A stretch of 48,662 nt of DNA from a virus. Taxonomy: Duplodnaviria; Heunggongvirae; Uroviricota; Caudoviricetes. A program made the translations under genes and the position numbers. A model generated the notes under the pieces. The model did not search any database. It had not been told where the DNA came from and worked only from the letters and a program-made list of their open reading frames with translations. Numbering within the stretch: the stretch's first letter is position 1; each line of letters opens with the position of its first letter. Of the stretch, positions 1 through 48,662 are shown piece after piece. The DNA is taken from IMG/VR virus record IMGVR_UViG_2547132418_000015; one strand, 5' to 3'.

Positions 1-692
1 CAAATACGGCATCAGTTACCGTGAGCTGCAGGAGATGCTGGCTGAACGCGGAGTGAATGTCGATCACTCCACGATTTACCGCTGGGTTCAGCGTTATGCG
101 CCTGAAATGGAAAAACGGCTGCGCTGGTACTGGCGTAACCCTTCCGATCTTTGCCCGTGGCACATGGATGAAACCTACGTGAAGGTCAATGGCCGCTGGG
201 CGTATCTGTACCGGGCCGTCGACAGCCGGGGCCGCACTGTCGATTTTTATCTCTCCTCCCGTCGTAACAGCAAAGCTGCATACCGGTTTCTGGGTAAAAT
301 CCTCAACAACGTGAAGAAGTGGCAGATCCCGCGATTCATCAACACGGATAAAGCGCCCGCCTATGGTCGCGCGCTTGCTCTGCTCAAACGCGAAGGCCGG
401 TGCCCGTCTGACGTTGAACACCGACAGATTAAGTACCGGAACAACGTGATTGAATGCGATCATGGCAAACTGAAACGGATAATCGGCGCCACGCTGGGAT
501 TTAAATCCATGAAGACGGCTTACGCCACCATCAAAGGTATTGAGGTGATGCGTGCACTACGCAAAGGCCAGGCCTCAGCATTTTATTATGGTGATCCCCT
601 GGGCGAAATGCGCCTGGTAAGCAGAGTTTTTGAAATGTAAGGCCTTTGAATAAGACAAAAGGCTGCCTCATCGCTAACTTTGCAACAGTGCC
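1..692 (+). mobile_element. IS26 (IS6 family), 3' part ending with the terminal inverted repeat; the 5' part is at the window end
   Basis: IS6-family transposase ORF followed by TTTGCAACAGTGCC at 679-692, the reverse complement of GGCACTGTTGCAAA at 48309-48322; positions 1-231 are identical to 48432-48662. Confidence 0.93.
2..640 (+). CDS. tnpA: IS26 transposase, C-terminal part (N-terminus at 48372-48662)
   Basis: ORF 35..640 is open back to position 2; translation continues the 48372.. ORF (MNPFKGRHFQRDIILWAVRWY...YRAVDS | RGRTVDFYLSSRRN...). Confidence 0.93.
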   Translation, partial: KYGISYRELQEMLAERGVNVDHSTIYRWVQRYAPEMEKRLRWYWRNPSDLCPWHMDETYVKVNGRWAYLYRAVDSRGRTVDFYLSSRRNSKAAYRFLGKILNNVKKWQIPRFINTDKAPAYGRALALLKREGRCPSDVEHRQIKYRNNVIECDHGKLKRIIGATLGFKSMKTAYATIKGIEVMRALRKGQASAFYYGDPLGEMRLVSRVFEM

Positions 693-1044
693 CTTTTTTG
701 TTCAGGCTGGCATCCCAGATATCCAGATTTTCACGTGCTGTACGCTGTGCTGATGCCCCGGCAATTTTAATTTCGCTGAGGTTATTTTTTATCAGCAGCG
801 CGTTATTGCTCATAATGGCTTTAATGGACAGTGCAAGCTGGTTTAATTTTGTTTTATCCGGTTGAATACCGGCTTCTTTCAGCGTGTTTAATAACTCCGC
901 CTGCACAATATTAAACCAGTCCATGCCGGGCCATGTGATAGCATTATTCCCGTCACCTTCTGAAAACCAGCGAACGATAGCACTACGCTGGGCGGATACG
1001 GGCGGCATGACGGTTACGCCGCTGTCGTTATCAATATAAAACAT
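693..1044 (-). pseudogene. Tail fibre gene (Mu S-like), N-terminal 117 codons only, truncated by IS26
   Basis: ORF 586..1044 starts MFYIDNDSGVTVMPPVSAQRSAIVRWFSEGDG and reads into the IS26 terminal repeat after position 693; sits after the gp48-like gene as in Mu. Confidence 0.75.
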
Positions 1045-1586
1045 TAGTTATCTCCGTCATGGTAAACAAATTTATAAATCTGATGCGCGGGTTTATATTT
1101 CTCCAGTAAACATTCCAGCGCACCCGATTCATAAACACGTAACGGCGTCAGAACATTATCCAGCACCGTTGCGTTGCGATAATTTTTAATACCGTAAATA
1201 TTGACCTGCGTAACCCACTGGCCTTCTGTGGAATCCGTCAGCCTGACGGTAAAACCGTACTGCGCAGCCAGCCATTCATAAAAGCGCCGACTCAGATTGC
1301 CGGTCATACGCATTTTATTCGCGGCAGCCCGCCGGCGTTCGGACAGGGTGCCGTTTTCGCTGGTACAGTCCGGCAACCCCAGAAATGATTCCCACTCACC
1401 CAGATACCAGCGGGATGTGGACGGGAAACGCTCCCGCAGCATTTGCCGCGCATCATCCGCCGCAGTGGTAATCACGTCGCTGATGGCCTGCGCCAGCGCA
1501 GATAATTTGCTGTCGGGGCTTTTATTCCAGGCAAGCCCTGACGGCAGTAATTGCAGAAAGGCCGTCTGCCAGGGTGTTACAGCCAT
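1044..1586 (-). CDS. Mu gp48-like baseplate/tail protein
   Basis: 180-aa ORF between the baseplate J-like gene and the tail fibre gene, as in Mu. Confidence 0.7.
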   Translation of the reverse strand: MAVTPWQTAFLQLLPSGLAWNKSPDSKLSALAQAISDVITTAADDARQMLRERFPSTSRWYLGEWESFLGLPDCTSENGTLSERRRAAANKMRMTGNLSRRFYEWLAAQYGFTVRLTDSTEGQWVTQVNIYGIKNYRNATVLDNVLTPLRVYESGALECLLEKYKPAHQIYKFVYHDGDN

Positions 1587-2659
1587 TCAATTGTCCCCGG
1601 TGTTAACAGTTCCGTATTCTCCGAACGCTGGATCTCTGTCGGGAAACGCACTTCAAAATCATCCAGACCGGTAACACCTGCCACCGCACGGATAATACGG
1701 GAGGGGGCAAGTGCACCGCCCGGCGTCACCTCATTAAAAAACATGGTATTAATGGCGTGAGTAATAGCCTGTTTCAGTTCGGCTGTCTTCGGCGATATAT
1801 AAATCCGTGGATTTACCGGCTTTGCCTTTGGTGCAAATACCGTGACATTTACACCATCAGGCTGTCCGACAATCAGGCCGGTTATCGGGTCAGTATGACC
1901 GGCGATATAATCCGCCACGCGTTCCACATCTGCCGGTTGTGGAAAAATATTGCTCCGGTTATCCATAACAAACGTCACCCCGACTGTGCCACCGCCTTTC
2001 CATGTCGGAAAAGACCAGGCACGGGTAACGCCGCTGACTTCACGTGCCCAGCGAACATAATCAAACTGATTACCGCCGAACGGAGGATACTGGACACGAT
2101 ATTCCAGCCGTGACAGCAGCTCCGCTGCACTCTCAATATCAGCTCCACCGGAAAACCCTTTTACAGTGATGGCATCGGAAACAACACTGGCAACCGGGGT
2201 GATCAACGTTAAAAGGGTATTCTCACCGGTATTTCCTGCCTCACCGGCAGCCAGTGCGGTAACGGTAATTTCCGTCGTTCCTGCACGGTCAATCACAATG
2301 GCATCAGCCAGGCTGTAAACCACACCATCAGCACGCTGCCAGCGTGTACCGGCAGGAATGGTGGTCGCTGCCGATGTGGTGACAGTCAGCGGGCCGCTGG
2401 CGGCTGTCGCCTGTTTGCGGCGCACGCCCCAGAACCGGCAGTGCTCCAGCAACTCATCTTCATCTGCTGTCGACGGGATAATCTGCCGTCCAACCCATGA
2501 AATATGCTCGTGAAAACCGGCAGCAAGGCCCGCCTGAGCATAAGCAATGGCACTCAGCGTTTTTTCACGGGCCTGAGGCCAGCTACCCGGCAGGCGCTGT
2601 TCAATATTCTGTTCTGTACGGGCAATCAGCGATGATAATGTCGGTGGTGAATAAGCCAT
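1577..2659 (-). CDS. Baseplate J-like protein (Mu gp47-like)
   Basis: 360-aa ORF in the conserved baseplate cluster. Confidence 0.8.
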   Translation of the reverse strand: MAYSPPTLSSLIARTEQNIEQRLPGSWPQAREKTLSAIAYAQAGLAAGFHEHISWVGRQIIPSTADEDELLEHCRFWGVRRKQATAASGPLTVTTSAATTIPAGTRWQRADGVVYSLADAIVIDRAGTTEITVTALAAGEAGNTGENTLLTLITPVASVVSDAITVKGFSGGADIESAAELLSRLEYRVQYPPFGGNQFDYVRWAREVSGVTRAWSFPTWKGGGTVGVTFVMDNRSNIFPQPADVERVADYIAGHTDPITGLIVGQPDGVNVTVFAPKAKPVNPRIYISPKTAELKQAITHAINTMFFNEVTPGGALAPSRIIRAVAGVTGLDDFEVRFPTEIQRSENTELLTPGTIEWL

Positions 2660-3097
2660 TTAAACCCCGTTAAATGCTGCTTTAAACTCATAAGGAATAA
2701 CGGAACCATCCGGTAATGTCAGTGCAATGTAGAGGTATAACCAGCCCTGATGTAACTGTTCCGCTCTGACGTTAATCGCACTCACCCGGCCCGCTGTTTT
2801 CAGCCATTCCAGCGCCTCTTCGGCATACCCTCTGGCGCGTTCCAGCGTATCCGGTGTGGCTTTTTCACGTGATAACAGCCACAACCGCGAACCGATGGGG
2901 CGGTCGCGGTAACTGTCACCCCACCATCCACGGCGATCATCTGAACCATCCGGCAGCGTGTCAGAATCCAGCGCGCGCCGGTCGGTAAACAGGGAGATTG
3001 TCACATCGGTCGTCAGACTGTCGTCGGTCAGCATATCAATGCCATCCTGTGCAATATCGCCGCGTCCGTTCGTCCAGATAATGGCTAAATCGGTCAT
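2660..3097 (-). CDS. Baseplate wedge protein (Mu gp46-like)
   Basis: 145-aa ORF between the spike and the J-like gene. Confidence 0.7.
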   Translation of the reverse strand: MTDLAIIWTNGRGDIAQDGIDMLTDDSLTTDVTISLFTDRRALDSDTLPDGSDDRRGWWGDSYRDRPIGSRLWLLSREKATPDTLERARGYAEEALEWLKTAGRVSAINVRAEQLHQGWLYLYIALTLPDGSVIPYEFKAAFNGV

Positions 3098-3687
3098 TGC
3101 ATCGGCCCTGTGGTTCCGCCGCTGTCGCCACGGTGGATATGCTTATCCGTCGATTTGCCATTGATGATGGCATCCGGGGCAGTAATATTGCTGTCGAACT
3201 GGCTTTTACCTTTAACGCCCAGACCTTTCTGGATCTCAACGTCGCCGGTAAACGTGGTTCTGGGTGTATCAACGGTCATGCTTTCATCAGCGTAAATCTC
3301 AACCGTTTTACAGGTAATGATGCAGCGCCCGTCCTTTGTCAGCCTGATACGATGCCCCTCGTGGTGGTAAATGCCTGCATCACCCGGTTCAAGATTTGTC
3401 GGGCGGTAGCGGCGGTCTTCCACCACAACGGCAATCCCCTGATCACGTTGTGCACCCACACAGGCAATCAGCGCCTCTGCGCCCGGCAGAGGAACGCTGA
3501 AATGCCCGTAATTTTGCAGGCGCTCCACTTCATCAGATTCCTCATCATCCAGCAGACCGACCTGCAGGTTCTGAACCTTTCGCCCGTCGTTAATCACGTT
3601 AACAACGGCACGCGCAAGCATCAGACGCACACGACGCATCAGCGGTGTCAGCAGGCGGTTCATGGCGGAATCATTTACTCTTTCCAC
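3094..3687 (-). CDS. Baseplate spike/assembly protein (Mu gp45-like)
   Basis: 197-aa ORF following the gp44-like gene. Confidence 0.75.
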   Translation of the reverse strand: MERVNDSAMNRLLTPLMRRVRLMLARAVVNVINDGRKVQNLQVGLLDDEESDEVERLQNYGHFSVPLPGAEALIACVGAQRDQGIAVVVEDRRYRPTNLEPGDAGIYHHEGHRIRLTKDGRCIITCKTVEIYADESMTVDTPRTTFTGDVEIQKGLGVKGKSQFDSNITAPDAIINGKSTDKHIHRGDSGGTTGPMQ

Positions 3688-4808
3688 GGCGGCGTTTTCT
3701 CCGGGTGTCTGCGATAATAATCTTCAACCAGCGCATCAACGCCATCATTACCATCCCCTCTGGATTTGCGGTCGCTTTCAACCGGCACCAGAAAGCCTTC
3801 GCGTGGTGCAAGGCTGACGCGGGTTTTCAGCCCGTCCTGGTCATTCAGTATCAGGGTGACTTTGCTGACCAGTAATTCCGTGGTTTTGATGGCATATTTC
3901 GAGGCATCAATAGTGACCAGCAGGTTTGGCATCCAGAGTTGCCCGTCCTTGCGAGTCCATCCGTCAATTTCAGCCTCAAAGGTGATGGATTTTGCCAGTC
4001 TGCGGCGTTGCTCACGCAGGGCGCGGGCCTGTGCATCCTTCGCCGTAATTTTGCTGTCGGCAATGATGATCATCGGTCTGTAACGGGTTACATCACTGTC
4101 AGTGGCGGTCCCTTTCCGGGAGACGATACTTTTCGCATCAATATCATCACCCTCAGCGCCGTTTGCGCGGGCATAACCCTTGACAATGTATTCGCTGAAC
4201 CGGTCACGGAAATCTTCGTCAAAATCCACCGTCAGCAGATTTTTCCCGAGGATCAGCTCATCAGTGACCGTACTGGCAGCCCGGCTGAATACCAGCTCTC
4301 CGGCGGCATTGCTGGTCATCAGTACACCACGTGCGCGGGAGGCCCGCACCAGCGCTTCGTAAACCGTTTCTGAATGGTCAAGCGTAAAAGACGGAAACGA
4401 CGCTGCGCTTTCCTTGTCTGACAGCTCCCAGCGAACGGTAACGCCATAAGGGGCGCACAGGTCACGCGCAATCTGCTCCAGTGTGCGGTTTTTCCACTGT
4501 CCGCCACTGTAAACGGCAGCACAGTCAATCAGGTCAGCCGTTTTGTCACGTCCGGCGACAGTGATTTTCATACTGTCAGCGGTCATCTGGCGTCGCCGTG
4601 AATCGATATAACCGGTGCAGACAATCTGCCCCCCGATTTCGAGCGTGAACTTCTTCCCCGGAGCCAGCCCGGATAAATCCGTGCCCGGTGGCACGTTCAC
4701 CCCCAGCTCAAAATATCCGGCTACGGATTCAATCGAGCGGGTGACAGAGACTGACGTCCAGCCGGTAAAAAGCCTGCCATCCGTTCGCAGCGTGACGGTA
4801 TTACTCAT
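3675..4808 (-). CDS. Baseplate hub/tail protein (Mu P-like)
   Basis: 377-aa ORF, synteny with Mu P. Confidence 0.75.
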
Positions 4809-6288
4809 TAATCACCTCAATACTGACACCACCGGGAACAAACAACGGGTTGCTGATACCGTTCCTGCGGGCCAGCCGTTGCCAGTTCCGGCTGTTTCCT
4901 GTGTAACGGTACAGGGCCACCATTGCAGGCATCGTCTCCGGCAGACGGTGCGTTTCACTACCCGCCAGTTGCAGCCCGCGTTTTTCCAGGTCGGCAACAA
5001 CCAGCAGACGCAGTTGCGTAAGCTGAACGCTGTCTGTCGAAAAGCCCTGCTCAGATGCCGTCAGAATGACGGTATCCAGCGCAGCCCCCAGCATGGCGGC
5101 TGTTTTTCCGATATCGGACACACTTTCAAATACCGGGGGCGTGGCTGTACCACTGTCTGAAAAGGATACCTGTGAAAAGCCGCCGTCCGGGGTTATGGCA
5201 GTTAACTGTAACTGTCCCTGTGTGACGGTAGCAGATGTGCTGCTGGCCCCGCTGGCTGTGCCGGTTGTGGTGGACGGGGCATCCAGTACAGGTGCACGGG
5301 TGGCATTATCCCTCCGGCGACTGAAATCCAGTGCCGCAGTCAGTGCCTGGCTGGCAGCTTCTGCCCGGTATGTCTGCGCCGCTGCCAGCATGACGTAGTT
5401 CAGTGTGGCAATATTTTTTTCTGCAACCGGACTGTTGTACGAGGTTGTGATTGCCCCCTGTCTGCCTGCGGTGGCGGCATGGCGACGTTCGAACCGCTGC
5501 GCCAGACGGTTCCAGGTGGAAAATGCTGTCCGGGTATCGCATAACGATGAAACGCCGGATAACGCCCCCATCAGCGAGGAGGCCAGCATGGCTGGTTTAT
5601 TTATCAGGCCGGTCACAGAGCCTTTCATCGCAGAAAGCGATCCCATCAGACCGCTGACAGTCTGCGTAACCCCCAGATTGTCCACCGCATCACTGATATC
5701 ATCGATGACACCGGTTACAGCTTCCATCACGGCGGTTGCCGCCGCAGTGCCATCTTTTACGGTCTGCCAGACAGAGGACAGCGTATCTCCCAGAGAACCG
5801 GTTACAGCAACGGACTGTGCCGGTACGGCTGCACTGGTGTCTGTCTCTGCGTCCGGGGCAGTATCCTGCAACGACGGATAAACGGTAACGGTGAACGCGT
5901 AATAATTCAGTTCATCCGCTTTAGTGCGGCATTCCCATGAATCCACCATGACGGCCACAGTGCCGAAATCAGGATGTACCAGCTCACCGCTACCCGGAGC
6001 ATCAAGAGCATCCATCAGCGCACCCGCTTCATCTCTGGCAGTCTCTGCGTTGCTGTTCAGAATGCAGATGCTGAATGTGCGGGAGCGAAGCTTTTTCCCC
6101 AGGTCGTTGACCCCGCCGGTATCACGTAACGGGTACTCACGTTTAACCAGACGACGTCCGCCAGCCTGTTTTTGCTCCTCGATGACGAGAAACGGCACGT
6201 TACGGAACGTGCCTTTGCCGGTTGTTTTCCTGCCTCCACCGGTTTTATCCCGGACAGCATTAACGGCATTTAAAGCATCTTCAAACAT
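4801..6288 (-). CDS. DNA circularisation protein N-like tail protein (Mu gp43-like)
   Basis: 495-aa ORF directly downstream of the tape measure gene. Confidence 0.75.
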
Positions 6289-6292
6289 GGTT

Positions 6293-8368
6293 TTACCAGC
6301 CTGTAATGTAGTTATCGCCCGCGTAAATATTCAGCCCCATACCATCCTCGGTGACGCGGGAACTGGTCAGACGTAACCCCTCGCCAAGTTCGACGCGCAG
6401 CGAGGCTTCCGCATTCACTTTTTGCTCCTGCGGTTCCTTATCCGTGGCCGTCCACTTCTGATACAGGTCGGTTACAAAACCGCCCAGATACTCCCCGGCG
6501 ACACTGCCCAGCGTGGCACCGGCAACCGTACCCAGCGGTCCGGCAAGGCTGCCAACGGCACCGCCGAGCCATGCACCGGCTGTACTGCCAATTGCGCCTG
6601 CTTTTTCATGGGTTGACGCCTGCTCATCCATCAGGACGGGGGCAAGCTGGAGTGCCCCCATTACCGGGCCACCCAGACGTGACAACGCACGCCCCGCGCC
6701 TTTCCCCATCCAGCCCAGCGCCCCGGCACCTTTTGTCACAACCCGACCGATCGCACTGCCTGCAAGTTTGTTTCCGATACCGGAAAACCCCCCGCCAGCG
6801 GCACGCCCGGCATCAGCCAGCTTTCCGACCGCTCCCGTAACCAGTTGCCCGGCAGCACTGCCTGCAAGCCTGCTCAGAAGACCGGATTTACCGGGTAAAG
6901 GTAATGGTGCAGGCCGTGCCGTTACCGGTACGCCGGGTGGGGGTAATGCCAGAACAGGGCGTGGTGCAGGTAATGCCAGCGGCTGTGGCCCGGACAGCAA
7001 TAACGGCTGGGGGGGGAACAGGGGCGTCATGCCTTTGCCTTTCCGGGTGCGACCACCACGGCCACCGCTTCCGTAACCGCCGAACCCGTGAGGCCAGTTA
7101 GTGACAAACACACGCTGAATGCCGGTGCCCTGCAACAGCGTCTCAGACGTCATGGCATCCGGGACCGGCAGACCTGCCTGCCCACGTTTGCGGTTTCGCA
7201 TCCAGCGCCACATACGACGCCCGGTTTTAAACGGATAACTGGCAACCTGCCATGAGGGGTTTGCCACGGCCCAGCCTGCTCTCAGGGCTTTATTGGCAAG
7301 CCAGACAGACACCAGAACAGCAGCCAGTTTTTTCAGGCTGACAATATTCTGGTCAACCCATGCCAGCGCATCTTTACCCGGTTTCAGCCAGCGCCATAAT
7401 TCCTGCGCCGCGATTTTTACCTTTCTGAACGTGGTCAGGAATTTCTGACCAATGTTTTCTGCCAGTGCGTCCAGCTCCCCGGATTTATCCGCCGCATCGT
7501 GCCAGTTAAGCACCCGGCGCATCTCGTTCTTGATTTCTTCAAAGGGGCCGCTGTTTGCCACCTTCGTGCGAAACTCAAGCAGGTTGCCCTCCATCTGGGC
7601 CATCATCCCGTCCCAGGAGTTCATGGCAGCCGCCTGTGCGCCTTCTGACTGCTCCAGCAGGGTCCGGAATACCGTCAGAATGGCTTTCTTGCCCAGCTTG
7701 CCTTTTTCACCCAGCTTACGGATTTTTTTCTCATCCTTACCCGTTGCATCTGCCAGCACCTTGTAAACGTTGATACCGTAACCGGTCAGCAGGTTGGCGT
7801 CCGCCGCCGTGATTTGCTGGCGGGCAAACATCTGTTTGAACTGTAACGAAGCCCCCTGCGCGGTGGGTAAATCCCAGCCATGCATCGCGCCCTGATTCTG
7901 TAGCATGGTGATGAACTGTTTTACCTGGGCGTCAGTCATGCCAAACGCCGTTGATGTGCGGATTTCCTGCAGAACGCCGCCCAGCCCCCAGGTGGTTTCT
8001 TTTGCGTTCTGCTTCGCCCACGCCATCATGGCCTGTGCTCTGGCCTTATCGCCGTGATACAGCGAGTTCATGGCGATAATCTGCTGCTCACGCTGGGCGG
8101 CGGCACCAATAAACAGTTTATTGGCGGTGTAACCCACGCCAGCGATACCCAGCGCCCCGGCTGACAGCATTCGGAATGTACGGGTTGACAGTGAACCCAT
8201 TCTGTCAATGGCACCAGAAACGCGCACAACCTCCATACGCAGGGCACGAAGGGAACTTTGTCCGCTACGGGACAGGGCGTTTATCTGGTTCGAATACTCG
8301 CGGGAACGCCGGGAAAGATTGCCATTAAGATCAATAATGACAGACGCCTTTAAGCGTTTCCCGGTCAT
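6293..8368 (-). CDS. Tail tape measure protein
   Basis: 691-aa ORF starting MTGKRLKAS with a Gly/Ala/Pro-rich C-terminal part, between chaperone and baseplate genes. Confidence 0.85.
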
Positions 8369-8512
8369 AGAGATTTCCTGATTTAACGGTGATATTGAGA
8401 GAGGGTTTTAGCCTGCTGGCAGTGCCGGAAAAAGCGGGACAGCGGGAGAGACAAGGCCCATTCCGGGCCACTTTTCAGAATAACGCCAATCGCTGTCGCC
8501 GCTTTCTCAATA

Positions 8513-8947
8513 TCATTCCGGCACCGCAGCCACTCGCCCCCGTTCTTGCGTCAGCGATGCCGCCACAGCCATGTCGTGCATCTCTGTGGCCAGCGACAGA
8601 CGCTGGAAGTCATCGACGGACAGCTTGCGCATCAGCGCCAGCGATAACGGGCCTTTGATGCAGCCCACGCTGGCAATCTGTCGGCGCAGCATTTCCAGTC
8701 CCATCCGGGACGGGGAACTGACCAGCACCGGGCCTTCCTTGCTCATTACCAGCTTTTCAGCCGCCGCCTGGGCATCAATCAGATCGCCTGCGGTCAGTTC
8801 ACGCAGTGTCACGTCATACTGCATTTCAGTCTCGTCACCGGTGCCGAACGCCAGGCCGTCTTTCAGTTTCAGGCCACCGGACTGAAGCTCAGCCACAATA
8901 CTGTCACGCAGTTCCTGTGCTTCAGGACTTAAATTCATTTCGTCCAT
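8513..8947 (-). CDS. Tail assembly chaperone (Mu gp41-like)
   Basis: 144-aa ORF immediately upstream of the tape measure gene. Confidence 0.65.
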   Translation of the reverse strand: MDEMNLSPEAQELRDSIVAELQSGGLKLKDGLAFGTGDETEMQYDVTLRELTAGDLIDAQAAAEKLVMSKEGPVLVSSPSRMGLEMLRRQIASVGCIKGPLSLALMRKLSVDDFQRLSLATEMHDMAVAASLTQERGRVAAVPE

Positions 8948-8956
8948 TGTTTCCCC

Positions 8957-9313
8957 TTATGCAATGCGTTTGCTTTTTTTTGCCGTCAGTACCAGCGAAA
9001 TTTCGCCGCCGTCGTTTTTCGGTTCATCCGCCTGCCAGGCATTCGCCAGCATCCAGGTTTCACCGGTATCAGCCTGGAATTCGACGGTGATGTTTTCCCA
9101 GTCGATAATTTCATCCAGCCCGATGGGACCGCCCCCCGGAATTTTGCATTCCACTTTTGCGGCACGTGGTTTACCTTTCCAGCCATAAACCCGCGAGCCG
9201 GTCACTTCTTCACGGGTGGTGCCGGAAGGCGTGAAGGAGGCACCTTCCATTGATTCAAGCTCCATGCCATTGACACGGATGAACGCCACCCCCTGACGCT
9301 GATTTCCAGCCAT
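8957..9313 (-). CDS. Tail tube protein (Mu M-like)
   Basis: 118-aa ORF directly downstream of the sheath gene. Confidence 0.8.
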   Translation of the reverse strand: MAGNQRQGVAFIRVNGMELESMEGASFTPSGTTREEVTGSRVYGWKGKPRAAKVECKIPGGGPIGLDEIIDWENITVEFQADTGETWMLANAWQADEPKNDGGEISLVLTAKKSKRIA

Positions 9314-9322
9314 AAATGCTCC

Positions 9323-10822
9323 TTACAGAATGAACTGAACTTGTGCCGCGAAAATGCGGAACTGGTTAATCAGATTCGGGCCGCACAGCACATCAAGACG
9401 GTCTTTGTCGTCCTTGTTACGTGCCACATACAGCTCCTCTTTGAACGTGTCGAAATCCTCGACCAGTCCGGCGTTTTCCCATTCTTCAAACAGTGCCAGC
9501 AGCTCCGTTTTGATCACGGATGGCGTCACCACGGCCTGACCGGTGGCAAAGCGGGTGCCATCACTTGCCAGCTTGTGGTTCGGGAATTTCTGCGTGATGC
9601 GGGTTCGCAGCGAATAACGCAGATAACTCAGCGTGGCGATGGTATTCACGTTCAGATAAGACGGATCGCTGTCACCGTACTTGTTCGTGCGGTACATCGT
9701 GATCATGCGTTCAATCTGCATTTCACCACCATCATTCACGTTAAACGTGGAGATGCCGTCAAACAGCAGCGCATTACGTTCTGACCAGGTGAAACGATCC
9801 CCCACCGCAGGCGGCATTCTTCCGGGCAACGTCAGCGTCTGGAGTGGACGCGCCGGGTCGATGGAAAGCGCCTGGCTGGCAACGGCACACAGGGTGGCGG
9901 CGTACAGATATGACGGTTCCGGTGCACCGGCAATCCCCATACAGGAAATCAGATGGTCATTACGTCTGACACCAAACGTGGAAATATCCCCATACGTGCC
10001 GGACAGCACTGTCACGGCAAAGCCATCAGCCTGACTGACCGGTCCCCAGCGTTCCTGCAATTCAGTGCGTAACAGATTCAGGTTCGGTTCATCGGTATAG
10101 GGCATCACAATATATTTGTATTGCAGATCGCCCATTCCCGCGATACTTGCGCTGATATCCGGGTTGATGTATTTCCGGGATTCGGCTTTGAATGCCGTGA
10201 TAATCCCGTAAGGGGTGGTTTCACCCGCGTAATAGTTCCAGCGCACATCCACGGCAGATAATGCACCCGTAAATTTTGCAGTCAGAACTATATCTGTAGC
10301 GCCGGCATCATCCGGCGTGGTTGAGAGCAATACTGCCTTCACCGGCAAATCAGGATGACCGTTGATTCGGTCAGTCAGCAGGCCAGCCAGCTTCGATCCC
10401 TTGGTACCTGCTGCGACGGATACCGCCAGTCGCTGACCGGCAATGTAAGTCACAAGCGAGCCGTTTTCGGTTGCCGTTCCTGACAGTGTGATTAAACCGA
10501 CAGTAGTTTTAGAGATAGTATTACCGGGGTTTTTCGCCTGCGGAATACACCACAGCTCCGCCACGCGGTTAGCTTTCAGGAATGCATCTGCCATCAGTGC
10601 CAGCATGGAACCCTGACCAAACGCCGCACTGGCCTGTGAGCCGGAACGGATACGGACAGGCACGTCTGGTGCCGCACTGGCCCCCTTATTGCTTTGCCCG
10701 AACATCAGCACGCGCTGACGGGGGGCCGGTGTTCCGCTGACGGCATTACTGTTATCAAATTCGATATACGCCAGAGGAACGCGAACATCTGGCGGGATCG
10801 CGTTAAATGAAATATCGCTCAT
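9323..10822 (-). CDS. Contractile tail sheath protein (Mu L-like)
   Basis: 499-aa [19 protein letters not shown]..., myovirus sheath position. Confidence 0.88.
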
Positions 10823-10828
10823 TTCGAT

Positions 10829-11059
10829 TTACTCCGTTTTTTTCAGCGCAGCGTCGGTATCATCCGCCGTGTTTTCGGTGCTCCCGACTTCAACCACATC
10901 AGTGTTTTCGGTGCTCCCGACTTCAACCACATCACCGGCTACAAGGCGACGTATCCAGAAACTGTTACGGGGCTTTTCTTCTCCCTCAGGCGCCAGTAAT
11001 TCCATCGTGAGCGGGTCACGGATGGTTTTTCCCTCTGCGGGTTTAATTTTCAGCATCAT
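10829..11059 (-). CDS. Small tail-associated protein (Mu gp38-like) with internal 11-aa tandem duplication
   Basis: 76-aa ORF containing DVVEVGSTENT twice. Confidence 0.6.
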   Translation of the reverse strand: MMLKIKPAEGKTIRDPLTMELLAPEGEEKPRNSFWIRRLVAGDVVEVGSTENTDVVEVGSTENTADDTDAALKKTE

Positions 11060-11591
11060 TATCCTTTTCCTGATTCACATTGATATGTGCGGCAAATTCC
11101 GGGGTTTCGGCCGGGAGTTTCCAGGTCTGCCAGTGACGCTCGTAATCATCCAGCGAATCCATGTCCACCACGGACGGCAGCGGGGTAGTGCCACTCAACA
11201 GAACGCCGTAAAGCACCACGCCGGCATTGATACGGTTGTCGTCACAAAGATTTCTGACCTGCGTCAGTCTCATCCCGGTGGTCTGGCCAAACGTCTGACC
11301 GTTAACACCGGCAATCAGTCGCTCCACAATCTGATAAATACCGGGCCGGTTTACCGGTTCCCCGTTCAGCAACTCCGCCACGACAAAAAATGCCCAGCGA
11401 CTTTCAACTTCCCGACGCGTACGCCCCTCACCACAGCCCATCCATGCCAGAAATACCGATGGCGGGGCCAGAAAGAGACGGTGTACATCCTCGTTAGTCC
11501 ATGTGCCGGTAAGGGGTTCCACCTGCCGCAGGGTTGCCCCAAACAACTCACGAACGCGCGCCAGCAGTGCGGCTTCGGTTTCTTCCAGCAT
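11043..11591 (-). CDS. Tail completion/head-tail protein (Mu gp37-like)
   Basis: 182-aa ORF, synteny. Confidence 0.65.
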   Translation of the reverse strand: MLEETEAALLARVRELFGATLRQVEPLTGTWTNEDVHRLFLAPPSVFLAWMGCGEGRTRREVESRWAFFVVAELLNGEPVNRPGIYQIVERLIAGVNGQTFGQTTGMRLTQVRNLCDDNRINAGVVLYGVLLSGTTPLPSVVDMDSLDDYERHWQTWKLPAETPEFAAHINVNQEKDNDAEN

Positions 11592-12016
11592 CAGATAAAC
11601 CCCTTCTGTTTTCGTGAAAAAACAGGTGGATCAGACTGAATCTGCACAAGATCCTCTCCCTCCGGAGAGGCTGCCGTCCTGCTTTCCACACCCGGATCTG
11701 TTTTGCCATCACGTACCTGTTCCAGCCAGCGCACCGTGTCCCTGTAAGTTGCGGTGATCTGCTCGGTGGGTTGTGATTCATTCAGATAAAACCAGGCCAC
11801 CACGCAACACTGCCGTTTCAGCAGTGAGGGGACGACGGTAAGCGGCAGAACAAAGCGCGCGGCGAGATAGCCATCAATAAAGGCCGAGGCATCTGCCAGT
11901 GCCTGTTCTGCCACGGCATCATCCGGCTGCCCGTCCGCTGTTTTAGGGCGGGTGAGAATATCCAGCCGCGTACGTGTATAGCGGGCGCACAGGTCATTTA
12001 CCGTCGCGTAATTCAT
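11591..12016 (-). CDS. Head-tail connector protein (Mu gp36-like)
   Basis: 141-aa ORF, synteny. Confidence 0.65.
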   Translation of the reverse strand: MNYATVNDLCARYTRTRLDILTRPKTADGQPDDAVAEQALADASAFIDGYLAARFVLPLTVVPSLLKRQCCVVAWFYLNESQPTEQITATYRDTVRWLEQVRDGKTDPGVESRTAASPEGEDLVQIQSDPPVFSRKQKGFI

Positions 12017-12423
12017 GCATCCGCCTCAGCCAGCGCCGCTTTGATTTGCGCACTGCTCACCGGTTCCCCCAGCGCCGCACTGACGGCTTTCACTTTGGGT
12101 TCTCCCCCTGCGGTAAAGTGTTCCGGGTTTGCCTTATCCAGACCGGCAAGGGTCGCACGGATACGGGCGTTCAGATCGCCCACACCCAGAACGTCCAGCC
12201 CCCCAGCCTCAGCGAGCGTTTCTGCTGACGATGCAGATACCACAGACAGCACGCTGTCGGCACGAATGATCGCCAGTTGTTCTTCGGTGACTTCCACGGT
12301 GTTTTCGCCACGTGTAAAGGCGATTCCGGCGCGGCGGTAGACCGGACGAAGGCATTTAATAATCGCCGTGCAAGTGATGCGAGAAGTGTCCAGCCGTTGT
12401 GAATTAAGCGAAGTCCCTGACAT
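12013..12423 (-). CDS. Head-associated protein (Mu gp35-like)
   Basis: 136-aa ORF immediately downstream of the major capsid gene and its terminator. Confidence 0.6.
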   Translation of the reverse strand: MSGTSLNSQRLDTSRITCTAIIKCLRPVYRRAGIAFTRGENTVEVTEEQLAIIRADSVLSVVSASSAETLAEAGGLDVLGVGDLNARIRATLAGLDKANPEHFTAGGEPKVKAVSAALGEPVSSAQIKAALAEADA

Positions 12424-12456
12424 AACACATGCTCCTCCTTTTCCTTTATATCAGGT

Positions 12457-12481
12457 TAAAAGGCGGTCTGAACCGCCTTTT
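12457..12481 (-). terminator. Putative intrinsic terminator downstream of the major capsid gene
   Basis: AAAAGGCGGTCTGAACCGCCTTTT hairpin 8 nt after the capsid stop. Confidence 0.5.
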
Positions 12482-12489
12482 AATGACGG

Positions 12490-13407
12490 TTACAGGTAGT
12501 CAGCGACAACCAGTTGCAGCTTGCCCTTCATCTCGTTGGAGACGGTGGTATTGCCATCCGCGAACAGTTCACGGTTAAGCAGTTGCTCTGCGGCTTTTTC
12601 CAGCCCGACCGGTACAACGATATGCGTCGGCTTCAGGCCCAGCTTCTTACCGCCATCACCTTCAAAAGAGCGCATCAGTTGCCAGCCCTTCCAGAGGTTA
12701 TCCAGCGTCAGATCGCCTTTTACCGCGACAGCCATCTGCCAGAAGCCGTAACCGGCAGCACGCCGGGCGCTGGCACCAAACAGGAACTCGTTATCCATAA
12801 AAACGTGGTCGTCATCGATACGGGTACGTGCGACCAGTTCGGGTTTGCGGCGCTCCTGGAAAATCAGCGGTTTGACTGCGCGGGAGCAGTCCAGCAGATA
12901 GAACGGCAGACCACTGAAGCTGTCCTGTTCAACGATGTTAGAGGTATTCTTTACGTCGCCCGTGCCGTCCACATTCGGATATACCGGATGCTCCTTGTCG
13001 AAGAAGTTCTGACCGTCATAGCAGTGCTGGGTAAAGCCATCTTTCAGAAGTTTAAAAATCAGCTCATCCGGCTGAACTGCCGCAGAACGCCCCATCTCCT
13101 GAAAAATCGGCGCATAAATACCCAGATTGTCATCCTCGAAGTCATCACGGGAAATACCCACGGTGCCTTCAAACGTTTTATTGGCGATGGAGTAGCCATG
13201 CGCTTGCATTTGCTGAATGGTTCGCTTACCCACCCATTCTTTCAGGGTCGGGAATTTACCCAGCCAGCCATAGGTATTGCTGCGGGTGGAAGAGTTCACC
13301 GCCATTGCAATTCTGCTGTACTGCGACGGGGCGTCTTCAAGACCGCCCTGAAAATCCTTACGCCAGGAGGTCATCAGGGCTTTAATGGATGCCGGGGTGA
13401 CAATCAT
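12490..13407 (-). CDS. Major capsid protein (Mu T-like)
   Basis: 305-aa ORF after the protease/scaffold gene. Confidence 0.88.
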   Translation of the reverse strand: MIVTPASIKALMTSWRKDFQGGLEDAPSQYSRIAMAVNSSTRSNTYGWLGKFPTLKEWVGKRTIQQMQAHGYSIANKTFEGTVGISRDDFEDDNLGIYAPIFQEMGRSAAVQPDELIFKLLKDGFTQHCYDGQNFFDKEHPVYPNVDGTGDVKNTSNIVEQDSFSGLPFYLLDCSRAVKPLIFQERRKPELVARTRIDDDHVFMDNEFLFGASARRAAGYGFWQMAVAVKGDLTLDNLWKGWQLMRSFEGDGGKKLGLKPTHIVVPVGLEKAAEQLLNRELFADGNTTVSNEMKGKLQLVVADYL

Positions 13408-14489
13408 TTTTCTTGTTCCTGTTTCATTTTCAGATACTCAGCCTCAGTAATGCCGAGCGCCTTCACTGCTGCCTGTTCATCAGCAGACAGCACCGCCACC
13501 GCCGGTTTTTCCTGTGACGGTTTTTTCGCTGTGGTGGTCTGCATGGCAGATAACGCAGCGATGGGCTGTTTTTCCTCAAGCTGTGCCGACAGTGCCGCCA
13601 CGCCAATCTGACCGCCAAGCTGTTCCAGGTAAGTGCGTTCGCTTTTGAAAATGCGGCCTTCCTGTTCCGCCTTGTCCAGAACGGCGCTCAGGCTGGCTGC
13701 GGCGCTTTGTGCAGTCGCCTGTGCCAGTTCATCACGCAGGGCGTTGTAGCTTTCCACCGGGACGTATTTCGTCAGGTCAACGGCGGCTTTCTGTGCCTTT
13801 TCCAGTTCGGCGGATAACGACGCCACTTTTCCGGCATCTGTTTCGAGTGCATCAAGCGCACTCAGGGCCGCACTGGCCTGTTCATCGGTGATGTCTGCAT
13901 TTTCGGGGACCGTCACTCCAAGACGCGCAAGCAGCTTGCGCAGCGTTTCATTCATGGGTTTGTTCTCCTGTTGAAGGATGTCGGGAAGGTCTGCCGCCAG
14001 TGCGGTCAGCTTTTTCATGCCGGTGGCACCGGGGTCATTGGTCAGCGCAGCAAGGCGGATTTGCAGCACCGCACCGGTGGCGGTGTCATACGGAAAAACC
14101 GCAGAGAGATAACCAAATTCGCCGTCATCGATGCGCTGCTGCGCCGCCGCCGTCCAGCGTGGGTGGATAAATAATCCTTCCCCTTCACGCCACTGCATTT
14201 CATCGGCGTTAAACCAGCCAGCCGCGACGAGTTGTTCCGGGGGTAATCCTTTGTCCTTACGTAGCTGGTTATGCTCGTAATCAATCAGTACGTCCTGGTT
14301 GAGCGCGCGAACGCCTTCAACCAGACGCCCGGCAATCTCACCGTCGATGAACCACCCCTGACCACCTGTCACATCAAACGGGCGACCATCACGGGCACTG
14401 AAATGACCGGCAGGCAATAGCTGGCACCAGCCGTCATCGTCAATGGACAGCGCACTCAGTGCGGCAATGCCAATCGCGTGTTTTTTCAT
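13404..14489 (-). CDS. Head maturation protease/scaffold (Mu I-like)
   Basis: 361-aa ORF with Ala/Glu/Gln-rich coiled-coil-like C-terminus. Confidence 0.85.
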   Translation of the reverse strand: MKKHAIGIAALSALSIDDDGWCQLLPAGHFSARDGRPFDVTGGQGWFIDGEIAGRLVEGVRALNQDVLIDYEHNQLRKDKGLPPEQLVAAGWFNADEMQWREGEGLFIHPRWTAAAQQRIDDGEFGYLSAVFPYDTATGAVLQIRLAALTNDPGATGMKKLTALAADLPDILQQENKPMNETLRKLLARLGVTVPENADITDEQASAALSALDALETDAGKVASLSAELEKAQKAAVDLTKYVPVESYNALRDELAQATAQSAAASLSAVLDKAEQEGRIFKSERTYLEQLGGQIGVAALSAQLEEKQPIAALSAMQTTTAKKPSQEKPAVAVLSADEQAAVKALGITEAEYLKMKQEQEK

Positions 14490-14685
14490 GTCCTGCTGCT
14501 CATCATGGTTTGTGAGCAGTCAGTTTGCGGGAGGTGCGGGAAAATCTGGGGTTATGCTATTTGAGTACTGGAGAAAGAAAGTGGAAGGAAGATAAAACGG
14601 GATTCATACACCGTTAAATACCGGTTTAAAAATCCCGTGGCGCGTTTTAAAAAATCTGTGCAGCTGATTTTATGCCTGATTCTGT
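14490..14685. promoter_or_regulatory. G-I intergenic region: hairpin terminator after G, likely late promoter for I, possible strong gyrase site
   Basis: 196-bp non-coding gap about 18.05 kb from the prophage left end; stem CGGGATT...AATCCCG followed by T-run on the minus strand. Confidence 0.4.
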
Positions 14686-15156
14686 TTATTGCCTCAGAGC
14701 GGCGCTGACGCGTTTTCTGATGGCATCAAAAATTTCCTGTTCCCCGGTCTTATCCAGCCCCATATAAGGACGCGCAGGAACGCCTGCCGGGCGGGGTGCC
14801 ATATCGGGTGTACCGCCCCACTGATGAATGGCAGCATAAATTTTTGGCGAACCAATCAGGGCATAATCCTGTCCATAATCGGTGGTAATACTGCGTGCCA
14901 GATCGCCATGCAGGGTAAGAATACTGCCCGGAACAAAACCATGATCCTGACGCCATGCCTGCCACGAATCGCTCCATGCTTCCCAGCCTTTCCCTGTATC
15001 CGGATCTGCCTGCCGTTCAAATGCCTGTTCCGTGGATGACAGCAGCGCCGCAGACATCACACGGGGAATGGCGCGGTCACGTGTGACGGTTCCCAGTTCA
15101 TCCAGCGCAAGCTGAATACGTCGCACATCCACGGCAACGTTCATATCAAGACTCAC
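14686..15156 (-). CDS. Virion morphogenesis protein (Mu G-like)
   Basis: 156-aa ORF following the F-like gene. Confidence 0.8.
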   Translation of the reverse strand: MSLDMNVAVDVRRIQLALDELGTVTRDRAIPRVMSAALLSSTEQAFERQADPDTGKGWEAWSDSWQAWRQDHGFVPGSILTLHGDLARSITTDYGQDYALIGSPKIYAAIHQWGGTPDMAPRPAGVPARPYMGLDKTGEQEIFDAIRKRVSAALRQ

Positions 15157-16472
15157 TTATTCACCTCCACATGCCCCTCCAGTACGTCAATCATCCCGTC
15201 AGCAATCGCGGCTTCAAGCGACTGTGCAGATACGCGGCTGATACTGACCAGCACATCCGCCCGGTCATTCTGTTTGCTGACAGCCTGCGATGTTCTGACC
15301 ACAACTTTTGCAGTGCCGTCGCGGGTTGCCACAACATACAGCAACTGGTGGTTCTCCCTGTCCCACAATACCGCCTGTGGTTTTGCCATCAGCGACGGCA
15401 GACGCTGTAAATCTTCCGGTTTCAGGGCGGCATCAGCAGTGGTCGCCAGACTTTTCCCGTTCATCACAAGCAGACGGGCTGGCATATTCCCGGTGCGCTG
15501 ATGTACGGCTTCAGCCACGGATCCCGTCATAAAACCCAGCGCCCGGATTTCATGACCGGTCTGACGTGATCCTGCCAGGCGTTTAAGCCAGAGGGAAAAA
15601 GCAAGCTGACGCTCCCGGCTGTTATTCAGCGTCTGCACAACCTGCTCACGCAGCTGCGCGTCGTGAATTTCCACCAGTTTTCGAATCAGTGCCTGATCCG
15701 TACCAAATGCTGCCGAACCGGGGTTATATGACCAGCCCACATCCGGCGTCATTTTTACCTGACCGTTGTCAAACGTGGTTGACGATGTGCGGAAAATCTC
15801 GCCGGTGCTTTCATCCGTACCGGCATCCACTTCGCGGGTATTCATGAATGACGCACCATAACTGACCTGTAGCCCCAGTTCTTTCATGCGGGCCGCAGAC
15901 AGCGCCCGGACGCGACAGCGGCAGCGCCAGCCGTTCGGCGGGTAATGCGTCTGCCAGAAAATGTCGTCATACCGGAAAACCACATTGTGCAGCCGCGCAT
16001 GTTCCGGGCGCGTTCTGCTGTCCATAACGGCGACATACTGCCAGTACGGATACAGGTCCGCCGTGTTCATCATCTGCGCATAACGTCCCGCCGCATATGC
16101 TGTACGGGTGTTGACGTCATAAATGGTTGCCAGACGACGCGGACTGCCCAGCTCAATTTTCTTCGCGTTTCCGTCTGTATCCACGATGATTTGTTTTCCC
16201 CACCATCCGAGTTTTTGCAGCCGGGGGGCCAGTGTGCGGGTAAATTCCTCACGGGTGATACCTTCACTGACAGCCCGCTCCACTTCCTCACGGATTGTGG
16301 TCAGTACATCCATCCGGGTGGCTTTGGCAACGGTAAAGGCGCGGGCGTGCGCGTCTGCCAGTTGTTCGTACCAGTTCCAGGTGATGTTGTAGCCTTTGGC
16401 GCGGAAATACGCGACAGCCTCCTTTGGCGGGAGGCGTGCGGCATACGCCAGATCAATGGTCTGCTGCGGCAT
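15153..16472 (-). CDS. Head morphogenesis protein (Mu F-like)
   Basis: ORF 15153..16508; ATG at 16472 (MPQQTIDLAYAA...) has a GGGGG ribosome-binding site; the 16508 start is GTG. Confidence 0.82.
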   Translation of the reverse strand: MPQQTIDLAYAARLPPKEAVAYFRAKGYNITWNWYEQLADAHARAFTVAKATRMDVLTTIREEVERAVSEGITREEFTRTLAPRLQKLGWWGKQIIVDTDGNAKKIELGSPRRLATIYDVNTRTAYAAGRYAQMMNTADLYPYWQYVAVMDSRTRPEHARLHNVVFRYDDIFWQTHYPPNGWRCRCRVRALSAARMKELGLQVSYGASFMNTREVDAGTDESTGEIFRTSSTTFDNGQVKMTPDVGWSYNPGSAAFGTDQALIRKLVEIHDAQLREQVVQTLNNSRERQLAFSLWLKRLAGSRQTGHEIRALGFMTGSVAEAVHQRTGNMPARLLVMNGKSLATTADAALKPEDLQRLPSLMAKPQAVLWDRENHQLLYVVATRDGTAKVVVRTSQAVSKQNDRADVLVSISRVSAQSLEAAIADGMIDVLEGHVEVNK

Positions 16473-17991
16473 CCAGACGCCCCCATATATCGGCAACAAA
16501 AATGGCACGGGTCAGCATGTCGATAAGTTCTGCATCATCCATCTGCGGATATAATGAAGCGGCTTTGTTCATGGCGGCTTCCGGGCCATCTTTCAGCACA
16601 GAAAAAATGACGGGTTTCAGCAGGGGATCAACCGAACGCTGCCAGTCTTCCGGTGACACGCCCATCCGGTCGATATCATCCTCCTGCGGGATATCTTCAG
16701 CGGATAATGCGGCTTCTTTCTGCGGACCGTTATCCGGGACAACCGGTTGAGCAGTAAACACGGCTTCGTCACCGACCGGCTGTGGAATATGGAGTTTTTC
16801 CTGTATCCAGGAGACCGGAATACGCATTCCCGCCGCCAGTTTCGGAATGGCGTCAGACAGTGCCGTAATATCACCCGCTTCACTGGTATCAAACACAATG
16901 CCCGGCAGGCGGTTAATATCAATGGTGCTGTCACTGTTCAGTGCCAGCAGGGGATAAATCAGGTCACGGTTAATACTGCGGGCAAGCTGGCCCACATCCG
17001 CGTTACGGATTTCCCGGCGAACCTCATCATGCACTTCACCCAGCGACCGTGCACCTTTATCGCCGGCCTCTGTGGTCAGGGTGCCGCCCAGAATGGCTTT
17101 TGAAATCGCTTTTTCTGCCCAGCCAATCATCGCCATAAAGGGGTCTGACTGACCATCTGCGGCGCTCTGAAAATCCAGCGTCATCCCCATCGGAATAATG
17201 CCACCGGCACGTCGCCCGATATCCATCACGGCCTGCATCAGCGTGGCTTTCTCACGGTTCGTGGAGCCGGTCGGATATTTACCGACGCGCATGGGGAGTC
17301 CGTAAATTTCCAGAAACTCTGCAAAATCACGCACGGAATAGTTTTTAAAAATAAAAGGCCAGATAAGCGTGCGCACAAGGCCATTGGTGCCAACGTACCC
17401 GGTGCGGGATTTGGCCCGGTGCATAAACCAGCCGAACGGTTGCAGCTCCAGCCCGTGATAAGACGCATCACACAGGCGTAATTCGTTCAGATTGTCGGGG
17501 TTCGCACAGAACAGCGCCGGATCGCGATGATGCAGCGCCACCGGCACGCGCATTTTGCCCAGCCATCCCCATTCAATCTCCTGCATGGAATAACCCTTGA
17601 GAATGGCATCACCGGCATCAAACAGGGCATCTTCAAACCACGCCGCATCATGCAGATATTCATTCAGCATGTCGGCGTCTTTTTTCTCCTGTGCGCTGGC
17701 ATCACGTGCCGGAGCGATGCGCCATTCCAGCGCCTGAATGGCAAGCCGGCGTTTGCTCAGTTCGGAAAAAAGGTGGGTGTCCTTTTCTTCCATATCAAAG
17801 GCCAGGTCAGCCTGTGCGGTCAGATCACCGCGTTCGGCATCACGCAGCATCTGCGCGGCCCGGTTCGGCGTCACACCACTGGAAGGATGCTCCTGCGTAC
17901 GCTTCATGACCATTGCCAGCTCATCGCTGCGGGTCTGCATTTCATCGTCAAAATCAAACGGCTGCCCGGAAATATCCAGAATACGGCCCAT
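16453..17991 (-). CDS. Portal protein (Mu H-like)
   Basis: 512-aa ORF directly downstream of the large terminase. Confidence 0.88.
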   Translation of the reverse strand: MGRILDISGQPFDFDDEMQTRSDELAMVMKRTQEHPSSGVTPNRAAQMLRDAERGDLTAQADLAFDMEEKDTHLFSELSKRRLAIQALEWRIAPARDASAQEKKDADMLNEYLHDAAWFEDALFDAGDAILKGYSMQEIEWGWLGKMRVPVALHHRDPALFCANPDNLNELRLCDASYHGLELQPFGWFMHRAKSRTGYVGTNGLVRTLIWPFIFKNYSVRDFAEFLEIYGLPMRVGKYPTGSTNREKATLMQAVMDIGRRAGGIIPMGMTLDFQSAADGQSDPFMAMIGWAEKAISKAILGGTLTTEAGDKGARSLGEVHDEVRREIRNADVGQLARSINRDLIYPLLALNSDSTIDINRLPGIVFDTSEAGDITALSDAIPKLAAGMRIPVSWIQEKLHIPQPVGDEAVFTAQPVVPDNGPQKEAALSAEDIPQEDDIDRMGVSPEDWQRSVDPLLKPVIFSVLKDGPEAAMNKAASLYPQMDDAELIDMLTRAIFVADIWGRLDAAADH

Positions 17992-19646
17992 TACCAGCCC
18001 CCTCGTTCAAACTGGTGATAATCATCAAAATCATCGTTATCAACATCATCACCACGGTGGCGTGGTGGTAGCGGACGAACGCTGTCCTCGTCGATAACAA
18101 AACCATTCATATAAGACGCCCTGACAGCCATACAGAGCGCCACGGCAAAGTCGCCATGTCGTCGGCCTTTACCACCTTCATCTTTTGTGCGCCCCTTATC
18201 AATCTGCGGAATACCTTTGTCCACCTTGATGTGGAGCAGGTCATCAAGTGTGGTCTGGTGCCGGGCAATCGTGATGTTCTGCGCCTCAAACTCGCCTTTC
18301 AGTTTGGGCATCCACTCCTGATACCAGGATGCGGTCAGATTCACACAGTCGATCATCTCCGGGCCATAAATCAGACGGGCGGCTTCTGCCAGATAACCGC
18401 CGTTACCGGTGGCATCAAATGCAGCGCCGGTAAAACGGGGCAAACGGGACAGAATGAATAAAAGGATTTGTCGCTGCTGGTCATAGGTCACATTACGCAG
18501 CTCCACGCGGAAACATTCGCGTTTGCGTAAGTCAGGCGTGATGGCAAGCGGCACAAACACCGTCAGGTCGCCACGGCGTGCAAAGTCTTCGCCCAGTACG
18601 TGTTTATTGAGCGGCGACAGCGCATCGAGCAACGGGAGCAGCTCCTGTTCACACCAGTCCTGAACGATGCCGTGGCGCATTTGTGGTGTCAGCGATTCAA
18701 AATCGTCCGGGGCTTCAAAACGCAGAACCGGGATATCCCGCGCGGGTGTCATGGCAGCTTCAATCAGCACGCGTGACAGATAAGCGCCCCCGGATTTTTT
18801 AGGAATGCAGCCGTATTCCTCGTCGGCGCTCTCTTTATTCGGCGCATTCCGGTACAGGCCATCACGCCAGGCTTTTTCCGCTTCCGGCGACCACGGCTGA
18901 TTCGTGACGTAACAGATACGCCGGTACAACCCGTCAGCGATGGCATCATCCAGCGTGATGCGGTGAACGCTGTAATCCTTGCGCCCCTCGCGCGCATCCT
19001 GAATGTACTGGTTAAACAGGTTATCGACGCCGTTATGTGTCGATATGATGCGCACGCTGGCACCCCACATGTTTAGTGCAAAGGCCGCTTTCAGCAGTTC
19101 GTCCAGGGCTTCATGGAATGCCGCCTCATCAATCACCACGTCCCCCTGCAAACCACGCAGGTTAGACGGACGGCTTGACAGCGCCTGTATCTTAAATCCG
19201 CTGTTCGGAAAGCGGATCATGTAGGTGAGGATTTCTTCTTTTTTGTCGCTGTCCCAGAAGGTCTGCTCCCAGACGTCAGCCTTTGCCAGCTGGTTAAAGG
19301 CGCGGGCAAACAGGGCACAGGCGGCGATGTATTCCAGCGCCATTTCCTGACGGGAACCCACATAAAAGACGTTGCGACCACCGCGACGCTTCGGCTTTGC
19401 GGCCGTCATGACATTGCGGCCCGCTTCAGCCCATGTCAGACCGGTACGACGGGATTTTTCAGCGATGCAAATCTGGCTTTCATCCTCAAACCAGCGGCGC
19501 TGATAGCCCAGAAAAACCGGTTCATTGCGGGGCTGTGCTTCCCCGATATCGGTCACGATATTCACGCCGAGCAGTCCGGCTTCCTCACGCAGGTTGATTT
19601 TGCGGGGCGCATGAAGGGCTTTAAGATTGTTTTCTCTGGTGTTCAT
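17991..19646 (-). CDS. Terminase large subunit
   Basis: ORF 17991..19838; start placed at ATG 19646 (MNTRENNLKALHAPRK...) to avoid overlap with the small subunit. Confidence 0.88.
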   Translation of the reverse strand: MNTRENNLKALHAPRKINLREEAGLLGVNIVTDIGEAQPRNEPVFLGYQRRWFEDESQICIAEKSRRTGLTWAEAGRNVMTAAKPKRRGGRNVFYVGSRQEMALEYIAACALFARAFNQLAKADVWEQTFWDSDKKEEILTYMIRFPNSGFKIQALSSRPSNLRGLQGDVVIDEAAFHEALDELLKAAFALNMWGASVRIISTHNGVDNLFNQYIQDAREGRKDYSVHRITLDDAIADGLYRRICYVTNQPWSPEAEKAWRDGLYRNAPNKESADEEYGCIPKKSGGAYLSRVLIEAAMTPARDIPVLRFEAPDDFESLTPQMRHGIVQDWCEQELLPLLDALSPLNKHVLGEDFARRGDLTVFVPLAITPDLRKRECFRVELRNVTYDQQRQILLFILSRLPRFTGAAFDATGNGGYLAEAARLIYGPEMIDCVNLTASWYQEWMPKLKGEFEAQNITIARHQTTLDDLLHIKVDKGIPQIDKGRTKDEGGKGRRHGDFAVALCMAVRASYMNGFVIDEDSVRPLPPRHRGDDVDNDDFDDYHQFERGGW

Positions 19647-19653
19647 AACCCTC

Positions 19654-20244
19654 TCATGCCTTACCCAGCAGCACATCACGGATACGCTGCTCCAGCTCTT
19701 CGCTGATGCCATCCTGCCCGCGCAGTTCTTCACTGACGGCGTTTGCCGCTTCTTCTGCGAATGCCTGGCGGATTTCTTTCTCGCGCCGGTGGCTGGACAT
19801 TGCCGTGGATTCCAGACGCTGTGCCGCCAGCATGGCATTTTTCAGCAGGTCAATATCCACGTCAGATTCCGGGTTTTCGATTTGCCGCATCATGGCCTTA
19901 AAAAGCTGGCTGCGGGCCATTTCCAGAATCAGCTTTGTGGTTTCTCCCATTGGCTTGTCGCCAAGTTCTGCGGTCAGTGCTGACGTCATTTCACGCATCT
20001 GTCGCAGGTTATGGCCTACCTGCTCGACGTTCGTCGCGTAACGGTTCAGACCGGAACGGGAGAGTTTCATCTCATCCGGCAGGCCTGCGTCTTCAATCAG
20101 TGCGTTAATTTCTTCCAGAATGCGGGCCTGTGGGATCGCTTTATCACGCAGCATTTCATGCAGCGTTTTACGTACGTTTTCCGGCAGTAAATCCACTTTT
20201 GAAGCCCGGCCCCGTGTTTTCCTGTCCATCACGCCTCCTGTCAT
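19654..20244 (-). CDS. Terminase small subunit-like protein (Mu gp27-like)
   Basis: 196-aa ORF immediately upstream of the large terminase. Confidence 0.75.
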   Translation of the reverse strand: MTGGVMDRKTRGRASKVDLLPENVRKTLHEMLRDKAIPQARILEEINALIEDAGLPDEMKLSRSGLNRYATNVEQVGHNLRQMREMTSALTAELGDKPMGETTKLILEMARSQLFKAMMRQIENPESDVDIDLLKNAMLAAQRLESTAMSSHRREKEIRQAFAEEAANAVSEELRGQDGISEELEQRIRDVLLGKA

Positions 20245-20531
20245 GCACGGGGACGAGGACGCTTGACACCGGCAACGCGGGCACGACCTTCTGCCACATC
20301 CTGACCCCGGGAAGTCAGCGTTACGACATAAAAGCCGCGCAGGTTTTCCACGGTGACCAGTTGCTGCTCTGCCAGCCAGTCAATCTGGCCGCGAACCACA
20401 TCGCGGGAAACGTTGTGTCCGTATGCATCCAGACAGTCCTGAAGGATGGATTCGTTGGCTTCGTTATTGCAGTCCATCAGGGAACGCAGGATGACCAGAC
20501 GACGGTCTTCGGTCAGAATATCGTTAATCAT
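20241..20531 (-). CDS. Mu gp26-like protein
   Basis: 96-aa ORF, translationally coupled to neighbours. Confidence 0.55.
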   Translation of the reverse strand: MINDILTEDRRLVILRSLMDCNNEANESILQDCLDAYGHNVSRDVVRGQIDWLAEQQLVTVENLRGFYVVTLTSRGQDVAEGRARVAGVKRPRPRA

Positions 20532-20845
20532 GAATTACTCCGGTTTACTGCGTTTTCAAGCAGCAGCTCCAGTTGATGGGAAAATGACTGCACCCGCTGG
20601 GACAGCACCCGGATATCACCGGACAGCTCTGCAATTCGCAGGCGCATTTCGTGTACATCTTCTGTGCCGGGGATGCTGGCGTAGCGGGTTTCCATTTCGG
20701 TCATCCGGTTTTCAAGACGCTCCACACGCTCGGTGCTGGCAAAACTACGACGCATCGCCCAGACGGCCCCCCCGGCCACAACAGGCAACAGGTAAGGCCA
20801 TAACGCTAAAACTGAAATCAAATCCATTATTCTGCTCCACGGCAC
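20528..20845 (-). CDS. Membrane protein with coiled-coil region, lysis-cassette associated
   Basis: 105-aa ORF with N-terminal hydrophobic segment ISVLALWPYLLPVVAGGAVWAM. Confidence 0.5.
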   Translation of the reverse strand: MPWSRIMDLISVLALWPYLLPVVAGGAVWAMRRSFASTERVERLENRMTEMETRYASIPGTEDVHEMRLRIAELSGDIRVLSQRVQSFSHQLELLLENAVNRSNS

Positions 20846-21021
20846 CAGTGGCAGTAGTTCGCCATCGGCTGCTGTCTCAGCACATCAGGCCGCAGCTCAC
20901 GACCGCAACCGGCACACAATACAGGCGGGTCATACGCCGCCGGGCGGGGAATATCACGGGTATCCCCCTGCCAGAGTTCAGCGAGCAGCAGCGCCAGCGC
21001 CCGGTTCTGGTCTTCGTTCAT
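20827..21021 (-). CDS. Small Cys-containing protein, possible zinc ribbon
   Basis: 64-aa ORF with CAGCG...CHWC. Confidence 0.45.
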   Translation of the reverse strand: MNEDQNRALALLLAELWQGDTRDIPRPAAYDPPVLCAGCGRELRPDVLRQQPMANYCHWCRGAE

Positions 21022-21319
21022 AAATTTCTTTCCTTCGGGTCTCCTGTTCCCGGACTGATGCCTTGTCGCGGTTGCACTGCCCGAGCGCCATCAACAGGTC
21101 AGCATTCCAGAGAAGGGATGCTCCCCACGTCAGGGGCTGTGGCATGGGCGGAACGGGCGTTGCTTCCGTCAGTTCTGCATCAGTTTCGGGCTGGAGCACC
21201 ACCGATGGCACGGGTGCGTTTTTCGAGTTCCCGCAACCTGTCAGCAGCAACGGCAGGCACAGGACGAGTGCTGCAATTGTCACCGGTAATGGCGGTTGTA
21301 ATTTTTTGTTTTGCATCAT
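20978..21319 (-). CDS. Outer-membrane spanin lipoprotein (Rz1-like)
   Basis: Starts MMQNKKLQPPLPVTIAALVLCLPLLLTGC (signal peptide plus lipobox LTGC); overlaps the i-spanin 3' end in another frame. Confidence 0.65.
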   Translation of the reverse strand: MMQNKKLQPPLPVTIAALVLCLPLLLTGCGNSKNAPVPSVVLQPETDAELTEATPVPPMPQPLTWGASLLWNADLLMALGQCNRDKASVREQETRRKEIYERRPEPGAGAAAR

Positions 21320-21566
21320 GATGTTCTGTCTCGTCTGCCAGCCGTGCGGCACGATTTGCGGCACGGATAGCGGAAAATACCTGCATCGTCTGTTCCTGAC
21401 CGTGTAACAACCATTCAGCAGTGTGGCGGGCCTGTTGCTCCGTCTGTAATTCACGGCGCAGCGTCTGGTTATCGTGGCGGGTGCTGTCCAGCCTGTGCCA
21501 CAACACCCCGGACAGAACGGCGGCAAACACGGCAGCCAGCAGTAAACTTTTACTGGCGAAGGTCAT
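21180..21566 (-). CDS. Inner-membrane spanin (Rz-like)
   Basis: 128-aa ORF with N-terminal transmembrane segment and charged coiled-coil region, directly downstream of the endolysin. Confidence 0.65.
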   Translation of the reverse strand: MTFASKSLLLAAVFAAVLSGVLWHRLDSTRHDNQTLRRELQTEQQARHTAEWLLHGQEQTMQVFSAIRAANRAARLADETEHHDAKQKITTAITGDNCSTRPVPAVAADRLRELEKRTRAIGGAPARN

Positions 21567-22068
21567 CCGCCCCCCTGATATTCCAGATAGCCATTTCCAC
21601 TTCGCGACGGTTCATCAGTCCTTTCCATTTATGGCCTGCGGCAAACACCCAGCGGGCCATCTGGTCACGCGCTCCGGCGTAATCACCGGCATTGAGTTTT
21701 TTCAGCAGCGTTGATTTACTGAATGCGGTAACACCGGTGTTGAAAATAAACGTTGCCAGCGCCGTTTTCTGATATGGCGTCAGCGGCACCCTGACAAGAC
21801 GATCGATTGCCGCATAAACCGGTTTTAAATCACTGTCGAGAAGAGCCATACACTCCGCATGGCTGTAACGGCGCATTTCGATATCCGGCCCGGTATGTCC
21901 CACACAGACCGTAAGCACACCGGCAATATCGCGGTAAGGCATATAAGCGATATTTTCCAGATGGATCAGAGACTGACGGGTCATTTCCTGATAACCACCC
22001 ACACCGCCACCGGCAATCGTTGCCGCCAGCAGTGCGGCTTTCAGTTTTTTTGGTATCCCCGCCATCAT
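21550..22068 (-). CDS. lys: Endolysin with N-terminal signal-anchor-release region (Mu Lys-like)
   Basis: 172-aa ORF with hydrophobic N-terminus LKAALLAATIAGGGVGGY followed by a lysozyme-like domain. Confidence 0.82.
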   Translation of the reverse strand: MMAGIPKKLKAALLAATIAGGGVGGYQEMTRQSLIHLENIAYMPYRDIAGVLTVCVGHTGPDIEMRRYSHAECMALLDSDLKPVYAAIDRLVRVPLTPYQKTALATFIFNTGVTAFSKSTLLKKLNAGDYAGARDQMARWVFAAGHKWKGLMNRREVEMAIWNIRGADDLRQ

Positions 22069-22140
22069 GCTTCCCTGAAAAAATGCGCTGATGGCAGTCT
22101 AAAAAATCAGATGGCAGGTGCGGGATTATGGTGACAGGAA

Positions 22141-22163
22141 ATAACCGGCAGGATGCCGGTTAT
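22141..22163 (-). terminator. Hairpin at the 3' end of the C gene
   Basis: ATAACCGGCAGGATGCCGGTTAT inverted repeat overlapping the C stop codon; U-tract is weak. Confidence 0.35.
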
Positions 22164-22582
22164 TTTGGGCTTTCAGGTGAGAACAGATCAGGCTGATGAC
22201 GTCGTGTATGCAGCTTTCTCTGGCGGGCAATAATCTGGTAGATCTGCGGCTGGGACAGGCGATACTGGCGACGCAGTTCTTCCATGTTACGACCATTGAA
22301 CTGGCAGTAAAGCAAATCGTCGCGTAACGCGGTCAGGATCGTATCGCCGCAGGGGATGTAAAACTGCCGCCCGCCCAGAAAACAGGACAGGGCAACGGCC
22401 TGTTTACGGGCAAGCTCACGGGGATTGCTGACGTTCTGGCGTTTCAGTTCGTTTTCCAGAATATCAATCAGATCAACCACTGAACGGGGCCAGCGTGATT
22501 CCAGTTCCGGGGCCGGGATGTTATCAATATGCCCGATTAACTGGCGAATTGCCGGATCGTGTTCAAATAAATCATGCTGCAT
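22160..22582 (-). CDS. C: Late transcription activator C (Mor/C family)
   Basis: 140-aa ORF paralogous to the upstream 129-aa Mor-like ORF; located just before lys as in Mu. Confidence 0.85.
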   Translation of the reverse strand: MQHDLFEHDPAIRQLIGHIDNIPAPELESRWPRSVVDLIDILENELKRQNVSNPRELARKQAVALSCFLGGRQFYIPCGDTILTALRDDLLYCQFNGRNMEELRRQYRLSQPQIYQIIARQRKLHTRRHQPDLFSPESPK

Positions 22583-22594
22583 ATTTTCCCCCGG

Positions 22595-22714
22595 TTAACA
22601 GACAAAAAGATACACCACGGCACTGATGGTTATCAGAACCACAAGGGCAATCACTTTTATCGCATTAATCAGCGTGGACGGCCCGAAACATTCATCACTG
22701 AATTTTCTGTACAT
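22595..22714 (-). CDS. Possible 39-aa hydrophobic peptide
   Basis: MYRKFSDECFGPSTLINAIKVIALVVLITISAVVYLFVC with AAAGGGG ribosome-binding site; ends 12 nt before the C start; not in the ORF track. Confidence 0.3.
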   Translation of the reverse strand: MYRKFSDECFGPSTLINAIKVIALVVLITISAVVYLFVC

Positions 22715-22723
22715 GGTGCCCCT

Positions 22724-23086
22724 TTACCCGAACAGACGAGCGCGAAAACGAAAGGAGAGCCAGAACGTCAGCAATCCGGCCAGCGCCCAGATGACATACT
22801 CAGGACCCGTTTTCAGTTGAGACGTTGCCATCACGGCTAATCCCAGCCCGGACAGCCCCCCCAGCCAGGTCAGAGGCCAGACGAACCGGGCAAAATGTTC
22901 AGGCACCCGGCAGCTCATTATCAGCGCATCCAGATAATCACCGGCAACACATAAAGCAACACTGAAAACCGAGGCACAGCAAAACATCAGCGCGCGCCAG
23001 CCACAAAACAGACTTATCCACAATAACAGCGCCAGTAATACCACCGATAAAAAATCAGGCCACTGACGAGCAGAACGCTCAGACAT
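22724..23086 (-). CDS. Integral membrane protein
   Basis: ORF 22724..23137; start at ATG 23086 (MSERSARQWPDFLSVVLLALLLWISLF...) with AGGGAG ribosome-binding site; several hydrophobic segments. Confidence 0.6.
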   Translation of the reverse strand: MSERSARQWPDFLSVVLLALLLWISLFCGWRALMFCCASVFSVALCVAGDYLDALIMSCRVPEHFARFVWPLTWLGGLSGLGLAVMATSQLKTGPEYVIWALAGLLTFWLSFRFRARLFG

Positions 23087-23297
23087 AATGTTTCTCCCTG
23101 TAAAGCAGGCAATGATGAAGAATTTCCGGCATATCAACTGACTGCCAGCCTTTCATGTAATAACTGCCGTGGGTGCCATCATGACCGGTATAGTCGCGGG
23201 GCGCAGGACGTGGCCCACCGGCGACACGGCGCAAAACCTCCTGACGCAGCCGCTCACGTCTGCCAAGATGAAAGGATGCATTCCAGCCTTTACCCAT
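23079..23297 (-). CDS. Hypothetical 72-aa protein
   Basis: ORF with GGGGA ribosome-binding site, overlapping the next gene start by 8 nt. Confidence 0.4.
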   Translation of the reverse strand: MGKGWNASFHLGRRERLRQEVLRRVAGGPRPAPRDYTGHDGTHGSYYMKGWQSVDMPEILHHCLLYREKHYV

Positions 23298-23374
23298 GAT
23301 GATTTTCCCCGGTACGGTTATTCATCACAGGATATTGAGGACGTAAAAAAAGCCGGATTAACCGGCTTTACTGT

Positions 23375-23764
23375 TTACAGAAGTGAGGGCTGGTACTGGC
23401 GGTATTTCAGCCGTCGCATCCGGCGAATGGCTTTGTACACCGTATTGAAAGTGACACCATAACGGGTGGTCAGTTCGCTGACGTTGCGACCGTTAAAATC
23501 ATTCCAGATACGCAAATCCCGAATCAGCGAGTCCAGAACCTGACCGCGTGGAATGTAGACCTGGCCGCCGCCCAGATGCTTACAGATAGCCACAACAATC
23601 TCCAGTGAATGGGCAGGATCAACACCCAGCCGGGACAATTCCCCGCGTAGTAAATCGTTCAGCTCCGCCAGCAGTGCCGGAAAGCGTGACGTATCCTCTG
23701 CGGGATTGTCAAGATGTGCCAGGATGGTGTCATCCTGCAAATCACCAAATAAATCTTCCGTCAT
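23375..23764 (-). CDS. mor: Middle operon regulator Mor (Mor/C family)
   Basis: 129-aa ORF immediately downstream of the GemA-like gene. Confidence 0.85.
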   Translation of the reverse strand: MTEDLFGDLQDDTILAHLDNPAEDTSRFPALLAELNDLLRGELSRLGVDPAHSLEIVVAICKHLGGGQVYIPRGQVLDSLIRDLRIWNDFNGRNVSELTTRYGVTFNTVYKAIRRMRRLKYRQYQPSLL

Positions 23765-24312
23765 TGTGCCATCCTCCGCGTCTTTCTGGCATGGGCATAA
23801 GCCGCCGTCATGGCATCATAGCCGCGCAGTTCACGCCCGGACGGACTGACCGGCAATGGAAGCCCGTGACGGGAAAAGGCTTCACGAATACAGCGGATGT
23901 GCCACTGTTTCAGGGTTTCAAGCACAACCTGCAACGATTCTCCGTGGCACCACGCCAGTGTGGAAACCCCCTGTCCGCCGTTGCGTTTCGCTGTCAGGCG
24001 CTGAACATATTTATCCAGCGCCACATCACCGCCATCGGTAATAAAACCGTCTTCTGCCATCTGCTGCCAGACTTTGTATACCTTCTCGCGGGGAGTGGCA
24101 TACCCCTTAAAGCGGCGACGTGGATGTTTATTCAGCTTCTTAAAGCCGCGTTCTTTCATGGCATCGAGCACCTGTTCCAGTTGCGTGACCGTCAGCTCGC
24201 GGCAACTGGTTTTGCCCGTTTTCTGCATCAGAAAAGCGCGGTAAGTGTCGTCGTCGAGTTGTAGCTCCCGACGGGCGACATGGATTAATTTAATCAGGGA
24301 TGTGCGATTCAT
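23761..24312 (-). CDS. gemA: GemA-like regulatory protein (Mu gp16)
   Basis: ORF 23761..24480; start placed at ATG 24312 (MNRTSLIKLIHVARRELQLDDDTYRAF...) with GAGGTG ribosome-binding site. Confidence 0.8.
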   Translation of the reverse strand: MNRTSLIKLIHVARRELQLDDDTYRAFLMQKTGKTSCRELTVTQLEQVLDAMKERGFKKLNKHPRRRFKGYATPREKVYKVWQQMAEDGFITDGGDVALDKYVQRLTAKRNGGQGVSTLAWCHGESLQVVLETLKQWHIRCIREAFSRHGLPLPVSPSGRELRGYDAMTAAYAHARKTRRMAQ

Positions 24313-24342
24313 TTGCTCACCTCTCATATTAAGGAATGAGAT

Positions 24343-24759
24343 ATGAAAATTGATTATGACGAGATAGCCAGAATATTTGATGTTTTTCTGGAGGCCGACA
24401 CCGCATTCATTCGACTGGAAGATGTCGGCTGGGATTGTTCTCAGCGGCACAGCGACAGCCATCAGAAGCTGGTTTTCCATCTTCTGTTGCTGGTTGAAAA
24501 TGGTTTTATCAGCAACAGATATCTGGAAACAGGCACCGCAAAAAGCATTGGTCTCACCCCAACAAGCCTCGGATATTCATATTCAGGCACCAGTGTCAGA
24601 CTTACACAAGATGGTCATGATTTTGCGAAAGCACTACATCAAAAACCCATTCTTGAGCGCATAAAACAGGACCTTGCCGACGCCCCGATGACGCTCGTAA
24701 CAGACGTCGGCAAACAGTGGTTAACCTCGTTTCTTAAAAAGAAACTCGGGATTGAATAG
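24343..24759 (+). CDS. Hypothetical 138-aa protein on the opposite strand inside the phage early region
   Basis: ATG with AAGGAA ribosome-binding site; diverges from gemA across a 30-bp gap; 3' end overlaps the 24721..25032 gene by 39 nt. Confidence 0.55.
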   Translation: MKIDYDEIARIFDVFLEADTAFIRLEDVGWDCSQRHSDSHQKLVFHLLLLVENGFISNRYLETGTAKSIGLTPTSLGYSYSGTSVRLTQDGHDFAKALHQKPILERIKQDLADAPMTLVTDVGKQWLTSFLKKKLGIE

Positions 24760-25032
24760 TTCCCTGTTCATACGTTGCAGCGCATCAAGGGCGGCGACAG
24801 CCGCCACTTTATTGTTACCATCAGCAATAGTGCGGAGATTTTCAATAATCCAGTGAGGACTCAGTGACTCAGCAATAATGCCAAACCGGTACGCCATGAC
24901 TTCATCAATAGCTTTTTCATGAGACGACTCATATACAAAACTCACAAAGTCATGCACTTCTTTTTTCGGCAAACCACCGGCAATCAGCAGGGCGGCAAGC
25001 TCTTCTGATTTTGAAAATACACCATTATTCAT
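24721..25032 (-). CDS. Hypothetical early-region protein
   Basis: ORF 24721..25047 (GTG); ATG at 25032 with AAGGTG ribosome-binding site is the likely start. Confidence 0.55.
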   Translation of the reverse strand: MNNGVFSKSEELAALLIAGGLPKKEVHDFVSFVYESSHEKAIDEVMAYRFGIIAESLSPHWIIENLRTIADGNNKVAAVAALDALQRMNRELFNPEFLFKKRG

Positions 25033-25033
25033 A

Positions 25034-25727
25034 TCACTCACCTTCACAATTCATGCACGCCGTGTCATCGCCCATATCGCAGTGGTTGCATTTCTGCCCA
25101 CCACAATGAGGGCACTCTTTCAGATATTCAGGGTTTTCATTACCGCAGGTCGGGCATTCCTGTTTCACCGTGGTGAATGTCCCCAGCCACGAATACGAAT
25201 TTTCACCGACTGTCTTTTTCCCCGTTATTTCTGAATCAGAACTAATACAGTGTTTTTCAACCCATGCCACACGTGCTGAATTCAGGTGGCATCTGGCCAA
25301 TTTGCTTTCGTTTCTGTAATGTTTGCTGTCCCGGTTAAATGGCAATTTCTCATTCAGCCCTGCTGAGATAAAGTCCGCATGTAATTGTTCTAATGCGGCT
25401 TCACTGTCTGCACCGGTTGATTCAAAATAATCGTAAGCATTGGCACATAATCCGGCAGCCCGGGTAAATACATCATCGCCCGTCTCCATTGCCCCATTCT
25501 TTAACCATCGGTTGTAGGCTGTATAAAAACTATAAAGTTGCTTTCTGATACAGGTAGTGGCAGTTCCGCCATTAACTGACGCTGGCGTAACATAGCCAGC
25601 TCTGCATAAAGCAGAACGAAGTATATCCAGAACCTGCCAGGCATCTTCTCCTTCAATCACGCTACAGTTTTTGTACACCAGGACGTCCCGGCCACAACTT
25701 TTATCAATACCCCAGTCTTCAAATTTC
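25034..25727 (-). CDS. Hypothetical protein with C-terminal Cys-rich (zinc-ribbon-like) tail
   Basis: ORF 25034..25792; likely GTG start at about 25727 with GGAGG ribosome-binding site overlapping the upstream stop; C-terminus CPTCGNENPEYLKECPHCGGQKCNHCDMGDDTACMNCEGE. Confidence 0.55.
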
Positions 25728-26258
25728 ACAACCAGCCTCCTGCACCACACCCGGTGCTGATGAAAAATCAATGATGAGATAACGCAGTACATGGTCGGTG
25801 ATATTCCAGGCGCTGGAACTGCAAATAAACCGCCCCAGCCGGATATCGATATAAGCCATCACAAAACGGGGCATTCCCTGTTTGCACATCTCGTCATCCA
25901 CTTCTGCAACGATGTGAACGGACTCACAGGTCAGTACGCCTGTCGCAAACTCTTTTGCCAGTGCGGGGATGGTATTACCTTCCACCCAGGGTAATGAGCG
26001 ACGCCAGTTGCACCACACCGCATCATCAACAGCAGGCTGCTCAGTTGCGTTTCGTCTTACCGGCGGCGTCTGACGCGGGCGCGGAACGTCATAAAATCCG
26101 TTGCATTCGGTGAGCACTCCGGCATCAACCGCATCACGCAGGAAATACACCATTGCGGAGGGTGGCATCTGCATTTTTTCAGCCAGAACCCCGCAGGTCA
26201 GGCGTCCGTAAGCCCGTAATAATGTGCTGACACCATTCAGAATTTTTGCATCAACCAT
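25719..26258 (-). CDS. Hypothetical early-region protein
   Basis: 179-aa ORF with GAGGA ribosome-binding site. Confidence 0.6.
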   Translation of the reverse strand: MVDAKILNGVSTLLRAYGRLTCGVLAEKMQMPPSAMVYFLRDAVDAGVLTECNGFYDVPRPRQTPPVRRNATEQPAVDDAVWCNWRRSLPWVEGNTIPALAKEFATGVLTCESVHIVAEVDDEMCKQGMPRFVMAYIDIRLGRFICSSSAWNITDHVLRYLIIDFSSAPGVVQEAGCEI

Positions 26259-26356
26259 GTTTTATTCCTCAGTAATCTGTTTCAGGCGCGAGCAATCCCC
26301 TGACGCATCGCGCCATAATTAAAAGAATGTGAATTAATTAAATATTAATGGTGGTA

Positions 26357-26881
26357 TTAAATACCGGCTTCCTGTTCAAACGGAATAATGGAAAAATCTT
26401 CAATTCCCGATTTAACCGTAATTCCGGCAACACCTGCGACGGCTTTTGGTTCCAGTAAAATCGCCTCCTTGTTGATTTCCTGCTTCGTGCGAATAAAGCG
26501 TTGCAGGCCAAGACGCTCCAGCGTTTCCATCACTGCATCCATACCACGAATACTTACTGATGGTGGACGGCCCCGCCACGATACATCACCGGTGACAAGA
26601 TTCGCCGTCTTCACTTTGCCGCCGTTCGTCAGTTCGTCGCGGTTCGCTTCACACCATCCCTGAACGCCTTTTGAAAGGGTTTCAATATCGGTTTTAATCG
26701 GTGCAATCCGGGCCGCAAATTTCTCCGTAATTTCCGCGATGGCATCATTCATTTCCGTTTCCAGACGTGATGCTTCGCGCTGTAAATCCCCGATGCGTTT
26801 AATATCGGTAATCACCGCATCGCGGTTTTGTGGCACATAAGCCGCTGCGGCACTCTTGATACGTTTTGCTGGTTTAGCCAT
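26357..26881 (-). CDS. gam: Gam-like host-nuclease inhibitor
   Basis: 174-aa ORF MAKPAKRIKSAAAAYVPQNRDAVITDIKRIGDLQREASRLETEMNDAIAEI..., same length and position as Mu Gam. Confidence 0.85.
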   Translation of the reverse strand: MAKPAKRIKSAAAAYVPQNRDAVITDIKRIGDLQREASRLETEMNDAIAEITEKFAARIAPIKTDIETLSKGVQGWCEANRDELTNGGKVKTANLVTGDVSWRGRPPSVSIRGMDAVMETLERLGLQRFIRTKQEINKEAILLEPKAVAGVAGITVKSGIEDFSIIPFEQEAGI

Positions 26882-26900
26882 AAATTAAAGCTCCTGTTAA

Positions 26901-27200
26901 TTAATATCCGCTGTATACAATGCTGGATACAGCTCGATTGCTTAATTCCATCTTTCGGGCAATGACATGAATATCCAGCCCTTCTTTATAAAGTTCACGA
27001 CATAAATATTTGTCGTGTTCACTGATTCGGTATACACACAATGATATTCCGTGCCTTCTGGCATGTGCCCGGAGGGCGGTTGTGGCGACTTTCAGTTTTT
27101 CCGCCATTTCTTCAACGGTCATTTTCCCGACGTTGGCTTCGATAAATTCCCGGTCTTCGCGTGACCAGCGCTTACGATTACACTTCATGTCAGCCACCAT
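26901..27200 (-). CDS. Hypothetical early-region protein, possible helix-turn-helix
   Basis: 99-aa ORF in the semi-essential region. Confidence 0.5.
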   Translation of the reverse strand: MVADMKCNRKRWSREDREFIEANVGKMTVEEMAEKLKVATTALRAHARRHGISLCVYRISEHDKYLCRELYKEGLDIHVIARKMELSNRAVSSIVYSGY

Positions 27201-27620
27201 TCAGTACAGCAGAGGCTCGCGCAGTGATGCCGGAATATGCCGCAGCGATAACTGAACCGCTTTCAGGGCAAGCGAGGAATAACAGCAGCGCGCCCAGCCT
27301 TTTGCCATTAACCGGTAATCGCGCCAGATACGCTGCCACATTTCACGGGCCTCAGGGTCTGATGCGCAGATGTATTCCCGGTCCATGACGTACTCCCATA
27401 AATCCACGTTGAACGCACCGCCAAATGCAATGGCGCGGGATATGCTTTCGCCGCAATAACGCGCACAAATGCTGTAATGGTCGAAAGCAATCAGGTAAGT
27501 CTTTTCACCACAATCATCAACTTTCCGGGCGCAAATAAACTCGCGTAATTCACCACCGTTGTTATTGCGTTCCTGAATTCGGATTAATGCCTGAATTTCA
27601 TTTCGGATTTTGACGTTCAT
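27201..27620 (-). CDS. Hypothetical early-region protein
   Basis: 139-aa ORF. Confidence 0.5.
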   Translation of the reverse strand: MNVKIRNEIQALIRIQERNNNGGELREFICARKVDDCGEKTYLIAFDHYSICARYCGESISRAIAFGGAFNVDLWEYVMDREYICASDPEAREMWQRIWRDYRLMAKGWARCCYSSLALKAVQLSLRHIPASLREPLLY

Positions 27621-27640
27621 TGTCAGCGTTCCTTTGCGAA

Positions 27641-27910
27641 TTAATGTCTGGCTGTATTCGGGTTATAGCTGAATAATTCCCCCTCGGCTTCCAGCCCAAG
27701 CTCCCTGGCTGATTTCAACAACTCCTCGGTCGCTTTTTTAATGATTTCAGGAGCCATGCTCTTGATGATGCCTGCCATTACATCATGTGGCCCGGTCTGG
27801 TCCTCAGGTGAGGATTCTTCCAGTCGCACATTCATATTTACGGCAAAACCTCCATTTTCCTGAAACTCAATATTTCTTGTATTGTTAAATTCAAAGATTA
27901 CTTTTGCCAT
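27641..27910 (-). CDS. Hypothetical early-region protein
   Basis: 89-aa ORF. Confidence 0.5.
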   Translation of the reverse strand: MAKVIFEFNNTRNIEFQENGGFAVNMNVRLEESSPEDQTGPHDVMAGIIKSMAPEIIKKATEELLKSARELGLEAEGELFSYNPNTARH

Positions 27911-27930
27911 TTTTCTTCTCCTTATTGATT

Positions 27931-28176
27931 CTAAATAACTGCGCTGGCTTTTACCTTCGCGCCTTTTACCTGCTTAAAGAAAACTGCGCTGCACCACGGA
28001 CAACATGTCAGGGAATCCCAAATTTCCTTTTCGTGTGAGCATTGCGTCATAATCTGTTCACCGCATCCGGGGCATTTATATGTCGTCAGCGGCACCCCGT
28101 GGCACTGACAGTGTTTAACCCATTCAATATATTTTTCAGCTTTAATACACATCGTTATCTCCAGATAATCTGACAA
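27931..28176 (-). CDS. Hypothetical Cys-rich small protein
   Basis: 81-aa ORF with CQCHG...CPGCG...CCPWC motifs. Confidence 0.5.
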
Positions 28177-28382
28177 CCATTAAGACGGGCCGTCCATACA
28201 GAACGGGCCACCCCGGACTTATGCTCCATAATCCTGACCGCGTTTTTTACCAGTTCCACCGGTGGGTAAGTGATTTCAAGAATCGGACGCGCCACGCCGA
28301 GATATGATTCATTTACATGACTCCCGCGCGCCTGTAACCAGTTCTGCGCATCCGTTGCCATTTTTATATTTCGGGCCATCAT
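28155..28382 (-). CDS. kil: Kil-like protein
   Basis: 75-aa ORF immediately downstream of B, the position of Mu kil. Confidence 0.6.
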
Positions 28383-28397
28383 AATTTCTTCTCCTTC

Positions 28398-29336
28398 TTA
28401 ATTACGCAGCAGCGTTGAAATATCAACGTCCAGGTCTAATTCACGGAAAGCCTGACGCAGATAATCTTCGTTAACACGCTCACCTTTACCGTGAGCCGTC
28501 ATGGCGGCAAGGCGAAGTGAATGATTCAGAATGCGAAGCGCACCTGGTTTCTGCGCAATCTGCTGTAATAACTCCAGTTCATTTTCGCCGTTAATCTGCC
28601 AGGCATCCGCAATAGCTTTTACATCGGCTTTTTTGGTTTTATTAATTGCAGTGCGCTTTGCAATACGGGAAAACAGACGGGCAAATTCAACCGTTCTGTT
28701 ACCCCCCGTCATATTTGAATAAACCCGGTGATTTCCCATCAGCACAAGGCCAGTGCGGGTTGATTCCTGTAACAGGCGGAGTTCTTCCAGAACTTCGGCA
28801 CCAAGATGATCAGCTTCGTCGATGATAACCAGCCCCTGTGTACCTTCAAGGCGACGTCGCAGGGCGCGGGAGAGCGGCCCTTTACGGCGTGGTGCGTCAT
28901 TCATTCCCAGCTCAAACGCCAGTTCAGTAAGACATTCCAGAACGCTGGCACAGGATGGCGTAATGGTGATCATCCAGACATTGTTATTGGTGCGGCGATA
29001 TTCACGGGCCGCTTCGGTTTTGCCCACACCAGGATTGCCACATACAACAGCAATACTTTCAGTCAGGCTGGCAAAACGCATACTTGTCCAGATTTGTTTT
29101 ACCGTCTGCGTTTCCACAAAGCGGGGCGGTTCAGGTAGTTCTGCCACTGCATGATATTTTTCCAGCCAGCGTTGCAGCATTTGTGAAACACGCTCGTTAT
29201 CCCCGTTGTACTTATCATTGATAAAACTACTGATAGTTCCGGTAGAAAGTCCGCTCTCAAGAGCAATTTGTTTAAAGGTGGTTTCTTCATTTTCTACAAG
29301 CGTGCGCAGTCCTGCGCGAATATCGGAAATATTCAT
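28398..29336 (-). CDS. B: Transposition ATPase B
   Basis: 312-aa ORF with Walker A GNPGVGKT, directly downstream of the transposase. Confidence 0.9.
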   Translation of the reverse strand: MNISDIRAGLRTLVENEETTFKQIALESGLSTGTISSFINDKYNGDNERVSQMLQRWLEKYHAVAELPEPPRFVETQTVKQIWTSMRFASLTESIAVVCGNPGVGKTEAAREYRRTNNNVWMITITPSCASVLECLTELAFELGMNDAPRRKGPLSRALRRRLEGTQGLVIIDEADHLGAEVLEELRLLQESTRTGLVLMGNHRVYSNMTGGNRTVEFARLFSRIAKRTAINKTKKADVKAIADAWQINGENELELLQQIAQKPGALRILNHSLRLAAMTAHGKGERVNEDYLRQAFRELDLDVDISTLLRN

Positions 29337-29374
29337 CTGAATAACCTCGTAATTAAATTTTGTTTAAACGTTAA

Positions 29375-31363
29375 TTAAATGGCTTTTTTACGTCTGTTCT
29401 GTTCCAGAATATCCAGCGAATGATTCAGATATTCATCACGCTCAGTTTCGTATTCATCATCACGCTCCTGATTCTTCACCCGTTCCGTATTACCGGAAGG
29501 CCGGAAAATGCCGACAATTCGTGATTCTGGTGCTTCAGGTTCGGCTATCTGCGGCAGCAGCTCTGCCACTTCCAGTGCATCCATTTGTTTCTGTGCCTTA
29601 ATCGCTGCTTTCGTCGCAGATTTCAGTTGTTTCTGGCGGCGGCGATATTCACGGCCTGCCGCAGCATCATTAAACGCAACAGGTGCCAGACATTCCGCTT
29701 CACAGATAAACCGACCGTCCAGGGTGTAACAATAAACCGTGCTGTGTAGCTGCTGCGGATCAAACCTGACCACAACTTTTTTCACGCCGGCATTCATTAA
29801 TGCCATGTTGTAATAAACGTTTTTCGCGCCTTTAAGGGAGCCGCCAACTTTAAGCGTAAACTCGCCTTTGCGTGAAACGTTCACCGCCTCGGCAGGCAGT
29901 AACAGCATCCGTTTTTGTTCTTCGGTTGGCTTACGCACAATCGTTCTGGCGTATTCACGCTCGAAAACATCATCAAACGAGAGTTTGCCCCCGCACATTT
30001 CTGTTTCACGGCCTGTTCTGGCATTGAACATCGCCACACCTTCGGCAAGGTTTTTCAGAAACAGCTCTGCATCAACAGCGCGGTTGCCATAGTTATCAGG
30101 TTTTGCCTGCGGATTTGGCCCCGTATATGCGCCAGCCAGTGCCGGATGCTTATCAACGTATTCCTCAAGCCCACCAACACCGAAAGCACGTTCAACAGGT
30201 TTTGCCTGGCCCCAGCCTTTACCGGCAACAACGCTTGTCCAGTGCATTTTCGCACCCATCAGTAAAAACAATCCCTTTGGATCGTCTTCTTTCACCTTAA
30301 AGCGGTAGCGATTGGGCGCGCCTCCCGTCAGCCATTTATTCGCAGCACCACGGGTGTTATCAATGGTGATGTGAAAATCCTCCGGGATACCGTAGCGAGT
30401 CACAACATCCATGAACGAGAGGCGAATTGAATCAATGTTCTCGCTCACATCGCAGCGCCAGCCCAGAATTTTTCGGGTTTTCACATCCTGCCAGAACCAT
30501 GTTTTCGGGCGGATCACATCACCGTTAAACCAGCGTACAAAGACGTTATGCAGATAACCGTCGCCGTTGATCCACTGCATGGCGTCCAGGTGTTCCACAG
30601 TTCGCTGCTGTGCCGGTATCAGATGCATCAGTGCATGTTCACCTTCACGACAGGCAACAACCATTGCCTCGTCCAGTTGCTGAATCCGGCGAAAGGCCGT
30701 GGCACGGGAGGGAATCCTCCAGCCATGCTCGCGGGCTGCCAGTTCCAGACGCTCATAACATTTGCGGAAGGCGGGTTTTTCCGGTCGCAGATAATCTGCA
30801 ATCAGAAACTGCCAGGCATCCTCGTCAAATTCACTTTTGTGAACATTGCGACGGGATGCACCACGTCCATCAACAAGTGCAGCCGCCCAGTCAGGCTTCG
30901 CAAACTTCTGTACCTGGTAATACTTGTCCCGCAAAGTGGATGCGCTGACCTGGTAATGCCCTGCAACGGTCGCAAAAGCCGTTTTCGTTGAAATCCCCTG
31001 GTTCAGCATTTCGTCTGCAGCCTGAACCGCAGGCAACCATTTTTCAGCAAGTCTGCGCTGGGAATCGCTGGCTTTATCCCATTTGCTCCACAGCACCTCA
31101 CGATCATAATCATGGGCTTCCAGCGTGGGGCGGGCGATTTCAAAACGGCCCAGGCTTGTTTCAATTCTCCCTTGTTGCAACAGAATTTCAGCACGTAATG
31201 CGACAGGGAATGATTTGATATTGAATTCAAATGATACACCTTTAGTCCCTGCAACCTGTCTGAACTCCCAGCCTTCTCTTTGTGCCTTACGTGTAATGTT
31301 AGTGGCTTGCTTTGGTAAACCTGCCAAACCGAGCAACTCTTTTGCTGTATACCATTCTTTCAT
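29375..31363 (-). CDS. A: DDE transposase A
   Basis: 662-aa ORF, Mu A-like over most of its length with a divergent N-terminal DNA-binding region. Confidence 0.93.
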
Positions 31364-31370
31364 AGCGCAC

Positions 31371-31592
31371 CTAGTATCGAGACGGCCAAATATCTTGCGG
31401 TGTCATTCCCAGTGCATCTGCAATGATTTTCTCCGCTTTCGGATATCTCTTATCCAAAGCATTTTTTAATGTTGAAGACGAAAGATGATTAGATCTTCCC
31501 AATTCAGCTAGTGACATATTGCGTTTTCGTAGCTCTGCAACGATGTCAGCTCTGTGCCAATCTTGGCGGTTAGTTCTTTTATTCATATGCAT
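31371..31592 (-). CDS. ner: Ner-like early transcriptional regulator
   Basis: 73-aa ORF ending ...[14 protein letters not shown], first gene of the early operon. Confidence 0.85.
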
Positions 31593-31777
31593 TTCATGTA
31601 ATCCTTTCAGATTCCCCCGCGAGCTACGCTATAAAGTAGCTCACGGCATATCGTGCAATGTAGTGTGGAATCACTTTCAAATCAATAGTGATTTGAAAGG
31701 ATTTGCCATGATTTCATATAACAGCATGATTTTTATATGAATTTATTTTGTCTCTATTGAAATCACTAGGATTTTAA
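31593..31777. promoter_or_regulatory. Divergent early/repressor promoter and operator region
   Basis: Between divergent ner and c; palindromes AGCTACGCTATAAAGTAGCT (31622-31641) and CTTTCAAATCA-ATAG-TGATTTGAAAG (31674-31699). Confidence 0.7.
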
Positions 31778-32302
31778 ATGATGTCTTTTGAAATCAAAGA
31801 ATGGTTTAATGCGAAAGAGCTGGAAGGGATGCCTGGTGTACCAAAGTTGGCGACTAACATTACCAGGAAAGCTGTGGCGGAAGATTGGGTAAAACGTCAG
31901 CGTCACGGTGGGAAAGGTGTCGCTTATGAGTATCACATCAACAGTCTGCCAGAAGAAACACGCAGGGCCATTAAAGGAGCCTCACTTTCTGATAAACCAG
32001 TGCATACATCAATCGCCCATACAGTTGATGAGAGGCTAATTTATGCAATGAGCTTCTTAACACCAGATGAGCAGGCCGCAGCTGTGGAGATCATTCGTGT
32101 GGCAGGGATTAAAGGACTTATGCCTACAATTGTCAGTAAAGATAAGGCATTAGAGGCATTAGGGATTACTGTGGAGCAACAGAAAACCCTGCAAACTCTT
32201 CAGGCATTACCACCGGAAAAAGTGAGAGAGATTTTGTCTCAGTATGAAGGCAAAGAACATAATTTCCCTGTAAGAGAAAACGATGTAAAGAAAGCTGTAT
32301 AA
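31778..32302 (+). CDS. c: Repressor c (Mu/D108 family)
   Basis: 174-aa ORF with AGGA ribosome-binding site; C-terminus ...KVREILSQYEG...KKAV as in Mu-type repressors; divergent from ner. Confidence 0.85.
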   Translation: MMSFEIKEWFNAKELEGMPGVPKLATNITRKAVAEDWVKRQRHGGKGVAYEYHINSLPEETRRAIKGASLSDKPVHTSIAHTVDERLIYAMSFLTPDEQAAAVEIIRVAGIKGLMPTIVSKDKALEALGITVEQQKTLQTLQALPPEKVREILSQYEGKEHNFPVRENDVKKAV

Positions 32303-32641
32303 CAACCAGGTAATAGCTAAGACATAAACTTCACTCCAGGCAATTACATATGTAAGATACCCAAACAGTGATGATTGTTTTTGACACACATCACTTGCTG
32401 AAAGCCTGGTTGTTACCGTTTTTGAAGCATTTTTGAAGCTGTACTTGAAATGATGCGTGAAGTAATTGCTTTTCGTGTCTTTAATGAATCAAAAGCTGTT
32501 TCCAACAATCTTTCGCGTTTCAAGATGTAACGGCTAAAATCTGTCCTACAGGCTTGCAAGCCCCACTAAATCTAATCCCGCCAAATCCCGAATAATCCAA
32601 TGTCCTCCCGGTTTTTTTCGTACTTCAAGTGAATCAATACA
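32303..32641 (-). other. Prophage left end with transposase binding sites; terminus at 32641
   Basis: Minus strand from 32641 reads TGTATTGATTCACTTGAAGTACGAAAAAAACCGGGAGGACATTGG...; repeated TTTTCGT-type motifs. Confidence 0.85.
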
Positions 32642-32654
32642 GTGCTGATTTATG

Positions 32655-32957
32655 TCAGACGGGATTTTGCTTATCAATTATTGAGAACAGAAATTTTCCT
32701 GAATCATCAATACTATACTTAGCAAGTAAAGGTGTTTTCTCATTTATCTGCTTGAGTGCAGGATCAAGGAAAGATCGTTTCAACTCTGCCAAGTTCTTCT
32801 GCTGGGATTCCGGTAAGACGAAACGGTCATTTAACCAAGCATGAGTAGTAACCCATAAGCCTGAAGATTTGAATTGAGCAAGACTTTCATAAAGGCGGAT
32901 CGTCCGGGGATTTCGAAGACTGCCACAATCGCGGAGCGAGTAGGTGGTGAACTGGTT
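32655..32957 (-). pseudogene. Remnant of a second Rep_3-family initiator gene (C-terminal about 99 codons)
   Basis: Minus-strand translation QFTTYSLRDCGSLRNPRTIRLYESLAQFKSSGLWVTTHAWL...INEKTPLL...DKQNPV aligns with the C-terminus of the rep gene at 40612-41334; cut by IS1 at 32957/32958. Confidence 0.75.
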
Positions 32958-32972
32958 GGTAATGACTCCAAC

Positions 32973-33476
32973 TTACTGATAGTGTTTTATGTTCAGATAA
33001 TGCCCGATGACTTTGTCATGCAGCGCCACCGATTTTGAGAACGACAGTGACTTCCTGCCCAGCCTTGCCAGATGCTGCCTCAGATTCTGGTTATGCCGCT
33101 CAATTCGCTGCGTATATCGCTTGCTGATAACGTGCAGTTCTCCCTTCAGGCGGGATTCATAAAGCGGCCAGCCATCCGTCATCCATACCACGACCTCAAA
33201 GGCCGACAGCAGGCCCGGAAGACGCTCCAGCGTGGCCAGAGTACGCTCACCAAAGACGCGTGCCACCACCGTCCTGCACATCCTGCCATAGGCGTAAAAT
33301 AACCAGCGCTGACGTGATTTAGCCCCGACGTAGCCCCACTGTTCGTCCATTTCCGCGCAGACAATGACGTCACTGCCCGGTTGTATGCGTGAGGTTACCG
33401 ACTGCGGTCTGAGTTTTTTAAGTGACGTAAAATCGTGTTGAGGCCAACGCCCATAATGCGGGCGGTTGCCCGGCAT
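32973..33476 (-). CDS. insB: IS1 InsB (transposase frame, made as InsAB' by frameshifting)
   Basis: 167-aa ORF ...[22 protein letters not shown]... Confidence 0.88.
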
Positions 33477-33670
33477 CCAACGCCATTCATGGCCATATCA
33501 ATGATTTTCTGGTGCGTACCGGGCTGAGAGGCGGTGTAAGTGAACTGTAGCTGCCATGTTTTACGGCAGTGAGAGCAGAGATAGCGCTGATGTCCGGCAG
33601 TACTTTTACCGTTACGCACCACGCCTTCAGTAGCTGAGCAGGAGGGACAACTGATGGAGATGGAAGCCAC
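33395..33670 (-). CDS. insA: IS1 InsA
   Basis: 91-aa [46 protein letters not shown]... Confidence 0.9.
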
Positions 33671-33729
33671 TGGAGCACCTCAAAGACACCATCGTACACT
33701 AAATCAGTAAGTTGGCACCATTATCCGGC

Positions 33730-35650
33730 AGGCGATCTGGATTATCGTCACGCTGTTAAATATGTCGCGGTAGGGATACCCGTTACCGGATACCCCCCGC
33801 ACAGATCCCGGCGTGCGCGATTTACGCACCGGGCTCCTGCCTCGGGTGTCTGGCGGTGAACCGCTCCACAGGCCATGGATGAAGAACCCGAACCCTTGGT
33901 AGCCATGCGGCTGCCAGTTTGTTTGCTTTCGTCCAGGTCGTATCATCCTTCTGGCTCCTGCGCCTGAGCGCCCGGCGCCAGAGGTTTGTTACGTGTGTCC
34001 TGAACTTCTGCATGGTGGGGAAGTTGCCCGGTACCGAGTGATAGTTCAGGTATCCCTGAACCACTCTCCTGAGCCATTTTCCCTGTTCGGGGATTGAGTA
34101 ATGCCAGCGCCTTCGCAGACCGTCTTTGATGGCTTTCAGAGTTGCCGTCATCCGATCCCGGCGGGTCTTTCGTATCAGCATGAACCTGCCGTTGCGATCT
34201 TTCCCGCTGATGTGCGTGAACCCGAGGAAGTTGAACGTTTCTGGTTTGCCTTTTCCCCTGATGGCACGGTTTTCGGCAGCGAAGCGGCCGAACTCCATCA
34301 GACGGGTTTTCTCCGGGTGAACCGTGAGTCCGAACTCCCTCAGTCTGCGCTGCATGGCTATACGGAAGCGCCGGGCATCGTATCGTTTGTCGAACCCGAT
34401 GACGATGTCATCGGCGTATCTGACCATTACCACATTGCCTGTGGCATAGCGACGTCGCCACTGATGCGCCCACAGATCGAAGACGTAGTGGAGGTATATG
34501 TTTGCCAGCAGCGGTGAGATGACCGCACCCTGTGGGGTGCCTTCCTCCGTTGCTCGCCATTGACCCTCCTCCAACGTCCCGGCTGTGAGCCACTTACGTA
34601 TGAGCCTGATTACGCTCCGGTCGCCGATCCGATGCTCTGTGAACCTGATCAGCCATTCGTGGCTCACCCTGTCGAAGAACTGACTGATGTCGGCATCCAG
34701 TACCCAGTTTACGTTAGTGCGTACCAGCCCTGTGGCCAGTGCGTCCAGTGCATCGTGCTGGCTTCGCCCGGGTCTGAACCCGTATGAGAACCCCATAAAG
34801 TCGTTTTCATAGACTGCGTTCAGGATTTTCACCAGCGCATACTGGACGATCTTGTCCTCCAGCGAGGCGATGCCGAGCGGGCGTTGTTTTCCATCCGCTT
34901 TTGGGATGTAGTGACGCCTGCCGGGCTGCGCCCTGTAGCTGCCCTAATGTAGCCTCCGGTGCAGATCTGTTATGTTGTTCTTCATGTTTCCGGCGTAGTC
35001 CATCCACCTGATGCCATCCACTCCGGCGGCCGCTTTCCTGCTCAGGGAGAGGAATGCGGCTTCCAGTGCTTCGACTGTCAGCAGGTGGAACAATGCTGTA
35101 AACCGTTCTTTCTTCCGCTGCTTCGCAGCTTCCCGCACGCGTGACAGCCTCTGTGACATGCTTTCCCGGCTCTGTGTCCGGCGCATGTGTGGCTGTTCCG
35201 CGTTCCCCTTGGCCCCGCTCCTTCGCTCCACTGACTCCGCTCCTTTCGGGTTGTTCGCCTGCTTCGCCGCTACTATGAGCGAGTCCGACTTCTCCTCTCC
35301 GTACATCACCGGCTATGACTCCTCGTCTTCCCGGTGCGGGCCGTCTCCGACACTGGCAGATGGTCAGAGGGGAGATCTCCCGGTTCCCGCGTAGAGATCG
35401 TATTGACATGCCAGGGTCTCAGACCCCGCCGGGTCCATGTGGCACTCGCAGTATCGCACCCTATGATGTTGCCTTCCGTTAACAGTACAACGTCGGCACC
35501 CGGTAATTTAATATACATTTCGTGGCTCAATGGCTGGCCTGTCAACACCCCTGTCAACGCTTCGCCCCATACCTCGCGGTATGCAACGCATGACTCGGGG
35601 ACCTTGTGGATTGCTGGTCCTTCAATGGTCGGGGACTTTCACCCCTTGAT
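33730..35650 (-). mobile_element. Group II intron 1, boundaries approximate, 5' end possibly truncated
   Basis: Reverse transcriptase ORF; domain V-like GAGCCCGGTGCGTAAATCGCGCACGCCGGGATCT on the minus strand at about 33803-33836. Confidence 0.6.
33822..35309 (-). pseudogene. Group II intron reverse transcriptase/maturase interrupted by an in-frame TAG
   Basis: ORFs 34944..35309 and 33822..34832 are in the same frame, separated only by TAG at 34944-34946; motifs AAGVDG, FRPGRSQHDA, YADD. Confidence 0.8.
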
Positions 35651-35674
35651 CTCTACCGGTCTCCCGGTGAGCAC

Positions 35675-35690
35675 TGTATGTATAACCAGT
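35675..35690 (+). promoter_or_regulatory. LexA (SOS) box upstream of the umuD-like gene
   Basis: CTGTATGTATAACCAG fits CTG-N10-CAG, 26 bp upstream of the ATG. Confidence 0.75.
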
Positions 35691-35715
35691 AAAATTAGAG
35701 TGTCAGGAGGAAAGA

Positions 35716-36146
35716 TGAAACTACAACTTTTCAGCACCGGGAAAGAACTCCCGCCACAGGCCCATCCATTGTTTGCCGATCTGGCCAGCTGCGGTTTTCC
35801 CAGCCCTGCTGCTGACTATGTCGAGTCCGATCTGGATCTCCATGATTACTGCATACGGCATCCGAGCGCGACGTACTACCTGCGTGCCAGCGGAGACAGC
35901 ATGGCCGACGGCAGTCTGTACAATGGCGATCTGCTGGTTGTGGACAGTGCTGAAAAGCCGCGGCACGGCGATATCGTTGTCGCCAGCATGCAGGGGGAGT
36001 TTACGGTGAAACGGCTTCTGCTGACGCCGCGACTGACGCTGCAGCCCATGAATGCCTCCTGGTCGCCGATTTATCCTGATCCCGACGAGCTGGATATCTT
36101 TGGCGTCGTCACGCATATCATCCACCGCCCGAGGGAGATGTACTGA
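35716..36146 (+). CDS. UmuD-like translesion polymerase accessory protein
   Basis: 143-aa [37 protein letters not shown]... with Cys-Gly cleavage site; track ORF 35334..36146 is a spurious upstream extension. Confidence 0.88.
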
Positions 36147-37417
36147 TGTTTGCCCTGGCCGATGTGAACAGCTTCTATGCCAGCTGTGAACGTGTTTTCC
36201 GCCCGGATTTGAAAGGAAAGCCGATAGTCGTCCTGAGCAACAACGACGGGAATGTAATCGCTCGCAGTGCCGAGGCGAAGCCCTGGATCAAAATGGAAAC
36301 TCCGTGGTTTCAGATAAAAAACGAAAGATACCCGGAAAAAATATATGCGTTTTCAAGTAACTATGAACTTTATGCCTCGATGTTGGCGCGCGTGATGAAC
36401 AGCCTGGAGGAACTGGCCCCCAGAGTGGAACAGTATTCAATTGATGAGATGTTCCTCGATTTGACCGGCGTGGAGCACTGTATGGAGCTTGAGGACTTCG
36501 GCCGGCAGCTGCGTCAGCACGTGTATGACTGTACCCACCTGACCATTGGCGTGGGCGCCGGACCAACGAAGACCCTCGCAAAATCAGCCCAGTGGGCCTC
36601 AAAAGAGTGGAAACAGTTTCGTGGCGTACTTGCTCTGACCAGGGGAAATCCGCAGAGAACGCGGAAACTGCTTTCACTGCAGCCGGTTGAAGAAATCTGG
36701 GGGGTGGGTAACCGTATTGCACGCAAGCTGAATGTACTGGGCATTAAGACCGCGCTCGATCTCGCCCTGACGAACCCGGCCTTCATCCGCAAAAATTTTT
36801 CTGTGGTCCTTGAGCGAACGGTACGGGAACTGAACGGGGAAAGCTGCCTTTCGCTTGAGGAAGCCCCTCCGACGAAACAGCAAATTGTCTGCAGCCGCAG
36901 TTTTGGCGTGAAGATCACGGAGTACGAGTCACTCCGTCAGGCTATCTGTCAGCACGCAGAGCGGGCCTCTGAAAAACTGCGTAAAGAGCACCAGTATTGC
37001 CGGCATATTTCCGTTTTCATCAAAACGTCTCCGTTCGCCATTAAAGAGCCTTACTACGGCAACGTGGCTACGGAAAAACTTCTTACACCCACTCAGGACA
37101 CCAGGGACATCATTGCAGCCGCTACAACGGCTCTGGAGCGTATCTGGAGGGATGGGCACCGGTATGCCAAAGCCGGAGTTATGCTGAATGACTTCACCGG
37201 CTCCGGCGTTTCGCAGCTGCAGCTGTTCGACGAACGCCCGCCACGCCCTTACAGTGCTGAGCTGATGAAGGTTCTGGACGGGATCAACAACTCAGGGCTG
37301 GGTAAAGTATGGTTTGCGGGGCGGGGTATTGCCCCGGAATGGCAGATGAAACGGGAGATGCTTTCTCCTGCTTATACGACACGATGGTCAGATATTCCTT
37401 CAGCGAAACTGGCGTAA
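36146..37417 (+). CDS. UmuC-like error-prone DNA polymerase V catalytic subunit
   Basis: 423-aa [22 protein letters not shown]...SNNDG..., Y-family polymerase; start overlaps the umuD-like stop. Confidence 0.9.
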
Positions 37418-37419
37418 AA

Positions 37420-37498
37420 CTTTGGCGATTTCACCTTGAAATTCTCAGCCTAAACTGCCTAATTACAATAAGTTAGATGTGAAATCGCCATGGCGAAA
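37420..37498. other. P1-type partition site parS
   Basis: ATTTCAC/GTGAAAT heptamers and TCGCCA/TGGCGA hexamers flanking an AT-rich segment, immediately downstream of parB. Confidence 0.7.
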
Positions 37499-38476
37499 TT
37501 ATTGACTCAAATTTCTGTCAAGGACCTCGTTGATAGCCTTGTCCAGTTCATCCTGAATCACTTTTGACATACGGCTAAACTCATAAGTCAGCGTACGCCC
37601 TTTCACACGCTTACGCGCGAACTTGTCCTTTTCTTCAAAAGACCAGAGTGGGGAAACCACTGACTTTTCCTTGGGAGATGGATCTATCAATGCCTGAGAT
37701 GCCTGAGAAATCAGCTTCAGTATACTGGCTTTCTGTTCGTCTTCTGGTCGCTCGCCTTCACTCAAAATTGCATCGAGCTGAGCTGATACAGACTGAATGA
37801 GTTCTTCAGGCGTTAATCCCTTTTCACTGAGTTTTTCATTAACTTCTAAAAGAAGTTTATAGTCACTAAACGATAGCTCCGACTGAACCGGGAACAGAGA
37901 AATCAAGTCTTGCGGTACGGCCGCCGCCTGCAGCGCCCTGGTAACTTTAGCTTGAGATAACCCCTCCAGTTCAGCAATTTCCTTTTGATTAAATCCGGAC
38001 TCTTTAAGAGCGATCAATCTCAGGCCAATCTCCCGAAGATTATGTTCTTTAGCTGTCTGGATATCTTTAGCCAGTTGGCGAGCTTCATCAGCTGATAAAT
38101 GCTCTTCGGTAACCATTACATCAAGGCCTGTACGGACAAAAATTGCTGAGGCTCGCCGTCTTGAACCATCCAGTATCTCAATCCTTTCACTTTGCTTAAT
38201 ACCAATACAGGGAAAGAACTGCTGAAACTTAATCGTCTGGATAATGGATTTCAGGGATTCCCTGGTCAGTGCAAGTTGATCTCTTCCGTTGTTTTCCTGG
38301 TTTACGAAGGTCTTACTTTCAACTTCAGATGCAGGCACCCGAACAAACCTGAACGTTACCTTCCTGCCGGTTTTTAAGGTAAATACCTGGCTTCTACCGG
38401 TGTCCGTCATTTCCGCAATTGACGCCTGGGTATTTAACTGTCTGCCGATGGTTTTTCTTTTCTCATTCGACATCAC
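37499..38476 (-). CDS. parB: Partition protein ParB (P1 type)
   Basis: 325-aa ORF with ...IEILDGSRRRASAI... and GLSQAKVTRALQAA motifs. Confidence 0.9.
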   Translation of the reverse strand: MMSNEKRKTIGRQLNTQASIAEMTDTGRSQVFTLKTGRKVTFRFVRVPASEVESKTFVNQENNGRDQLALTRESLKSIIQTIKFQQFFPCIGIKQSERIEILDGSRRRASAIFVRTGLDVMVTEEHLSADEARQLAKDIQTAKEHNLREIGLRLIALKESGFNQKEIAELEGLSQAKVTRALQAAAVPQDLISLFPVQSELSFSDYKLLLEVNEKLSEKGLTPEELIQSVSAQLDAILSEGERPEDEQKASILKLISQASQALIDPSPKEKSVVSPLWSFEEKDKFARKRVKGRTLTYEFSRMSKVIQDELDKAINEVLDRNLSQ

Positions 38477-39678
38477 ATACCTCCGTTAGTACGAATGAAC
38501 TCGATGCGATCAAAGACTGCCTTCGCAAAGTCTTCCGCTGCTGATTTTGCGCTTTTTAGTGCCTCTGTACTTCCATCATAGGTTGCTGGATTTGCTGAAA
38601 TAACTGTGTCAAAAGTCTCCCCACAACGTTCGAAACCATCCAGTCTTGGCAGAACCATGTCTAGCATATCGGCACCGAAAACCTCTTTGGCCTGACTATG
38701 GCAAATTTTGTGATCAGACTTGTTCAGGATCTTGGACATGAAGCCGACATTACCGATGAGATTGCAGGTGTGCCCATCCATTTCGATGGAATCTATGAGG
38801 GCAGGGAGGCTGGCCACAAACTTCAGGGAAGAATGAAAATCAACCGTCGCCGGTGGAAGAGGGGTCAACATCAGGTCTGCCGCCCCAATGCAGTTTTTCA
38901 GGAACGCATCAAGGTGAGGACCACTATCAAGGAAAATAAAGTCGTAGTCATGCTGGAGCTTGTCGATAATGTTCTCTTTAAGCACCGCATGAATATTTTT
39001 CCCTGGCAGATGTTCTTCACACAATCCCTTCCAGCCTTCAGCAAGGAATGCATCGTCAATGGAAGCGGGGATTACATCAACACCAGGGATAATAGACGGT
39101 ACTATAAAATCGGAAAGTAATTCTTCACGAGACACGTTCTGGAGCATGGCCTGAGCAGCCGTATTTTCAACCAAGCCCACTGAATTCTCATGGCTCAGGA
39201 ACATTGTCAGAGATGCCTGCGGATCGAAATCGATGGCCAGAATACGCAGGTCTTCGAACAGAAGCTGAGGATGAGCTCGAAAAGCATGTGATAATGAAGC
39301 GGTAGAAACTGTCTTGGAACCACCACCTTTAAGATTACATACAAAAATCGTAAAGGCTTTATCGAAGCGATCCCTGTACTTCGGTACTTTACGATGGTTA
39401 TACAGATCGATGACATTCTGAATCGTCATCGCGTATTTCATCGTATTACCAGAAGGTTTCTTTTTAAAAATGTAGCCACCGGCTTCCATTTCGGACACAG
39501 CATACTCAACACTGCCTTTACTGAGCTTAGGCAGCTTATACAGAGCGGCTTTGCTGTATTCCTGATAGAACTCGGTAAGCTTCAATTCCTCTTTTTGCTG
39601 TCGGATACTTTCGCTCAAAGATGTCAGAAGCTTACCTGCACGTGTAGCGACTTTCCGTAACTGCTCAATATTGTCCAT
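38473..39678 (-). CDS. parA: Partition ATPase ParA (type Ia, P1 type)
   Basis: 401-aa ORF with deviant Walker A CNLKGGGSKT and an N-terminal DNA-binding extension. Confidence 0.9.
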   Translation of the reverse strand: MDNIEQLRKVATRAGKLLTSLSESIRQQKEELKLTEFYQEYSKAALYKLPKLSKGSVEYAVSEMEAGGYIFKKKPSGNTMKYAMTIQNVIDLYNHRKVPKYRDRFDKAFTIFVCNLKGGGSKTVSTASLSHAFRAHPQLLFEDLRILAIDFDPQASLTMFLSHENSVGLVENTAAQAMLQNVSREELLSDFIVPSIIPGVDVIPASIDDAFLAEGWKGLCEEHLPGKNIHAVLKENIIDKLQHDYDFIFLDSGPHLDAFLKNCIGAADLMLTPLPPATVDFHSSLKFVASLPALIDSIEMDGHTCNLIGNVGFMSKILNKSDHKICHSQAKEVFGADMLDMVLPRLDGFERCGETFDTVISANPATYDGSTEALKSAKSAAEDFAKAVFDRIEFIRTNGGM

Positions 39679-39684
39679 TTATCA

Positions 39685-39730
39685 CCTCATGACGTTTTTT
39701 GTCATTTTGAACAAAAAGTGTCATGTTGCA
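39685..39730. promoter_or_regulatory. par promoter/operator with inverted repeats
   Basis: ATGACGTTTTTTGTCAT palindrome (39689-39705) immediately upstream of the parA ribosome-binding site. Confidence 0.55.
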
Positions 39731-40070
39731 AGAAAAAAAATCATATTGTTTTGATTTCGCTCTCAACAGAAGGGGGATGAAGCTCGACGGGCGTGCTACT
39801 AAATCACACTGCAGCAACACGCAGACGCACTTTTGACCATCAACAGCAACTCATACAAAAGGGCTTTGAGAAAGGTATTCAACTTGCAAGACAGGAGAGT
39901 CATTCAGAAGGATTCTGATTTTAGTTACGACCAGTGCAATGCTGAGCCTTATGTATCAGCGCTCGCCGCAGCCATGTAACCGAGCGTAGCGAGCGAACTG
40001 GCGAGGAAGCGAAGAGGAACCGTTCCGGCAGATAGCTCTTACGCTCAGCACAAGAAGAGTTTTCCATCCT

Positions 40071-40565
40071 CTGTGGGAAACAGGTCAACTTTAATGGACG
40101 CTCCGGACTATGGGAAACAGGTCAACTTCGCGGACGGCCCGGACTATGGGAAACAGGTCAACTTCACGGGCGGCCGGGAGTGTGGGGAACAGGTCAACTT
40201 CGCGGACGGCCCGGACTATGGGAAACAGGTCAACTTCACGGGCGGCCGGGAGTGTGGGGAACAGGTCAACTTCGCGGACGGCCCGGATTATGGGAAACAG
40301 GTCAACTTCGCGGGCGGCCGGGACTGTGGGAAACAGGTCAACTTTGCAGACGGCCCGGACTGTGGGAAACAGGTCAACTTCGCGGGCGGCCGGGAGTGTG
40401 GGGAACAGGTCAACTTCGCGGACGGCCCGGACTAAGGGAAACAGGTCAGCTTCTCGGACGGCCCGGACTATGGGAAACAGGTCAACTTCTCGGACGGTCG
40501 GGAGTGTGGGAAACAGGTCAAGTTAGGCAAGCACTATGGGAAACACAGCAAGTTCAGTATCCCCC
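40071..40565. repeat. Array of 13 direct 36-bp iterons plus one degenerate unit, downstream of rep
   Basis: Unit TGGGAAACAGGTCAACTTCGCGGACGGCCCGGACTA repeated at 36-37-bp period. Confidence 0.9.
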
Positions 40566-40611
40566 CATATGTCAGCAACAAACTAAGGGGGGAGGAAATA
40601 AAAATTACAGA

Positions 40612-41334
40612 CTATTGTTTTTTATCAAGAAAATTAAACAGCAAGCGACCATCTTCTTCAGTGGTATATGTTACCTTTAATGGCGTCTTCTCATTAATTT
40701 TCTTCAGAGCAGGTTCCAGGAAGGTACGCTTCATTTCAGCAATATTGTTTTTCTGCGAGGCAGGGAGCATAAACCTTTCACATAACCAGTCATGTGTGGT
40801 GATCCAGACACCAGTGCTCCGGAACTGACACAGGCTTTCATAAAGCCGGATGACACGAACACTATTAAGCTGGCCACAGTCATAGAGAGAATAGGTAGTG
40901 AACTGGGAGGTTAAGCCGACCAGGAATGGCATGACCTTGTAGTTAAATTCAATCTGCCAGGAACCCCGGCCTCGCTTCATTCCTGCTTCAGCCAGCCACG
41001 GACGTTTAACTTCTTCAAACTCACCTTCTTTTGGATAAAAGGTAACCGTTGATTCGCCCAGAGCATTTACCCCAGCCTTCACATCACGACTGGCGACAGA
41101 CGTAGCGACATTGAAGTATTTGACGTAATCGGAAACGCTGATTTTGAAGAGCGGCAATACGTCAGAGTCATCTTCCTGGCTGTCATTAAAATAGGCCTGC
41201 ATGAGGCATAACCACAGCACACGTTTTGCCTGAAGAGGCAGGTAATATGCAGCTTCGGTCAATTCGTTAGATTGCTTTATACTGGCGCGTTTTTTAAACG
41301 TTTTAGTAGCTGGCAAGAGTGCTTGAGTATCCAT
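40612..41334 (-). CDS. rep: Rep_3/RepE-family replication initiator
   Basis: ORF 40612..41493; start placed at ATG 41334 (MDTQALLPATKTFKKRASIKQSNELTEAAYYL...) because upstream codons overlap origin iterons; RLYESLCQFR motif. Confidence 0.82.
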   Translation of the reverse strand: MDTQALLPATKTFKKRASIKQSNELTEAAYYLPLQAKRVLWLCLMQAYFNDSQEDDSDVLPLFKISVSDYVKYFNVATSVASRDVKAGVNALGESTVTFYPKEGEFEEVKRPWLAEAGMKRGRGSWQIEFNYKVMPFLVGLTSQFTTYSLYDCGQLNSVRVIRLYESLCQFRSTGVWITTHDWLCERFMLPASQKNNIAEMKRTFLEPALKKINEKTPLKVTYTTEEDGRLLFNFLDKKQ

Positions 41335-41399
41335 TTCAATGCCTATGGGTAAATTTTTACCCACCCATAATGACAGTGAAAACAGAAATTGCAAGCTAT

Positions 41400-41690
41400 C
41401 GCGATACTTATCCACCGGAAAAATCTGCACTTTATCCACAAGTGGATAATTGAGAACTGAACTTGACCTCTTTCCCATAGCTTGTTGATGCATATCCCAT
41501 AGCTTGTTGACACAAAACCCACTGATACGTGATTAATTTCCCATATTATGTTTACCAGTTGCCCATACAGGCCCCCTCTCAGGCCGCACTGTACGCGGCT
41601 TTCAGGCTCCCTAAAAGATGTAAAATAAAGAAAAAGAATAAAAAAGTACTTTATAAAAATATGCCCGTGGATAAGTGGATAACCCCGAGG
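41400..41690. other. Vegetative replication origin: DnaA boxes, four spaced iteron cores, AT-rich segment
   Basis: TTATCCACAAGTGGATAA (41433-41450), GTGGATAAGTGGATAA (41666-41681), CCCATA cores at about 41475, 41497, 41541, 41563, AT-rich 41600-41660. Confidence 0.7.
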
Positions 41691-42025
41691 GGAGGTGATT
41701 TTTCAGGCATTGAGCGTAAGCAGAATTTATAAGTTTTGTTCCCTGGTGCTTCCTCGCTCACTCGGGGCTTCGCCCTGTCGCTCGACTGCGGCGAGCACTG
41801 CTGGCTCGATCATATCCGTGGCCGGAAGATACTACTCCTCCCCCGAGTCGCTCTCCAGAGCCGGCTACAGCGAGACAACCCGCACGAAGATTTCTATCGT
41901 CCCTGCAGACATATTCGAATCGTTTTTATTAACCCTGGCTTCCGTCGTGACAGAACACTACGTCCTGTAAAAGGGGGACTAAGGCCCCTGAATCACACAC
42001 CTGAATAATGCGGAGTTTTACGATA

Positions 42026-42112
42026 ATGTCATTGCTGGAAACTTTCCTGACCGCTTCTCAGGGGGCAACAATCCTGTTCCTTGCCATGCTGATTTACTGG
42101 CAAAAGCGATAA
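42026..42112 (+). CDS. Possible 28-aa hydrophobic peptide
   Basis: MSLLETFLTASQGATILFLAMLIYWQKR with GGAG upstream, followed by palindrome GCTGGCCTTTGGCCAGC; not in the ORF track. Confidence 0.25.
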   Translation: MSLLETFLTASQGATILFLAMLIYWQKR

Positions 42113-42240
42113 ATCCAAGCGGGCTGGCCTTTGGCCAGCTTCGCTGTATAAGGGGAAAAATGCGGCATATCCAGACATTTCACTAGGCAATTTGAATTCA
42201 GATATCTATGCTTGGGATCCGGTCAACAGGAGGTAACAAG

Positions 42241-42498
42241 ATGAAACTTGAAACTATACAGATAGATAATACCGTAAGGAGTGGTCTTAATTCTTTCACT
42301 GACGGGGTGATTATTCGTGATACAAAGGTATTGATCACGCTCAATCTCCCGGATGGACAGAAAACCACTATTGAGGGGGAATGGCGGCATATGTCGGACG
42401 CCAACAGGTTGTCAGAACGTATTACGATGCTTCAGCATGCGATCTATGAGCAGTATGAAGAATACAGAGCAGATATTCCCGTCAGCTGGTCCAGATAA
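42241..42498 (+). CDS. Hypothetical 85-aa protein
   Basis: ORF 42208..42498; ATG at 42241 (MKLETIQIDNTVRSG...) with AGGAGG ribosome-binding site. Confidence 0.55.
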   Translation: MKLETIQIDNTVRSGLNSFTDGVIIRDTKVLITLNLPDGQKTTIEGEWRHMSDANRLSERITMLQHAIYEQYEEYRADIPVSWSR

Positions 42499-42555
42499 CG
42501 TCTGACAGACCTCCCCGGCGAGCAGGACGTTCGCCAGCATCATTCTCCTAAGTAC

Positions 42556-43332
42556 TTAAATATTCCCTTTCAGCATGGCTACCGCATCCGCTTCGGGCAT
42601 CTGAAACTGAACTCGATGCCGCGCAGCAACATCAAGTGCGAACACCTTCGTATAGACTTCCGTCGAGCTAATCGATTTGTGGCCCATCAGGCTCTGCAAA
42701 ACCTTCAGTGGTATGCCGGCATACAGCATATGCATCGCGTAGGAGTGGCGGAACGTATGCGGGGTGACCGGCACCGAGAATGTCCCCCCGTCGACGGCGG
42801 CCGCTTCAACCGCTTCGCCAATCCAGGTCCGTACTGTCCGGTCGGTGATGTCCCAGATGCGGGCTTTCTCTGTTCTGCCGGTACGCTTGTTGCGTCTTTC
42901 CAGCGGAATTTTCAGGGTGGCCACCATCATCTGCAGCTGGCTGACGTAGTGGTGATCGGAAAGCGGAACCAGACGATGAGCCTGGCTACCGGCGGGAGCT
43001 CGGCCGGCTGTCCTGGCCGCTTTTTCGGTGCGCTGCTTAAGCGTGGCCAGCTGCACGAACGGATACGGTGGCACCAGCGAAAAATCCCCCCGGGTCAGCG
43101 CCAGCGCCTCGTTGATACGTGCGCCGGTGTTCCAGAGGGTTGCCAGCAGCATCTTGCGGTGCAAATCGGGCACATAATGGAGCAGGGCGCTGACTTCCGG
43201 TGCCAGCAGGTATTTCGGTAGTTCATCTTGAACGAGCGCCATCTGGCGCAGGGCCAGCGCGGCGGGATAGTCAATGGCCACCGGCATTTGCGCCGGCTGC
43301 TGCGGGTGAGAATATGATAAGAGGCCGCTCAT
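42556..43332 (-). CDS. Tyrosine site-specific recombinase, likely plasmid multimer resolvase
   Basis: 258-aa ORF with ...HTFRHSYAMHMLYAGIPLKVLQSLMGHKSISSTEVYTKV... (R-H-R-Y active-site pattern). Confidence 0.85.
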   Translation of the reverse strand: MSGLLSYSHPQQPAQMPVAIDYPAALALRQMALVQDELPKYLLAPEVSALLHYVPDLHRKMLLATLWNTGARINEALALTRGDFSLVPPYPFVQLATLKQRTEKAARTAGRAPAGSQAHRLVPLSDHHYVSQLQMMVATLKIPLERRNKRTGRTEKARIWDITDRTVRTWIGEAVEAAAVDGGTFSVPVTPHTFRHSYAMHMLYAGIPLKVLQSLMGHKSISSTEVYTKVFALDVAARHRVQFQMPEADAVAMLKGNI

Positions 43333-44072
43333 TGGTTTGACATTCCATCAGGTATCACTAATTGATTCCACTCCCTGTTGCGGGTAGCTTCAGCAGCGCG
43401 CAGGGCTCTTTCGCGCCTCCAGACTTTACGAAACACGGAAACTGCAGACCATTCATCATGACCTGTAAGACGTGTTTCGGGCATCCCGGTTGCCTTGCGC
43501 AGACGGACGGCAAGAATGACAGCGTTGATGCCCAAGCGCGTGAACTGATACTGCCGTTCCCTGAAATAGTCCTTATGCCAAGGAGGGTCGGAGTATTCGG
43601 CGGCATATGCAATTGCCCTGTGGGCCTCATCCTGGAGCACCGGCAGTTCACGGATGCGATACATAAGACGTGGCTCTAAAGTCCGCCAGTCACCGGAGAC
43701 ATCGATCAGATTCAGTTCAGGGTAATTCGTGACAGCTTTTCTCTCAGGCTGGGGGGCATCATCATCCTGGCCGTCATCCGTCACAACCCGGAAACAACCC
43801 TCAGCATACCGTTCAAGCATGAATACCAACTCGGTGGCAATGTAATGCAGTTCCTTTTTCATTTTATCTTCTGACGCCTGTCTCTCACGCTTAAGCGTGA
43901 AATAATGTGTCAGCCAGATGCCAGTGAGTGTTATACCCCCAGTAAGCAGGCCAGTGATAAGCCCGGTTGCCACGTTTCCCCAGATCCCCGCCCCTTGATT
44001 AATCAGCTGTACGGAAACCGGATGGGATGTCGCAGCAACTATACTCTCAGTTGCGGCCTGTATATCAGTCAT
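43329..44072 (-). CDS. Hypothetical membrane-anchored protein, stop overlaps the recombinase start
   Basis: 247-aa ORF with N-terminal hydrophobic segment GNVATGLITGLLTGGITLTGIWLTHYF; 4-nt overlap with 42556..43332. Confidence 0.6.
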   Translation of the reverse strand: MTDIQAATESIVAATSHPVSVQLINQGAGIWGNVATGLITGLLTGGITLTGIWLTHYFTLKRERQASEDKMKKELHYIATELVFMLERYAEGCFRVVTDDGQDDDAPQPERKAVTNYPELNLIDVSGDWRTLEPRLMYRIRELPVLQDEAHRAIAYAAEYSDPPWHKDYFRERQYQFTRLGINAVILAVRLRKATGMPETRLTGHDEWSAVSVFRKVWRRERALRAAEATRNREWNQLVIPDGMSNQ

Positions 44073-44122
44073 TGATCATTTACCCCTTTATATTCCTGAG
44101 AAATCCCGCCCTCTGTCCGTAG

Positions 44123-44473
44123 TCAGCGGCCGGCAGCCAGCTCTTCAGCCAGTTTCACAAACCTTTTGTGCTCAGTCTGCAGGTAATGGCTGTAAATCCG
44201 GGCATCACGTTCTGTCAGTCCGGATGGATTGCCGGTGAAGTAACGTTGCAGCACCGCAATACAGTGATTGTAGGTATCGAGATCATATTCCCAGTTTCCC
44301 AGCTCACCGGCCGCATCCAGTTCCTGGCGAAACTGCTCGTATTTACGGAGCAGAATGCCAAGACCTAATTCTGTTGCAGCATAAAGATTATTTTCTCCTG
44401 GCGCGGAAATCGCATTACGGATTTTTTCAAAAGCATAACTGAAATCATTTCTCTCATTGAATGCAGTAAACAT
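44123..44473 (-). CDS. Hypothetical 116-aa protein, first gene of the recombinase operon
   Basis: ORF 50 bp upstream of the membrane-protein gene, same strand. Confidence 0.55.
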   Translation of the reverse strand: MFTAFNERNDFSYAFEKIRNAISAPGENNLYAATELGLGILLRKYEQFRQELDAAGELGNWEYDLDTYNHCIAVLQRYFTGNPSGLTERDARIYSHYLQTEHKRFVKLAEELAAGR

Positions 44474-44549
44474 GTCCTTTCCTCAGTTGAATAGTTAGCC
44501 GTGCAATTTTACCACACCTCAATCATCGTCAGATGAGTGCCACTCTGTC

Positions 44550-44585
44550 GTGACAGTGACTTTCACTAGAGTGATTTTCACATAC
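44550..44585. promoter_or_regulatory. Two short palindromes upstream of the 116-aa gene
   Basis: AGTGA-CTT-TCACT (44555-44567) and GTGA-TTT-TCAC (44571-44581). Confidence 0.4.
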
Positions 44586-44879
44586 TAAAATAATAAGCAG
44601 CCATATAACAACGTAATTAAATTACCTGACGGCCGCTCTGGCCGGATCCGACTTTTATGTTATTCCACAGTTTCCGGAAGTGTACCACGCACACGGAATA
44701 ACCACAGCGCCCTTTCAGGGTGGTGAGCGGCCGGTCACGGGGCAGGGGAGGGACACAACATATATGGTCACTGACAGCTGGAAACACCGCTACATCTTGT
44801 GTTTCCGGGCCGCTGCGCGCCGGCGGGGCTGAATCAGATCCGGAACTGCCTTTTTTCGGATCTGAGCGGGAAAAGTGAG

Positions 44880-45046
44880 AAACCAACATAGGTGTAACAT
44901 ATCCATATGCCGGGCATCTGCATAGGCAAAGCATACGCATATACCTACCATCTGCATATGTAACACCTATACAAGCCGGGCTTGCAGGCATATACTTCAC
45001 CTATGCGGGAATACTCCCTGGCACACTCAGCATATGAGGAAAAACC
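44880..45046. promoter_or_regulatory. Repeat-rich region upstream of vapB
   Basis: Inverted repeat ATAGGTGTAACATAT / ATATGTAACACCTAT; palindromes ATGCCGGGCAT and CAAGCCGGGCTTG; AGGAAAAACC ribosome-binding site before ATG 45047. Confidence 0.4.
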
Positions 45047-45277
45047 ATGCGCACAGTTTCGATATTTAAAAACGGCAATAACCGCGCCATCCGTCTGCCC
45101 CGGGACCTGGATTTTGACGGCGTCAGCGAGCTGGAGATCGTCCGGGAAGGGGACAGCATCATTCTGCGTCCCGTCCGGCCGACCTGGGGCTCGTTCGCGC
45201 AGCTGGACAGGGCCGATCCGGACTTTATGGCGGAGCGTGAGGATGTGGTCAGCGATGAAGGACGTTTTGAGCCATGA
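45047..45277 (+). CDS. vapB: VapB-type antitoxin (AbrB/SpoVT fold)
   Basis: 76-aa MRTVSIFKNGNNRAIRLPRDLDFDGVSELEIVREGDSIILRPV...; stop overlaps the vapC start. Confidence 0.85.
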   Translation: MRTVSIFKNGNNRAIRLPRDLDFDGVSELEIVREGDSIILRPVRPTWGSFAQLDRADPDFMAEREDVVSDEGRFEP

Positions 45278-45690
45278 AGAAAACCTGGATGCTCGATACT
45301 AACATCTGCTCGTTCATCATGCGCGAGCAGCCGGCAGCGGTGCTGAAGCGCCTGGAGCAGGCGGTGCTGCGCGGTGATCGCATCGTGGTCTCGGCCGTGA
45401 CATATGCCGAGATGCGCTTCGGCGCCACCGGCCCGAAGGCCTCGCCGCGCCATATTCAGCTGGTCGACGCGTTCTGCGCGCGCCTCGATGCCGTCCTGCC
45501 CTGGGACCGCGCCGCGGTGGACGCCACGACGGACATCCGGGTGGCGCTGCGCCTAGCCGGGACGCCGATCGGCCCGAATGACACGGCCATTGCCGGGCAC
45601 GCCATCGCGGCGGGCGCCATCCTGGTGACGAACAATGTGAGAGAGTTTGCGCGGGTCCCGGGCCTGGTGCTGGAAGACTGGGTGAAATAA
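45274..45690 (+). CDS. vapC: VapC-type PIN-domain toxin
   Basis: 138-aa MKKTWMLDTNICSFIMREQ... with conserved acidic residues. Confidence 0.85.
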   Translation: MKKTWMLDTNICSFIMREQPAAVLKRLEQAVLRGDRIVVSAVTYAEMRFGATGPKASPRHIQLVDAFCARLDAVLPWDRAAVDATTDIRVALRLAGTPIGPNDTAIAGHAIAAGAILVTNNVREFARVPGLVLEDWVK

Positions 45691-45834
45691 TCCCGTAATA
45701 ATTTCCGTGACGGAGACGACAGACATGAATGGGCTTTGTTGAATAAATCGAACTTTTGCTGAGTTGAAGGATCAGATCACGCATCCTCCCGACTGGATTT
45801 GCCCCTATATTTCCAGACACCTGTTATCACTTAA

Positions 45835-45914
45835 TGGAGTGACCCCGAGCCCGTAGACAAATCTGCCCTATAGTTGGAGTGACCCCGAGCCCGTAGACAA
45901 ATCTGCCCTATAGT
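45835..45914 (+). repeat. Perfect 40-bp tandem duplication between the IS end and orfA
   Basis: TGGAGTGACCCCGAGCCCGTAGACAAATCTGCCCTATAGT at 45835-45874 and again at 45875-45914. Confidence 0.95.
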
Positions 45915-45933
45915 TTGAGCATAGGAGGAGTCT

Positions 45934-46218
45934 ATGGGCACATCACGTTTTACCCCTGAATTTAAGGAAGAGGCCGTCCGCCAGATCACCGAGCGGGGCT
46001 ATTCTATTGCTGAAGTATCTGAACGGCTCGGCGTGTCGGCGCACAGCCTATATAAATGGCTCCGGGCTGTTAAGCCTGACAACAGTGGACAGCAGGCACA
46101 GGATTTACTGGATGCCAGAACAGAAATTCTCAGGCTGAAAGCACAGCTTAAACGCACTGAGGAAGAGCGGGATATTCTGAAAAAGGCAGCGCGGTACTTT
46201 GCAAGGGAGCCCGACTGA
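45934..46218 (+). CDS. IS3-family transposase OrfA
   Basis: 94-aa ORF with helix-turn-helix and leucine-zipper-like C-terminus ending ...DILKKAARYFAREPD; AGGAGG ribosome-binding site. Confidence 0.85.
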   Translation: MGTSRFTPEFKEEAVRQITERGYSIAEVSERLGVSAHSLYKWLRAVKPDNSGQQAQDLLDARTEILRLKAQLKRTEEERDILKKAARYFAREPD

Positions 46219-46265
46219 AGTATCGCTTTATCAACGATCACCGTGAAATCTGGTCGATCGTTACA

Positions 46266-46620
46266 ATGTGTCGGGTCCTTAAGGTTGCCCGTGCCGGATT
46301 TTATGTCTGGCTCCATAACCCTGTATCTGCCGGAGAAAAGGATAACCAGCGACTGCTGGAACTCATCCGCGACTCCTATACGCTGAGTGGTGGAGTTTAC
46401 GGTTATCGCAGGGTTCATGGCGATCTTCGCGAAATTGGCGAAGTGTGCAGCAGAAACCGGGTTGCCAAAATCATGAGGAAAAACAGGATTCAGGCTATAC
46501 ATGGTTATAAAGTGCCACGCGGGAGCCGGGGACGACCGTCACTGATAGCGCCTAATCACGTGCGGCGTGAATTTACTGTAGTGAAGCCCAATCAGGTGTG
46601 GGTCACCGACATCACCTACA
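46266..46620 (+). pseudogene. IS3-family transposase OrfB, N-terminal part, interrupted by a group II intron
   Basis: Ends ...NQVWVTDITY, then the reading frame enters intron sequence beginning GTGTG at 46621. Confidence 0.8.
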
Positions 46621-48308
46621 GTGTGCCCGGAGTTCAGGGCGGGCATGGATGCTTAAATGAACCGCGAGTCTGTCTGGAATATTGAACCGGTAACTCACGA
46701 TGAGAAACCCAACAATCCCACCGGGTGTGACGGTGGAGAACCTGAGCGGCAGTGACCTGCGGCATGCCCGCAGGGTGATGTAACCCGCTGACAACGGGGA
46801 TTGAGGCGAGATCACTAAGCCGAGATGATCCTCAAGGTTAAGTACTGAAAGGCTGAAGAACATGAACCCGTTAATCCGCCTCTGTGGGTTGAAAACGTCA
46901 CCACGGCCTACGTGATCTGACAGGCCGTGCAGGAGGAACTGGCAGTGATACGTAAGCACTGCCGGTCGAAGGTGTTTTGACATGTATGCGAAACACCGGG
47001 GCAGCAGCGTCTATCACGCTTGCGTTGCTGACTTCTGCCAACTTGCGGCAAGCAAGGATAAAGAGTGCGACGGGCAGCCTCCTCAGTATGCCTGAGTCCA
47101 GGCAGGTAAACCGGGGAAGGTCAGCGACGGATGTTAAGGGGGCATGGCTCCGATGACGCGCTGGCTGGCGGAGCTTCCGTAGTAGTCCGCGATGGGGAAA
47201 GCCCATTACATGGCGAAGGGAAGCAGTTTGAATGTGTTTGCGACGTGAATTAACTGACCTAACGAGGTGAAGACCTTTGATAATCAGCGAAATGCAACGC
47301 AAGCTTGCCACATGGGCAGCCACCGATCCGTCCCTACGGATTCAACGGCTGCTGCGTCTGATAACACAACCAGAATGGCTGGCTGAAGCGGCGCGGATCA
47401 CGCTTTCATCAAAGGGGGCGCATACCCCCGGCGTTGATGGCGTGAACAAAACAATGCTACAGGCCAGACTGGCTGTTGAGCTGCAAATCCTCAGGGATGA
47501 ATTACTCTCAGGCCACTACCAGCCCTTGCCCGCCAGACGGGTTTACATCCCTAAAAGCAACGGCAAACTGCGACCACTGGGTATCCCCGCGTTGCGGGAT
47601 CGTATTGTTCAGCGGGCCATGCTGATGGCGATGGAGCCGATATGGGAGAGTGATTTTCATACGCTCTCATATGGCTTCCGGCCTGAGCGCAGTGTCCACC
47701 ACGCGATCCGCACGGTGAAATTACAGCTCACAGACTGCGGTGAAACCCGGGGACGCTGGGTGATTGAAGGCGACCTGTCCAGTTACTTCGACACCGTACA
47801 TCATCGACTGCTGATGAAGGCTGTACGCCGCAGGATCAGTGACGCACGTTTCATGACTCTGCTGTGGAAAACCATCAAGGCGGGACATATCGATGTCGGT
47901 CTCTTTCGGGCGGCCAGTGAAGGTGTGCCACAGGGCGGTGTTATATCGCCGCTATTATCGAACATCATGCTGAATGAGTTCGATCAATACCTGCATGAGC
48001 GCTACCTGAGCGGGAAAGCCAGAAAAGATCGGTGGTACTGGAATAACAGTATCCAACGGGGCCGAAGTACGGCGGTCAGAGAAAACTGGCAGTGGAAACC
48101 CGCGGTGGCGTACTGCCGCTATGCCGATGATTTTGTCCCCATCGTCAAAGGCACCAAAGCACAGGCGGAAGCCATCAGGGAGGAGTGTCGGGGTGTGCTC
48201 GAAGGCAGTCTGAAACTCAGGCTGAACATGGATAAGACTAAAATCACCCATGTTAATGACGGCTTTATCTTTCTGGGGCACAGGATCATTCGCAAACGCA
48301 GTCGTTAT
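46621..48308 (+). mobile_element. Group II intron 2 (5' part), inserted in IS3-family orfB and truncated by IS26
   Basis: Starts GTGTGCCCGG; about 656 nt of structured 5' region, then a reverse transcriptase ORF that runs into the IS26 terminal repeat at 48309. Confidence 0.8.
47277..48308 (+). pseudogene. Group II intron reverse transcriptase/maturase, C-terminally truncated by IS26
   Basis: ORF 47277..48335 with HTPGVDGVNK, YIPKSNGKLRPLG, YCRYADDFV motifs; last residues are read from the IS26 terminal repeat. Confidence 0.85.
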
Positions 48309-48662
48309 GGCACTGTTGCAAATAGTCGGTGGTGATAAACTTATCATCCCCTTTTGCTGATGGAGCTGCACATGAACCCATTCAAAGGCCGGCATTTTCA
48401 GCGTGACATCATTCTGTGGGCCGTACGCTGGTACTGCAAATACGGCATCAGTTACCGTGAGCTGCAGGAGATGCTGGCTGAACGCGGAGTGAATGTCGAT
48501 CACTCCACGATTTACCGCTGGGTTCAGCGTTATGCGCCTGAAATGGAAAAACGGCTGCGCTGGTACTGGCGTAACCCTTCCGATCTTTGCCCGTGGCACA
48601 TGGATGAAACCTACGTGAAGGTCAATGGCCGCTGGGCGTATCTGTACCGGGCCGTCGACAGC
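48309..48662 (+). mobile_element. IS26, 5' part beginning with terminal repeat GGCACTGTTGCAAA
   Basis: Terminal repeat at 48309-48322, transposase start at 48372; 48432-48662 is identical to 1-231. Confidence 0.93.
48372..48662 (+). CDS. tnpA: IS26 transposase, N-terminal part
   Basis: MNPFKGRHFQRDIILWAVRWYCKYGISYRELQEMLAERGVNVDHSTIYRWVQRYAPEMEKRLRWYWRNPSDLCPWHMDETYVKVNGRWAYLYRAVDS. Confidence 0.93.
   Translation, partial: MNPFKGRHFQRDIILWAVRWYCKYGISYRELQEMLAERGVNVDHSTIYRWVQRYAPEMEKRLRWYWRNPSDLCPWHMDETYVKVNGRWAYLYRAVDS

Follow-up and report, generated by a model that had tools for sequence, protein, structure and literature searches.

The window, by which we mean the whole 48,662-nucleotide stretch of DNA analysed here, contains a group II intron that adjoins a umuDC-like operon at its SOS promoter (Table 1). 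This arrangement had been recognised in an earlier sequence-only reading and was confirmed by the matches to RF02005, TIGR04416, Peptidase_S24 and IMS and by the LexA box. The operator is 20 bp long, with the LexA core CTG-N10-CAG at 35674-35689. The product of the umuD-like gene next to the intron is WP_000776034.1, which is also encoded in pK245. Since the intron is antisense to umuDC, it is its 5' end that abuts the operator. On the other side, 38 bp past the 3' end of the intron and outside it, lies an IS1 element. The start read earlier, 33730, falls beyond the 3' end of the intron, which is at 33764; positions 33726-33763 are 3' exon and IS1 begins at 33725.

Table 1. Features of the intron and its surroundings in the window
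Feature	Position	Strand	Details	Basis
IS1-family element	32958..33725	-	768 bp	terminal inverted repeats, InsA/InsB ORFs, annotation 'IS1X3 family'
Original 3' exon remnant	33726..33763	-	38 nt	matches empty-site ATATTTAACAGCGTGACGATAATCCAGATCGC
Full-length group II intron, very probably a decayed Kl.pn.I5 / Se.ma.I1 (IncR 'retA')	33764..35672	-	1909 nt	empty sites and intact copies
Domain VI	33766..33801	-	bulged A at 33771, 8 nt before the 3' end	15 pairs, 6 compensatory (18 relatives)
Domain V	33804..33836	-	GAGCCCGGUGCGUAAAUCGCGCACGCCGGGAUC; RT stop codon in its loop	RNAalifold
RT/maturase ORF, interrupted	33822..35309	-	495 codons; GVDG at residue 96, YADD at residue 298	TIGR04416, Pfam RVT_1
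Amber codon	34944..34946	-	Gln122, CAG to TAG, ahead of every catalytic RT motif	intact-copy alignment
Domain I core (RF02005)	35414..35639	-		Rfam
EBS1	35481..35486	-	ACUGUU, in a hairpin loop; pairs with IBS1 (A)ACAGU at the end of the LexA box	covariation
EBS2 candidate	35510..35517	-	UGUAUAUU, 8 nt; complementary to operator -14..-7, (G/U)AUAUA(C/U)A	unpaired in the Rfam structure
Mutated 5' splice-site pentamer	35668..35672	-	GCUCA (active copies GUGCG)	alignment to intact copies
LexA operator of the umuDC-like operon	35672..35691	. (sequence given for +)	CACTGTATGTATAACCAGTA; empty-site version TACTGTATGCATAACCAGTA	direct reading
umuD-like gene	35715..36146	+		Pfam Peptidase_S24, RefSeq annotation
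umuC-like gene	36146..37417	+		Pfam IMS/IMS_C, RefSeq annotation

The edges of the intron were fixed by two empty sites and by alignment to intact copies. In the empty sites of pBSI032-KPC2 and p15732-KPC, CATACAGT is directly followed by ATATTTAAC. The occupied site in the window reads CATACAGT[GCTCACC...CCGCGAC]ATATTTAAC, and a target duplication is absent. The intron has the same length as the intact, mobile copies (1909 or 1910 nt, encoding WP_004178082.1) and is collinear with them. It is identical to the copy in pK245, the IncR prototype from K. pneumoniae (NC_010886, 12xxx-14xxx), at 1901 of 1909 positions, which leaves 8 differences, and the 5' exon is the same. Seven substitutions are derived in the window copy: three in the 5' pentamer, the amber codon, two missense changes and one outside the coding sequence. 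We also considered the 1-nt difference GGTAGAG/GGTTAGAG as a lesion and rejected it, since it is polymorphic among intact copies. The element in the window is very probably a decayed, positionally complete and inactivated allele of the mobile group II intron Kl.pn.I5, which is the same as Se.ma.I1 (PMC6764390) and has its reference copy in pK245 (PMC3522654). In the literature on IncR plasmids Kl.pn.I5 goes under the name 'retA'. The window copy is a pseudogene version of an intron already in the catalogues, and it sits in the IncR backbone, one of the best known among resistance plasmids.

Placing the ribozyme domains with covariance models, as had been suggested, worked for one end of the intron. 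The domain I model RF02005 (group-II-D1D4-6) matched 35639..35414 over its full length (model 1-225 of 225) with 186.6 bits, at a gathering score of 49, and E 8.7e-55, but the D5/D6 model RF00029 was unmatched in Rfam between 33400 and 36000 even at E<=10. Domains V and VI were placed by hand and then supported by covariation. Domain V fits the ~34-nt hairpin with the AGC triad and a 2-nt bulge, its sequence is the same in active copies, and RNAalifold found 12 pairs in 18 relatives, 5 of them compensatory. In the clade of the window intron, G.A is found opposite the AGC triad where G.U is usual. All copies share the 3' terminus ...CCGCGAC.

The exon-binding sites point to the operator. The EBS1 loop changes together with the exon in over 15 relatives whose targets differ. 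The loop of the EBS2 candidate fits the target profile and covaries with the 5' exon in the relatives L031 and L032/L033; this pairing was not evident in the beta-proteobacterial L029/L030 or in the alpha-proteobacterial relatives L039-L045. A compact IIC-type intron had been considered, given how close the annotated ORF lies, and was rejected after EBS2 was found. The first ~60 codons of this ORF may overlap the D2-D4 RNA. In D5, D6, EBS1 and EBS2 the window copy equals the active copies.

The RT frame (1488 nt) was found to hold exactly one stop, the TAG, with both halves in the same frame, as the sequence-only reading had stated. With the TAG read as Gln, the product scored 375.8 bits against TIGR04416 (cutoff 300) and also matched Pfam RVT_1; the actual frame is broken at codon 122. 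The intact counterpart is WP_004178082.1. The two missense changes in the RT are R232S and S246L, and there are no synonymous ones. None of the three derived changes in the coding sequence, the nonsense one included, is silent, as relaxed constraint would predict. The reading of this gene as a pseudogene, one of three put forward, was borne out by the amber codon at Gln122 and by PGAP, which annotates ltrA on an identical plasmid as a pseudogene with an 'internal stop'.

The 5' splice site is changed as well. Nucleotides 1-5 of group II introns make essential tertiary contacts and define the 5' splice site. The consensus GUGYG is lacking in the window copy, where the GUGCG of all intact siblings and of the pK245 copy at the same site is altered by U2C, G3U and G5A. 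Since the consensus was lost by substitution, we regard this copy as a decayed member of the mobile group II introns and not as a non-member. The intermediate pentamer GUUCA is carried by two assemblies, L002 and L009. In the 30 copies checked, GUGCG always came with CAG, and GUUCA or GCUCA always with TAG (30/30). Three of the seven derived changes fall within intron nt 1-5 (binomial P = 6e-7, calculated post hoc). Such clustering is unlike neutral decay, so something beyond simple decay probably acted on the 5' end. The mutated pentamer, the amber codon and the two missense changes together mark the window copy as a fossil. From what is established for group II introns, it is presumably dead, that is, unable to make its RT/maturase or to splice. 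The protein of an intact sibling could in principle bind the window intron RNA in trans.

Its history would begin with the retrohoming of an active intron between positions 19 and 20 of the LexA operator that precedes the IncR umuDC. The intact allele is found at the identical site in pK245 (NC_010886), and the intact state is also found in a Kluyvera plasmid contig. Decay would then have taken place in situ, within the sub-lineage of the window. The pentamer probably went from GUGCG over GUUCA to GCUCA, Gln122 would have turned into the amber codon ahead of the RT motifs, and the two missense changes and the non-coding one would have accumulated. The failure to splice would cost nothing, since no gene on its own strand is interrupted by the intron. 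Active siblings occupy up to 6 places per record, and their mobility is shown indirectly by many independent insertion sites. A single K. pneumoniae genome holds 11 copies (PMC6965571), and two new insertions arose during an outbreak (PMC8269217).

The sequence-only reading had left about 30 bp between the intron and the LexA box and had suspected a truncated 5' end, in which case part of domain I would have been lost on joining the umuDC promoter. Just ~33 nt lie between the end of the RF02005 match (35639) and the LexA box, and the canonical GUGYG is missing at the junction, both of which fit a truncation. However, the intact mobile copies have the same 33 nt before the Rfam match and GUGCG at the homologous start, the empty sites give the same boundary and pK245 has GUGCG at this very site. 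GUGYG is missing because of three substitutions, not because of a deletion. Intron G1 and operator position 1 are complementary bases of one pair (35672); the first base of the intron is thus the outermost base of the operator and the gap is 0 bp. With exact boundaries and the full 1909 nt, a truncation is extremely unlikely. The distance in intron 2 of the window had served as a ruler, and this comparison is uninformative since intron 2 is another intron, whose 5' RNA part measures 655 nt, and is itself cut by IS26. A functional RT, with the TAG being a sequencing or assembly error or being suppressed, is also highly improbable, even if the TAG is one base away from the functional CAG. The 61-mer with the TAG occurs exactly in 197 plasmid records of several genera (its one-mismatch version in 3314) and also in the independent assemblies L001, L002 and L009. 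An allele that is inherited and common to 197 plasmid records is not a read error. The TAG always accompanies the mutated 5' end, and enterobacteria are not known to have general amber decoding. Suppression is made very unlikely by a lineage that also lost the 5' consensus and gained the two missense changes while showing no synonymous change. The original claim was to fall if the intron proved complete, its boundaries intact and its TAG misread. Half of this came about: the boundaries are complete in their positions, whereas the TAG is genuine and the 5' pentamer carries substitutions.

Adaptation in place of decay is another, though unlikely, explanation for the 5' changes. G3U and G5A would then rebuild a -35-like hexamer after the native upstream promoter element of umuDC had been displaced, and the inactivation of the intron would be a by-product or a later event. 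Read on the + strand, GCGCAC turns into GTGAAC at a distance of 17 bp from TAAAAT, and both first-step changes approach TTGACA. The concentration of changes in nt 1-5 (P about 6e-7) and the at least two steps, GUUCA and then GCUCA, fit such a repair. In a simple home-made weighted scan the best candidate score rose from 4.59-5.15 to 6.08, and the best candidate -10 of the empty site (TATACT) straddles the insertion point. However, a strict sigma-70 consensus scan found zero promoters in the window, at the intact-intron junction and in the empty site, and since the candidates come from the weighted scan alone, the idea of promoter repair stays weak. U2C improves neither candidate promoter, and the clustering test is post hoc. 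Moreover, ~1350 plasmid records retain the unmutated intron at such a umuD junction, so compensation is evidently not required. It is hardly credible that the fossil was co-opted for a plasmid function, as an insulator or as the source of an antisense RNA or a 121-aa N-terminal peptide. The intron is kept in hundreds of plasmid records, but the clonal spread of a successful backbone explains this retention. IS elements cut the intron in many IncR relatives (~31 nt are left in L005; also H85/H86), it is wholly missing in L003 and L004, and no constraint signature was seen.

Taken as a decayed allele of Kl.pn.I5, the flagged copy itself changes little; annotation pipelines already mark the pseudogene. 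Three points are usefully corrected: the copy is untruncated, its TAG is a real, inherited allele, and its 5' splice site has been destroyed as well. What is potentially important is the insertion pattern in LexA operators, which was found while the boundaries were being placed.

In 41 of 52 distinct metagenome junctions the intron directly follows CTG-N10-CAGT. Insertions were found at the chromosomal umuDC of E. coli, at tisB, at a bacteriocin promoter and at many plasmid umuDC operons. Nearly all insertions of the family are thus in LexA operators of SOS genes. In PLSDB alone, Kl.pn.I5 accounts for 5494 places. The umuDC targets lie on chromosomes and in at least 5 plasmid groups, and umuDC promoters are among the commonest targets of the Kl.pn.I5 family. 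Through EBS1 and EBS2 the intron recognises operator positions 6-19, and the insertion falls between positions 19 and 20, that is, between TACTGTATATATATACAGT and A. Since EBS1 and EBS2 pair with the right half-site of the operator and with its AT spacer, the intron family appears to home into SOS boxes. We tentatively propose, as a reading with a little less than even chances, that the Kl.pn.I5/Se.ma.I1 lineage and its sisters in beta-proteobacterial MAGs have evolved to home to the LexA operator as such. The RT of these sisters is 69% identical; recognisable SOS genes were not found among the flanking genes of L029/L030.

The operator is palindromic, so the intron can enter either strand. 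Sense insertions are seen at the chromosomal umuDC of E. coli, as in strain AR_0118, at the IncHI1B umuDC and at the bacteriocin gene. Expression of the intron and its RT from a sense copy behind an SOS promoter would be coupled to DNA damage, and if the operator is the homing site, the exposure of free operators is possibly coupled to it too. Antisense insertions are seen at the umuDC of IncR, IncFII(K) and IncHI2 and at tisB. These displace upstream promoter DNA and may lead to selection for repair mutations like the 5' changes of the window copy.

A population study of Kl.pn.I5 inferred a homing consensus, did not mention LexA and reported no free sites (PMC3522654). In our literature search, made in a limited library that leaves novelty unproven, there was no paper linking group II introns to LexA or SOS boxes. 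If undescribed so far, this would amount to the targeting of a transcription-factor operator by a group II intron. Homing into operators would suggest a link from the antibiotic-induced SOS response to the expression and spread of the intron in clinical Klebsiella and E. coli. The error-prone polymerase V genes on resistance plasmids may also be affected in their regulation.

Compared with the window copy, the Kl.pn.I5 copy of pK245 sits at the same site next to the same umuD protein, with 1909 nt and 1901/1909 identity. The window allele differs by GCUCA in place of GUGCG, the amber codon at Gln122, R232S and S246L, whereas pK245 is intact. The 3' flank is the ancestral exon followed by IS1 in the window and is rearranged in pK245. 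A group II intron was reportedly described by Kulaeva et al. in 1998 (Mutat Res) in the promoter region of a mucAB-like operon on plasmid R471a of Serratia marcescens. If so, it would be the original observation of Se.ma.I1, with the same family upstream of a plasmid umuDC/mucAB homologue.

Class C (IIC) introns insert after transcription-terminator hairpins and use only EBS1 and EBS3, and Kl.pn.I5 is handled apart from them (PMC3522654). Both class C introns and the family of the window intron target a generic, recurrent palindromic intergenic regulatory motif, not a single gene, and insert directly 3' of the palindrome. In the window intron, however, the 8-nt EBS2 candidate and EBS1 pair with the motif itself, and the motifs are LexA operators, not terminators. 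One IIC subgroup also uses integron attC sites. The IS-homing introns (E.c.I4-type), to which intron 2 belongs (window ~46622-48311, + strand), encode an RT and ride mobile DNA like the window intron. The RTs of intron 2 and of the umuDC-adjacent intron are 41.6% identical over residues 83-291. Intron 2 differs in its 5' end (GUGUG), in its longer 5' RNA part, in its target and in its 3' side, where IS26 made the cut. Both the IS-homing introns and the family of the window intron are often present as inactivated or truncated copies (PMC3522654).

The sequence-only reading was right about a group II intron with an amber-split reverse transcriptase (RT) adjoining a LexA box and umuDC-like genes: Rfam, TIGR04416 and Pfam all showed it to be real. 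RF02005 was the sole strong group II intron domain-I match here, and a repeat Rfam search had the same outcome. Translated through the stop, the RT product reached 375.8 bits against TIGR04416 (cutoff 300), which identifies a group II RT/maturase, and also matched Pfam RVT_1. Many plasmids carry the 2-kb region with 100% identity, and at least 80% of it was found in 4117 PLSDB records, mostly Klebsiella, and in 204 E. coli genomes. The gene order repB-parAB-umuCD-ltrA-IS1 is that of the IncR backbone. The RT gene is named retA in the IncR literature, alongside umuCD, and RefSeq annotates the interrupted gene as a pseudogene. The intron is catalogued as Kl.pn.I5, or Se.ma.I1 (PMC3522654, PMC6764390), and its reference copy resides in pK245, the IncR prototype (PMC3522654). 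The window element is a Kl.pn.I5/Se.ma.I1 member in a decayed state; the flagged feature is ordinary and annotated before, being the fossil but full-length allele of an intron already catalogued.

Features of the intron and its surroundings in the window
Feature	Position	Strand	Remarks
Domain I, RF02005	35639..35414	-	Rfam 186.6 bits, E 8.7e-55, full model
RT/maturase frame, 1488 nt	35309..33822	-	downstream of domain I; one internal stop
Internal stop TAG	34944-34946	-	frame halves in register either side
EBS2 stretch	35517-35510		UGUAUAUU, unpaired
EBS1 hairpin loop	35486-35481		ACUGUU
D5	33836-33804	-	covariation
D6	33801-33766	-	covariation; bulged A at 33771
Intron nt 2 U>C	35671		derived change
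Intron nt 3 G>U	35670		derived change
Intron nt 5 G>A	35668		derived change
Intron nt 330 U>C	35343		derived change
Intron nt 727 C>U	34946		CAG Gln122 to TAG
Intron nt 1059 G>C			R232S
Intron nt 1100 C>U			S246L
umuD-like gene	35715-36146	+	Peptidase_S24; LexA box precedes
umuC-like gene	36146-37417	+	IMS family
IS1	32958-33725		38 bp past intron 3' end, within 3' exon
MuA-type transposase	29375-31363	-	in Mu-like prophage
ORF in MuB position	28398-29336		in Mu-like prophage
Intron 2, group II	46622-48311 (approx.)	+	unrelated to intron 1; 5' end GTGTGCCCGG
Intron 2 RT ORF	47277-48335	+	TIGR04416 295.9 bits, slightly below cutoff

The limits of the insert follow from comparing the window with empty sites. 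In pBSI032-KPC2 and p15732-KPC, which have a homologous umuD and no intron, the sequence reads ...TTATGCATACAGT^ATATTTAACAGCGTGACG... (caret, junction). In the window, ...TTATACATACAGT is followed by the intron, from GCTCACCGGG... to ...CCCTACCGCGAC, and then by ATATTTAACAGCGTGACG..., so that the insert spans 1909 nt (35672..33764) without target duplication. Intact copies, among them those of pBio3, pCMC387M_P2, pC127_NDM1 and E. coli chromosomes, measure 1909 or 1910 nt, encode WP_004178082.1 (495 aa), start with GTGCGCCGGGAGACCGG, end with the same 3' sequence and align collinearly with the window copy over their whole length. An intact 1909-nt copy occupies exactly the same site in pK245, behind the same 5' exon. 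The suspected 5' truncation was rejected, since the empty sites fix the boundary and the intact copies are equal in length and collinear. Intron 2, the ruler behind that suspicion, is unrelated (the two RTs are 41.6% identical), and the shorter 5' part of intron 1 is a family trait.

The intact intron is common to pK245 (L100, NC_010886, 12000-14100) and a Kluyvera contig (L012), and in both its 3' flank leaves the window sequence after 3 nt (ATAAAGGGCGG...). The window retains at 33726-33763 the 3' exon found in the empty sites; therefore the rearrangement beyond the intron is one of pK245, not of the window. The annotated RT ORF has ~60 codons (35306-35309 to ~35130) ahead of the RT-0 conserved region, and its start lies only about 100 nt from the Rfam domain-I match. 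Its 5' part probably overlaps domains II-III, and translation may really begin at an internal Met (residue 41 or 51).

Across 18 relatives, 11 compensatory pairs support D5 and D6. In the clade of the window intron, D5 has a G.A across from the AGC triad where G.U is usual, and its 5-nt loop includes the RT stop codon. The Rfam check proposed for the domains worked for domain I and failed for D5/D6: RF00029 left D5 unmatched even at E<=10, despite the covariation backing the hairpin.

Relative to the intact-copy consensus, the window lineage has seven derived changes, while D5, D6, EBS1 and EBS2 are unchanged. The 5' pentamer is GCUCA, as against GUGCG in intact copies, and other IncR plasmids (L002, L009) have the intermediate GUUCA. 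Pentamer and codon were linked in all 30 copies compared (GUGCG with CAG; GUUCA or GCUCA with TAG). The exact TAG 61-mer is present in 197 plasmid records (its one-mismatch version in 3314), which makes the TAG a genuine, inherited allele of the minority rather than the suggested read error. Suppression yielding a functional RT was discarded as well. The amber codon lies upstream of all catalytic RT blocks, with YADD at residue 298. Group II introns need their first five nucleotides for 5' splice-site recognition and tertiary contacts, and GUGYG, lost via substitution, is the only defining group II feature that the window copy fails. We infer that this copy probably makes no protein and does not splice.

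Three of the seven changes fall within the first 5 of 1909 nt (binomial P = 6e-7, post hoc), and the pentamer took at least two steps (GUGCG > GUUCA > GCUCA). Such clustering might point to selection for rebuilding the umuDC promoter after insertion. The intron lies antisense to umuDC and has put its own 5' end in place of the DNA immediately upstream of the operator. The top candidate promoter of the empty site, in a weighted scan of simple design, has a -10 (TATACT) that spans the insertion point, and mutation of the intron end turns the hexamer 17 bp ahead of TAAAAT from GCGCAC into GTGAAC or GTGAGC, nearer to TTGACA and a better -35-like match on the umuDC strand. However, a strict scan run alongside found no promoter in any variant, the third change gives no promoter gain, and the unmutated intron persists at the umuD-type junction in about 1350 plasmid records. 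We consider such selection rather unlikely.

The insertion sites of the Kl.pn.I5 family have a common feature. All close relatives retrieved from species-representative genomes lie directly 3' of a LexA box, e.g. TACTGTATATATAAACAGT^GTGCG, and two sister introns from beta-proteobacterial MAGs (RT 69% identical) lie one base further. In E. coli chromosomes the intron splits the classical umuDC operator (TACTGTATATAAAAACAGT^intron^ATAACTTCAGGCAGATTATTATG) and also occupies a site at the tisB locus. On plasmids it lies upstream of umuDC in IncR, IncFII(K), IncHI2 and IncHI1B replicons and, in a ColE1-type plasmid, upstream of a colicin-like bacteriocin gene; the umuDC sites span five plasmid groups. 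Metagenome contigs scanned with the intron 5' end gave 120 junctions, 117 with a readable flank, which reduced to 52 distinct 22-nt upstream flanks (the operator survey covered loci L006-L038, L088-L099 and L101-L220). CTG-N10-CAGT stood at the junction in 41 of the 52, several others being one base off, and the flank profile (T)ACTG(T/G)(A/T)TATA(T/C)A(T/A)ACAGT^AT is the LexA operator consensus. Active copies are inserted almost exclusively between operator positions 19 and 20 (window operator, 35672-35691).

The targeting mechanism can be read from the RNA. The EBS1 loop is the complement of (A)ACAGU, and loop and exon end covary in >15 relatives having other targets. EBS2 complements positions -14..-7; in three loci (L031-L033) its homologous stretch and the exon covary. 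Positions -17 to -15 lie outside the EBS-paired stretch, yet C, T and G were found there in 49-53 of 57 flanks, where chance would give about a quarter each. As the operator is a palindrome, the intron is found in either orientation. Sense copies lie behind the SOS promoter (E. coli umuDC, IncHI1B umuDC, the bacteriocin gene), and antisense copies displace upstream DNA (IncR, IncFII(K), IncHI2, tisB). There is strong support that the Kl.pn.I5 family homes into LexA operators and can put itself under SOS control.

RTs 99-100% identical to that of Kl.pn.I5 were also seen on tiny contigs (L010, L011, L015-L018, L026, L027) of type-strain assemblies of Streptomyces, Actinomadura, Microbacterium, Kitasatospora, Pedobacter, Arthrobacter, Flammeovirga and Haemophilus. 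Their flanks are enterobacterial LexA boxes, and these copies are most likely contaminating enterobacterial plasmid DNA.

Elsewhere in the window, a Mu-like prophage of about 32.6 kb (1-32641) sits in a truncated plasmid rep gene next to IS1, with the canonical Mu left-end sequence (TGTATTGATTCACTTGAAGTACG...) at ~32641 on the minus strand. Intron 2 has its 5' end inside an IS3-family transposase gene and 655 nt of RNA ahead of its ORF; Rfam gave no match to it. The left end of IS26 (GGCACTGTTGCAAA) truncates it at ~48311, and its RT scores below the TIGR04416 cutoff because it is cut.

Kl.pn.I5 is active in Klebsiella: one genome contains 11 copies (PMC6965571), and new insertions arose in the course of an outbreak (PMC8269217). 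A population study inferred its homing consensus without mention of LexA, and described K. pneumoniae MGH as having no free sites (PMC3522654). Our full-text literature search found no paper linking group II introns to LexA/SOS boxes, and homing into LexA operators may be undescribed so far. A group II intron was reportedly found by Kulaeva et al. (1998) in R471a, within the promoter region of its mucAB-like operon. Assignment of the window intron to class C was rejected: it differs from class C introns in having EBS2 and in not targeting terminators.

Follow-up and report, generated by a model that had tools for sequence, protein, structure and literature searches.

The window analysed here, a 48,662-nt stretch of viral-record DNA, carries a tandem array of 13 units of 36 bp downstream of a Rep_3 family replication gene. 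The array is already described and is ordinary for IncR plasmids. Judged by its homology to characterized replicons and by its co-variation with the origin, it is probably a Rep-binding cluster for negative control and incompatibility, acting through handcuffing and titration.

Structure of the array

Tandem Repeats Finder (TRF) reports the array at 40074-40521, with a period of 36, 12.4 copies, 85% matches, no indels and a score of 628, while an in-register listing sets the unit starts at 40072, 40108 and onwards to 40504. Together with a motif search, these define 13 tandem units at 40072-40524 on the plus strand, antisense to rep, the 13th of which retains only its iteron part. A 14th, degenerate iteron (CTATGGGAAACACAGCAAGTTCAGT; 40534-40558, plus strand) lies nearest the rep stop, at a 30-bp offset and out of the 36-bp register, and is 84% complementary to the origin iteron region at 41456-41480 (inverted-repeat pair I4). 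The original prediction of 13 near-identical units plus a degenerate one was thus confirmed. Its placement of the array downstream of rep also holds, since rep is a minus-strand reading frame with its stop at 40612-40614; the units begin 54 bp past this stop.

Each unit consists of a 22-nt iteron (CTATGGGAAACAGGTCAACTTC), made of a TATGGGAAA half and a CAGGTCAAC half, and a 14-nt G+C-rich spacer. There are two types of spacer, GCGGACGGCCCGGA and ACGGGCGGCCGGGA, whose alternation produces a 72-bp higher-order period in part of the array. The spacers are 84% G+C, versus 48% for the array iteron. As a whole the array is 61% GC and forms a local G+C maximum (55-65% GC in 60-nt windows).

When CTATGGGAAACAGGTCAACTTC was searched with at most three mismatches, 12 array units were recovered on the plus strand along with a single site upstream of rep, at 41459-41480 on the minus strand; there was no further match in the 48.6 kb, where 0.00 were expected from 100 shuffles. 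Matches to the core TRTGGGRWW number 13 within the array, all of them on the plus strand, and three upstream of rep, all on the minus strand (41471, 41493 and 41537). Only 6 of the 14 downstream sites carry the 9-mer TATGGGAAA exactly; the rest read TGTGGGAAA, TGTGGGGAA or TAAGGGAAA. The array iteron and the rep-proximal origin iteron are identical at 20 of 22 positions and inverted relative to one another. The array cores therefore do lie opposite to the four origin cores, as had been claimed, with all array sites on the plus strand and all origin sites on the minus strand.

A promoter and terminator scan found nothing in or beside the array that exceeded the shuffled expectation. Rfam gave a single match, a chance snoRNA within rep (E=0.42), which at 20 bits falls below its gathering score of 55. 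A structured RNA or cruciform was considered and rejected, as the array matches no Rfam family and a four-unit fold is no better than shuffles (z = -1.39). Many draft contigs in our comparative set (among L003, L006, L023 and L025-L029) end within the array or at its start, and this tandem repeat is a frequent break point of short-read assemblies.

The rep gene and origin

The rep gene (the IncR 'repB'; 40612-41334, minus strand) encodes a Rep_3 family initiator. Its product matches Pfam Rep3_N (1e-31) and Rep3_C (1.7e-13), both above cut-off, as well as the F RepE structure 1rep (E=8.9e-34). The longest rep open reading frame is 293 aa, reaches 41493 and starts inside the origin iterons. The usual RefSeq call is 288 aa, with a start inside the rep-proximal origin iteron (41459-41480), and one relative is annotated at 240 aa. 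The 240-aa form from the ATG at 41334 is probably the correct one, given its homology to the 239-aa IncN RepA, the annotation in that relative, and an operator-like repeat just upstream.

This inverted repeat, TATGGGT(N12)ACCCATA, spans 41344-41369, uses the conserved iteron half and lies 10-35 bp upstream of the rep ATG. Following the F RepE paradigm, we regard it as a putative Rep-dimer operator for autorepression. An inverted repeat, CTTTGTGG...CCACAAAG, is similarly placed in front of repA in the IncN plasmid R46.

Four origin iterons with a 22-bp period occupy 41459-41546 on the minus strand, in the sense orientation relative to rep. The rep-proximal copy reads CTATGGGAAAGAGGTCAAGTTC; the fourth is weaker (CAGTGGGTT) and sits in register at ~41515-41523. 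The origin-opening side (41603-41682, minus strand) combines an AT-rich stretch of ~25% GC, centred around 41620-41680, with two tandem DnaA boxes, TTATCCACT at 41674-41682 and TTATCCACG at 41666-41674. Three further DnaA-box matches (41408-41449) fall between the origin iterons and rep. All five DnaA boxes are thus upstream of rep, and no DnaA box or AT-rich element was found at or beside the array.

The array belongs to the IncR family

The 2.5-kb rep region is at least 80% covered in 1343 PLSDB plasmids, mostly from Klebsiella and E. coli. The best matches reach 98.5-98.8% identity over 2521 bp, and the matching PLSDB records that we sampled are typed IncR by MOB-suite. From 32642 to its end the window matches IncR plasmids at 99%, and by this similarity it carries an IncR plasmid backbone. 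In backbones of the pK245, pHN84KPC, pST1023 and pR50-74 type the element is the same and its unit also measures 36 bp. IncR backbones and the window agree in their gene order, which runs resD - ori - rep - array - parA - parB - umuCD. Relative to IncR references, the window differs only in unit number (13 plus one degenerate) and in a few substitutions. The replicon was reportedly first described by da Silva-Tatley and Steyn in 1993, as the beta replicon of pGSH500/pGSH5000.

The array itself is also known, since IncR papers annotate 36-bp iterons of repB with copy counts of 10.4, 10.5, 15.5, 16.5 and 22.5 (PMC9412624, PMC7707992). The terms 'IncR repeat region' and 'IncR control region' are used in PMC4048246. 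The IncR literature that we searched contains no experiment probing the array directly for binding, for the effect of its deletion or for incompatibility, and the repeats are named 'iterons' by analogy.

With TRF, run among others on eight fetched records, we counted 6.4-20.5 units in 15 IncR-type loci sharing the 36-bp unit, namely the window and 14 others. A distribution from similarity ranking was set aside, as most of its alignments begin inside the array and render its counts uninformative. With a family range of 6.4-20.5 measured and 10.4-22.5 published, 13 units is mid-range. The original description of the array as unusually long is correct relative to F and P1 only; within IncR and IncN, where arrays run from 6 to ~31 units, it does not stand.

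Some arrays are found away from a rep gene. At 2213-2950 of a K. variicola IncFIB plasmid (L041, NZ_CP129757.1), 20.5 units of the IncR-type 36-bp repeat lie beside IS1 as an orphan array, with neither rep nor origin iterons nearby. Orphan IncN arrays of 24-31 units have been reported in IncR and F33 plasmids (PMC4048246, PMC6052338, PMC9412624). In our small sample, rep-linked arrays have 6.4-18.6 units and orphan arrays tend to fall at the long end. In multi-replicon plasmids, IncR arrays can come to lie 34.5 kb from rep (PMC4048246), so tight cis linkage is not obligatory, at least with another replicon present. One IncR-bearing plasmid, typed IncFIA + IncR, has a coverage of ~2 per chromosome (PMC4048246).

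Comparison with F, P1 and FIB replicons

The array is flanked on either side by F-homologous DNA. By blastn, resD (window 42568-43286) is 80% identical to F, 41631-42028 matches the left portion of F ori2, DnaA boxes included, at 72%, and the stretch that separates the array from the parA promoter (39958-40080) matches the F incC-sopA segment at 87% over 123 bp. The same search found no nucleotide similarity to F in the iterons, rep or array. These flanks make the position of the array equivalent to that of incC, and by synteny it occupies the F incC slot. The F RepFIA replicon also shares with the window its Rep fold family, four sense iterons upstream of rep and antisense iterons downstream. 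The suggested comparison with RepFIA incC shows agreement in both slot and sense/antisense pattern. In F, however, incC consists of five irregularly spaced 19-bp iterons with unrelated DNA between them, whereas the window array is a periodic tandem, and F partitions by SopABC rather than by a P1-type ParAB/parS system. The iteron-rep-array module, which takes the place of the ori2 iterons, repE and incC of F, resembles the product of a cassette exchange involving one F-like and one IncN-like replicon. It is flanked by the two arms of a 34-nt inverted repeat (39957-39990 / 41767-41800).

In P1, the order oriR(incC) - repA - incA - parA - parB - parS is the module order of the window. P1 incA controls copy number by iterons outside the origin, classically nine in count. 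Our scan with at most five mismatches found five 19-bp iterons there, in both orientations and with 31-92 bp spacing. The annotation of K02380 likewise describes incA as a second iteron cluster after repA, outside the origin, with a role in copy-number control; P1 origin control also uses Dam sites (K02380). Unlike the F and P1 clusters, that of the window is perfectly periodic and amplified, with a readily changing unit number.

RepFIB replicons (P307, F and pO157) have, by published description, two iteron sets flanking rep, of which E-K are downstream and associated with control; their 21-bp repeats form no long periodic array. The downstream FIB iterons are by themselves enough to displace a resident plasmid of that type, and for FIA the accepted model of control is that oriV and incC handcuff (PMC11983097).

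IncN and the wider Rep clade

The closest relative that has been studied is the IncN replicon (pCU1/R46), whose 37-bp repeats are named 'iteron I'; the R46 RepA (239 aa) is 57% identical to the window Rep over its full length. R46 has 4.8 sense iterons with a 22-bp period upstream of repA and, starting ~50 bp past the rep stop as in the window, 6.5 downstream units of 37 bp that each pair an antisense iteron with a G+C-rich spacer. The IncN unit is 37 bp where the IncR unit is 36 bp, and the variable halves of the iterons differ (CCGCCCACCTT versus CAGGTCAACTT). The R46 array consensus agrees with the window origin iterons at 5 of 13 positions and with its own at 11 of 13. By these comparisons the IncN and IncR arrays are homologous but not of the same group, as different variable halves lead us to expect different specificity and a different incompatibility group. 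Unlike the window array, that of R46 has no neighbouring parAB. Two papers (PMC9412624, PMC6052338), both with reference to Papp & Iyer 1995 and Krishnan & Iyer 1990, present the IncN 37-bp repeats as the site of RepA binding and give them a part in replication and copy-number control. PMC6052338 also cites Krishnan & Iyer 1990 for IncN results of the kind expected here, where deletion would raise copy number and the cloned cluster would exert incompatibility. Unit number also varies in IncN, at 24-31 in other plasmids against 6.5 in R46 (PMC9412624, PMC6052338, PMC4048246).

We then compared 30 loci with Rep proteins 55-100% identical to that of the window, scanning one genome per species. 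IncR-like replicons in this set have 36-bp arrays of 10.5-15.6 units, and a Pantoea contig with an 80% identical Rep has a 37-bp array of 28.6 units. Two relatives at 83-84% carry 7-9 loosely spaced downstream iterons, clades at 61-72% carry 0-3, a 57-60% clade has 61-bp arrays of up to ~19 units, and IncN has 37-bp arrays. The 61-bp unit comprises an antisense iteron and a 39-nt spacer of ~90% G+C with the inverted repeat CCGGGCGCC...GGCGCCCGG. In L022-L025 (Pantoea, Mixta, Erwinia and Chimaeribacter), a sister clade of IncN, these 61-bp units are located ~70-1500 bp past rep. Relatives with 0-3 downstream iterons suggest that these sites are accessory and regulatory rather than essential, since an essential part of the origin could not be missing.

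Across all lineages in the set, downstream iterons are antisense and upstream iterons sense. One half of the iteron (TATGGGAA) is constant throughout the Rep clade, and the other is lineage-specific. The variable half of an array matches its own or a sister origin iteron at 11-13 of 13 positions, compared with 4-9 of 13 for distant lineages. That array and origin vary together is the best argument from sequence for a single protein, Rep, as the reader of both sets of sites.

The spacer, by contrast with the iteron, diverges quickly. Consensus units compared by hand between the window and L009 are identical at 6 of 14 spacer positions versus 19 of 22 iteron positions, and across clades the spacer is 14, 15 or 39 nt long, giving units of 36, 37 or 61 bp. 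A specific second protein that binds the G+C-rich spacer is unlikely in view of this fast divergence, the varying length, and the lack of shared helical phasing among the three unit lengths. Without such common phasing, no particular handcuffing geometry can be argued either. Resistance to melting is a plausible reason for the G+C content of the spacer.

Model of array function

Homology and comparative evidence support the original proposal of an incompatibility-type, copy-control array, and point to a Rep-binding element like incC and incA. From homology with the replicons described above we infer that RepB binds the array, that array and origin pair, and that copy number is affected. RepB monomers would bind the 22-nt iteron in each unit as they would at the four origin iterons. 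The ~14 additional sites are separate from the origin and should not fire, because they adjoin neither DnaA boxes nor an AT-rich region. They could instead soak up initiator (titration), while Rep-Rep contacts would pair the array with the origin iterons of the same or a sister plasmid (handcuffing). With rising copy number, initiation would be blocked and the plasmid would stay at low copy. Array sites supplied in trans would be expected to displace another IncR plasmid, the basis of incompatibility. Because the units are in perfect tandem, their number can change easily, presumably by unequal recombination or slippage, and such shifts probably retune the set point.

Resistance genes in Klebsiella and other Enterobacteriaceae are commonly carried on IncR backbones, and the array is the likely determinant of the copy number and incompatibility of these backbones. 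This bears on the behaviour of multi-replicon cointegrates and on plasmid-curing designs, given that FIB plasmids are displaced by cloned downstream iterons (PMC11983097).

A bolder extension, which we hold to be doubtful, treats the periodic arrays of the IncR/IncN Rep clade as more than a longer incC, and sees in them a rapidly evolving rheostat and weapon. Here, unequal recombination over a range of 6 to ~31 units would reset copy number, and the G+C-rich spacer would have been selected to stop Rep-loaded DNA from melting or firing. Orphan arrays left on other plasmids after loss of rep, such as the 20.5-unit array of NZ_CP129757.1 and the 24-31-unit IncN arrays, might then act as exclusion determinants against IncR or IncN plasmids.

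Alternative explanations

The best-surviving rival holds that the array is a pure Rep sink without origin pairing, such that copy number follows the ratio of Rep to total iterons. The sequence evidence serves this reading as well as it serves handcuffing, since sequence cannot separate the two. The many and variable sites (6.4-20.5 units) are sponge-like, and units of 36, 37 and 61 bp share no phasing of the sort on which a defined paired structure might depend. However, the operator-like repeat at 41344-41369 leads us to predict that Rep regulates its own synthesis. Such feedback buffers titration, and this is the argument classically made in favour of handcuffing in P1 and F. In every lineage examined the downstream iterons are inverted with respect to the origin, which a pure sink would not require. 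Pairing is also accepted for FIA and favoured by FIB data (PMC11983097). On balance we consider an exclusive sink unlikely, and prefer handcuffing together with titration.

It is considerably less probable that the array serves, wholly or in part, as a second origin dependent on Rep, or as a barrier to replication forks formed by bound Rep. The IncN plasmid pCU1 is reported to have three clustered origins (oriB, oriS and oriV), with oriS dependent on RepA (Zoueva et al. 2003, a title cited in PMC7826253), and a fork could be hindered by numerous sites that bind Rep and all face the same way. The array nevertheless has no origin hallmarks to support either function, as it lacks a DnaA box or AT-rich unwinding element and has spacers of 84% GC. 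Related replicons with 0-3 downstream iterons, and orphan arrays without rep (L041; PMC4048246), also speak against a second origin.

The position of the array between rep and parA, ~390 bp upstream of the parA start, raises the question of a sopC-like centromere bound by ParB; F sopC, too, consists of tandem units, each of 43 bp. The partition genes are parA (38473-39678, minus strand; type Ia with an N-terminal HTH, Pfam HTH_54 + AAA_31) and parB (37499-38476, minus strand; P1 type, PF08775), and the operon is transcribed away from the array. ParB is 54% identical to P1 ParB and matches its structure 1zx4 (E=1.5e-61). A P1-type parS directly follows parB at 37421-37498 (minus strand), where it aligns with P1 parS through the shared TTTCGCCAT..ATTTCAC and AATTTCAAGGTGAAATCGCCA. 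This parS lies within the ~80 bp from the parB stop to the end of the umuC-like gene. Its A boxes (ATTTCAC, ATTTCAA) and B boxes (TCGCCA) all cluster at 37421-37498, and none occurs in 40001-40600. With parS present there, the array is not needed as the ParAB centromere. Moreover, the homologous R46 array has no adjoining parAB, and the variable half of the repeat tracks the origin iteron. We therefore rejected the centromere reading as highly improbable, on the P1-type parS and the absence of A and B boxes from the array.

Least credible of all, with next to nothing to recommend it, is a repetitive protein encoded by the array: although three plus-strand frames are open across it (120, 138 and 166 aa) and PGAP calls a CDS there in many plasmids (RefSeq WP_000339857.1, 89 aa; WP_011977817.1, 203 aa), these open frames follow from a 36-bp G+C-rich unit without stop codons, their translations match no Pfam family at cut-off, the 37- and 61-bp units of relatives shift frame from unit to unit, and unit number varies from 6 to 20 among near-identical plasmids, for which reasons it was rejected. 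The annotated 'hypothetical proteins' are almost certainly artefacts of this stop-free repeat, spurious frames called by annotation pipelines. Such frames lie at 40073-40680 of the window (plus strand), 6415-6684 of L001 and 1343-1954 of L037.

Other features of the window

Adjacent to the IncR backbone, 692-32643 of the window is a ~32-kb Mu-like prophage in reverse orientation, with 95.8-98.4% identity to phage Mu. It meets the backbone at ~32643 with its left end (TGTATTGATTCACTTGAAGTACG...), while IS26 at window 1-712 truncates it on the right, so that the C-terminal part of S, U, gin, mom and attR are missing. No megablast match was obtained for the c/ner region (31175-32643). Most of the Mu-like segment is found in only one PLSDB record (CP088505.1, 93%). 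Within it, a perfect 33-bp tandem duplication at 10869-10934 coincides with the break between two Mu blast segments (Mu 21611/21643, in the gp38 DUF2635 gene). A second short repeat lies in the IncR backbone beyond resD, where a 40-bp unit (TGGAGTGACCCCGAGCCCGTAGACAAATCTGCCCTATAGT) is present in 2.1 copies at 97% identity (45835-45919).

Follow-up and report, generated by a model that had tools for sequence, protein, structure and literature searches.

The window analysed here is a 48,662-nt stretch of DNA, in which the interval from 40.6 to 42 kb constitutes an IncR replicon with repB, iterons, an AT-rich stretch and tandem DnaA boxes, and the sequence from 40.6 to 44 kb is 100% identical to that of typed IncR plasmids such as pCFSAN061769_02. 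The repB gene (40612..41337, minus strand) encodes a Rep_3-type initiator with a likely start at ATG 41337. Public records place this start at 41478 and the mechanical open reading frame (ORF) reaches 41493, which makes the coding sequence overlap the first iteron and three DnaA boxes (TTATCCAC, TTATCCAC, GTGGATAA; 41408..41449) located between the iterons and the likely start. RepB is 32% identical to the RepE protein of the F plasmid (E 1e-41), and since this alignment opens at residue 12 of the short form (from ATG 41337), the annotated repB N-terminus probably exceeds the true one by about 47 codons. The origin iterons have a 22-bp register (TCCCATAGCTTGTTGA plus degenerate copies; 41464..41577) and are followed by an A+T-rich stretch (41612..41662), presumed to be the DNA-unwinding element as it occupies the same position as in F ori2, with 66% identity, and by the tandem DnaA boxes (GTGGATAA GTGGATAA C; GTGGATAAGTGGATAAC) at 41667..41683. 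Downstream of repB there are 12.4 copies of a 36-bp repeat (40074..40521, consensus TGGGAAACAGGTCAACTTCGCGGACGGCCCGGACTA), which are the 'repB iterons' of the IncR literature (PMC9412624). Every unit of this array contains a TTCCCA(C/T)AG motif similar to the 22-bp iterons of the origin, and the array probably serves as an iteron set for copy control and incompatibility, comparable to incC in F.

Outside the tandem DnaA boxes, the string CTTCCTCGCTCACTCGGGGCTTCGCCCTGTCGCTCGACTGCGGCGAGCACTGC is found at 41749-41801 on the plus strand, within a segment (41738-41810) that a sequence-only reading had likened to a primosome assembly or single-strand initiation (ssi) site. The string is part of a 67-nt core (PAS-1, 41741..41807, minus strand), a conserved block present beside several origins, which is matched by a covariance model with 72.8 bits (E 5e-17). 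Together with an upstream extension (41713..41740) that is less well conserved than the core and carries an invariant GCGTAAG (41716-41722), the complete element extends over about 90 nt (41713-41807). The plus strand of the window is its CTTCC... strand, and by homology with ColE1 the strand matching the active (displaced L) strand of the ColE1 ssiA site would be the minus strand. PAS-1 lies close to the origin, 65 nt outside the tandem DnaA boxes and approximately 90–140 nt from the A+T-rich region, and the earlier estimate of about 60 bp to the boxes was therefore close to the 65 nt that separate them from the string. Beyond PAS-1 there is a small IncR-specific ORF, followed by a resD-type tyrosine recombinase gene. 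The interval 42100-42550, between the shared origin flank and resD, is an IncR-specific insertion when compared with F, and includes a 96-aa ORF at 42208..42498, recorded as a hypothetical protein starting at 42241, for which a Pfam search gave no match.

The resemblance to a segment neighbouring ColE1- and p15A-type origins, noted at first by eye, reflects real homology. The ColE1 record (NC_001371) contains exact copies of CTTCCTCGCTCACT and GACTGCGGCGAGC on one strand, with a spacing that differs by 1 nt, in a block located ~120–170 bp past the origin in the leading-strand direction (as set from the Rfam RNAI match on the opposite strand) and next to a DnaA box. Smith-Waterman comparison of 41700-41850 of the window with the whole of ColE1 gave a score of 56, which was not reached by any of 200 dinucleotide-preserving shuffles (mean 23.3, sd 2.3, maximum 35), and the alignment extends over ~90 nt at 66% identity. 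It begins at the GCGTAAG motif ~30 nt upstream, beyond the string originally singled out, and this motif is invariant in PAS-1 of IncR and F, in ColE1, and in the second copy of the element in IncR and F (PAS-2, described below). The blocks GCGTAAG, GCTTCCTCGCTCACT and GACTGCGGCGAGC are identical between IncR and the ssiA sites of ColE1, pMB1 (pBR322) and p15A, and the p15A flank agcagaatatgtga has its homologue in the IncR/F sequence agcagaat(a/t)tataag (agcagaatttataag in IncR). The reading had taken the ColE1-type segment to be PriA-dependent, and the literature does place the PriA-dependent n'-pas/ssiA there (PMC3167613), with an 82-nt stem-loop ssi close to oriV described for ColE1-like plasmids (PMC5935869). 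A DnaA box is close by in both systems, but is located on the other side of the element in ColE1, and the central 20 nt diverge and form another hairpin. Furthermore, the ColE1 origin is RNA-primed and Pol I-dependent and functions without Rep protein or iterons, unlike that of IncR.

Searches beyond ColE1 showed that the element is shared with several other origins. Positions 41699-41806 (108 nt) are 92.7% identical to the ori2 flank of RepFIA plasmids, including pEK499 and F itself, positions 41712-41807 are ~90% identical in IncFIB(K) plasmids, and the core (41741-41807) is 95.6% identical beside the rep_cluster_1418 origin, so that a block conserved at 90–96% is found next to the IncR, F (RepFIA), IncFIB(K) and rep_cluster_1418 origins, with both flanks diverging. 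A search of the plasmid collection found the element in >5000 sequenced plasmids, and with a sensitive search the matches were mostly in other replicon types rather than in ColE1, while phage records contained no match to the element. It is missing from the feature tables inspected, although the PLSDB tables among these list mainly protein-coding genes. In F, the order of A+T-rich region, tandem DnaA boxes GTGGATAAGTGGATAAC, ~65 nt spacer and core is the same as in IncR, as is the orientation of the core, with a Rep_3 initiator gene on one side and resD on the other, and a second inverted copy beyond the rep gene. The two replicons themselves are different, with unrelated iterons and no more than 32% identity between RepB and RepE. 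Compared with F, the IncR core has a 1-nt deletion in the central hairpin that abolishes the XhoI site, and its downstream flank diverges directly after 41806.

The F ori2 site is of particular relevance, as a primosome assembly site was found there experimentally by Imber, Low and Ray in 1983, as cited in PMC4627060, where XhoI and BglII sites are named for it with reference to the 1983 work. In F, the only XhoI site of the interval is located inside the homologous core, and the BglII site ~135 bp off, in the A+T-rich region; from these positions, the site of 1983 almost certainly corresponds to this element and is the homologue of the IncR one. The likeness to a primosome assembly or ssi signal is thus borne out by 93% identity to an origin flank with a reported site, and homology extends to both experimentally defined members, the pBR322/ColE1 L-strand site and that of mini-F ori2, whose experimental boundaries are taken here from secondary sources and general background. 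We consider it likely that the segment is the IncR copy of a phiX174-type (PriA-dependent) primosome assembly site or single-strand initiation signal. By its sequence, it belongs to the family that comprises ssiA of ColE1, p15A and pMB1 and the site beside F ori2, and its orthologue is the primosome assembly site of F ori2. This identity would explain why one block is common to replicons with initiators of 32% identity. In the accessible literature we found no description of a primosome site in IncR plasmids, and no detailed discussion of that of F ori2.

The segment had also been described as hairpin-rich, a description which stands for one closing stem and not for the folding energy. Minimum free energy (MFE) folds of either strand, and of a longer version, were no better than those of shuffled sequences (z -0.2 to -0.8). 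The ColE1 site likewise folded at chance level (z -0.3 and +0.2), and folding free energy therefore does not discriminate for or against the proposed function. In contrast, a comparative alignment of 36 distinct variants supports a closing stem between a 5′ arm GTGCT (41746..41750) and a 3′ arm AGCAC (41794..41798), which is equally placed in ColE1 ssiA and kept there through compensatory changes. Five versions of this stem are present across the families (CCGCT/AGCGG, GTGCT/AGCAC, GCGCT/AGCGC, ACGCT/AGCGT and CTGCT/AGCAG), with the first found in ColE1, p15A and pMB1, and the second in F, IncR and FIB(K). Two of the five stem pairs covary (CG 22, GC 11 and AU 1 for one, CG 25 and UA 11 for the other) and one-sided changes are absent; these two are the informative ones of eight pairs tested, the remaining pairs being invariant by ascertainment, with the two large conserved blocks fixed by the search patterns and only the closing stem and central part free to vary. 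In two chimeric loci (L114 and L132), a core of one type is joined to the other type's stem, and the pairing is kept. Overall, 99.3% of all cells were paired, compared to 91.4% in shuffles (0/500 reached the observed value) and 25–62% when the partner was slid.

Inside the closing stem, a G+C-rich hairpin CGGGGC-TTC-GCCCTG (41763..41777) is present in both MFE and centroid folds and is restricted to F/IncR-type cores, with a different sequence replacing it in ColE1-type cores. Its covariation is weak, with a compensatory change in one variant (L071) and single disruptions in several others (L188, L131). An extra helix proposed by RNAalifold (columns 39–43 with 51–55), which depends on G-T pairs, was rejected, as its columns hardly vary and alternative pairings compete with it. 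The closing stem is without wobble pairs, and the asymmetry of G-T versus A-C elsewhere is ambiguous as to which strand is active. A minority of variants (L009, L045, L058 and L132) have GTGAG instead of GTTCG just before the 3′ conserved block. GTGAG is the perfect complement of CTCAC, which is invariant in the 5′ block, and an alternative helix may thus form in these variants.

The covariation bears directly on the possibility that the element acts as a duplex, either by binding a protein such as ResD (at an rfsF-like site), RepB, IHF or some regulator, or by acting as a promoter element of the neighbouring genes, as its position between the origin and the resD operon and its palindromic parts, readable as dyad-symmetric operators, might suggest. 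Compensatory changes 48 nt apart fit pairing within a strand rather than a protein-binding dyad, the segment shows no similarity to the RepB iterons, a scan for promoters and terminators was empty within the segment, the core is kept where resD is absent and umuC follows, and the homologous ColE1 element has an assigned single-strand function. We therefore regard a duplex function as highly improbable. A ResD rfsF site was rejected specifically, since rfsF has been mapped to the interval from resD to vagCD, beyond resD as seen from the element (PMC9412624), and the core persists without resD. The segment is also crossed by two ORFs (41695..41970 and 41736..42008), but a coding function was rejected because of the 1-nt indel between the IncR and F cores and the end of conservation at 41806. 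A search of Rfam with 41300-42300 gave no match, which together with the indel and the empty promoter and terminator scan argues against the element being coding sequence, a promoter or a known RNA.

A second copy of the element was detected upon scanning the whole window, without filters, with the covariance model built from the variant alignment. This diverged inverted copy (PAS-2, 39953..40046) is located between the 36-bp array and parA, and was matched at 39953-40016 on the minus strand with 45.8 bits (E 6e-10), all other matches besides PAS-1 being at noise level. Its CTTCC strand is the minus strand of the window and the ColE1-equivalent active strand would thus be the plus strand, and like PAS-1 it has an upstream motif (GAGCGTAAG). 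PAS-1 and PAS-2 share 62% identity, and each has ~65% identity to ColE1 ssiA, yet both are 92% identical between IncR and F, which indicates that they are old paralogues and that both have been maintained. The equivalent copy in F (locus L007, 9530-9624, plus strand) follows the incC iterons and precedes sopA, so that the two sites bracket the basic replicon both in IncR and in F; in the F record NC_002483 they are at 48024-48087 and 49560-49623. A second copy is likewise present in two IncR-like metagenomic contigs, and IncFIB(K)-type loci showed a single copy only.

Alignment of the IncR and F regions showed that conservation is strongly local. Identity is ~45% at the nucleotide level in the rep gene (32% for the protein) and ~45% in the iterons, 66% in the A+T-rich region and 84% in the DnaA boxes and spacer, peaks at 88–90% in 41713-41806, which is the best conserved block of the region, falls sharply to 28% in 41806-41846 at the 3′ edge of the element, and is ~80% in resD. 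Such a profile, with 60–90% identity from resD to the DnaA boxes versus ~45% in rep and iterons, is a mosaic pattern, and as recombination of the backbone is frequent in this plasmid group (PMC9412624), the element could be a non-functional relic of a recent exchange of the resD-to-DnaA-box module between F-like and IncR plasmids. We consider this very unlikely, since conservation within the shared region is highest in the core, exceeding that of the resD coding sequence, and ends sharply at the 3′ edge of the core; moreover, the core persists beside other origins with unrelated spacers and downstream genes, the changes in its closing stem are compensatory, and its 62%-identical paralogue PAS-2 is itself 92% conserved between IncR and F.

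The genomic contexts of the core were extended by pattern scans of genome, metagenome and viral collections, which gave ~190 further loci with dozens of distinct variants. Tandem DnaA boxes are present 55–66 nt from the core in 23 of the 29 distinct contexts of the F/IncR type, with spacer and downstream sequence diverging. In six contexts a partition gene and umuC flank the core, and neither a rep gene nor DnaA boxes are near, so that the core is usually, but not strictly, a component of an origin. Contexts of this kind (sopB/parB to umuC; L083 6198-6261 and L047 5725-5788, and also L188, L131, L087 and L142) come from Enterobacteriaceae and metagenomic contigs, and the absence of rep and DnaA boxes holds within 135 nt of the core. 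Weak extra matches to the model (~22 bits) were seen upstream of parA/sopA in L083, L188 and L142.

These contexts are relevant to a further explanation, in which the element is a single-strand initiation signal that serves mainly for complementary-strand synthesis after entry of conjugative or mobilised single-stranded DNA, rather than for vegetative replication. Signals of the ssi type have been reviewed as priming sites which convert transferred single strands (PMC7690428), the ColE1-type plasmids carrying the family are mobilisable, the two copies are on opposite strands, so that a transferred strand would always have one, and some cores are away from any rep gene or DnaA boxes. Nevertheless, we think a role mainly in transfer unlikely, as the 55–66 nt distance to origin DnaA boxes in 23/29 contexts and the bracketing of the basic replicon by the two copies in IncR and F both point to an origin-linked role, IncR plasmids are without a relaxase or transfer genes of their own (PMC9412624), and the known transfer-associated ssi of F is of a different type and located in the leading region (PMC7690428). 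The IncR element is, in our assessment, an ordinary, unannotated and accessory component of the replication origin.

The function of a priming site depends on the strand that is active, and here the ColE1 precedent applies in part only. The active strand of ColE1 ssiA runs 5′ to 3′ away from the origin, with the primer extended back, whereas the ColE1-equivalent strands of both PAS-1 (minus) and PAS-2 (plus) run toward the origin. With this opposite orientation, the ColE1 role of providing the first lagging-strand primer on the displaced strand is not transferable to IncR, although membership of the family, as assigned by sequence, stands. If the same strand is active, the two sites would be on the leading-strand templates of outgoing forks, which are equivalent to the lagging-strand templates of returning forks.

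A possible mechanism can be proposed from these arrangements. The element would be inert as duplex, and once exposed as single strand may fold via the 5-bp closing stem and internal hairpins. From the family to which it belongs, we infer that PriA would bind the folded strand and recruit PriB/DnaT, DnaB-DnaC and DnaG, allowing a helicase to be loaded and RNA primers to be made without DnaA. A primer made at PAS-1 or PAS-2 would be extended outward, away from the origin, and DnaB loaded at PAS-1 would move inward, first to the DnaA boxes and iterons and then to repB, with PAS-2 mirroring this beyond repB; for F, the direction quoted in PMC4627060, from XhoI to BglII, is likewise inward. Opening of the A+T-rich region by RepB and DnaA, followed by outward unwinding, would expose both sites, and PriA primosomes could then prime the leading strands of the outgoing forks, load helicase for the opposite fork, or both. 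Equivalently, when forks come back into the origin region with its bound Rep protein, the primosome may be reassembled on their lagging-strand template. Minimal F ori2 replicons are not known to include this region, and mini-F reportedly persists in priA mutants, so any function is expected to be accessory. An accessory role in vegetative replication is what we infer to be most likely for the IncR element.

It is conceivable, although we hold this only tentatively, that the two inverted PriA-type sites make up a dedicated device, conserved among Rep_3 iteron plasmids (IncR, F ori2), which acts via the restart primosome of the host. Equally speculative is the way in which such a pair might work, either by priming both leading strands and loading opposing helicases, or by reloading helicase on forks that re-enter the iterons. 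If true, this role would be distinct from the lagging-strand role in ColE1, and the inverted pair would offer a simple and testable model for leading-strand starts of iteron plasmids.

Two other priming systems allow for comparison. In plasmids R1 and R100, a G-site (a G4-type ssi) downstream of oriR, reportedly described by Masai and Arai in 1989, is said to prime the leading strand after loading of DnaB. The likeness with IncR and F is one of functional analogy only, in that a single-strand priming signal is present on the leading-strand template just outside a Rep- and DnaA-dependent origin; the G-site is unrelated in sequence and recognised by primase alone instead of PriA, and it is a single site in a unidirectional replicon, unlike the IncR/F pair. 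The ssiA and ssiB signals of RSF1010 are recognised by the RepB' primase of the plasmid itself, are located ~40 bp apart inside oriV, and are essential. In contrast, the IncR/F sites are 1.7 kb apart and bracket the rep gene, belong to a family of the host PriA type, and are probably dispensable. Shared between the two is the presence of two inverted single-strand initiation signals on opposite strands at an iteron origin, as in the oriV of RSF1010 (IncQ) cited in PMC7690428.

In Klebsiella and E. coli, a large share of antibiotic resistance is carried by IncR and IncF replicons, and recognition of the element provides a label for the best conserved non-coding block of their origins. Knowledge of the family and of the F site dates back to the early 1980s, and a specialist in plasmid replication would not be surprised by the presence of such a site. 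It points to an accessory replication step dependent on host factors (PriA, DnaT), which could affect copy number, stability and host range.

Exact ColE1/p15A/pMB1 or F forms of the element were also recovered on short contigs (L012, L018, L021, L022, L029, L046 and many others) from assemblies of Streptomyces, Clostridium, Streptococcus, cyanobacteria and marine bacteria, and these matches in unrelated organisms most likely represent contamination with cloning vectors or BACs rather than genuine occurrences. Finally, plasmid unnamed9 of Klebsiella sp. WOUb02 (17.5 kb; L008/L056/L065) carries several copies of a third variant, CTTCCTCGCTCACTCAGTCGCGATGCTCCTGCCGTTCGACTGCGGCGAGC, spaced ~2 and ~3.8 kb apart, which suggests either an artefact of assembly or a small ColE1-like replicon present as a multimer.

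Follow-up and report, generated by a model that had tools for sequence, protein, structure and literature searches.

The segment at positions 42026–42498 of the window (the whole stretch of DNA that was analysed, 48,662 nucleotides long) is best read, with moderate confidence, as two independent and non-essential accessory genes: one for a membrane peptide, with a trailing stem-loop, and one for a soluble protein that is carried as a single-gene cassette. In plasmids of the IncR and IncFIA(HI1) types, both would occupy a cargo position that has the vegetative origin on one side and the 3′ end of resD on the other. The smaller gene would use the ATG at 42026 as its start codon and yield a peptide of 28 to 31 residues, the hydrophobic C-terminal half of which (GATILFLAMLIYW) would enter the inner membrane, with a basic QKR tail that is predicted to stay in the cytoplasm. 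The larger one, of 85 codons, would be an autonomous cassette, having a ribosome-binding site and an upstream region of its own and encoding a small cytoplasmic alpha/beta protein that would bind another protein, either a host factor or a factor of a competing element, in the manner of anti-defence or moron-type genes. An earlier note on this DNA had presented the two open reading frames (ORFs) as a pair of uncharacterised genes. Both are indeed uncharacterised and probably real genes, but the implied pairing does not hold, as the 85-codon gene is found alone in divergent contexts.

Plasmid setting and comparison with F

A megablast search with 41500–42560 matched 4,288 plasmid records, 1,563 of which cover at least 80% of the query. 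Most of these latter records come from Klebsiella and E. coli, and a match of 100% was obtained with several IncR plasmids. By its gene order and these matches the window is evidently the backbone of an IncR-type resistance plasmid, arranged as parAB, 36-bp iterons, repB, ori, the two-ORF segment, resD and vapBC. On the minus strand, parA is found at 38473–39678 and repB, which encodes a Rep3-family initiator, at 40612–41493, with the array of 36-bp iterons at 40024–40596; origin iterons occupy 41458–41555 and are followed by an AT-rich stretch. On the other side, a gene for a ResD-like tyrosine recombinase (42556–43332, minus strand) converges on the segment, and is separated by two more minus-strand ORFs from the vapBC addiction module at 45047–45690. 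The two ORFs are therefore located as had been claimed for them, between an origin and a recombinase, with the RepB origin on one side and the ResD-like gene on the other.

The ori2–resD region of the F plasmid (RepFIA) shows the same synteny of addiction module, resD, segment, ori, rep and par. The recombinase is ∼91% identical to F ResD (tblastn), with the resD genes 80% identical at the DNA level, and there is 72% homology over 41631–42028 with further blocks up to 42181. A blockwise alignment matches F to 42004–42070, where an indel of 8 nt shifts the reading frame, and to 42134–42181. F has nothing that corresponds to 42071–42133, the stretch with the hydrophobic core of the small ORF and the hairpin's 5′ arm, and is also devoid of the entire 85-codon gene. 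F has an ORF of its own at the position of the small ORF, 35 codons long, that is not hydrophobic. The simplest reading of this alignment is that F keeps a decayed, frame-shifted remnant of the small ORF. Both genes are accordingly dispensable accessories, and F shows that replication and resolution can do without them.

The small ORF and its product

The small ORF, as read from the sequence, runs on the plus strand from an ATG at 42026 to a stop codon at 42110–42112 (42026–42112, 28 codons plus stop). Its product, MSLLETFLTASQGATILFLAMLIYWQKR, has 28 amino acids and is hydrophobic (GRAVY 0.76), in line with the description of this ORF in the earlier note. In most relatives the ORF has 31 codons, and the forms of 28–31 amino acids range in GRAVY from 0.67 to 0.76. 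With an 11-residue window, the hydropathy maximum (2.5) falls on ILFLAMLIYW; QKR comes next, which gives the peptide a C-terminus of W-QKR. The hydrophobic core is short, at ∼13–19 residues. The product is probably a single-pass membrane peptide, and it is from these features that we infer membrane insertion.

RefSeq/PGAP already annotates the small ORF as a hypothetical protein (WP_032409716.1), but with 34 amino acids and a start at an upstream ATG at 42008. The start at 42026 is better supported, because a possible Shine-Dalgarno sequence, GGAG (42012–42015, plus strand), precedes it by 10 nt, because the start at 42008 is without a Shine-Dalgarno sequence, because the two variable sites in the extension (42008–42025) are both non-synonymous in that frame, and because of the upstream DNA of one metagenomic relative (L098, ∼4760–4790). 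In this relative, unrelated DNA is found upstream of 42017, that is, from 9 nt before the ATG; the replacement removes both the GGAG and the ATG at 42008, and leaves the 28-codon ORF intact. The GGAG is kept in all other haplotypes. The gap of 10 nt between GGAG and ATG is long, and a predicted fold (a prediction only) pairs the GGAG with UUCC in codons 7–8. A promoter scan found no convincing sigma-70 promoter for either of the two ORFs.

Evidence for coding

A 7-kb stretch at this place is overlapped by 105 ORFs of at least 20 amino acids. With short ORFs at such a chance level, the bare existence of a 28-codon ORF is uninformative, and the case must rest on its relatives. What goes beyond chance is the pattern of substitutions among them. 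Across 26 haplotypes drawn from 87 loci there are 24 substitutions, 14 of them at codon position 3 and synonymous and 10 non-synonymous, corresponding to an omega of ∼0.25 and a binomial P of 0.0007 (∼0.01 if transition bias is allowed for); these events were counted against the reference and not on a tree, and the haplotypes, coming from closely related and recombining plasmids, are not independent. No bias in codon phase is seen in the two other sense frames or in two antisense frames, and the co-phased antisense frame, which shares third positions with the small ORF, is closed by stops. A 9-bp indel at 42051–42059, which duplicates CCGCTTCTC and is the only one that is frequent in the population, is in frame, and an A-to-G change found in five haplotypes adds an in-frame ATG (Met) and does not break the frame. 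The ORF is open in 85 of the 87 loci; the remaining two, both singletons (L016 and L096), have frame-breaking deletions of 1 nt. RNAalifold, run across the small ORF, gave a covariation term of +0.51 without a single compensatory pair, and RNA structure thus does not explain the variable sites. Taken as comparative evidence, this pattern places the small ORF under coding constraint: it is probably translated, with selection acting on the sequence of the peptide. ORFs on the minus strand (42029–42190, 42198–42404 and others) were also considered as candidates and rejected; in 42029–42190 the substitutions fall on codon position 1.

There is an unlikely alternative, in which the small ORF is untranslated and open by chance, and the whole of 42004–42146, including the palindrome behind the ORF, is a non-coding RNA flanking the origin or a stretch of protein-binding DNA. 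The first ∼45 nt of the small ORF are kept by F in a different frame, which on this reading means that this part is conserved for non-coding reasons. The 3′ half (42042–42101) shows next to no variation, most synonymous sites included, and together with 41742–41816 it is one of the two most conserved stretches within 41622–42600; this near-invariance could reflect a constraint at the nucleic acid level instead of, or besides, coding. The perfect 7-bp palindrome could bind a dimeric protein, and the lack of a promoter in the scan, the long Shine-Dalgarno spacing and the frameshifts in two loci all point in the same direction. A non-coding element would, however, leave several observations without an explanation: the bias towards position 3 and synonymous changes is specific to the frame of the small ORF, with stops in the co-phased antisense frame, the 9-bp indel and the extra ATG are both in frame, and RNA pairing offers no account of the variable sites. 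There is also no matching Rfam family, as a search with 39800–43400 at E <= 10 returned only two chance hits to eukaryotic families.

As a gene, it has a limited range. The DNA of the small ORF was found in 1,773 plasmid records, all but one of them at least 80% identical, and in none of them in a different setting. A degenerate-codon scan of 185,579 species genomes (one per species) found 11 loci, ten of which are the same plasmid segment and one a chance match. The small ORF is evidently confined to a narrow plasmid lineage.

The stem-loop

The palindromic hairpin that had been reported behind the 28-codon ORF is present at 42118–42145, and begins 5 nt after the stop codon. It is a GC-rich stem-loop with 12 pairs, one bulge and a TTT loop, with the core GCTGGCC-TTT-GGCCAGC. 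The folding energy is −20.5 kcal/mol for the plus strand and −17.9 for the minus strand, with a z-score of −1.9, and 10 out of 200 shuffled sequences fold as well. No haplotype departs from the 7-bp core, some have broken basal pairs, and covariation analysis found 0 compensatory pairs. A stable GC-rich hairpin directly after a stop codon is a feature shared with intrinsic (Rho-independent) terminators, but unlike these the stem-loop has no U-run on its 3′ side on the plus strand, where the sequence continues with UGUAUAAGGGG and no U-tract. The minus strand has only an interrupted T-rich tail (TTGGATTTAT), and a terminator scan of 41400–42700 found 0 terminator-like sites. As we read it, the stem-loop would most likely define or stabilise the 3′ end of a short transcript of the small ORF, or else serve as a barrier that stops transcription from reading through between the origin and the resD operon that converges on it.

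The palindrome was also considered as the recombination site of ResD, and rejected, as the stretch that resembles the pifC–ccdA region of F maps to 44644–44690, on the other side of the resD operon. Its 48 nt share 81% identity with a part of the pifC–ccdA intergenic region of F, on the opposite strand, and rfsF, the target of ResD, is likely to lie here, between the resD operon and vapBC. In IncR plasmids, rfsF has been placed between resD and vagCD (PMC9412624), in agreement with the location at 44644–44690.

Resemblance to type I toxins

The small peptide had also been said to resemble type I toxins. This is true for size and hydrophobicity, but searches turned up none of the other hallmarks, namely an antisense RNA, a conserved antisense promoter or membership in a toxin family. 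Hok/Gef, Ldr, TisB, Ibs, ShoB, Zor and DinQ have in common with the product of the small ORF a length below 40 amino acids, a single hydrophobic helix and an aromatic and basic C-terminus, and a plasmid-borne location adjoining maintenance functions is likewise shared with enterobacterial type I toxins. In contrast to them, the small ORF matches none of these families, and no antisense gene or conserved antisense promoter was found for it. The statement that the peptide matches no known family is correct for Pfam (E <= 10) and NCBIfam (E <= 1), which gave 0 families, those of toxins (Hok/Gef, Ldr, TisB, Ibs, Fst and others) included, for each of the forms of 28, 34 and 37 amino acids.

It is improbable, considering all of this, that the small ORF encodes the toxin part of a novel plasmid-borne type I toxin-antitoxin system that acts by post-segregational killing, with an antisense RNA from the minus strand near the start codon as the antitoxin. 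The size, the hydrophobic helix and the C-terminal tryptophan with basic residues would be typical of such a toxin, and so would an mRNA fold that sequesters the GGAG, as predicted here, and the very strong conservation of the 3′ half at the nucleotide level. In the search for an antisense RNA there was no Rfam match, no conserved promoter on the minus strand and no complement elsewhere in the window (no complementary stretch longer than 11 nt). The sole promoter-like site on the minus strand, ATGACA-16-CATTAT at 42032–42005 (9/12), does overlap the start codon, but its −35 box is not conserved across haplotypes (TGTCAT changes to TGACCT or TGCCAT), and the RNA predicted from it is only ∼35 nt long and would lie clear of the coding region. 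On the minus strand there is also, at ∼41965–41990, a short GC hairpin with TTTT behind it, but it folds no better than shuffled sequences (z = −0.5). The absence of covariation, and the fact that the plasmid already carries vapBC as an addiction module, also argue against a toxin.

Non-toxic small membrane proteins such as AcrZ and MgtS modulate membrane proteins. The product of the small ORF is similar to these in its size, its single predicted membrane helix and the purifying selection on the peptide; it differs from them in having no homology or known partner, and in being encoded on a plasmid and not on a chromosome.

The 85-codon gene

The second ORF has 85 codons and is located on the plus strand at 42241–42498. 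The strong ribosome-binding site that had been noticed in front of it is there, an AGGAGG at 42228–42233, 7 nt before the ATG at 42241, and is weakened to ATGAGG in lineages with 78–82% identity. RefSeq lists the product as a hypothetical protein (WP_000764642.1). The upstream region and 5′ UTR of the gene (42147–42240, plus strand) are shared with one of the more divergent loci, L014, and include a putative weak promoter, TAGGCA-17-TATGCT (42183–42211, plus strand), which has 8/12 matches to the consensus and is below the threshold of the promoter scan. A longer form of 96 amino acids starting at 42208 was considered and rejected: distant homologues begin with MKLE or MRLE, have their own Shine-Dalgarno sequence, and share nothing upstream of it.

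In a search of 5.8 billion proteins, 68 relatives of the 85-residue protein were found, ∼40 of them full length, with identities down to 68%, and all of them from Enterobacterales or from plasmids. When a profile was run against 1.84 billion cluster representatives, the only additions were two full-length clusters that are more distant, with 54–55% identity. Over the range of 54–98% identity the homologues keep 83–85 codons, and the blocks TLNLPDG, EGEWRH and MLQHAIYE are invariant. In comparisons with the Serratia and Enterobacter copies (Nei-Gojobori method), dS is 0.75–0.85 and dN 0.17–0.20, which corresponds to an omega of 0.23–0.24. Omega is 0.23–0.3 against the distant homologues L009 and L010, and 0.55–1.1 among close variants; a raised omega among close variants is common in conflict-type accessory genes. 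Judged by this conservation, the ORF is clearly a real gene under coding constraint.

The AF2 model of the protein is confident (pLDDT 84, pTM 0.72) and shows a helix followed by a sheet of three strands and then by a long helix. The product is predicted to be a soluble, slightly acidic alpha-beta3-alpha protein. Profile searches with it led to a single family, phrog_31850, which is without a function: the protein matches with E = 1.9e-61, residues 1–85 aligning to positions 1–85 of the 85 in the profile, and together with its homologues of 54–68% identity the matches are full length with E-values from 1.9e-61 to 4e-25. The family has no annotation in PHROGs (unknown function). Because no copy of the gene was found in 50,697 GenBank phage records, the members of phrog_31850 probably come from prophage-like or plasmid sequences. 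There is no match to Pfam, NCBIfam or PADLOC, no convincing fold match, and no signature of an enzyme or of DNA binding. We infer that the protein most plausibly works by protein binding, and by analogy with anti-defence and moron-type genes our guess for its target would be a factor of the host or of another element.

UniRef names one variant as DUF1795, a DcrB/Eag-type label. This candidate was rejected, since no match to the Pfam profile or to a solved member was found and the label could not be reproduced. With it fell the lead to Eag chaperones, which would have linked a chaperone of membrane helices to the hydrophobic peptide.

Some further observations concern the expression of the gene. 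Just upstream of the AGGAGG, the iteron-like sequence GGGATCCGGTCAAC (42214–42227) has 12/14 matches to the core of the 36-bp iterons, with two mismatches. It was rejected as a RepB site controlling the 85-codon gene and is probably a coincidence, because a window is expected to hold 0.64 such matches by chance and because it is not conserved in relatives, which have a T-to-A change. The two most distant homologues (L116 2575–2615 and L028 4950–4990) have a common upstream motif, GGTATGATCAT(A/G)CATCCAGTA(C/T)A-AAT, which holds the palindrome ATGATCAT with a GATC site and adjoins a −10 box of good quality. The arrangement points to a regulated promoter that is conserved and of which the IncR copy would keep only a weak form (CATATCCAGACATTTCAC, 42166–42183). 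In plasmids of the pBK30661 type (L003 3766–3768 and L031 825–827), the ORF has ATA in place of the ATG. The gene may be silenced or poorly translated in this lineage; RefSeq still annotates the ORF there as a full CDS (WP_032408936.1).

Independence of the two ORFs

Homology to the distant copies of the 85-codon gene starts at 42223–42230, at the ribosome-binding site, and ends at ∼42537–42549. These limits indicate that the unit is the 85-codon gene alone. In L014 homology starts at 42147, just past the stem-loop. The gene is found in at least five different gene neighbourhoods. In all copies with at least 78% identity it is next to resD; in others it is found with stbAB and umuDC, with ArdC, PcfJ, a Dam-type methyltransferase and an RHH protein, or with a 403-aa integrase on viral or satellite-like contigs (metagenomic and IMG/VR). 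There is no consistent partner gene across these neighbourhoods. The small ORF and the stem-loop are absent upstream of the gene in six divergent loci (L009, L010, L014, L026, L028 and L116), the upstream DNA differs in each of them, and none of the divergent loci has a hydrophobic ORF that replaces the small ORF. An operon or functional pair of the two ORFs was rejected on the basis of this distribution, and they are evidently independent in evolution.

The layout of an ORF, a 5-nt gap, a hairpin and a gene on the same strand, with no strong promoter in between and with the three elements nearly always together in the lineage of 78–100% identity, might also suggest that the small ORF encodes a leader peptide, such that a ribosome at its stop codon would melt the hairpin and control read-through into the 85-codon gene in an attenuation-like manner, but this is very improbable given that the hairpin has no U-tract, that the 85-codon gene does without both small ORF and hairpin in the six divergent loci, that selection on a whole peptide including a membrane-type helix would be unusual for a leader, and that no alternative (anti-terminator) pairing or covariation was seen.

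Occurrence and possible significance

The segment with both ORFs is present in ∼1,800–2,000 sequenced plasmids from Klebsiella, E. coli, Enterobacter and Salmonella, and the carriers include IncR, IncFIA(HI1) and multi-replicon carbapenemase plasmids. In the literature there is no paper on WP_032409716.1 or WP_000764642.1, or on the small ORF or a toxin at this location; work on the IncR backbone names only repB, parAB, umuCD, retA, resD and vagCD, and mentions neither ORF. Should the small peptide be translated and act on the membrane, or should the 85-residue protein modulate a host or defence factor, the stability of the plasmid or its fitness cost in clinical strains could change. A far-reaching version of this, which we regard as quite doubtful, is that the small ORF founds a new family of membrane-active plasmid peptides beside the vegetative origin (a type I-like addiction toxin or an exclusion peptide) of which F keeps a relic, and that the 85-codon gene is a single-gene cassette, moving between plasmids, satellites and prophage-like islands, for a new protein-binding factor that would be anti-defence or host-modulating. 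On present evidence, both are ordinary conserved hypothetical accessory genes.

Other features of the replicon

Three overlapping ORFs on the plus strand at 40073–40680 (120, 138 and 166 amino acids) have repetitive translations. They are artefacts of the 36-bp iteron array being read in three frames, and not genes. Directly upstream of resD, and overlapping it, there is an ORF for 247 amino acids on the minus strand (43329–44072), which apparently forms an operon with resD. Its product matches the PADLOC phage-defence candidate PDC-S67 with E = 3.6e-45, and is without a Pfam or NCBIfam family. In some related plasmids the same position is occupied by a different protein of ∼35% identity, or by an unrelated gene.

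The most conserved part of the region flanking the origin is a segment of ∼60–75 nt at 41742–41816 (GCTTCCTCGCTCACTCGGGGCTTCGCCCTGTCGCTCGACTGCGGCGAGCACTG), with 0–2 variable sites per 30 nt. The segment is also present in F. It has an inverted partner, 74% complementary, at 39957–39990 on the far side of the replicon, and a copy with 90% identity is located downstream of umuC in an unrelated Enterobacter plasmid (L010 6390–6451). It may resemble the PriA-dependent primosome assembly (n′/ssi) site of pBR322/ColE1 and the one reported near ori2 of mini-F.

Follow-up and report, generated by a model that had tools for sequence, protein, structure and literature searches.

Three open reading frames follow one another on the minus strand of the window, by which we mean the whole 48,662-nt stretch of DNA analysed here (IMG/VR record IMGVR_UViG_2547132418_000015). 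They encode p116, p247 and the tyrosine recombinase ResD (Rsd), and are preceded by a leader and a conserved non-coding region (Table 1). A preliminary description had read the genes as an operon with a 4-nt overlap and two short palindromes in front, and each of these elements is present in the sequence. The spacing fits an operon: p247 and resD share the four nucleotides ATGA, which suggests coupled expression, a 50-nt gap containing an AAGGGG ribosome-binding site separates p116 from p247, and a scan for terminator-like sites inside the operon found none. Co-transcription of the equivalent operon of pSLT has been shown by RT-PCR (PMC5065971). GC3 differs sharply among the three genes (69.5, 52.4 and 45.3%, the first value being that of resD, whose overall GC content is 59.5%). 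The wider arrangement is of the IncR type, comprising a Rep3 initiator with 36-bp iterons, resD, rfsF and, on the other flank of rfsF, vapBC (vagCD); the IncR backbone is known to include rfsF-resD and vagCD (PMC9412624).

Table 1. Positions of the genes and of the observed or proposed cis-acting features in the window.
Feature	Position	Strand	Remarks
p116 gene	44473..44123	-	116 aa; first gene of the operon
p247 gene	44072..43329	-	247 aa; middle gene
resD (rsd)	43332..42556	-	258 aa; last gene
Leader with putative promoter-operator region	44474..44590	-	palindromes and an extended -10 recognised by eye
Conserved non-coding region, rfsF core to leader	44591..44835	-	homology to F rfsF/oriV1
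Proposed rfsF crossover core	44836..44863	-	comparative junctions and homology to F

The recombinase matches PF00589 (E 2.4e-18, residues 41-230) and is 91% identical to ResD of F, also known as D protein, over 244 aa and 89% identical to RsdB of pSLT. Its catalytic residues, located in the translation and by alignment to a XerC-like PDB chain, are all in place: R72 (TGARINE), H192-x-x-R195 (HTFRHS), H218 (GHKS) and Y227 (VYTKV). Because the alignment begins at XerD residue 94, the protein lacks the ~90-aa N-terminal core-binding domain of XerD. Judged by sequence, the recombinase is the orthologue of F ResD and pSLT RsdB, both known multimer resolvases. The earlier suggestion that it is probably a multimer resolvase is thus borne out by these identities and by the homologue of F rfsF upstream of it. 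Sequence, catalytic domain and cis-site together place the protein among the ResD/Rsd plasmid multimer resolvases, for which resolution in vivo is the predicted activity.

The recombination site begins just past position 44585, where the preliminary description ended, and was missed there. A non-coding element of ~280 bp (44590-44870) matches the pifC-ccdA intergenic (rfsF/oriV1) region of F and also aligns with the sequence that precedes ccdAB-rsdB in pSLT; matches to it occur in at least 5000 plasmids. Among pSLT, F, IncI and IncFIB(K) plasmids and chromosomal islands the stretch between core and leader (44591-44835) is 72-85% identical, and indels are almost absent. It contains invariant boxes, namely ACTTCCGG (44681-44674), TCGGATC (44651-44645) and GTAATT, and an inverted ACACAA..TTGTGT pair that is likewise invariant. 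This stretch probably carries accessory and regulatory binding sites. A structured RNA was considered for the 280-bp element and rejected (no Rfam match; an RNAalifold covariation term of 0, with one compensatory pair), as was a hidden 127-aa ORF at 44617-45000, where variability at the three codon positions (0.233, 0.225 and 0.219) has no periodicity. The invariant 6-8-nt blocks in 44617-45000 imply that the constraint acts on the DNA.

The 28-bp core consists of AGATCCGAAA, AAAGGCAG and TTCCGGATCT, that is, 10-bp inverted arms around an 8-bp spacer. This motif has its sole match in the window here (0.03 expected) and is found again at F nt 45922-45949; homology between an rfsF-containing RepFIA and F has been reported to start at the very base where the motif starts, F nt 45922 (PMC4398462). 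Junctions of plasmid mosaics coincide with the core. Identity to the window is 100% on the vapBC side for two loci (L014 and L015) and drops to 59-64% on the resD side; for two others (L001 and L018) it is 27-46% on the vapBC side and rises to 99-100% on the resD side. From these junctions and the homology to F, we propose that crossover takes place within the core. Published comparisons have placed switches between the gene sets of IncI1 plasmids at rfsF (PMC8004404) and insertions adjacent to rfsF in IncR plasmids (PMC9412624). A 17-bp periodic array (44904-44960) adjoins the core. The homology of the element to the upstream regions of F and pSLT, the core held in common with F and the position of the junctions identify it as the cognate site of the recombinase.

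The palindrome GTGA-N3-TCAC occurs three times in the window, compared with 0.68 expected, and two of the copies stand 15 bp apart in the leader (GTGACTTTCAC at 44556-44566 and GTGATTTTCAC at 44571-44581). In most cargo variants the promoter-distal copy (44571-44581) persists in the form GTGAT-N2-T(N)AC, and the copy at 44556-44566 is restricted to p116-type leaders. The promoter in which the preliminary description had placed them is still best called putative: an extended -10 (TGGTAAAAT, 44514-44506) can be recognised by eye, but a simple scan of 44474-44620 for a minus-strand sigma-70 promoter found none.

The two upstream genes encode small helical proteins. p116 is an acidic, cytoplasmic four-helix-bundle protein; as a candidate split core-binding (SAM-like) domain of a tyrosine recombinase it was rejected, since a significant sequence or fold match was absent. 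p247 combines a hydrophobic, Gly/Thr-rich N-terminal helix with a C-terminal four-helix bundle. Its description as membrane-anchored agrees with a single hydrophobic Gly/Thr-rich stretch (residues 34-52) followed by KRER, but the stretch is only moderately hydrophobic (19-residue Kyte-Doolittle maximum 1.54), and the AlphaFold model, in which a long helix begins with this stretch, has low confidence there. Membrane anchoring, with an N-out/C-in orientation, is a plausible prediction.

p247 matches the PADLOC HMM PDC-S67 (E 3.6e-45, residues 47-236), and so do its divergent alleles. PDC-S67 is one of 145 phage defence candidates, none of them tested (bioRxiv 10.1101/2024.01.29.577857); a search of the literature and supplements for PDC-S67 and for the RefSeq protein accessions found no mention. 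Searches of NCBIfam and PHROGs returned nothing beyond near-identical unnamed families or sub-threshold matches, fold searches gave no match pointing to a mechanism, and neither p116 nor p247 matched a toxin-antitoxin family in Pfam, NCBIfam or PADLOC.

Comparison of related loci separated the behaviour of the three genes. At the species level, 20 of 25 loci have a member of the p247 family immediately ahead of resD, the remaining loci being mostly decayed copies or Stenotrophomonas, and within Enterobacterales hardly any member of the family lies apart from resD. The same pair is present in a metagenomic contig in which p247 is only 35% identical, and the 4-nt overlap recurs in Kosakonia. Remote relatives of p247 occur alone or near parA or an Abi_C gene; those of Stenotrophomonas stand alone, without a partner. 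The two members of the pair diverge at different rates, p247 being 35-55% identical where ResD is 65-95%, and the allele swap relative to a ColV plasmid comprises exactly the p247 ORF and the first ~16 codons of resD. The first gene is exchanged independently. Identical p247 genes are found behind p116 or behind an unrelated 85-aa ORF, the gene that follows p116 is p247, an allele of it with 36% identity or, beside a frameshifted resD, one for an unrelated protein of 202 aa, and the small ORFs ahead of p247 homologues belong to at least six unrelated families. Conservation of the three-gene arrangement, raised as a check in the preliminary description, thus extends for the most part to the p247-resD pairing but not to the gene in front of it.

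The interval between rfsF and resD also differs in content from plasmid to plasmid. It holds ccdAB in F, ccdAB with 96- and 173-aa ORFs in pSLT, ccdAB with three ORFs in a Klebsiella plasmid and a 126-aa ORF in an IncI plasmid. The 96- and 173-aa ORFs were considered as relatives of p116 and p247 and proved unrelated in direct comparison; the other slot proteins had no Pfam or PADLOC match. ResD occurs without p247 in F, pSLT, IncFIB(K) and IncI plasmids. Because the slot is variable, its parts assort independently and distant p247 homologues stand alone, we regard p116 and p247 as passengers and not helpers: they are probably exchangeable cargo, likely related to conflict or stability, and not cofactors of ResD. 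The earlier proposal that the membrane protein is an unusual partner marking an accessory system keeps its force as to the frequent pairing, but not as to the accessory role. We consider it likely that the locus is a ResD-rfsF multimer-resolution operon of an IncR/IncF-type plasmid whose passenger cargo differs from the textbook version. The ResD/rfsF module is already known; the p116/p247 cargo is uncharacterised.

Three other readings were weighed, the first of which rests on the p247-resD pairing in the species-level loci and in the metagenomic contig. A gene that is rarely away from resD and overlaps it by ATGA, here and in Kosakonia, presents the pattern expected of a dedicated accessory factor. 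p247, with or without p116, could be tethered to the membrane and position or regulate resolution (cf. FtsK for XerCD), or could replace the core-binding domain that ResD lacks; the weak match of p116 to Phage_int_SAM_4 (E 0.024) points the same way. Given the plasmids in which ResD does without p247 and the unrelated slot genes, we think such a role quite unlikely. Also unlikely is an addiction function, in which p116 and p247 would have replaced ccdAB as a toxin-antitoxin-like pair that kills plasmid-free segregants: p247, with its glycine-zipper-like helix, would be a toxin that damages membranes, and p116 would neutralise it. In the operon the two stand where F, pSLT and Klebsiella plasmids have ccdAB, the first gene is small and acidic and the second larger, and the Gly/Thr-rich hydrophobic helix is accompanied by a faint match to the holin-family phrog_4237 (E 0.013). 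The genes do not behave as a cognate pair, however: p247 and its homologues follow small ORFs of at least six unrelated families, p116 is followed by unrelated second genes, the Stenotrophomonas homologues have no partner, and similarity to known toxin-antitoxin families was not found.

There is a modest chance that p247 provides single-gene defence against phages, in line with its PDC-S67 label, and is merely lodged in the resD operon. The strong HMM match, shared by divergent alleles, agrees with this, as do the fast evolution and allelic replacement of p247, the Abi_C gene adjoining one distant homologue, and the presence of defence genes (pifCA, SMODS/S-4TM and AAA ATPases) beside the rfsF of related plasmids. 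Yet the PDC systems were predicted by 'guilt by embedding', with 0 of 145 tested (bioRxiv 10.1101/2024.01.29.577857), and since p247 travels with a recombinase, its embedding in a defence locus could reflect mobility alone. p247 also has no recognisable sensor or effector domain.

Under the passenger-cargo reading that we favour, a plasmid dimer would arise by replication or homologous recombination, and ResD would pair its two directly repeated rfsF sites and exchange strands within the 8-bp spacer of the core. The ~245 conserved bp from core to operon would provide accessory or regulatory binding sites. Transcription of the operon would start just downstream of these, at a promoter within ~44505-44550, with the conserved GTGA-N3-TCAC palindrome as a candidate operator. 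p116 and p247 would fill the slot held by ccdAB in F, co-expressed with resD, p247 by translational coupling, and dispensable for recombination. p247 is predicted to be a cytoplasmic four-helix bundle anchored in the membrane at its N terminus, a member of the large and fast-evolving PDC-S67 family. It would most likely act at the membrane in a conflict role that benefits the plasmid, such as abortive infection, phage exclusion or the killing of plasmid-free segregants, and p116 would be its small, independently assorting partner. A bolder extension, which we rate as rather unlikely, is that the rfsF-resD interval is a dedicated exchangeable slot for small conflict modules in enterobacterial plasmids and islands, with ccdAB as its sole characterised occupant. 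In that case p116 and p247 would together make up a novel system acting at the membrane, whether in abortive infection or in post-segregational killing. Their expression would depend on the resolvase operon, and through it on the plasmid's multimer or copy state.

The ResD/rfsF module belongs to the backbone of IncF, IncR, IncI and Klebsiella IncFIB(K) plasmids, the principal vehicles of resistance and virulence genes in Enterobacterales, and the genes riding between rfsF and the resolvase, present in about 2000 sequenced plasmids, are wholly uncharacterised. If a role in defence or addiction holds true, they would be new factors holding such plasmids in their hosts, and the PDC-S67 'defence candidate' family would be mostly a passenger of the resolvase operon; if the cargo has no phenotype, the case is an ordinary annotation gap. 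The rfsF core with its variable spacer, defined by comparison, helps in reading plasmid mosaics.

A close textbook counterpart is F, whose known layout is rfsF-oriV1-ccdAB-resD (PMC4398462). Both loci have the order site, promoter, two genes, resD; as in the ccdA-ccdB-resD operon, the recombinase (91% identical), the upstream element (homologous) and the 28-bp core motif are shared. Unlike F, the window has p116 and p247 in place of ccdAB, vapBC (vagCD) instead of pifC across rfsF, and AAAGGCAG instead of ACCCCAAG as the core spacer. The Rsd/crs system of the Salmonella virulence plasmids (pSDL2; pSLT rsdB) is similar in its recombinase (89% identical) and conserved upstream element. The crs site, in the account of Krause and Guiney from 1991, reportedly comprises eight imperfect repeats of 17 bp, after which come inverted repeats; the 17-bp periodic array beside the core (44904-44960) may correspond to them. 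In pSLT, as here, several genes form one operon with the resolvase in distal position (PMC5065971), but a further gene follows rsdB there and the extra ORFs are unrelated to p116 and p247. The window also resembles the IncR rfsF-resD/vagCD module, and its proteins are identical to those of the IncR plasmid pK432-TEM, which differs in carrying the 85-aa ORF where p116 sits here; published IncR descriptions name rfsF-resD alone and say nothing about the intervening genes. Finally, p247 and its divergent alleles fall within the single-gene PDC-S67 family by their HMM matches, but, unlike the candidates of that family, defined as embedded in BREX, DISARM and type I RM loci, p247 lies in a plasmid resolvase operon.

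The window encodes a short tyrosine recombinase, ResD, that lacks the usual N-terminal core-binding domain, since its alignment to XerD begins only at XerD residue 94. The PF00589 match covers residues 41-230 of the 258-aa protein, and the catalytic R72, H192-x-x-R195, H218 and Y227 are all found. ResD is 91% identical to the D protein (ResD) of plasmid F, encoded after ccdAB, and 89% identical to RsdB of the Salmonella plasmid pSLT. F ResD is cited as a site-specific resolvase working at rfsF (PMC4398462), and RsdB as a putative multimer resolvase, credited to Krause and Guiney 1991 (PMC5065971). Because of this close identity, and with the catalytic residues present, the guess of a multimer resolvase in the preliminary description was correct; that identity is already known. 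Both F (L041 5619-6359) and pSLT (L011 16144-16362) have a second ResD paralogue or remnant, 46-52% identical, which adjoins the RepFIB replicon and is distinct from the rfsF-linked resD.

ORF listing confirmed the two genes described ahead of resD, encoding the 116-aa and 247-aa proteins p116 and p247, and pattern counting confirmed the two palindromes (three copies in the window versus 0.68 expected, two of them 15 bp apart). An ATGA overlap joins the p247 and resD ORFs, the 50-nt gap between p116 and p247 contains an AAGGGG Shine-Dalgarno, and no terminator-like sites were found between the three ORFs. The scan called no operon promoter; a putative one, with an extended -10, was spotted by eye. 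The promoter-distal palindrome is kept as GTGAT-N2-T(N)AC across most cargo variants, and the other is restricted to p116-type leaders. The F D protein is reportedly a transcriptional repressor as well (work of Lane et al. in 1986); if this applies here, ResD would be the first protein to consider as a binder of the conserved palindrome.

Coordinates of the operon, the recombination site and neighboring features (window numbering unless L041, the plasmid F locus, is named)
Feature	Position	Strand	Remarks
36-bp iterons	40074-40521		12.4 copies
Rep3-family initiator	41493..40612	minus	22-bp repeats at its start
96-aa ORF	42208-42498	plus	convergent to resD; annotated 85 aa, WP_000764642.1, phrog_31850
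resD	43332..42556	minus	258 aa
p247	44072..43329	minus	247 aa
p116	44473..44123	minus	116 aa
Extended -10 TGGTAAAAT	44514-44506		putative promoter
Palindrome GTGACTTTCAC	44556-44566		
Palindrome GTGATTTTCAC	44571-44581		promoter-distal
Proposed rfsF core AGATCCGAAA-AAAGGCAG-TTCCGGATCT	44836-44863		vapBC-proximal end of element
F rfsF core copies	11091-11118 and 15923-15950 (L041)		

Just beyond the region covered by the preliminary description lies a non-coding stretch (~44590-44890) that was 72-85% identical in many loci when window 41400-45100 was searched against the fetched loci by local BLAST. One match precedes the pSLT ccdAB-rsdB operon; others are found on ColV, IncFIB(K), IncI-gamma and IncR plasmids and in a Kosakonia chromosomal island, and this conservation is independent of the gene content between the element and the recombinase. 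By blastn, the element occurs in at least 5000 of 72,556 plasmids. In plasmid F it aligns with the pifC-ccdA intergenic region, the annotated location of rfsF and oriV1 (PMC4398462). An RNA was rejected (no Rfam match, and an RNAalifold covariation term of 0 over 14 diverse copies), as was a gene, since three-base substitution periodicity was absent from the element (variability by codon position 0.233, 0.225, 0.219). Its invariant blocks (GATCCG, ACTTCCGG, TCGGATC, GTAATT and an inverted ACACAA...TTGTGT pair) look like protein-binding DNA.

The proposed crossover core of this element has 10-bp inverted arms flanking an 8-bp spacer, as is canonical for tyrosine-recombinase cores, and is unique within the window (1 site versus 0.03 expected). 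The same motif lies at nt 45922-45949 of F; the F RepFIA segment, of which nt 45922 is the first base, is described as beginning with rfsF sites (PMC4398462). The arms hardly change among 21 copies, and the spacer is variable (AAAGGCAG, ACCCCAGG, TCTGTCAG, AATACCAG and others). The core also marks the point at which relatedness between loci switches: relative to the window, two loci (L014, L015) are 100% identical on the vapBC side, spacer included, and 59-64% identical on the resD side, whereas two others (L001, L018) match the resD side at 99-100% identity and the vapBC side at 27-46%. Judged from these alignments, the switch is the apparent footprint of site-specific exchange. It accords with published accounts of IncI1 gene sets changing over at rfsF (PMC8004404) and of foreign DNA inserted beside rfsF in IncR plasmids (PMC9412624), and on these grounds we infer that rfsF has its core at 44836-44863. 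The 245 bp from there to the operon leader would then be accessory or regulatory sequence.

Three GATC (Dam) sites are invariant in 14 diverse copies, two within the core arms (44862-44859, 44840-44837) and one within the TCGGATC box (44648-44645); methylation state, and hence replication, could possibly influence ResD binding or operon expression. Between the core and the vapB start (44887-45036) is an array of 17-bp period, with 3.4 copies called by TRF at 44904-44960, repeats lying 34 and 51 bp apart, and an imperfect 40-nt palindrome at 44888-44970. The array could be a VapB operator, and is reminiscent of the "17-bp repeats" reported for crs in pSDL2.

The core has an insertion hotspot on its vapBC side (window 44836-45046; L001 10465-16870; L003 6700-11760; L041). 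In the window rfsF directly adjoins the vapBC promoter; at the same side related plasmids have 5-6 kb of defence-type genes (SMODS/S-4TM plus AAA ATPases, or pifC-pifA). In F the rfsF core (nt 45922) lies at one end of the pif block and another, degenerate copy of it (nt 41090, AGATCCGAAAAAAGGTAAAACCGGAACT) at the other, an arrangement that looks like ResD-mediated integration. On the other side of the operon, the 96-aa ORF convergent to resD, without a domain match, is 96-100% conserved beside resD in IncR, IncFIB(K) and other plasmids. The iterons, the Rep3 initiator and its 22-bp repeats (40074-41521 in all) constitute an IncR-type replicon, so the backbone of the window is IncR-like (repB, resD, rfsF, vagCD, in that order). 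This conserved backbone ends ~250 bp past vapC, where IS3-family transposase ORFs (orfA/orfB-like, 45934-46685) begin. A 2183-bp contig of a Haemophilus sputorum assembly (NZ_AFNK01000058.1) contains, besides vapB and the rfsF element, the p116 and p247 genes and the beginning of resD, with proteins 100% and the element 99.7% identical to the window; enterobacterial plasmid contamination is more likely than a true Pasteurellaceae locus.

p247, which has no Pfam match, contains a hydrophobic segment (residues 34-52) followed by KRER. Its AlphaFold model (46 homologues), confident over residues ~50-230, has a long helix starting in this Gly/Thr-rich segment and then a four-helix bundle. The family is large: a profile run against 1.84 billion representatives returned 964 clusters at E<=1e-3, nearly all of 180-250 aa and matching end to end. 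PADLOC matched p247 to the phage defence candidate PDC-S67 (E 3.6e-45), one of 145 candidates, all of them predictions, proposed because a homologue had once turned up inside a BREX, DISARM or type I RM locus (bioRxiv 10.1101/2024.01.29.577857); the label may be an artefact of a gene travelling with a recombinase.

Tight adjacency and translational coupling of p247 and resD would favor p247 as a helper of ResD. When a single genome of each species was scanned with the p247 profile, 25 loci emerged; 20 had resD intact or nearly intact (65-93% identity) directly after p247, itself only 39-55% identical in these loci. On a metagenomic contig, a 35%-identical p247 neighbors an 81%-identical ResD. 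The exceptions were a Pectobacterium betavasculorum locus without resD (other Pectobacterium loci, fetched separately, retain only resD codons 14-47), a truncated Citrobacter copy, and three Stenotrophomonas chromosomal genes (27-33% identity) alone among housekeeping genes. Remote members are likewise not tied to ResD: one adjoins parA, another is alone in a chromosome, and another is flanked by an integrase of divergent orientation and by an Abi_C gene. The adjacency is therefore real for the enterobacterial clade and not for the whole family. ResD without p247 is far commoner than ResD with it, and F and pSDL2/pSLT lack the passenger genes, which ResD therefore does not need; a helper role has a low probability. 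A cognate toxin-antitoxin pair of p116 and p247 is argued against by their independent assortment. p116, a confident four-helix bundle (pLDDT 94) with generic structural neighbors, belongs to a narrow family with members on 1607 plasmids, most of them >=90% identical. In the IncR plasmid pK432-TEM, p247 and ResD are identical to those of the window and an unrelated 85-aa ORF replaces p116; ahead of p247 homologues, the small ORFs represent six or more unrelated families. Conversely, L048-L051 have a p116 homologue (71% identical), then an unrelated 202-aa soluble protein without a family match, then a resD split by a frameshift near codon 80. This segment (5001-6860) comes from an E. coli plasmid lineage that is very common, with 1103 blocks listed in the collection index. 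A split core-binding domain was also rejected for p116, its Phage_int_SAM_4 match (E 0.024) being far below cut-off and without fold support.

The best-supported reading is instead a standard ResD-rfsF resolution module with passenger genes in its operon, p116 and p247 evolving and assorting independently of ResD and of each other. Between a ColV plasmid and the window, nucleotide similarity is 88% over p116 and 81% over resD, and the stretch where it is lost coincides exactly with the p247 ORF plus the first ~16 resD codons; protein identities are 97% (p116), 36% (p247) and 92% (ResD). In PLSDB, p247 occurs in 1990 plasmids with bimodal identity (942 at >=95%, 1041 at <60%). GC3 also contrasts sharply between the three genes of the window, at 69.5% for resD, 52.4% for p247 and 45.3% for p116. 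A conflict role for p116 and p247, in phage defence or exclusion or in plasmid addiction, would fit their ccdAB position, the fast, allele-like divergence of p247, its putative membrane anchor and the mobile or defence contexts of distant homologues. Both are genuinely uncharacterised proteins, offering no mechanistic handle.

The interval between rfsF and resD is a variable slot. It holds ccdA and ccdB in F; ccdAB with a 96-aa and a 173-aa ORF, neither related to p116 or p247, in pSLT; ccdAB plus three ORFs in a Klebsiella IncFIB(K) plasmid; a single 126-aa ORF in an IncI-gamma plasmid; and a small ORF plus a p247-family gene in the window, ColV plasmids and others. Among the slot proteins other than the p247 family, only CcdAB were matched by Pfam or PADLOC. 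The recombinase and its recombination site are already known; what is new is a cargo variant of the known ResD operon.

Follow-up and report, generated by a model that had tools for sequence, protein, structure and literature searches.

The DNA analysed here (the window, 48,662 nucleotides at its full length) contains an ORF-poor interval bounded on its left by a minus-strand gene for a 116-aa protein, the ATG of which is the reverse complement of 44471-44473 according to the ORF list and the sequence, and on its right by vapB. From left to right, the gene order is a tyrosine recombinase gene (-), genes for hypothetical proteins of 247 and 116 aa (-), the gap of 573 bp, vapB and vapC (+), and IS remnants. 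The recombinase is 91% identical to ResD of the F plasmid (223/244), and its alignment displays the HTFRH...Y catalytic motifs. On the other side, VapB possesses an AbrB/SpoVT-type DNA-binding domain (Pfam and NCBIfam) and is encoded immediately downstream of an array of direct repeats. The coordinates of all features are collected in Table 1.

Table 1 Features of the interval and of its neighbouring genes, in window coordinates
Feature	Position	Strand	Description
resD-type tyrosine recombinase gene	42556..43332	-	258 aa; last in leftward operon; Pfam Phage_integrase E = 2.4e-18
Two conserved hypothetical genes upstream of resD	43329..44473	-	same orientation as resD; ORF list
247-aa hypothetical	43329-44072	-	
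116-aa hypothetical	44123-44473	-	
ORF-poor interval	44474-45046		573 bp; between start of 116-aa gene (-) and vapB ATG at 45047
Leader and probable promoter of 116aa-247aa-resD operon	44474..44589	-	promoter predicted
Accessory region of rfsF locus	44590..44835	.	conserved, non-coding; about 250 bp left of core
Invariant accessory block TTAAATTAC	44617-44625		
Invariant accessory block GATCCGAyTTT	44645-44655		
Invariant accessory block TTTCCGGAAGTGTACCACG	44671-44689		
Invariant accessory block ACACAACATATA	44753-44764		paired with TACATCTTGTGT at 44791-44802
127-aa ORF	44617..45000	-	GTG start; judged non-coding
Hairpin CAGATCCG-N14-CGGATCTG	44835-44864		
rfsF core AGATCCGGAA / CTGCCTTT / TTTCGGATCT	44836..44863		28 bp; CTGCCTTT is the 8-bp crossover spacer; exact pattern match
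Purine-rich flank GAGCGGGAAAAGTGAGAAACCAA	44864..44886		right of core; similar G/A-rich stretch in other loci
Direct-repeat array	44887..45005	+	17-bp (34-bp) period; CATATG-like double hexamers; probable VapB/VapBC operator
15-nt inverted repeat ATAGGTGTAACATAT / ATATGTAACACCTAT	44888-44902 / 44956-44970		
Palindrome ATGCCGGGCAT	44907-44917		
Palindrome CAAGCCGGGCTTG	44972-44984		in promoter spacer
Predicted sigma-70 vapBC promoter	44968..44996	+	consensus scan; 17-nt spacer
-35 TATACA	44968-44973	+	
-10 TATACT	44991-44996	+	
vapB Shine-Dalgarno GAGGA	45036-45040	+	
vapB (vagC)	45047-45277	+	76 aa; Pfam MazE_antitoxin E = 4.5e-9; NCBIfam TA_anti_VapB 92.5 bits, cut-off 60
vapC (vagD)	45274-45690	+	138 aa; Pfam PIN; VapC family matches in NCBIfam

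Over 1.7 kb across the interval, the window shares 99.5% identity with pEFER, pTRE-1611 and many plasmids of Klebsiella, Escherichia and Salmonella, and 100% with one E. coli plasmid in RefSeq. In passages of a published account of IncR plasmids, the backbone contains ‘rfsF-resD’ and vagCD, with vagCD ‘next to rfsF’, while in IncR plasmids without vagCD homology ‘ended to rfsF’; those passages name the elements without dissecting the accessory region or the 17-bp array (PMC9412624). The IncR module of pK245, pEFER and pST1023 has the same sequence as the window (99.5-100% identity) and the same gene order, with vagCD directly beside rfsF, and no substantive difference was found. Judged by this sequence likeness, the window around the interval is a plasmid backbone of the IncR type, a common one in resistance plasmids. 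The neighbourhood of rfsF-resD and vagCD in IncR plasmids is already described, and the interval is an ordinary one, most of which is known.

When plasmids and E. coli genomes were searched, the interval proved to be modular. Query positions 1-116 track the operon's particular first gene, homology to the accessory region begins at position 117, with positions 117-390 (44590-44863) present in more than 5000 plasmid records, and positions 391-500 were seen only together with vapBC. A pattern scan with one genome per species yielded 46 further loci, nearly all in Enterobacterales. The rfsF locus was also found in assemblies labelled Haemophilus sputorum, Chryseobacterium, Geobacteraceae, Pseudomonas lundensis, Lachnospiraceae and Clostridiales (L025, L028, L030, L031, L038, L048, L050 and L054), which probably reflect contamination by, or wrong binning of, contigs from enterobacterial plasmids; the gene products of L025 are identical to those of the window. 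Beyond vapBC, two tandem copies of a 40-bp unit, TGGAGTGACCCCGAGCCCGTAGACAAATCTGCCCTATAGT, stand at 45835-45874 and 45875-45914, immediately upstream of an IS3-family orfA (45934); they are preceded by TGGATTTGCCCCTATATTTCCAGACA, which resembles an IS2 end. These repeats (45795-45914) fit the nested delta-IS2/ISEc15 ‘locus A’ of IncR plasmids mentioned in the same passages (PMC9412624).

The two genes upstream of resD are annotated as ‘hypothetical’ in RefSeq relatives, their products match no family in Pfam or NCBIfam, and they fill the slot that ccdAB takes up in both F and the S. Dublin plasmid. Further small genes occupy this pre-resD slot in other plasmids. Because these small genes differ from plasmid to plasmid, the 5’ part of the resD operon is itself modular, and the leader segment (query 1-116) is common only to plasmids with the same first gene, for example L007. 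Reading of the sequence provides a Shine-Dalgarno for the 116-aa gene, GAGGAAAGG (reverse complement of 44476-44484), and a candidate extended -10 for the operon, TGGTAAAAT (reverse complement of 44506-44514); by consensus scans the minus-strand promoter candidates are weak. The operon-specific leader also contains a direct repeat, AGTGACTTTCAC / AGTGATTTTCAC, 15 bp apart at 44555-44581, which is present as a single copy in the related APEC plasmid L007.

In the right half of the interval, the initial annotation had described a long-loop hairpin, which is better described as two 12-nt arms, 92% complementary, with an 8-nt spacer. The published rfsF pattern, AGATCCGNAANNNNNNNNTTNCGGATCT, consists of 10-bp inverted repeats and an 8-bp spacer as the place of exchange, and Xu et al. 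reported that F-derived and Klebsiella virulence plasmids had recombined at a 28-bp site equated with rfsF (PMC8299605). The core pattern AGATCCGNAA-N8-TTNCGGATCT has a single exact match in the window, at 44836-44863, and shuffled sequences give none. Because the match to the published pattern is exact and a ResD 91% identical to that of F is encoded nearby (1.5 kb left of the core), the hairpin is, by sequence, the rfsF core of the adjacent ResD tyrosine recombinase, which the initial annotation overlooked. Across 58 loci, the arms are constant and the spacer is diverse in sequence. Comparable runs rich in G and A are found to the right of the core in F, L004, L013 and L056 despite their unrelated right-hand cargo. 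The core itself has the simple tyrosine-recombinase layout of loxP/Cre and FRT/Flp, with inverted arms of 10-13 bp and an 8-bp spacer (PMC5587640), but the sequences and the recombinase subfamily are unrelated and rfsF has an extra accessory region of about 250 bp. By analogy with F, ResD would bind the two inverted AGATCCG-containing arms and act catalytically at this core, cutting at the edges of the 8-bp spacer and exchanging strands via a Holliday junction. Such an exchange would resolve plasmid dimers to monomers, and may occasionally fuse or swap DNA between different rfsF-bearing replicons.

Comparison with two relatives locates the point of exchange. In the 1000 bp that adjoin the core on its left, identity to the window is 100% for L004 and 99.7% for L056, while right of the core it falls to 25-29%, as between random sequences. 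All three agree up to the second spacer base and separate there (CTGCCTTT in the window, CTTACTTT in L004 and CTCAGGGT in L056), beyond which the window continues into vapBC, L004 into a nucleotidyltransferase and an S-4TM effector, and L056 into pifC. In a spread sample of 60 plasmid matches, 17 alignments ended at query 389-393, which is 44862-44866 in the window, and another 4 stopped at 396-405. As far as alignments can tell, this break in identity inside the 8-bp spacer is the nucleotide-level signature of site-specific exchange, and the comparative data are those that strand exchange in the spacer would leave. DNA right of the core is hypervariable, with 88 protein clusters among 118 ORFs in the right flanks of L004-L059; among this cargo are PifC-like proteins (at 9 loci), GajA-like ATPases (4 of the 68 representatives), NTase with S-4TM and a KAP NTPase, next to metabolic genes and IS elements. 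The idea that the right flank of rfsF is specifically an anti-phage island was examined with PADLOC and Pfam on the 68 representative right-flank proteins and was rejected, as some defence genes, namely those for the four GajA-like ATPases, S-4TM and the KAP NTPase, stand among mostly miscellaneous cargo with no clear enrichment.

Left of the core, the 54 distinct accessory sequences have a median pairwise identity of 61%. Their conservation profile contains invariant or near-invariant blocks outside the search pattern, among them TTAAATTAC, GATCCGA and ACACAACAT, although part of the invariance in this profile was imposed by the pattern used to collect the loci. The block GATCCGA-N20-TTCCGGAAGTGTAC (44645-44685) reuses the inner parts of both core arms, and we infer from this that it may be a second, non-cleaved ResD-binding site. 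The pifC-ccdA intergenic region of F, which contains rfsF and oriV1 (PMC4398462), shares three colinear blocks with the window, the last of which is the core, with identical spacings of 109 and 83 nt. Such colinearity with the F region containing oriV1 could also be taken to mean that 44590-44835 is a vestigial or auxiliary replication origin instead of a recombination accessory. We consider this very unlikely, since in the 58 loci the segment always accompanies the ResD gene and the core, whatever the replicon type, the window's neighbourhood is without PifC/RepC, which is described as the gene that initiates replication of F (PMC4398462), and IncR plasmids, in the passages on their replication, replicate from repB with iterons (PMC9412624). 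On the pattern of conservation, the accessory region would instead serve in resolution.

Beyond the accessory blocks, F and the window share the same 28-bp architecture and arms (AGATCCG...CGGATCT around an 8-bp spacer) and the position of the site upstream of the resD operon. The two differ in the spacer (CTGCCTTT in the window, CTTGGGGT in F), in the start of the operon (two hypothetical genes versus ccdAB) and in the right-hand neighbour (vapBC versus pifC). A third arrangement is provided by the crs/rsd (rsdB) multimer-resolution locus, which adjoins vagCD on the virulence plasmids of Salmonella Dublin and Typhimurium. In the Dublin locus (L009), a leftward operon with the integrase gene last, preceded by two hypothetical genes, ccdB and, first of all, ccdA, is followed on the right by accessory region and core, 17-bp array, vapB and vapC, and the intergenic region is about 72% identical to the window. 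It differs in that the operon begins with ccdAB, the spacer is CCACCAGA, the right arm is AATCGGATCT and the array is about 30 nt longer.

Does the interval encode an RNA? RNAalifold, applied to 40 diverse copies of 44590-44870 on both strands, yielded 10-11 invariant pairs and a covariation term of 0.03, with no compensatory change. Because no pairs covary on either strand, conservation of the accessory region acts at the level of DNA. An Rfam scan of 43500-46500 (E <= 1) returned no family above threshold, its sole match being mir-3912 over 44888-44970 (23 bits versus a gathering score of 95, E = 0.23), which is spurious and due to the inverted repeat. Together with the several inverted repeats of the region and a promoter-like site on the plus strand at 44562-44591, this sub-threshold match is what can be adduced for a regulatory small RNA or structured leader in which the hairpin and the long inverted repeat would form stems. 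However, the 15-nt inverted repeat is not kept in other lineages, the consensus scan detected no intrinsic terminator in the interval, and in the promoter scan the vapBC promoter alone was convincing. An RNA is thus highly improbable, and the small RNA envisaged in the initial annotation found no backing in family, covariation or terminator.

The second candidate for an encoded product is the 127-aa minus-strand ORF or, in its place, a degraded ancestral gene. The frame is open in the window, L005 and L008, and PGAP calls hypothetical proteins here, of 124 aa in NZ_CP100905 and 153 aa in pNORD8. In L007, L009 and L010, however, it is interrupted by in-frame stops. Substitutions at codon positions 1, 2 and 3 number 10, 18 and 13; 28, 29 and 25; 26, 40 and 18; 24, 23 and 17; and 18, 23 and 18 in the comparisons with five homologues: an excess at the third position is absent in all five, the counts being flat or highest at position 2. 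No Pfam or NCBIfam family matches the ORF. It extends over both the rfsF core and the operator array of vapBC, and these two are conserved in the manner of DNA sites. That either a real or a decayed gene is the content of the region is thus the least credible of the readings considered. The earlier judgement that the ORF is spurious is borne out by the flat substitution counts, the stops in 3 of 5 homologues and the lack of a family match, while the degraded gene it allowed for has neither codon periodicity nor a family match in its favour. PGAP also places ‘hypothetical protein’ CDSs over the core and the vapBC operator in L003 (3144-3518, -) and L005 (4028-4489, -), annotated as WP_370602169.1 and WP_072093212.1, one of which overlaps the start of vapB; such calls look like annotation artefacts.

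The right third of the interval probably belongs to vapBC as its control region. Among 18 lineages, the -35, the -10 and their 17-nt spacing are nearly invariant, while the sequence of the spacer is variable; the transcription start sites of both vapBC and resD are putative. Upstream, Tandem Repeats Finder reported a period of 17 at 44904-44960, and autocorrelation peaks were observed at lags of 17, 34 and 51 (z = 4.0, 5.8 and 4.5, respectively). In 18 distinct vapB upstream regions, the promoter hexamers are conserved together with nearly invariant 12-mers (CATATCCATATG, CATCTGCATAkG, CATACGCATAT and CATCTGCATATG), and the patches of 4-7 nt between the 12-mers vary. The array runs into the promoter, yet the invariant 12-mers lie upstream of the -35 here (about -45 to -105); in other lineages, CATATG/CATCTG elements fill the promoter spacer too.

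The motifs singled out in the initial annotation all lie where it placed them. Measured against first-order Markov shuffles, palindromes with 5-nt arms and gaps of 0-2 number 7 versus 1.6 expected (shuffle fraction 0.003), and hairpins with 8-nt arms and gaps of 3-20 number 3 versus 0.16 expected (shuffle fraction 0.01). The 15-nt inverted repeat is present but not perfect, its arms being complementary at 14 of 15 positions (reverse-complemented, the left arm reads ATATGTTACACCTAT). Both this repeat and the two palindromes are sub-features of the array with its 17-bp period. We rejected them as conserved operator units, as the complementary centres are situated either within the promoter spacer or in patches that differ between lineages.

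The distribution of the array follows vapBC. Wherever vapB follows the core at a distance of 160-240 bp to the right (about 20 loci), the array is present, and it is absent from about 24 loci, F included, that have ResD, accessory region and core but other cargo. In four loci (L011, L012, L051 and L052), the array and vapBC are accompanied by the right rfsF arm only, with no adjacent resD. Thus, across 58 related loci, co-occurrence of array and vapBC is perfect, and the array never occurs with ResD alone. The L012 array lacks exactly one 34-bp unit. In these loci (L011 2995-3010, L012 2945-2970, and upstream of vapB in L051/L052), only the right arm TTTTCGGATCT is kept; in place of the left arm, L011 and L012 have ACTTCCG(G/C), which is like CCGGAAGT, an invariant block of the accessory region, in reverse complement, a likeness that hints at recombination with secondary sites.

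Enteric AbrB-type VapBC is known to autoregulate at promoter repeats, as a hetero-octamer on roughly 36 bp (PMC3378870). Because the array is inherited with vapBC, because VapB is of the AbrB type and because of this enteric precedent, we assign the array to vapBC: it is probably the vapBC operator, bound by VapB or VapBC. VapB, as the VapBC complex, would bind the array and thereby autorepress the operon. Salmonella LT2 vapO1/vapO2 likewise combine an AbrB-type VapB upstream of a PIN-domain VapC with promoter repeats (Winther & Gerdes 2012, PMC3378870). The repeat unit of about 34-36 bp in the window fits one VapBC hetero-octamer, as in LT2; however, vapO has two inverted repeats over the -10 and the -35, whereas the window has six or seven elements spaced by 17 bp, mostly upstream of the -35. 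The vapBC operator foreseen in the initial annotation is therefore plausible for the right third (about 44887-45046), as promoter and probable operator, but the left two thirds are rfsF/ResD.

The array could also be viewed as an accessory part of the resolution site (crs), at which ResD or a host factor organises the synapse, in place of a VapB operator or in addition to that role. It starts only about 24 bp from the core's right arm, a distance that is constant in all vapBC-linked loci. Krause and Guiney are said to have described, in 1991, the crs of pSDL2 as made up of eight incomplete direct repeats of 17 bp and a segment with homology to F oriV1; if so, these repeats are presumably the same as those of the window, and that description would assign them to the recombination system. 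Against this stand the roughly 24 loci, F among them, that have no array beside an intact ResD gene, accessory region and core, the four loci in which it accompanies vapBC without resD and with half a core, and its continuation into the conserved vapBC -35/-10. From this distribution, these loci argue that the ResD system can in general do without the 17-bp repeats. We consider a crs role unlikely and retain the assignment of the array to vapBC. More unlikely still is a reading in which VapBC on the array modulates ResD recombination; in connection with it, vapBC, array and right half-site would behave as a cassette exchanged at rfsF, like pifC, NTase/S-4TM or the GajA-like ATPases.

Taken together, the interval is very probably a composite recombination and regulatory region, i.e. 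a ResD/rfsF resolution locus followed by the vapBC promoter-operator, and neither a gene nor an RNA. Its left part (44474-44885), two thirds of its length, is, by its conserved sequence, the resD/rfsF multimer-resolution system and not part of vapBC.

For annotation, a ‘hypothetical protein’ called by a pipeline at this place is an artefact. What is new, in a modest way, is the comparative evidence placing the 17-bp repeats with vapBC and not with the resolution system, which makes the array a concrete operator candidate for a very widespread plasmid module, vagCD/vapBC. Were VapBC on the array in fact an architectural or road-block factor, the status of the toxin-antitoxin pair would be coupled to multimer resolution or cassette capture. 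The rfsF/ResD system keeps low-copy resistance and virulence plasmids monomeric, and it is a documented point of fusion and exchange between replicons, for example in the mobilisation of Klebsiella virulence plasmids. Recognising the rfsF site explains why the backbones of IncR and IncF plasmids are mosaic at exactly this position.

Follow-up and report, generated by a model that had tools for sequence, protein, structure and literature searches.

Duplicated left end of ISEc15 at a known IncR plasmid locus and a possible inner-edge target preference in the ISEc15 clade

Introduction

At the ends of IS21, Mu and Tn7, multiple terminal repeats are constant, required and found in every copy. The terminal repeat of one mobile element can also be the landing site of another: IS4321 and IS5075, which belong to the IS110 family, have a fixed insertion position within the 38-bp repeats of Tn21-type transposons. 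IS911, a member of the IS3 family, reportedly joins about 3 bp outside the tip of a target repeat and in this way makes a junction of a right and a left inverted repeat (IRR-IRL). Targeted insertion of IS911 next to its own inverted repeats is credited to Loot et al. 2002 and Rousseau et al. 2008 in the passages of PMC2909936 that cite them, and the IS3-family elements IS1397, ISKpn1 and ISPsy8 insert into REP/palindromic units (PMC1525189).

Here we analyze a perfect tandem duplication of 40 bp at the left end of an ISEc15 copy in IMG/VR record IMGVR_UViG_2547132418_000015, a stretch of 48,662 nucleotides that we refer to as the window. The surrounding region is known: in its passages on locus A of IncR plasmids, PMC9412624 describes a stack of delta-IS102, delta-IS2 and ISEc15 by vagCD, in which delta-IS102 is truncated by IS2 and IS2 in turn by ISEc15, and names the element interrupting the latter ISKpn60. 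This is the very locus found in the window, beside vapBC (vagCD). The locus-A passages of that paper do not mention a duplication, a polymorphism between one and two units, or the fact that the IS2 piece is a whole IRR.

Results

Identity of its two ends over 226 nt (1–226 = 48437–48662) shows that the window is a circle of 48,436 bp with 226 nt written twice, and the IS26 at its end accordingly continues at its beginning (48309–48436 plus 1–692). From about 700 to 33000 the sequence is phage-like (e.g., 1577–2659, 6293–8368, 16453–19838 and 29375–31363), with genes for baseplate, tape measure, portal, large terminase and a transposase; the last matches the PHROG "transposase" family phrog_310, which is read as Mu-like. 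This region lies on an IncR-type backbone carrying rep, parA, a polymerase gene and vapBC, an arrangement that resembles a small resistance-type plasmid carrying a transposable prophage. Other repeats in the plasmid include a tandem array in the interval from the partition genes to the replication initiator gene (40074–40521; 12.4 copies of a 36-nt unit, 85% matches), which is probably a centromere array or a set of iterons. A 256-codon frame in the phage-like region opens with another perfect tandem duplication (10869–10934, 33 nt x 2), and a weak repeat lies upstream of vapB (17 nt x 3.4, 65% matches, 44904–44960).

The duplication itself is part of a pile of insertion-sequence ends (Table 1). 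On the plus strand of 45400–47400, the end of vapC (to 45690) is followed, from the outer to the inner layer, by 62 nt of an IS102/IS903 end, the 41-nt IRR of IS2, a spare 40-nt left terminal inverted repeat (IRL) of ISEc15 and ISEc15 itself, whose own first 40 nt are separated from the orfA ATG by TTGAGCATAGGAGGAGTCT. The terminal repeat of the outermost layer (45732–45793) is one that we take to be of IS102/IS903 type. The initial annotation had described the next layer as a 47-bp IS2-like terminal repeat; the attribution to IS2 holds, and the length was too long because six bases (45788–45793) belong to the IS102/IS903-type fragment. What remains has its tip at 45794 and its inner edge at 45834, with the rest of IS2 missing, and matches over its full length, at 40 of 41 positions, the 41-bp IS2 IRR oligonucleotide TGGATTTGCCCCTATATTTCCAGACATCTGTTATCACTTAA that served as a binding substrate in PMC3219604.

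Table 1 Features at and around the junction (positions in the window)
Feature	Position	Strand	Basis
IS102/IS903-type end fragment, 62 nt, starts GGCTTTGTTGAATAAATCG	45732..45793	+	sequence reading
IS2 right inverted repeat (IRR), complete, 41 bp, starts TGGATTTGCCCC	45794..45834	+	identity to published IRR
Outer (spare) copy of ISEc15 nt 1–40, left terminal inverted repeat	45835..45874	+	exact copy of 45875–45914
Inner copy = ISEc15 IRL, contiguous with the element body	45875..45914	+	aligns with the single unit of one-unit copies and ISEc24
ISEc15 nt 1–746: IRL, orfA (45934–46218), 5' part of orfB	45875..46620	+	RefSeq, NCBIfam, colinearity
Predicted RNA hairpin, IRL nt 15–24 (GCCCGUAGAC) paired with orfA start region (GUCUAUGGGC)	45889..45939	+	folding prediction
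Group II intron, 5' part, starts GTGTG, in orfB	46621..48308	+	reverse-transcriptase reading frame from 47277
IS26	48309..48662, continues 1–692	+	GGCACTGTTGCAAA at 48309 (+) and 679–692 (-)

The two 40-bp units are copies of ISEc15 nt 1–40, both reading TGGAGTGACCCCGAGCCCGTAGACAAATCTGCCCTATAGT (40 nt each). Their exact tandem repetition, noted initially, was recovered by exact search and by Tandem Repeats Finder (period 40, 2.1 copies, 45835–45919), and no exact pair of 40-nt units arose in 100 shuffles. Microhomology at the borders of the 80-nt pair is limited to a single T at 45915 (1 nt). The orfA ribosome-binding site lies behind the repeats as first annotated (AGGAGG at 45922–45927, with the ATG at 45934). 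Two of the interpretations offered at that stage, a duplicated end and a composite junction, both describe the structure correctly, as the repeated unit is an ISEc15 end and the pair adjoins a complete IS2 IRR that itself adjoins an IS102/IS903 end. The hairpin predicted between the IRL and the start of orfA has a folding energy of -24.9 kcal/mol (z-score -2.9) and is retained in the fold of the two-unit form; its apex would lie at nt 40/41, the joining point of the extra unit. A promoter scan of the junction detected nothing and thus gave no evidence of a promoter made by the duplication.

DNA that is 100% identical to the element is annotated in RefSeq as "IS3-like element ISEc15 family transposase". 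Judged from its predicted IS3-type DDE transposase (orfA plus orfB), ISEc15 belongs to the IS3 family; both parts match NCBIfam NF033516 (orfA, E 2.8e-16; orfB part, E 1.2e-31) under the full-length cut-off, because the transposase gene is split. The window copy is colinear with intact ISEc15 up to nt 743–746, and intact copies are annotated as a single transposase gene across both reading frames. In the intact copy L005, imperfect terminal inverted repeats of the form 5'-TG...CA-3' are present (IRL, TGGAGTGACCCCGAGCCCGTAGACAAATCTGCCC; IRR, read inward as the reverse complement, TGGAGTGACCACGCTCCGGTAGACAGTTTCTGTCC). Beyond nt 746 the window copy gives way to the 5' part of a group II intron, whose reverse transcriptase/maturase matches NCBIfam TIGR04416 (E 4e-88). 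Rfam returned no match on 45600–48662, where the 3' intron domains are missing, and the intron is therefore called from its reverse-transcriptase frame and its GTGTG start. The ISEc15 of the window is dead, as it is split by the intron at 46620/46621 and the intron is itself cut by IS26 at 48309. Consequently, the spare end is an inert scar that is inherited with the plasmid locus. A group II intron occupies the same orfB nucleotide (46620/46621) in the window, in L001 and L002, and in ISEc24 of E. coli chromosomes (L003), and ISEc24 is 86% identical to ISEc15; orfB of the two elements looks like a homing site for the intron.

The duplication is neither unique to this plasmid nor new here: a 50-nt probe across the unit-unit junction matched exactly in 92 plasmid records, which come from at least six genera and numerous laboratories, and intact transposed copies have it as well. 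The initial annotation had asked whether other copies of the element carry the repeat as a normal feature; it is common to the plasmids just named, and it is not the usual state of the element. At locus A the junction between IS2 and ISEc15 was found exactly in about 347 plasmid records, of which 38, or about one in nine, are covered by a 90-nt probe spanning the IS2 stub and two units; the others (about 309) have one unit. Within locus A, one-unit and two-unit copies alike are found both with and without the intron. One-unit copies are represented by an intact ISEc15 (L089), a copy cut at nt 912 (L004) and a copy with the intron (L002), each of which lacks the outer unit at the same position, and two-unit copies by L092–L095, cut at nt 912 and free of the intron, and by the window and L001, which have the intron. 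Unit number or intron presence has therefore changed more than once, and the order of unit gain or loss and intron arrival is irrecoverable. Loss of a unit through slippage between the two is likely at this locus. Over its left 746 nt, the window copy agrees at every base with the one-unit copies at locus A and differs by 4–5 single-base changes from two-unit copies elsewhere. An incoming copy, if there was one, has thus left no trace.

On its right side, the locus-A ISEc15 of related plasmids is flanked by a fragment of the BREX gene brxL (L089, 42592 downward; L092, from about 6870 onward), and there is no target duplication around the intact copy. The possibility that this flank is the rest of IS2 was ruled out by the brxL fragment, which places the locus-A ISEc15 at a hybrid junction, and recombination between two ISEc15 copies is the simplest explanation for it. 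The brxL flank is gone from the window, behind IS26. An IS110-family element, about 91% identical between the two loci, interrupts orfB both at locus A (L092, 5477–6855) and in L008 (5908–7286). At both loci it follows the same His-Ser-Asp codons; the orfB in question is that of ISEc15 in the former and that of a ~78%-identical relative in the latter. In L008, orfB resumes directly past this element; at locus A, ISEc15 nt 913–1199 are missing beyond it. These observations suggest that the IS110-family element site-specifically targets the IS3 transposase gene.

The two-unit form has moved as a unit. In plasmid pKPN1705-1 of K. quasivariicola (L005), an intact two-unit ISEc15 of 1270 bp lies between GTG and GTG, and 36 plasmids contain the reconstructed empty site, which has one GTG, at 100% identity within an ISNCY transposase gene. 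From the target duplication and the empty site it follows that the outer unit acted as the left terminus and that the two-unit ISEc15 transposed as a whole. A second two-unit context is frequent in large K. pneumoniae plasmids (L090), and outside the IncR locus, two-unit copies are present in about 72 large Klebsiella plasmids.

We surveyed 80 loci encoding OrfA relatives in species-representative genomes and took as the left end the conserved tip TGGA(C/G)T, which lies 59 nt ahead of the ATG; 64 of the loci have a distinct left flank. The element's own first 39–40 nt are duplicated in the same register in 11 of these 64 relatives, and the other 53 have one unit. Self-duplications occur in Mixta, Enterobacter, Scandinavium, Apirhabdus, Sodalis, Marinobacter, Salinisphaera, an uncultured gammaproteobacterium and a metagenome-assembled genome of the Planctomycetota, and their lineage-specific unit sequences indicate repeated origin and not inheritance. 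Five loci have an inverted copy of their own IRL directly past the IRR. In three plasmid loci (L006, L007 and L008), the outer unit is of the ISEc24/ISEc15 type and the inner unit and body are those of a relative with about 78% identity. In the two-unit element of Mixta mediterraneensis (L010, 2401–3700), the body differs from ISEc15 at 115 of 746 positions and both 40-nt units are identical to the ISEc15 unit; the end has either been exchanged or is conserved to a much higher degree than the gene.

Foreign ends occupy the same place as the spare unit. The left tip of these elements is very often preceded, without a spacer, by a stub of 39–41 nt that resembles an IS3-type repeat and points in the same direction. 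When flanks were scored at each offset from the outermost own tip with a weight matrix derived from the clade's 40-nt left ends, 8, 17 and 3 loci exceeded the 99th percentile of the background at offsets -1, 0 and +1, compared with about one locus per offset elsewhere, up to 100; the reverse-strand control had no such peak. These counts are minimums because the matrix was built from the clade's own repeats only and misses less similar elements, such as those of the ISSen4 type and the 'TGTAGTGGCACA' type. One stub, termed X-type (TGAATCGCCACGGATAATCTAGACACTTCCGAGCCGTTGA), is the IRR of a common IS3-family element in 1900 plasmids; about 300 plasmids have this IRR joined to a clade IRL, and the outer flanks of the junction are of at least four kinds. 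Other stub types are the end of an ISSen4-like element (L026) and the whole IS2 IRR in the window. For the composite of X-type stub and insertion sequence in L098, an empty site of a joint insertion was sought and none was found.

One nested insertion is preserved with both sides of its target. The two-unit element of L026 interrupts an ISSen4-like end at nt 40; TAA is duplicated around it, and the target continues on the far side. A self-hit would be recognizable on the right by an IRR tip, 0–4 nt and then sequence from nt 41, and a scan of metagenomes with this pattern returned one contig, L099. Its junction, ...GGGGTCACTCCA, then ATT, then TTGAGCATAGGAGG..., consists of an IRR tip, 3 nt and a second, diverged copy that runs from nt 41 to its own IRR, which abuts 39 nt of an X-type IRL. 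The ATT equals nt 38–40 of the left end in the close relatives L011 and L035, as expected for a 3-bp duplication. The contig ends before the left half, so that the stub side is not on it. The corresponding junction of unit, insertion sequence and remainder for ISEc15 itself was found in none of 72,556 plasmids, nor was a self-hit junction found in viral contigs; for the plasmids, this fits rapid loss of one of two adjacent direct copies of 1.2 kb. Several features accord poorly with simple insertion. The rest of the target element is generally missing beside clade copies, and of about 17 surveyed copies for which both flanks are available, no more than about 3 have a 3-bp target duplication. 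Duplications of this kind are present in L005 (GTG), L026 (TAA) and L051 (GTA). In L049, L053 and L057 the right flank opens with a short inverted copy of the stub tip, and the two flanks of L041, like those of L064, are palindromic. The missing target remainders, scarce duplications and odd flanks leave room for a non-standard integration chemistry.

Discussion

We consider the 40-bp duplication to be probably the result of an end-targeted nested insertion, in this case a self-hit. Elements of the ISEc15 clade would tend to integrate at the inner edge of IS3-family terminal repeats of about 40 bp, 39–41 nt from the tip, usually with the incoming element's own left end facing the stub. If the target was another ISEc15, the product would consist of nt 1–40 of the old copy, the whole incoming copy, and a 3-nt duplication followed by nt 41 to the end of the old copy. 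Such a product could be reduced to a perfect 40-bp duplication by homologous recombination between the direct copies, or the duplication could be carried away by a later transposition that used the outer tip as its left end. As for the choice of site, the integration complex may be drawn to repeat-like DNA, with the transposase probably bound to the target repeat; this is the likeliest means, given that the core of the clade repeats, CCCC...(T/G)(A/G)GAC, recurs in the stubs. The apex of the predicted hairpin at nt 40/41, where the IRL would pair with the orfA start, is another possible cue. Inspection of the X-type IRR by eye revealed no obvious hairpin centred on the insertion site.

Duplication of the 40 bp in place, by replication slippage or unequal sister-strand exchange, would yield the perfect head-to-tail pair with its one shared T at the borders. 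It would also account for a copy number that is polymorphic and independent of the intron at locus A, as in an unstable tandem repeat, and for the identity of the window copy with one-unit copies of the same locus; its coincidence with the tip would then be due to chance or be aided by the hairpin, whose apex is at nt 40/41. We nevertheless find this origin rather unlikely, because microhomology of just 1 nt hardly sets the borders, and because the same borders, namely the cleavage tip and nt 39–41, where foreign stubs end, recur in at least 10 lineages with differing units. In one of these lineages (L084) the sequence past the unit has no resemblance to the tip. Slippage, moreover, cannot generate the mixed unit pairs of L006–L008, which come from different elements, and offers no route to foreign 40–41-nt stubs in register or to the junction of IRR, ATT and nt 41 in L099. 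The extra unit could also have reached this locus with no insertion there, from a two-unit ISEc15 at another place in the same cell, through gene conversion or unequal recombination. In favor of this route, two-unit copies are frequent in Klebsiella plasmids, and the four combinations of unit and intron fit exchange between co-resident plasmids. However, homology on the left would amount to just 40 bp, the single-base changes that mark the known two-unit donors, one of them as near as 69 nt from the tip, are all absent from the window copy, and the first origin of two-unit copies would be left unexplained, so that we judge this route highly unlikely.

Whether two tandem repeats are instead the built-in left-end architecture of ISEc15, providing two transposase-binding sites in the manner of IS21, Mu and Tn7, with one-unit copies as degraded forms, was also weighed, and seems quite improbable. 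Two-unit copies are intact and have transposed, those in the ~72 large Klebsiella plasmids lie outside the IncR locus, and several relatives have the arrangement. Yet functional copies do not all carry the repeats: a single unit is present in about 309 of the roughly 347 locus plasmids, in the intact L089, in ISEc24 and in 53 of 64 relatives, which speaks against the initial proposal of subterminal transposase-binding repeats as a standing feature, and one-unit elements of 1230 bp were found as whole contigs. In addition, the units are identical within nearly every lineage and differ between lineages, as expected for a recent and repeated origin, and the right end's own repeat has no matching doubling. 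An artefact of assembly or sequencing has nothing in its favor beyond the general risk that attends repeats and, with the unit-unit junction exact in 92 independent plasmid records, a negligible chance of being the explanation.

Beyond the window, the end-targeted insertion that we favor for the duplication may be one instance of a rule of the ISEc15 clade, which we put forward tentatively and with somewhat less than even confidence. Under such a rule, the clade's own and foreign IS3-type repeats would serve as beacons, integration would take place at the inner edge, some 40 bp in from the tip, one orientation would predominate, target duplications would often be lacking, and the outcome would be piles of 40-bp ends and spare outer ends that can be used. 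In the literature searched, which did not extend to ISfinder, we found no description of the duplication or of the target rule, and inner-edge stacking across the ISEc15 family appears to be undescribed there. The feature in the window is in itself ordinary, a duplicated and inert left end at a known plasmid locus, and it means very little for this plasmid, where it survives as a fossil, the element being dead and the IncR region around it well known. In plasmid typing, the one- or two-unit state is an unremarked 40-bp marker (38 of about 347 locus carriers have two units), although it does not track the intron and is hence not for naive use as a lineage marker. With the inner-edge rule, if true, the IS3 family would have two kinds of repeat-directed target choice instead of one. 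The rule would also explain the delta-IS ends, one repeat length each, that are piled beside these elements in resistance plasmids, and show how an element gains a spare working outer end.

None of the systems compared here matches the ISEc15 clade on all points. With IS21, Mu and Tn7 it shares the presence of more than one repeat resembling a transposase site at one end, and the outer repeat of two-unit ISEc15 works as a terminus, but the second ISEc15 unit is sporadic. IS4321 and IS5075 likewise use the terminal repeat of another mobile element as a landing site, at a fixed position; they differ in transposase family and chemistry and show neither self-targeting nor stacked stubs. The predicted hairpin apex at the ISEc15 self-target and the palindromic nature of some clade flanks recall IS1397, ISKpn1 and ISPsy8, IS3-family members whose targets are defined by sequence or structure, whereas the targets of the clade are terminal repeats of insertion sequences and not REP, and the X-type IRR lacks an obvious hairpin by eye. 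IS911 offers a parallel within the same family, in that an IS3-family element picks a target resembling its own terminal repeat and self-targeting brings copies into contact. Unlike in IS911, however, the tip of ISEc15-clade elements abuts the inner edge of the stub, 39–41 nt from the stub tip, mostly in direct orientation and thus in an arrangement other than the IRR-IRL junction.
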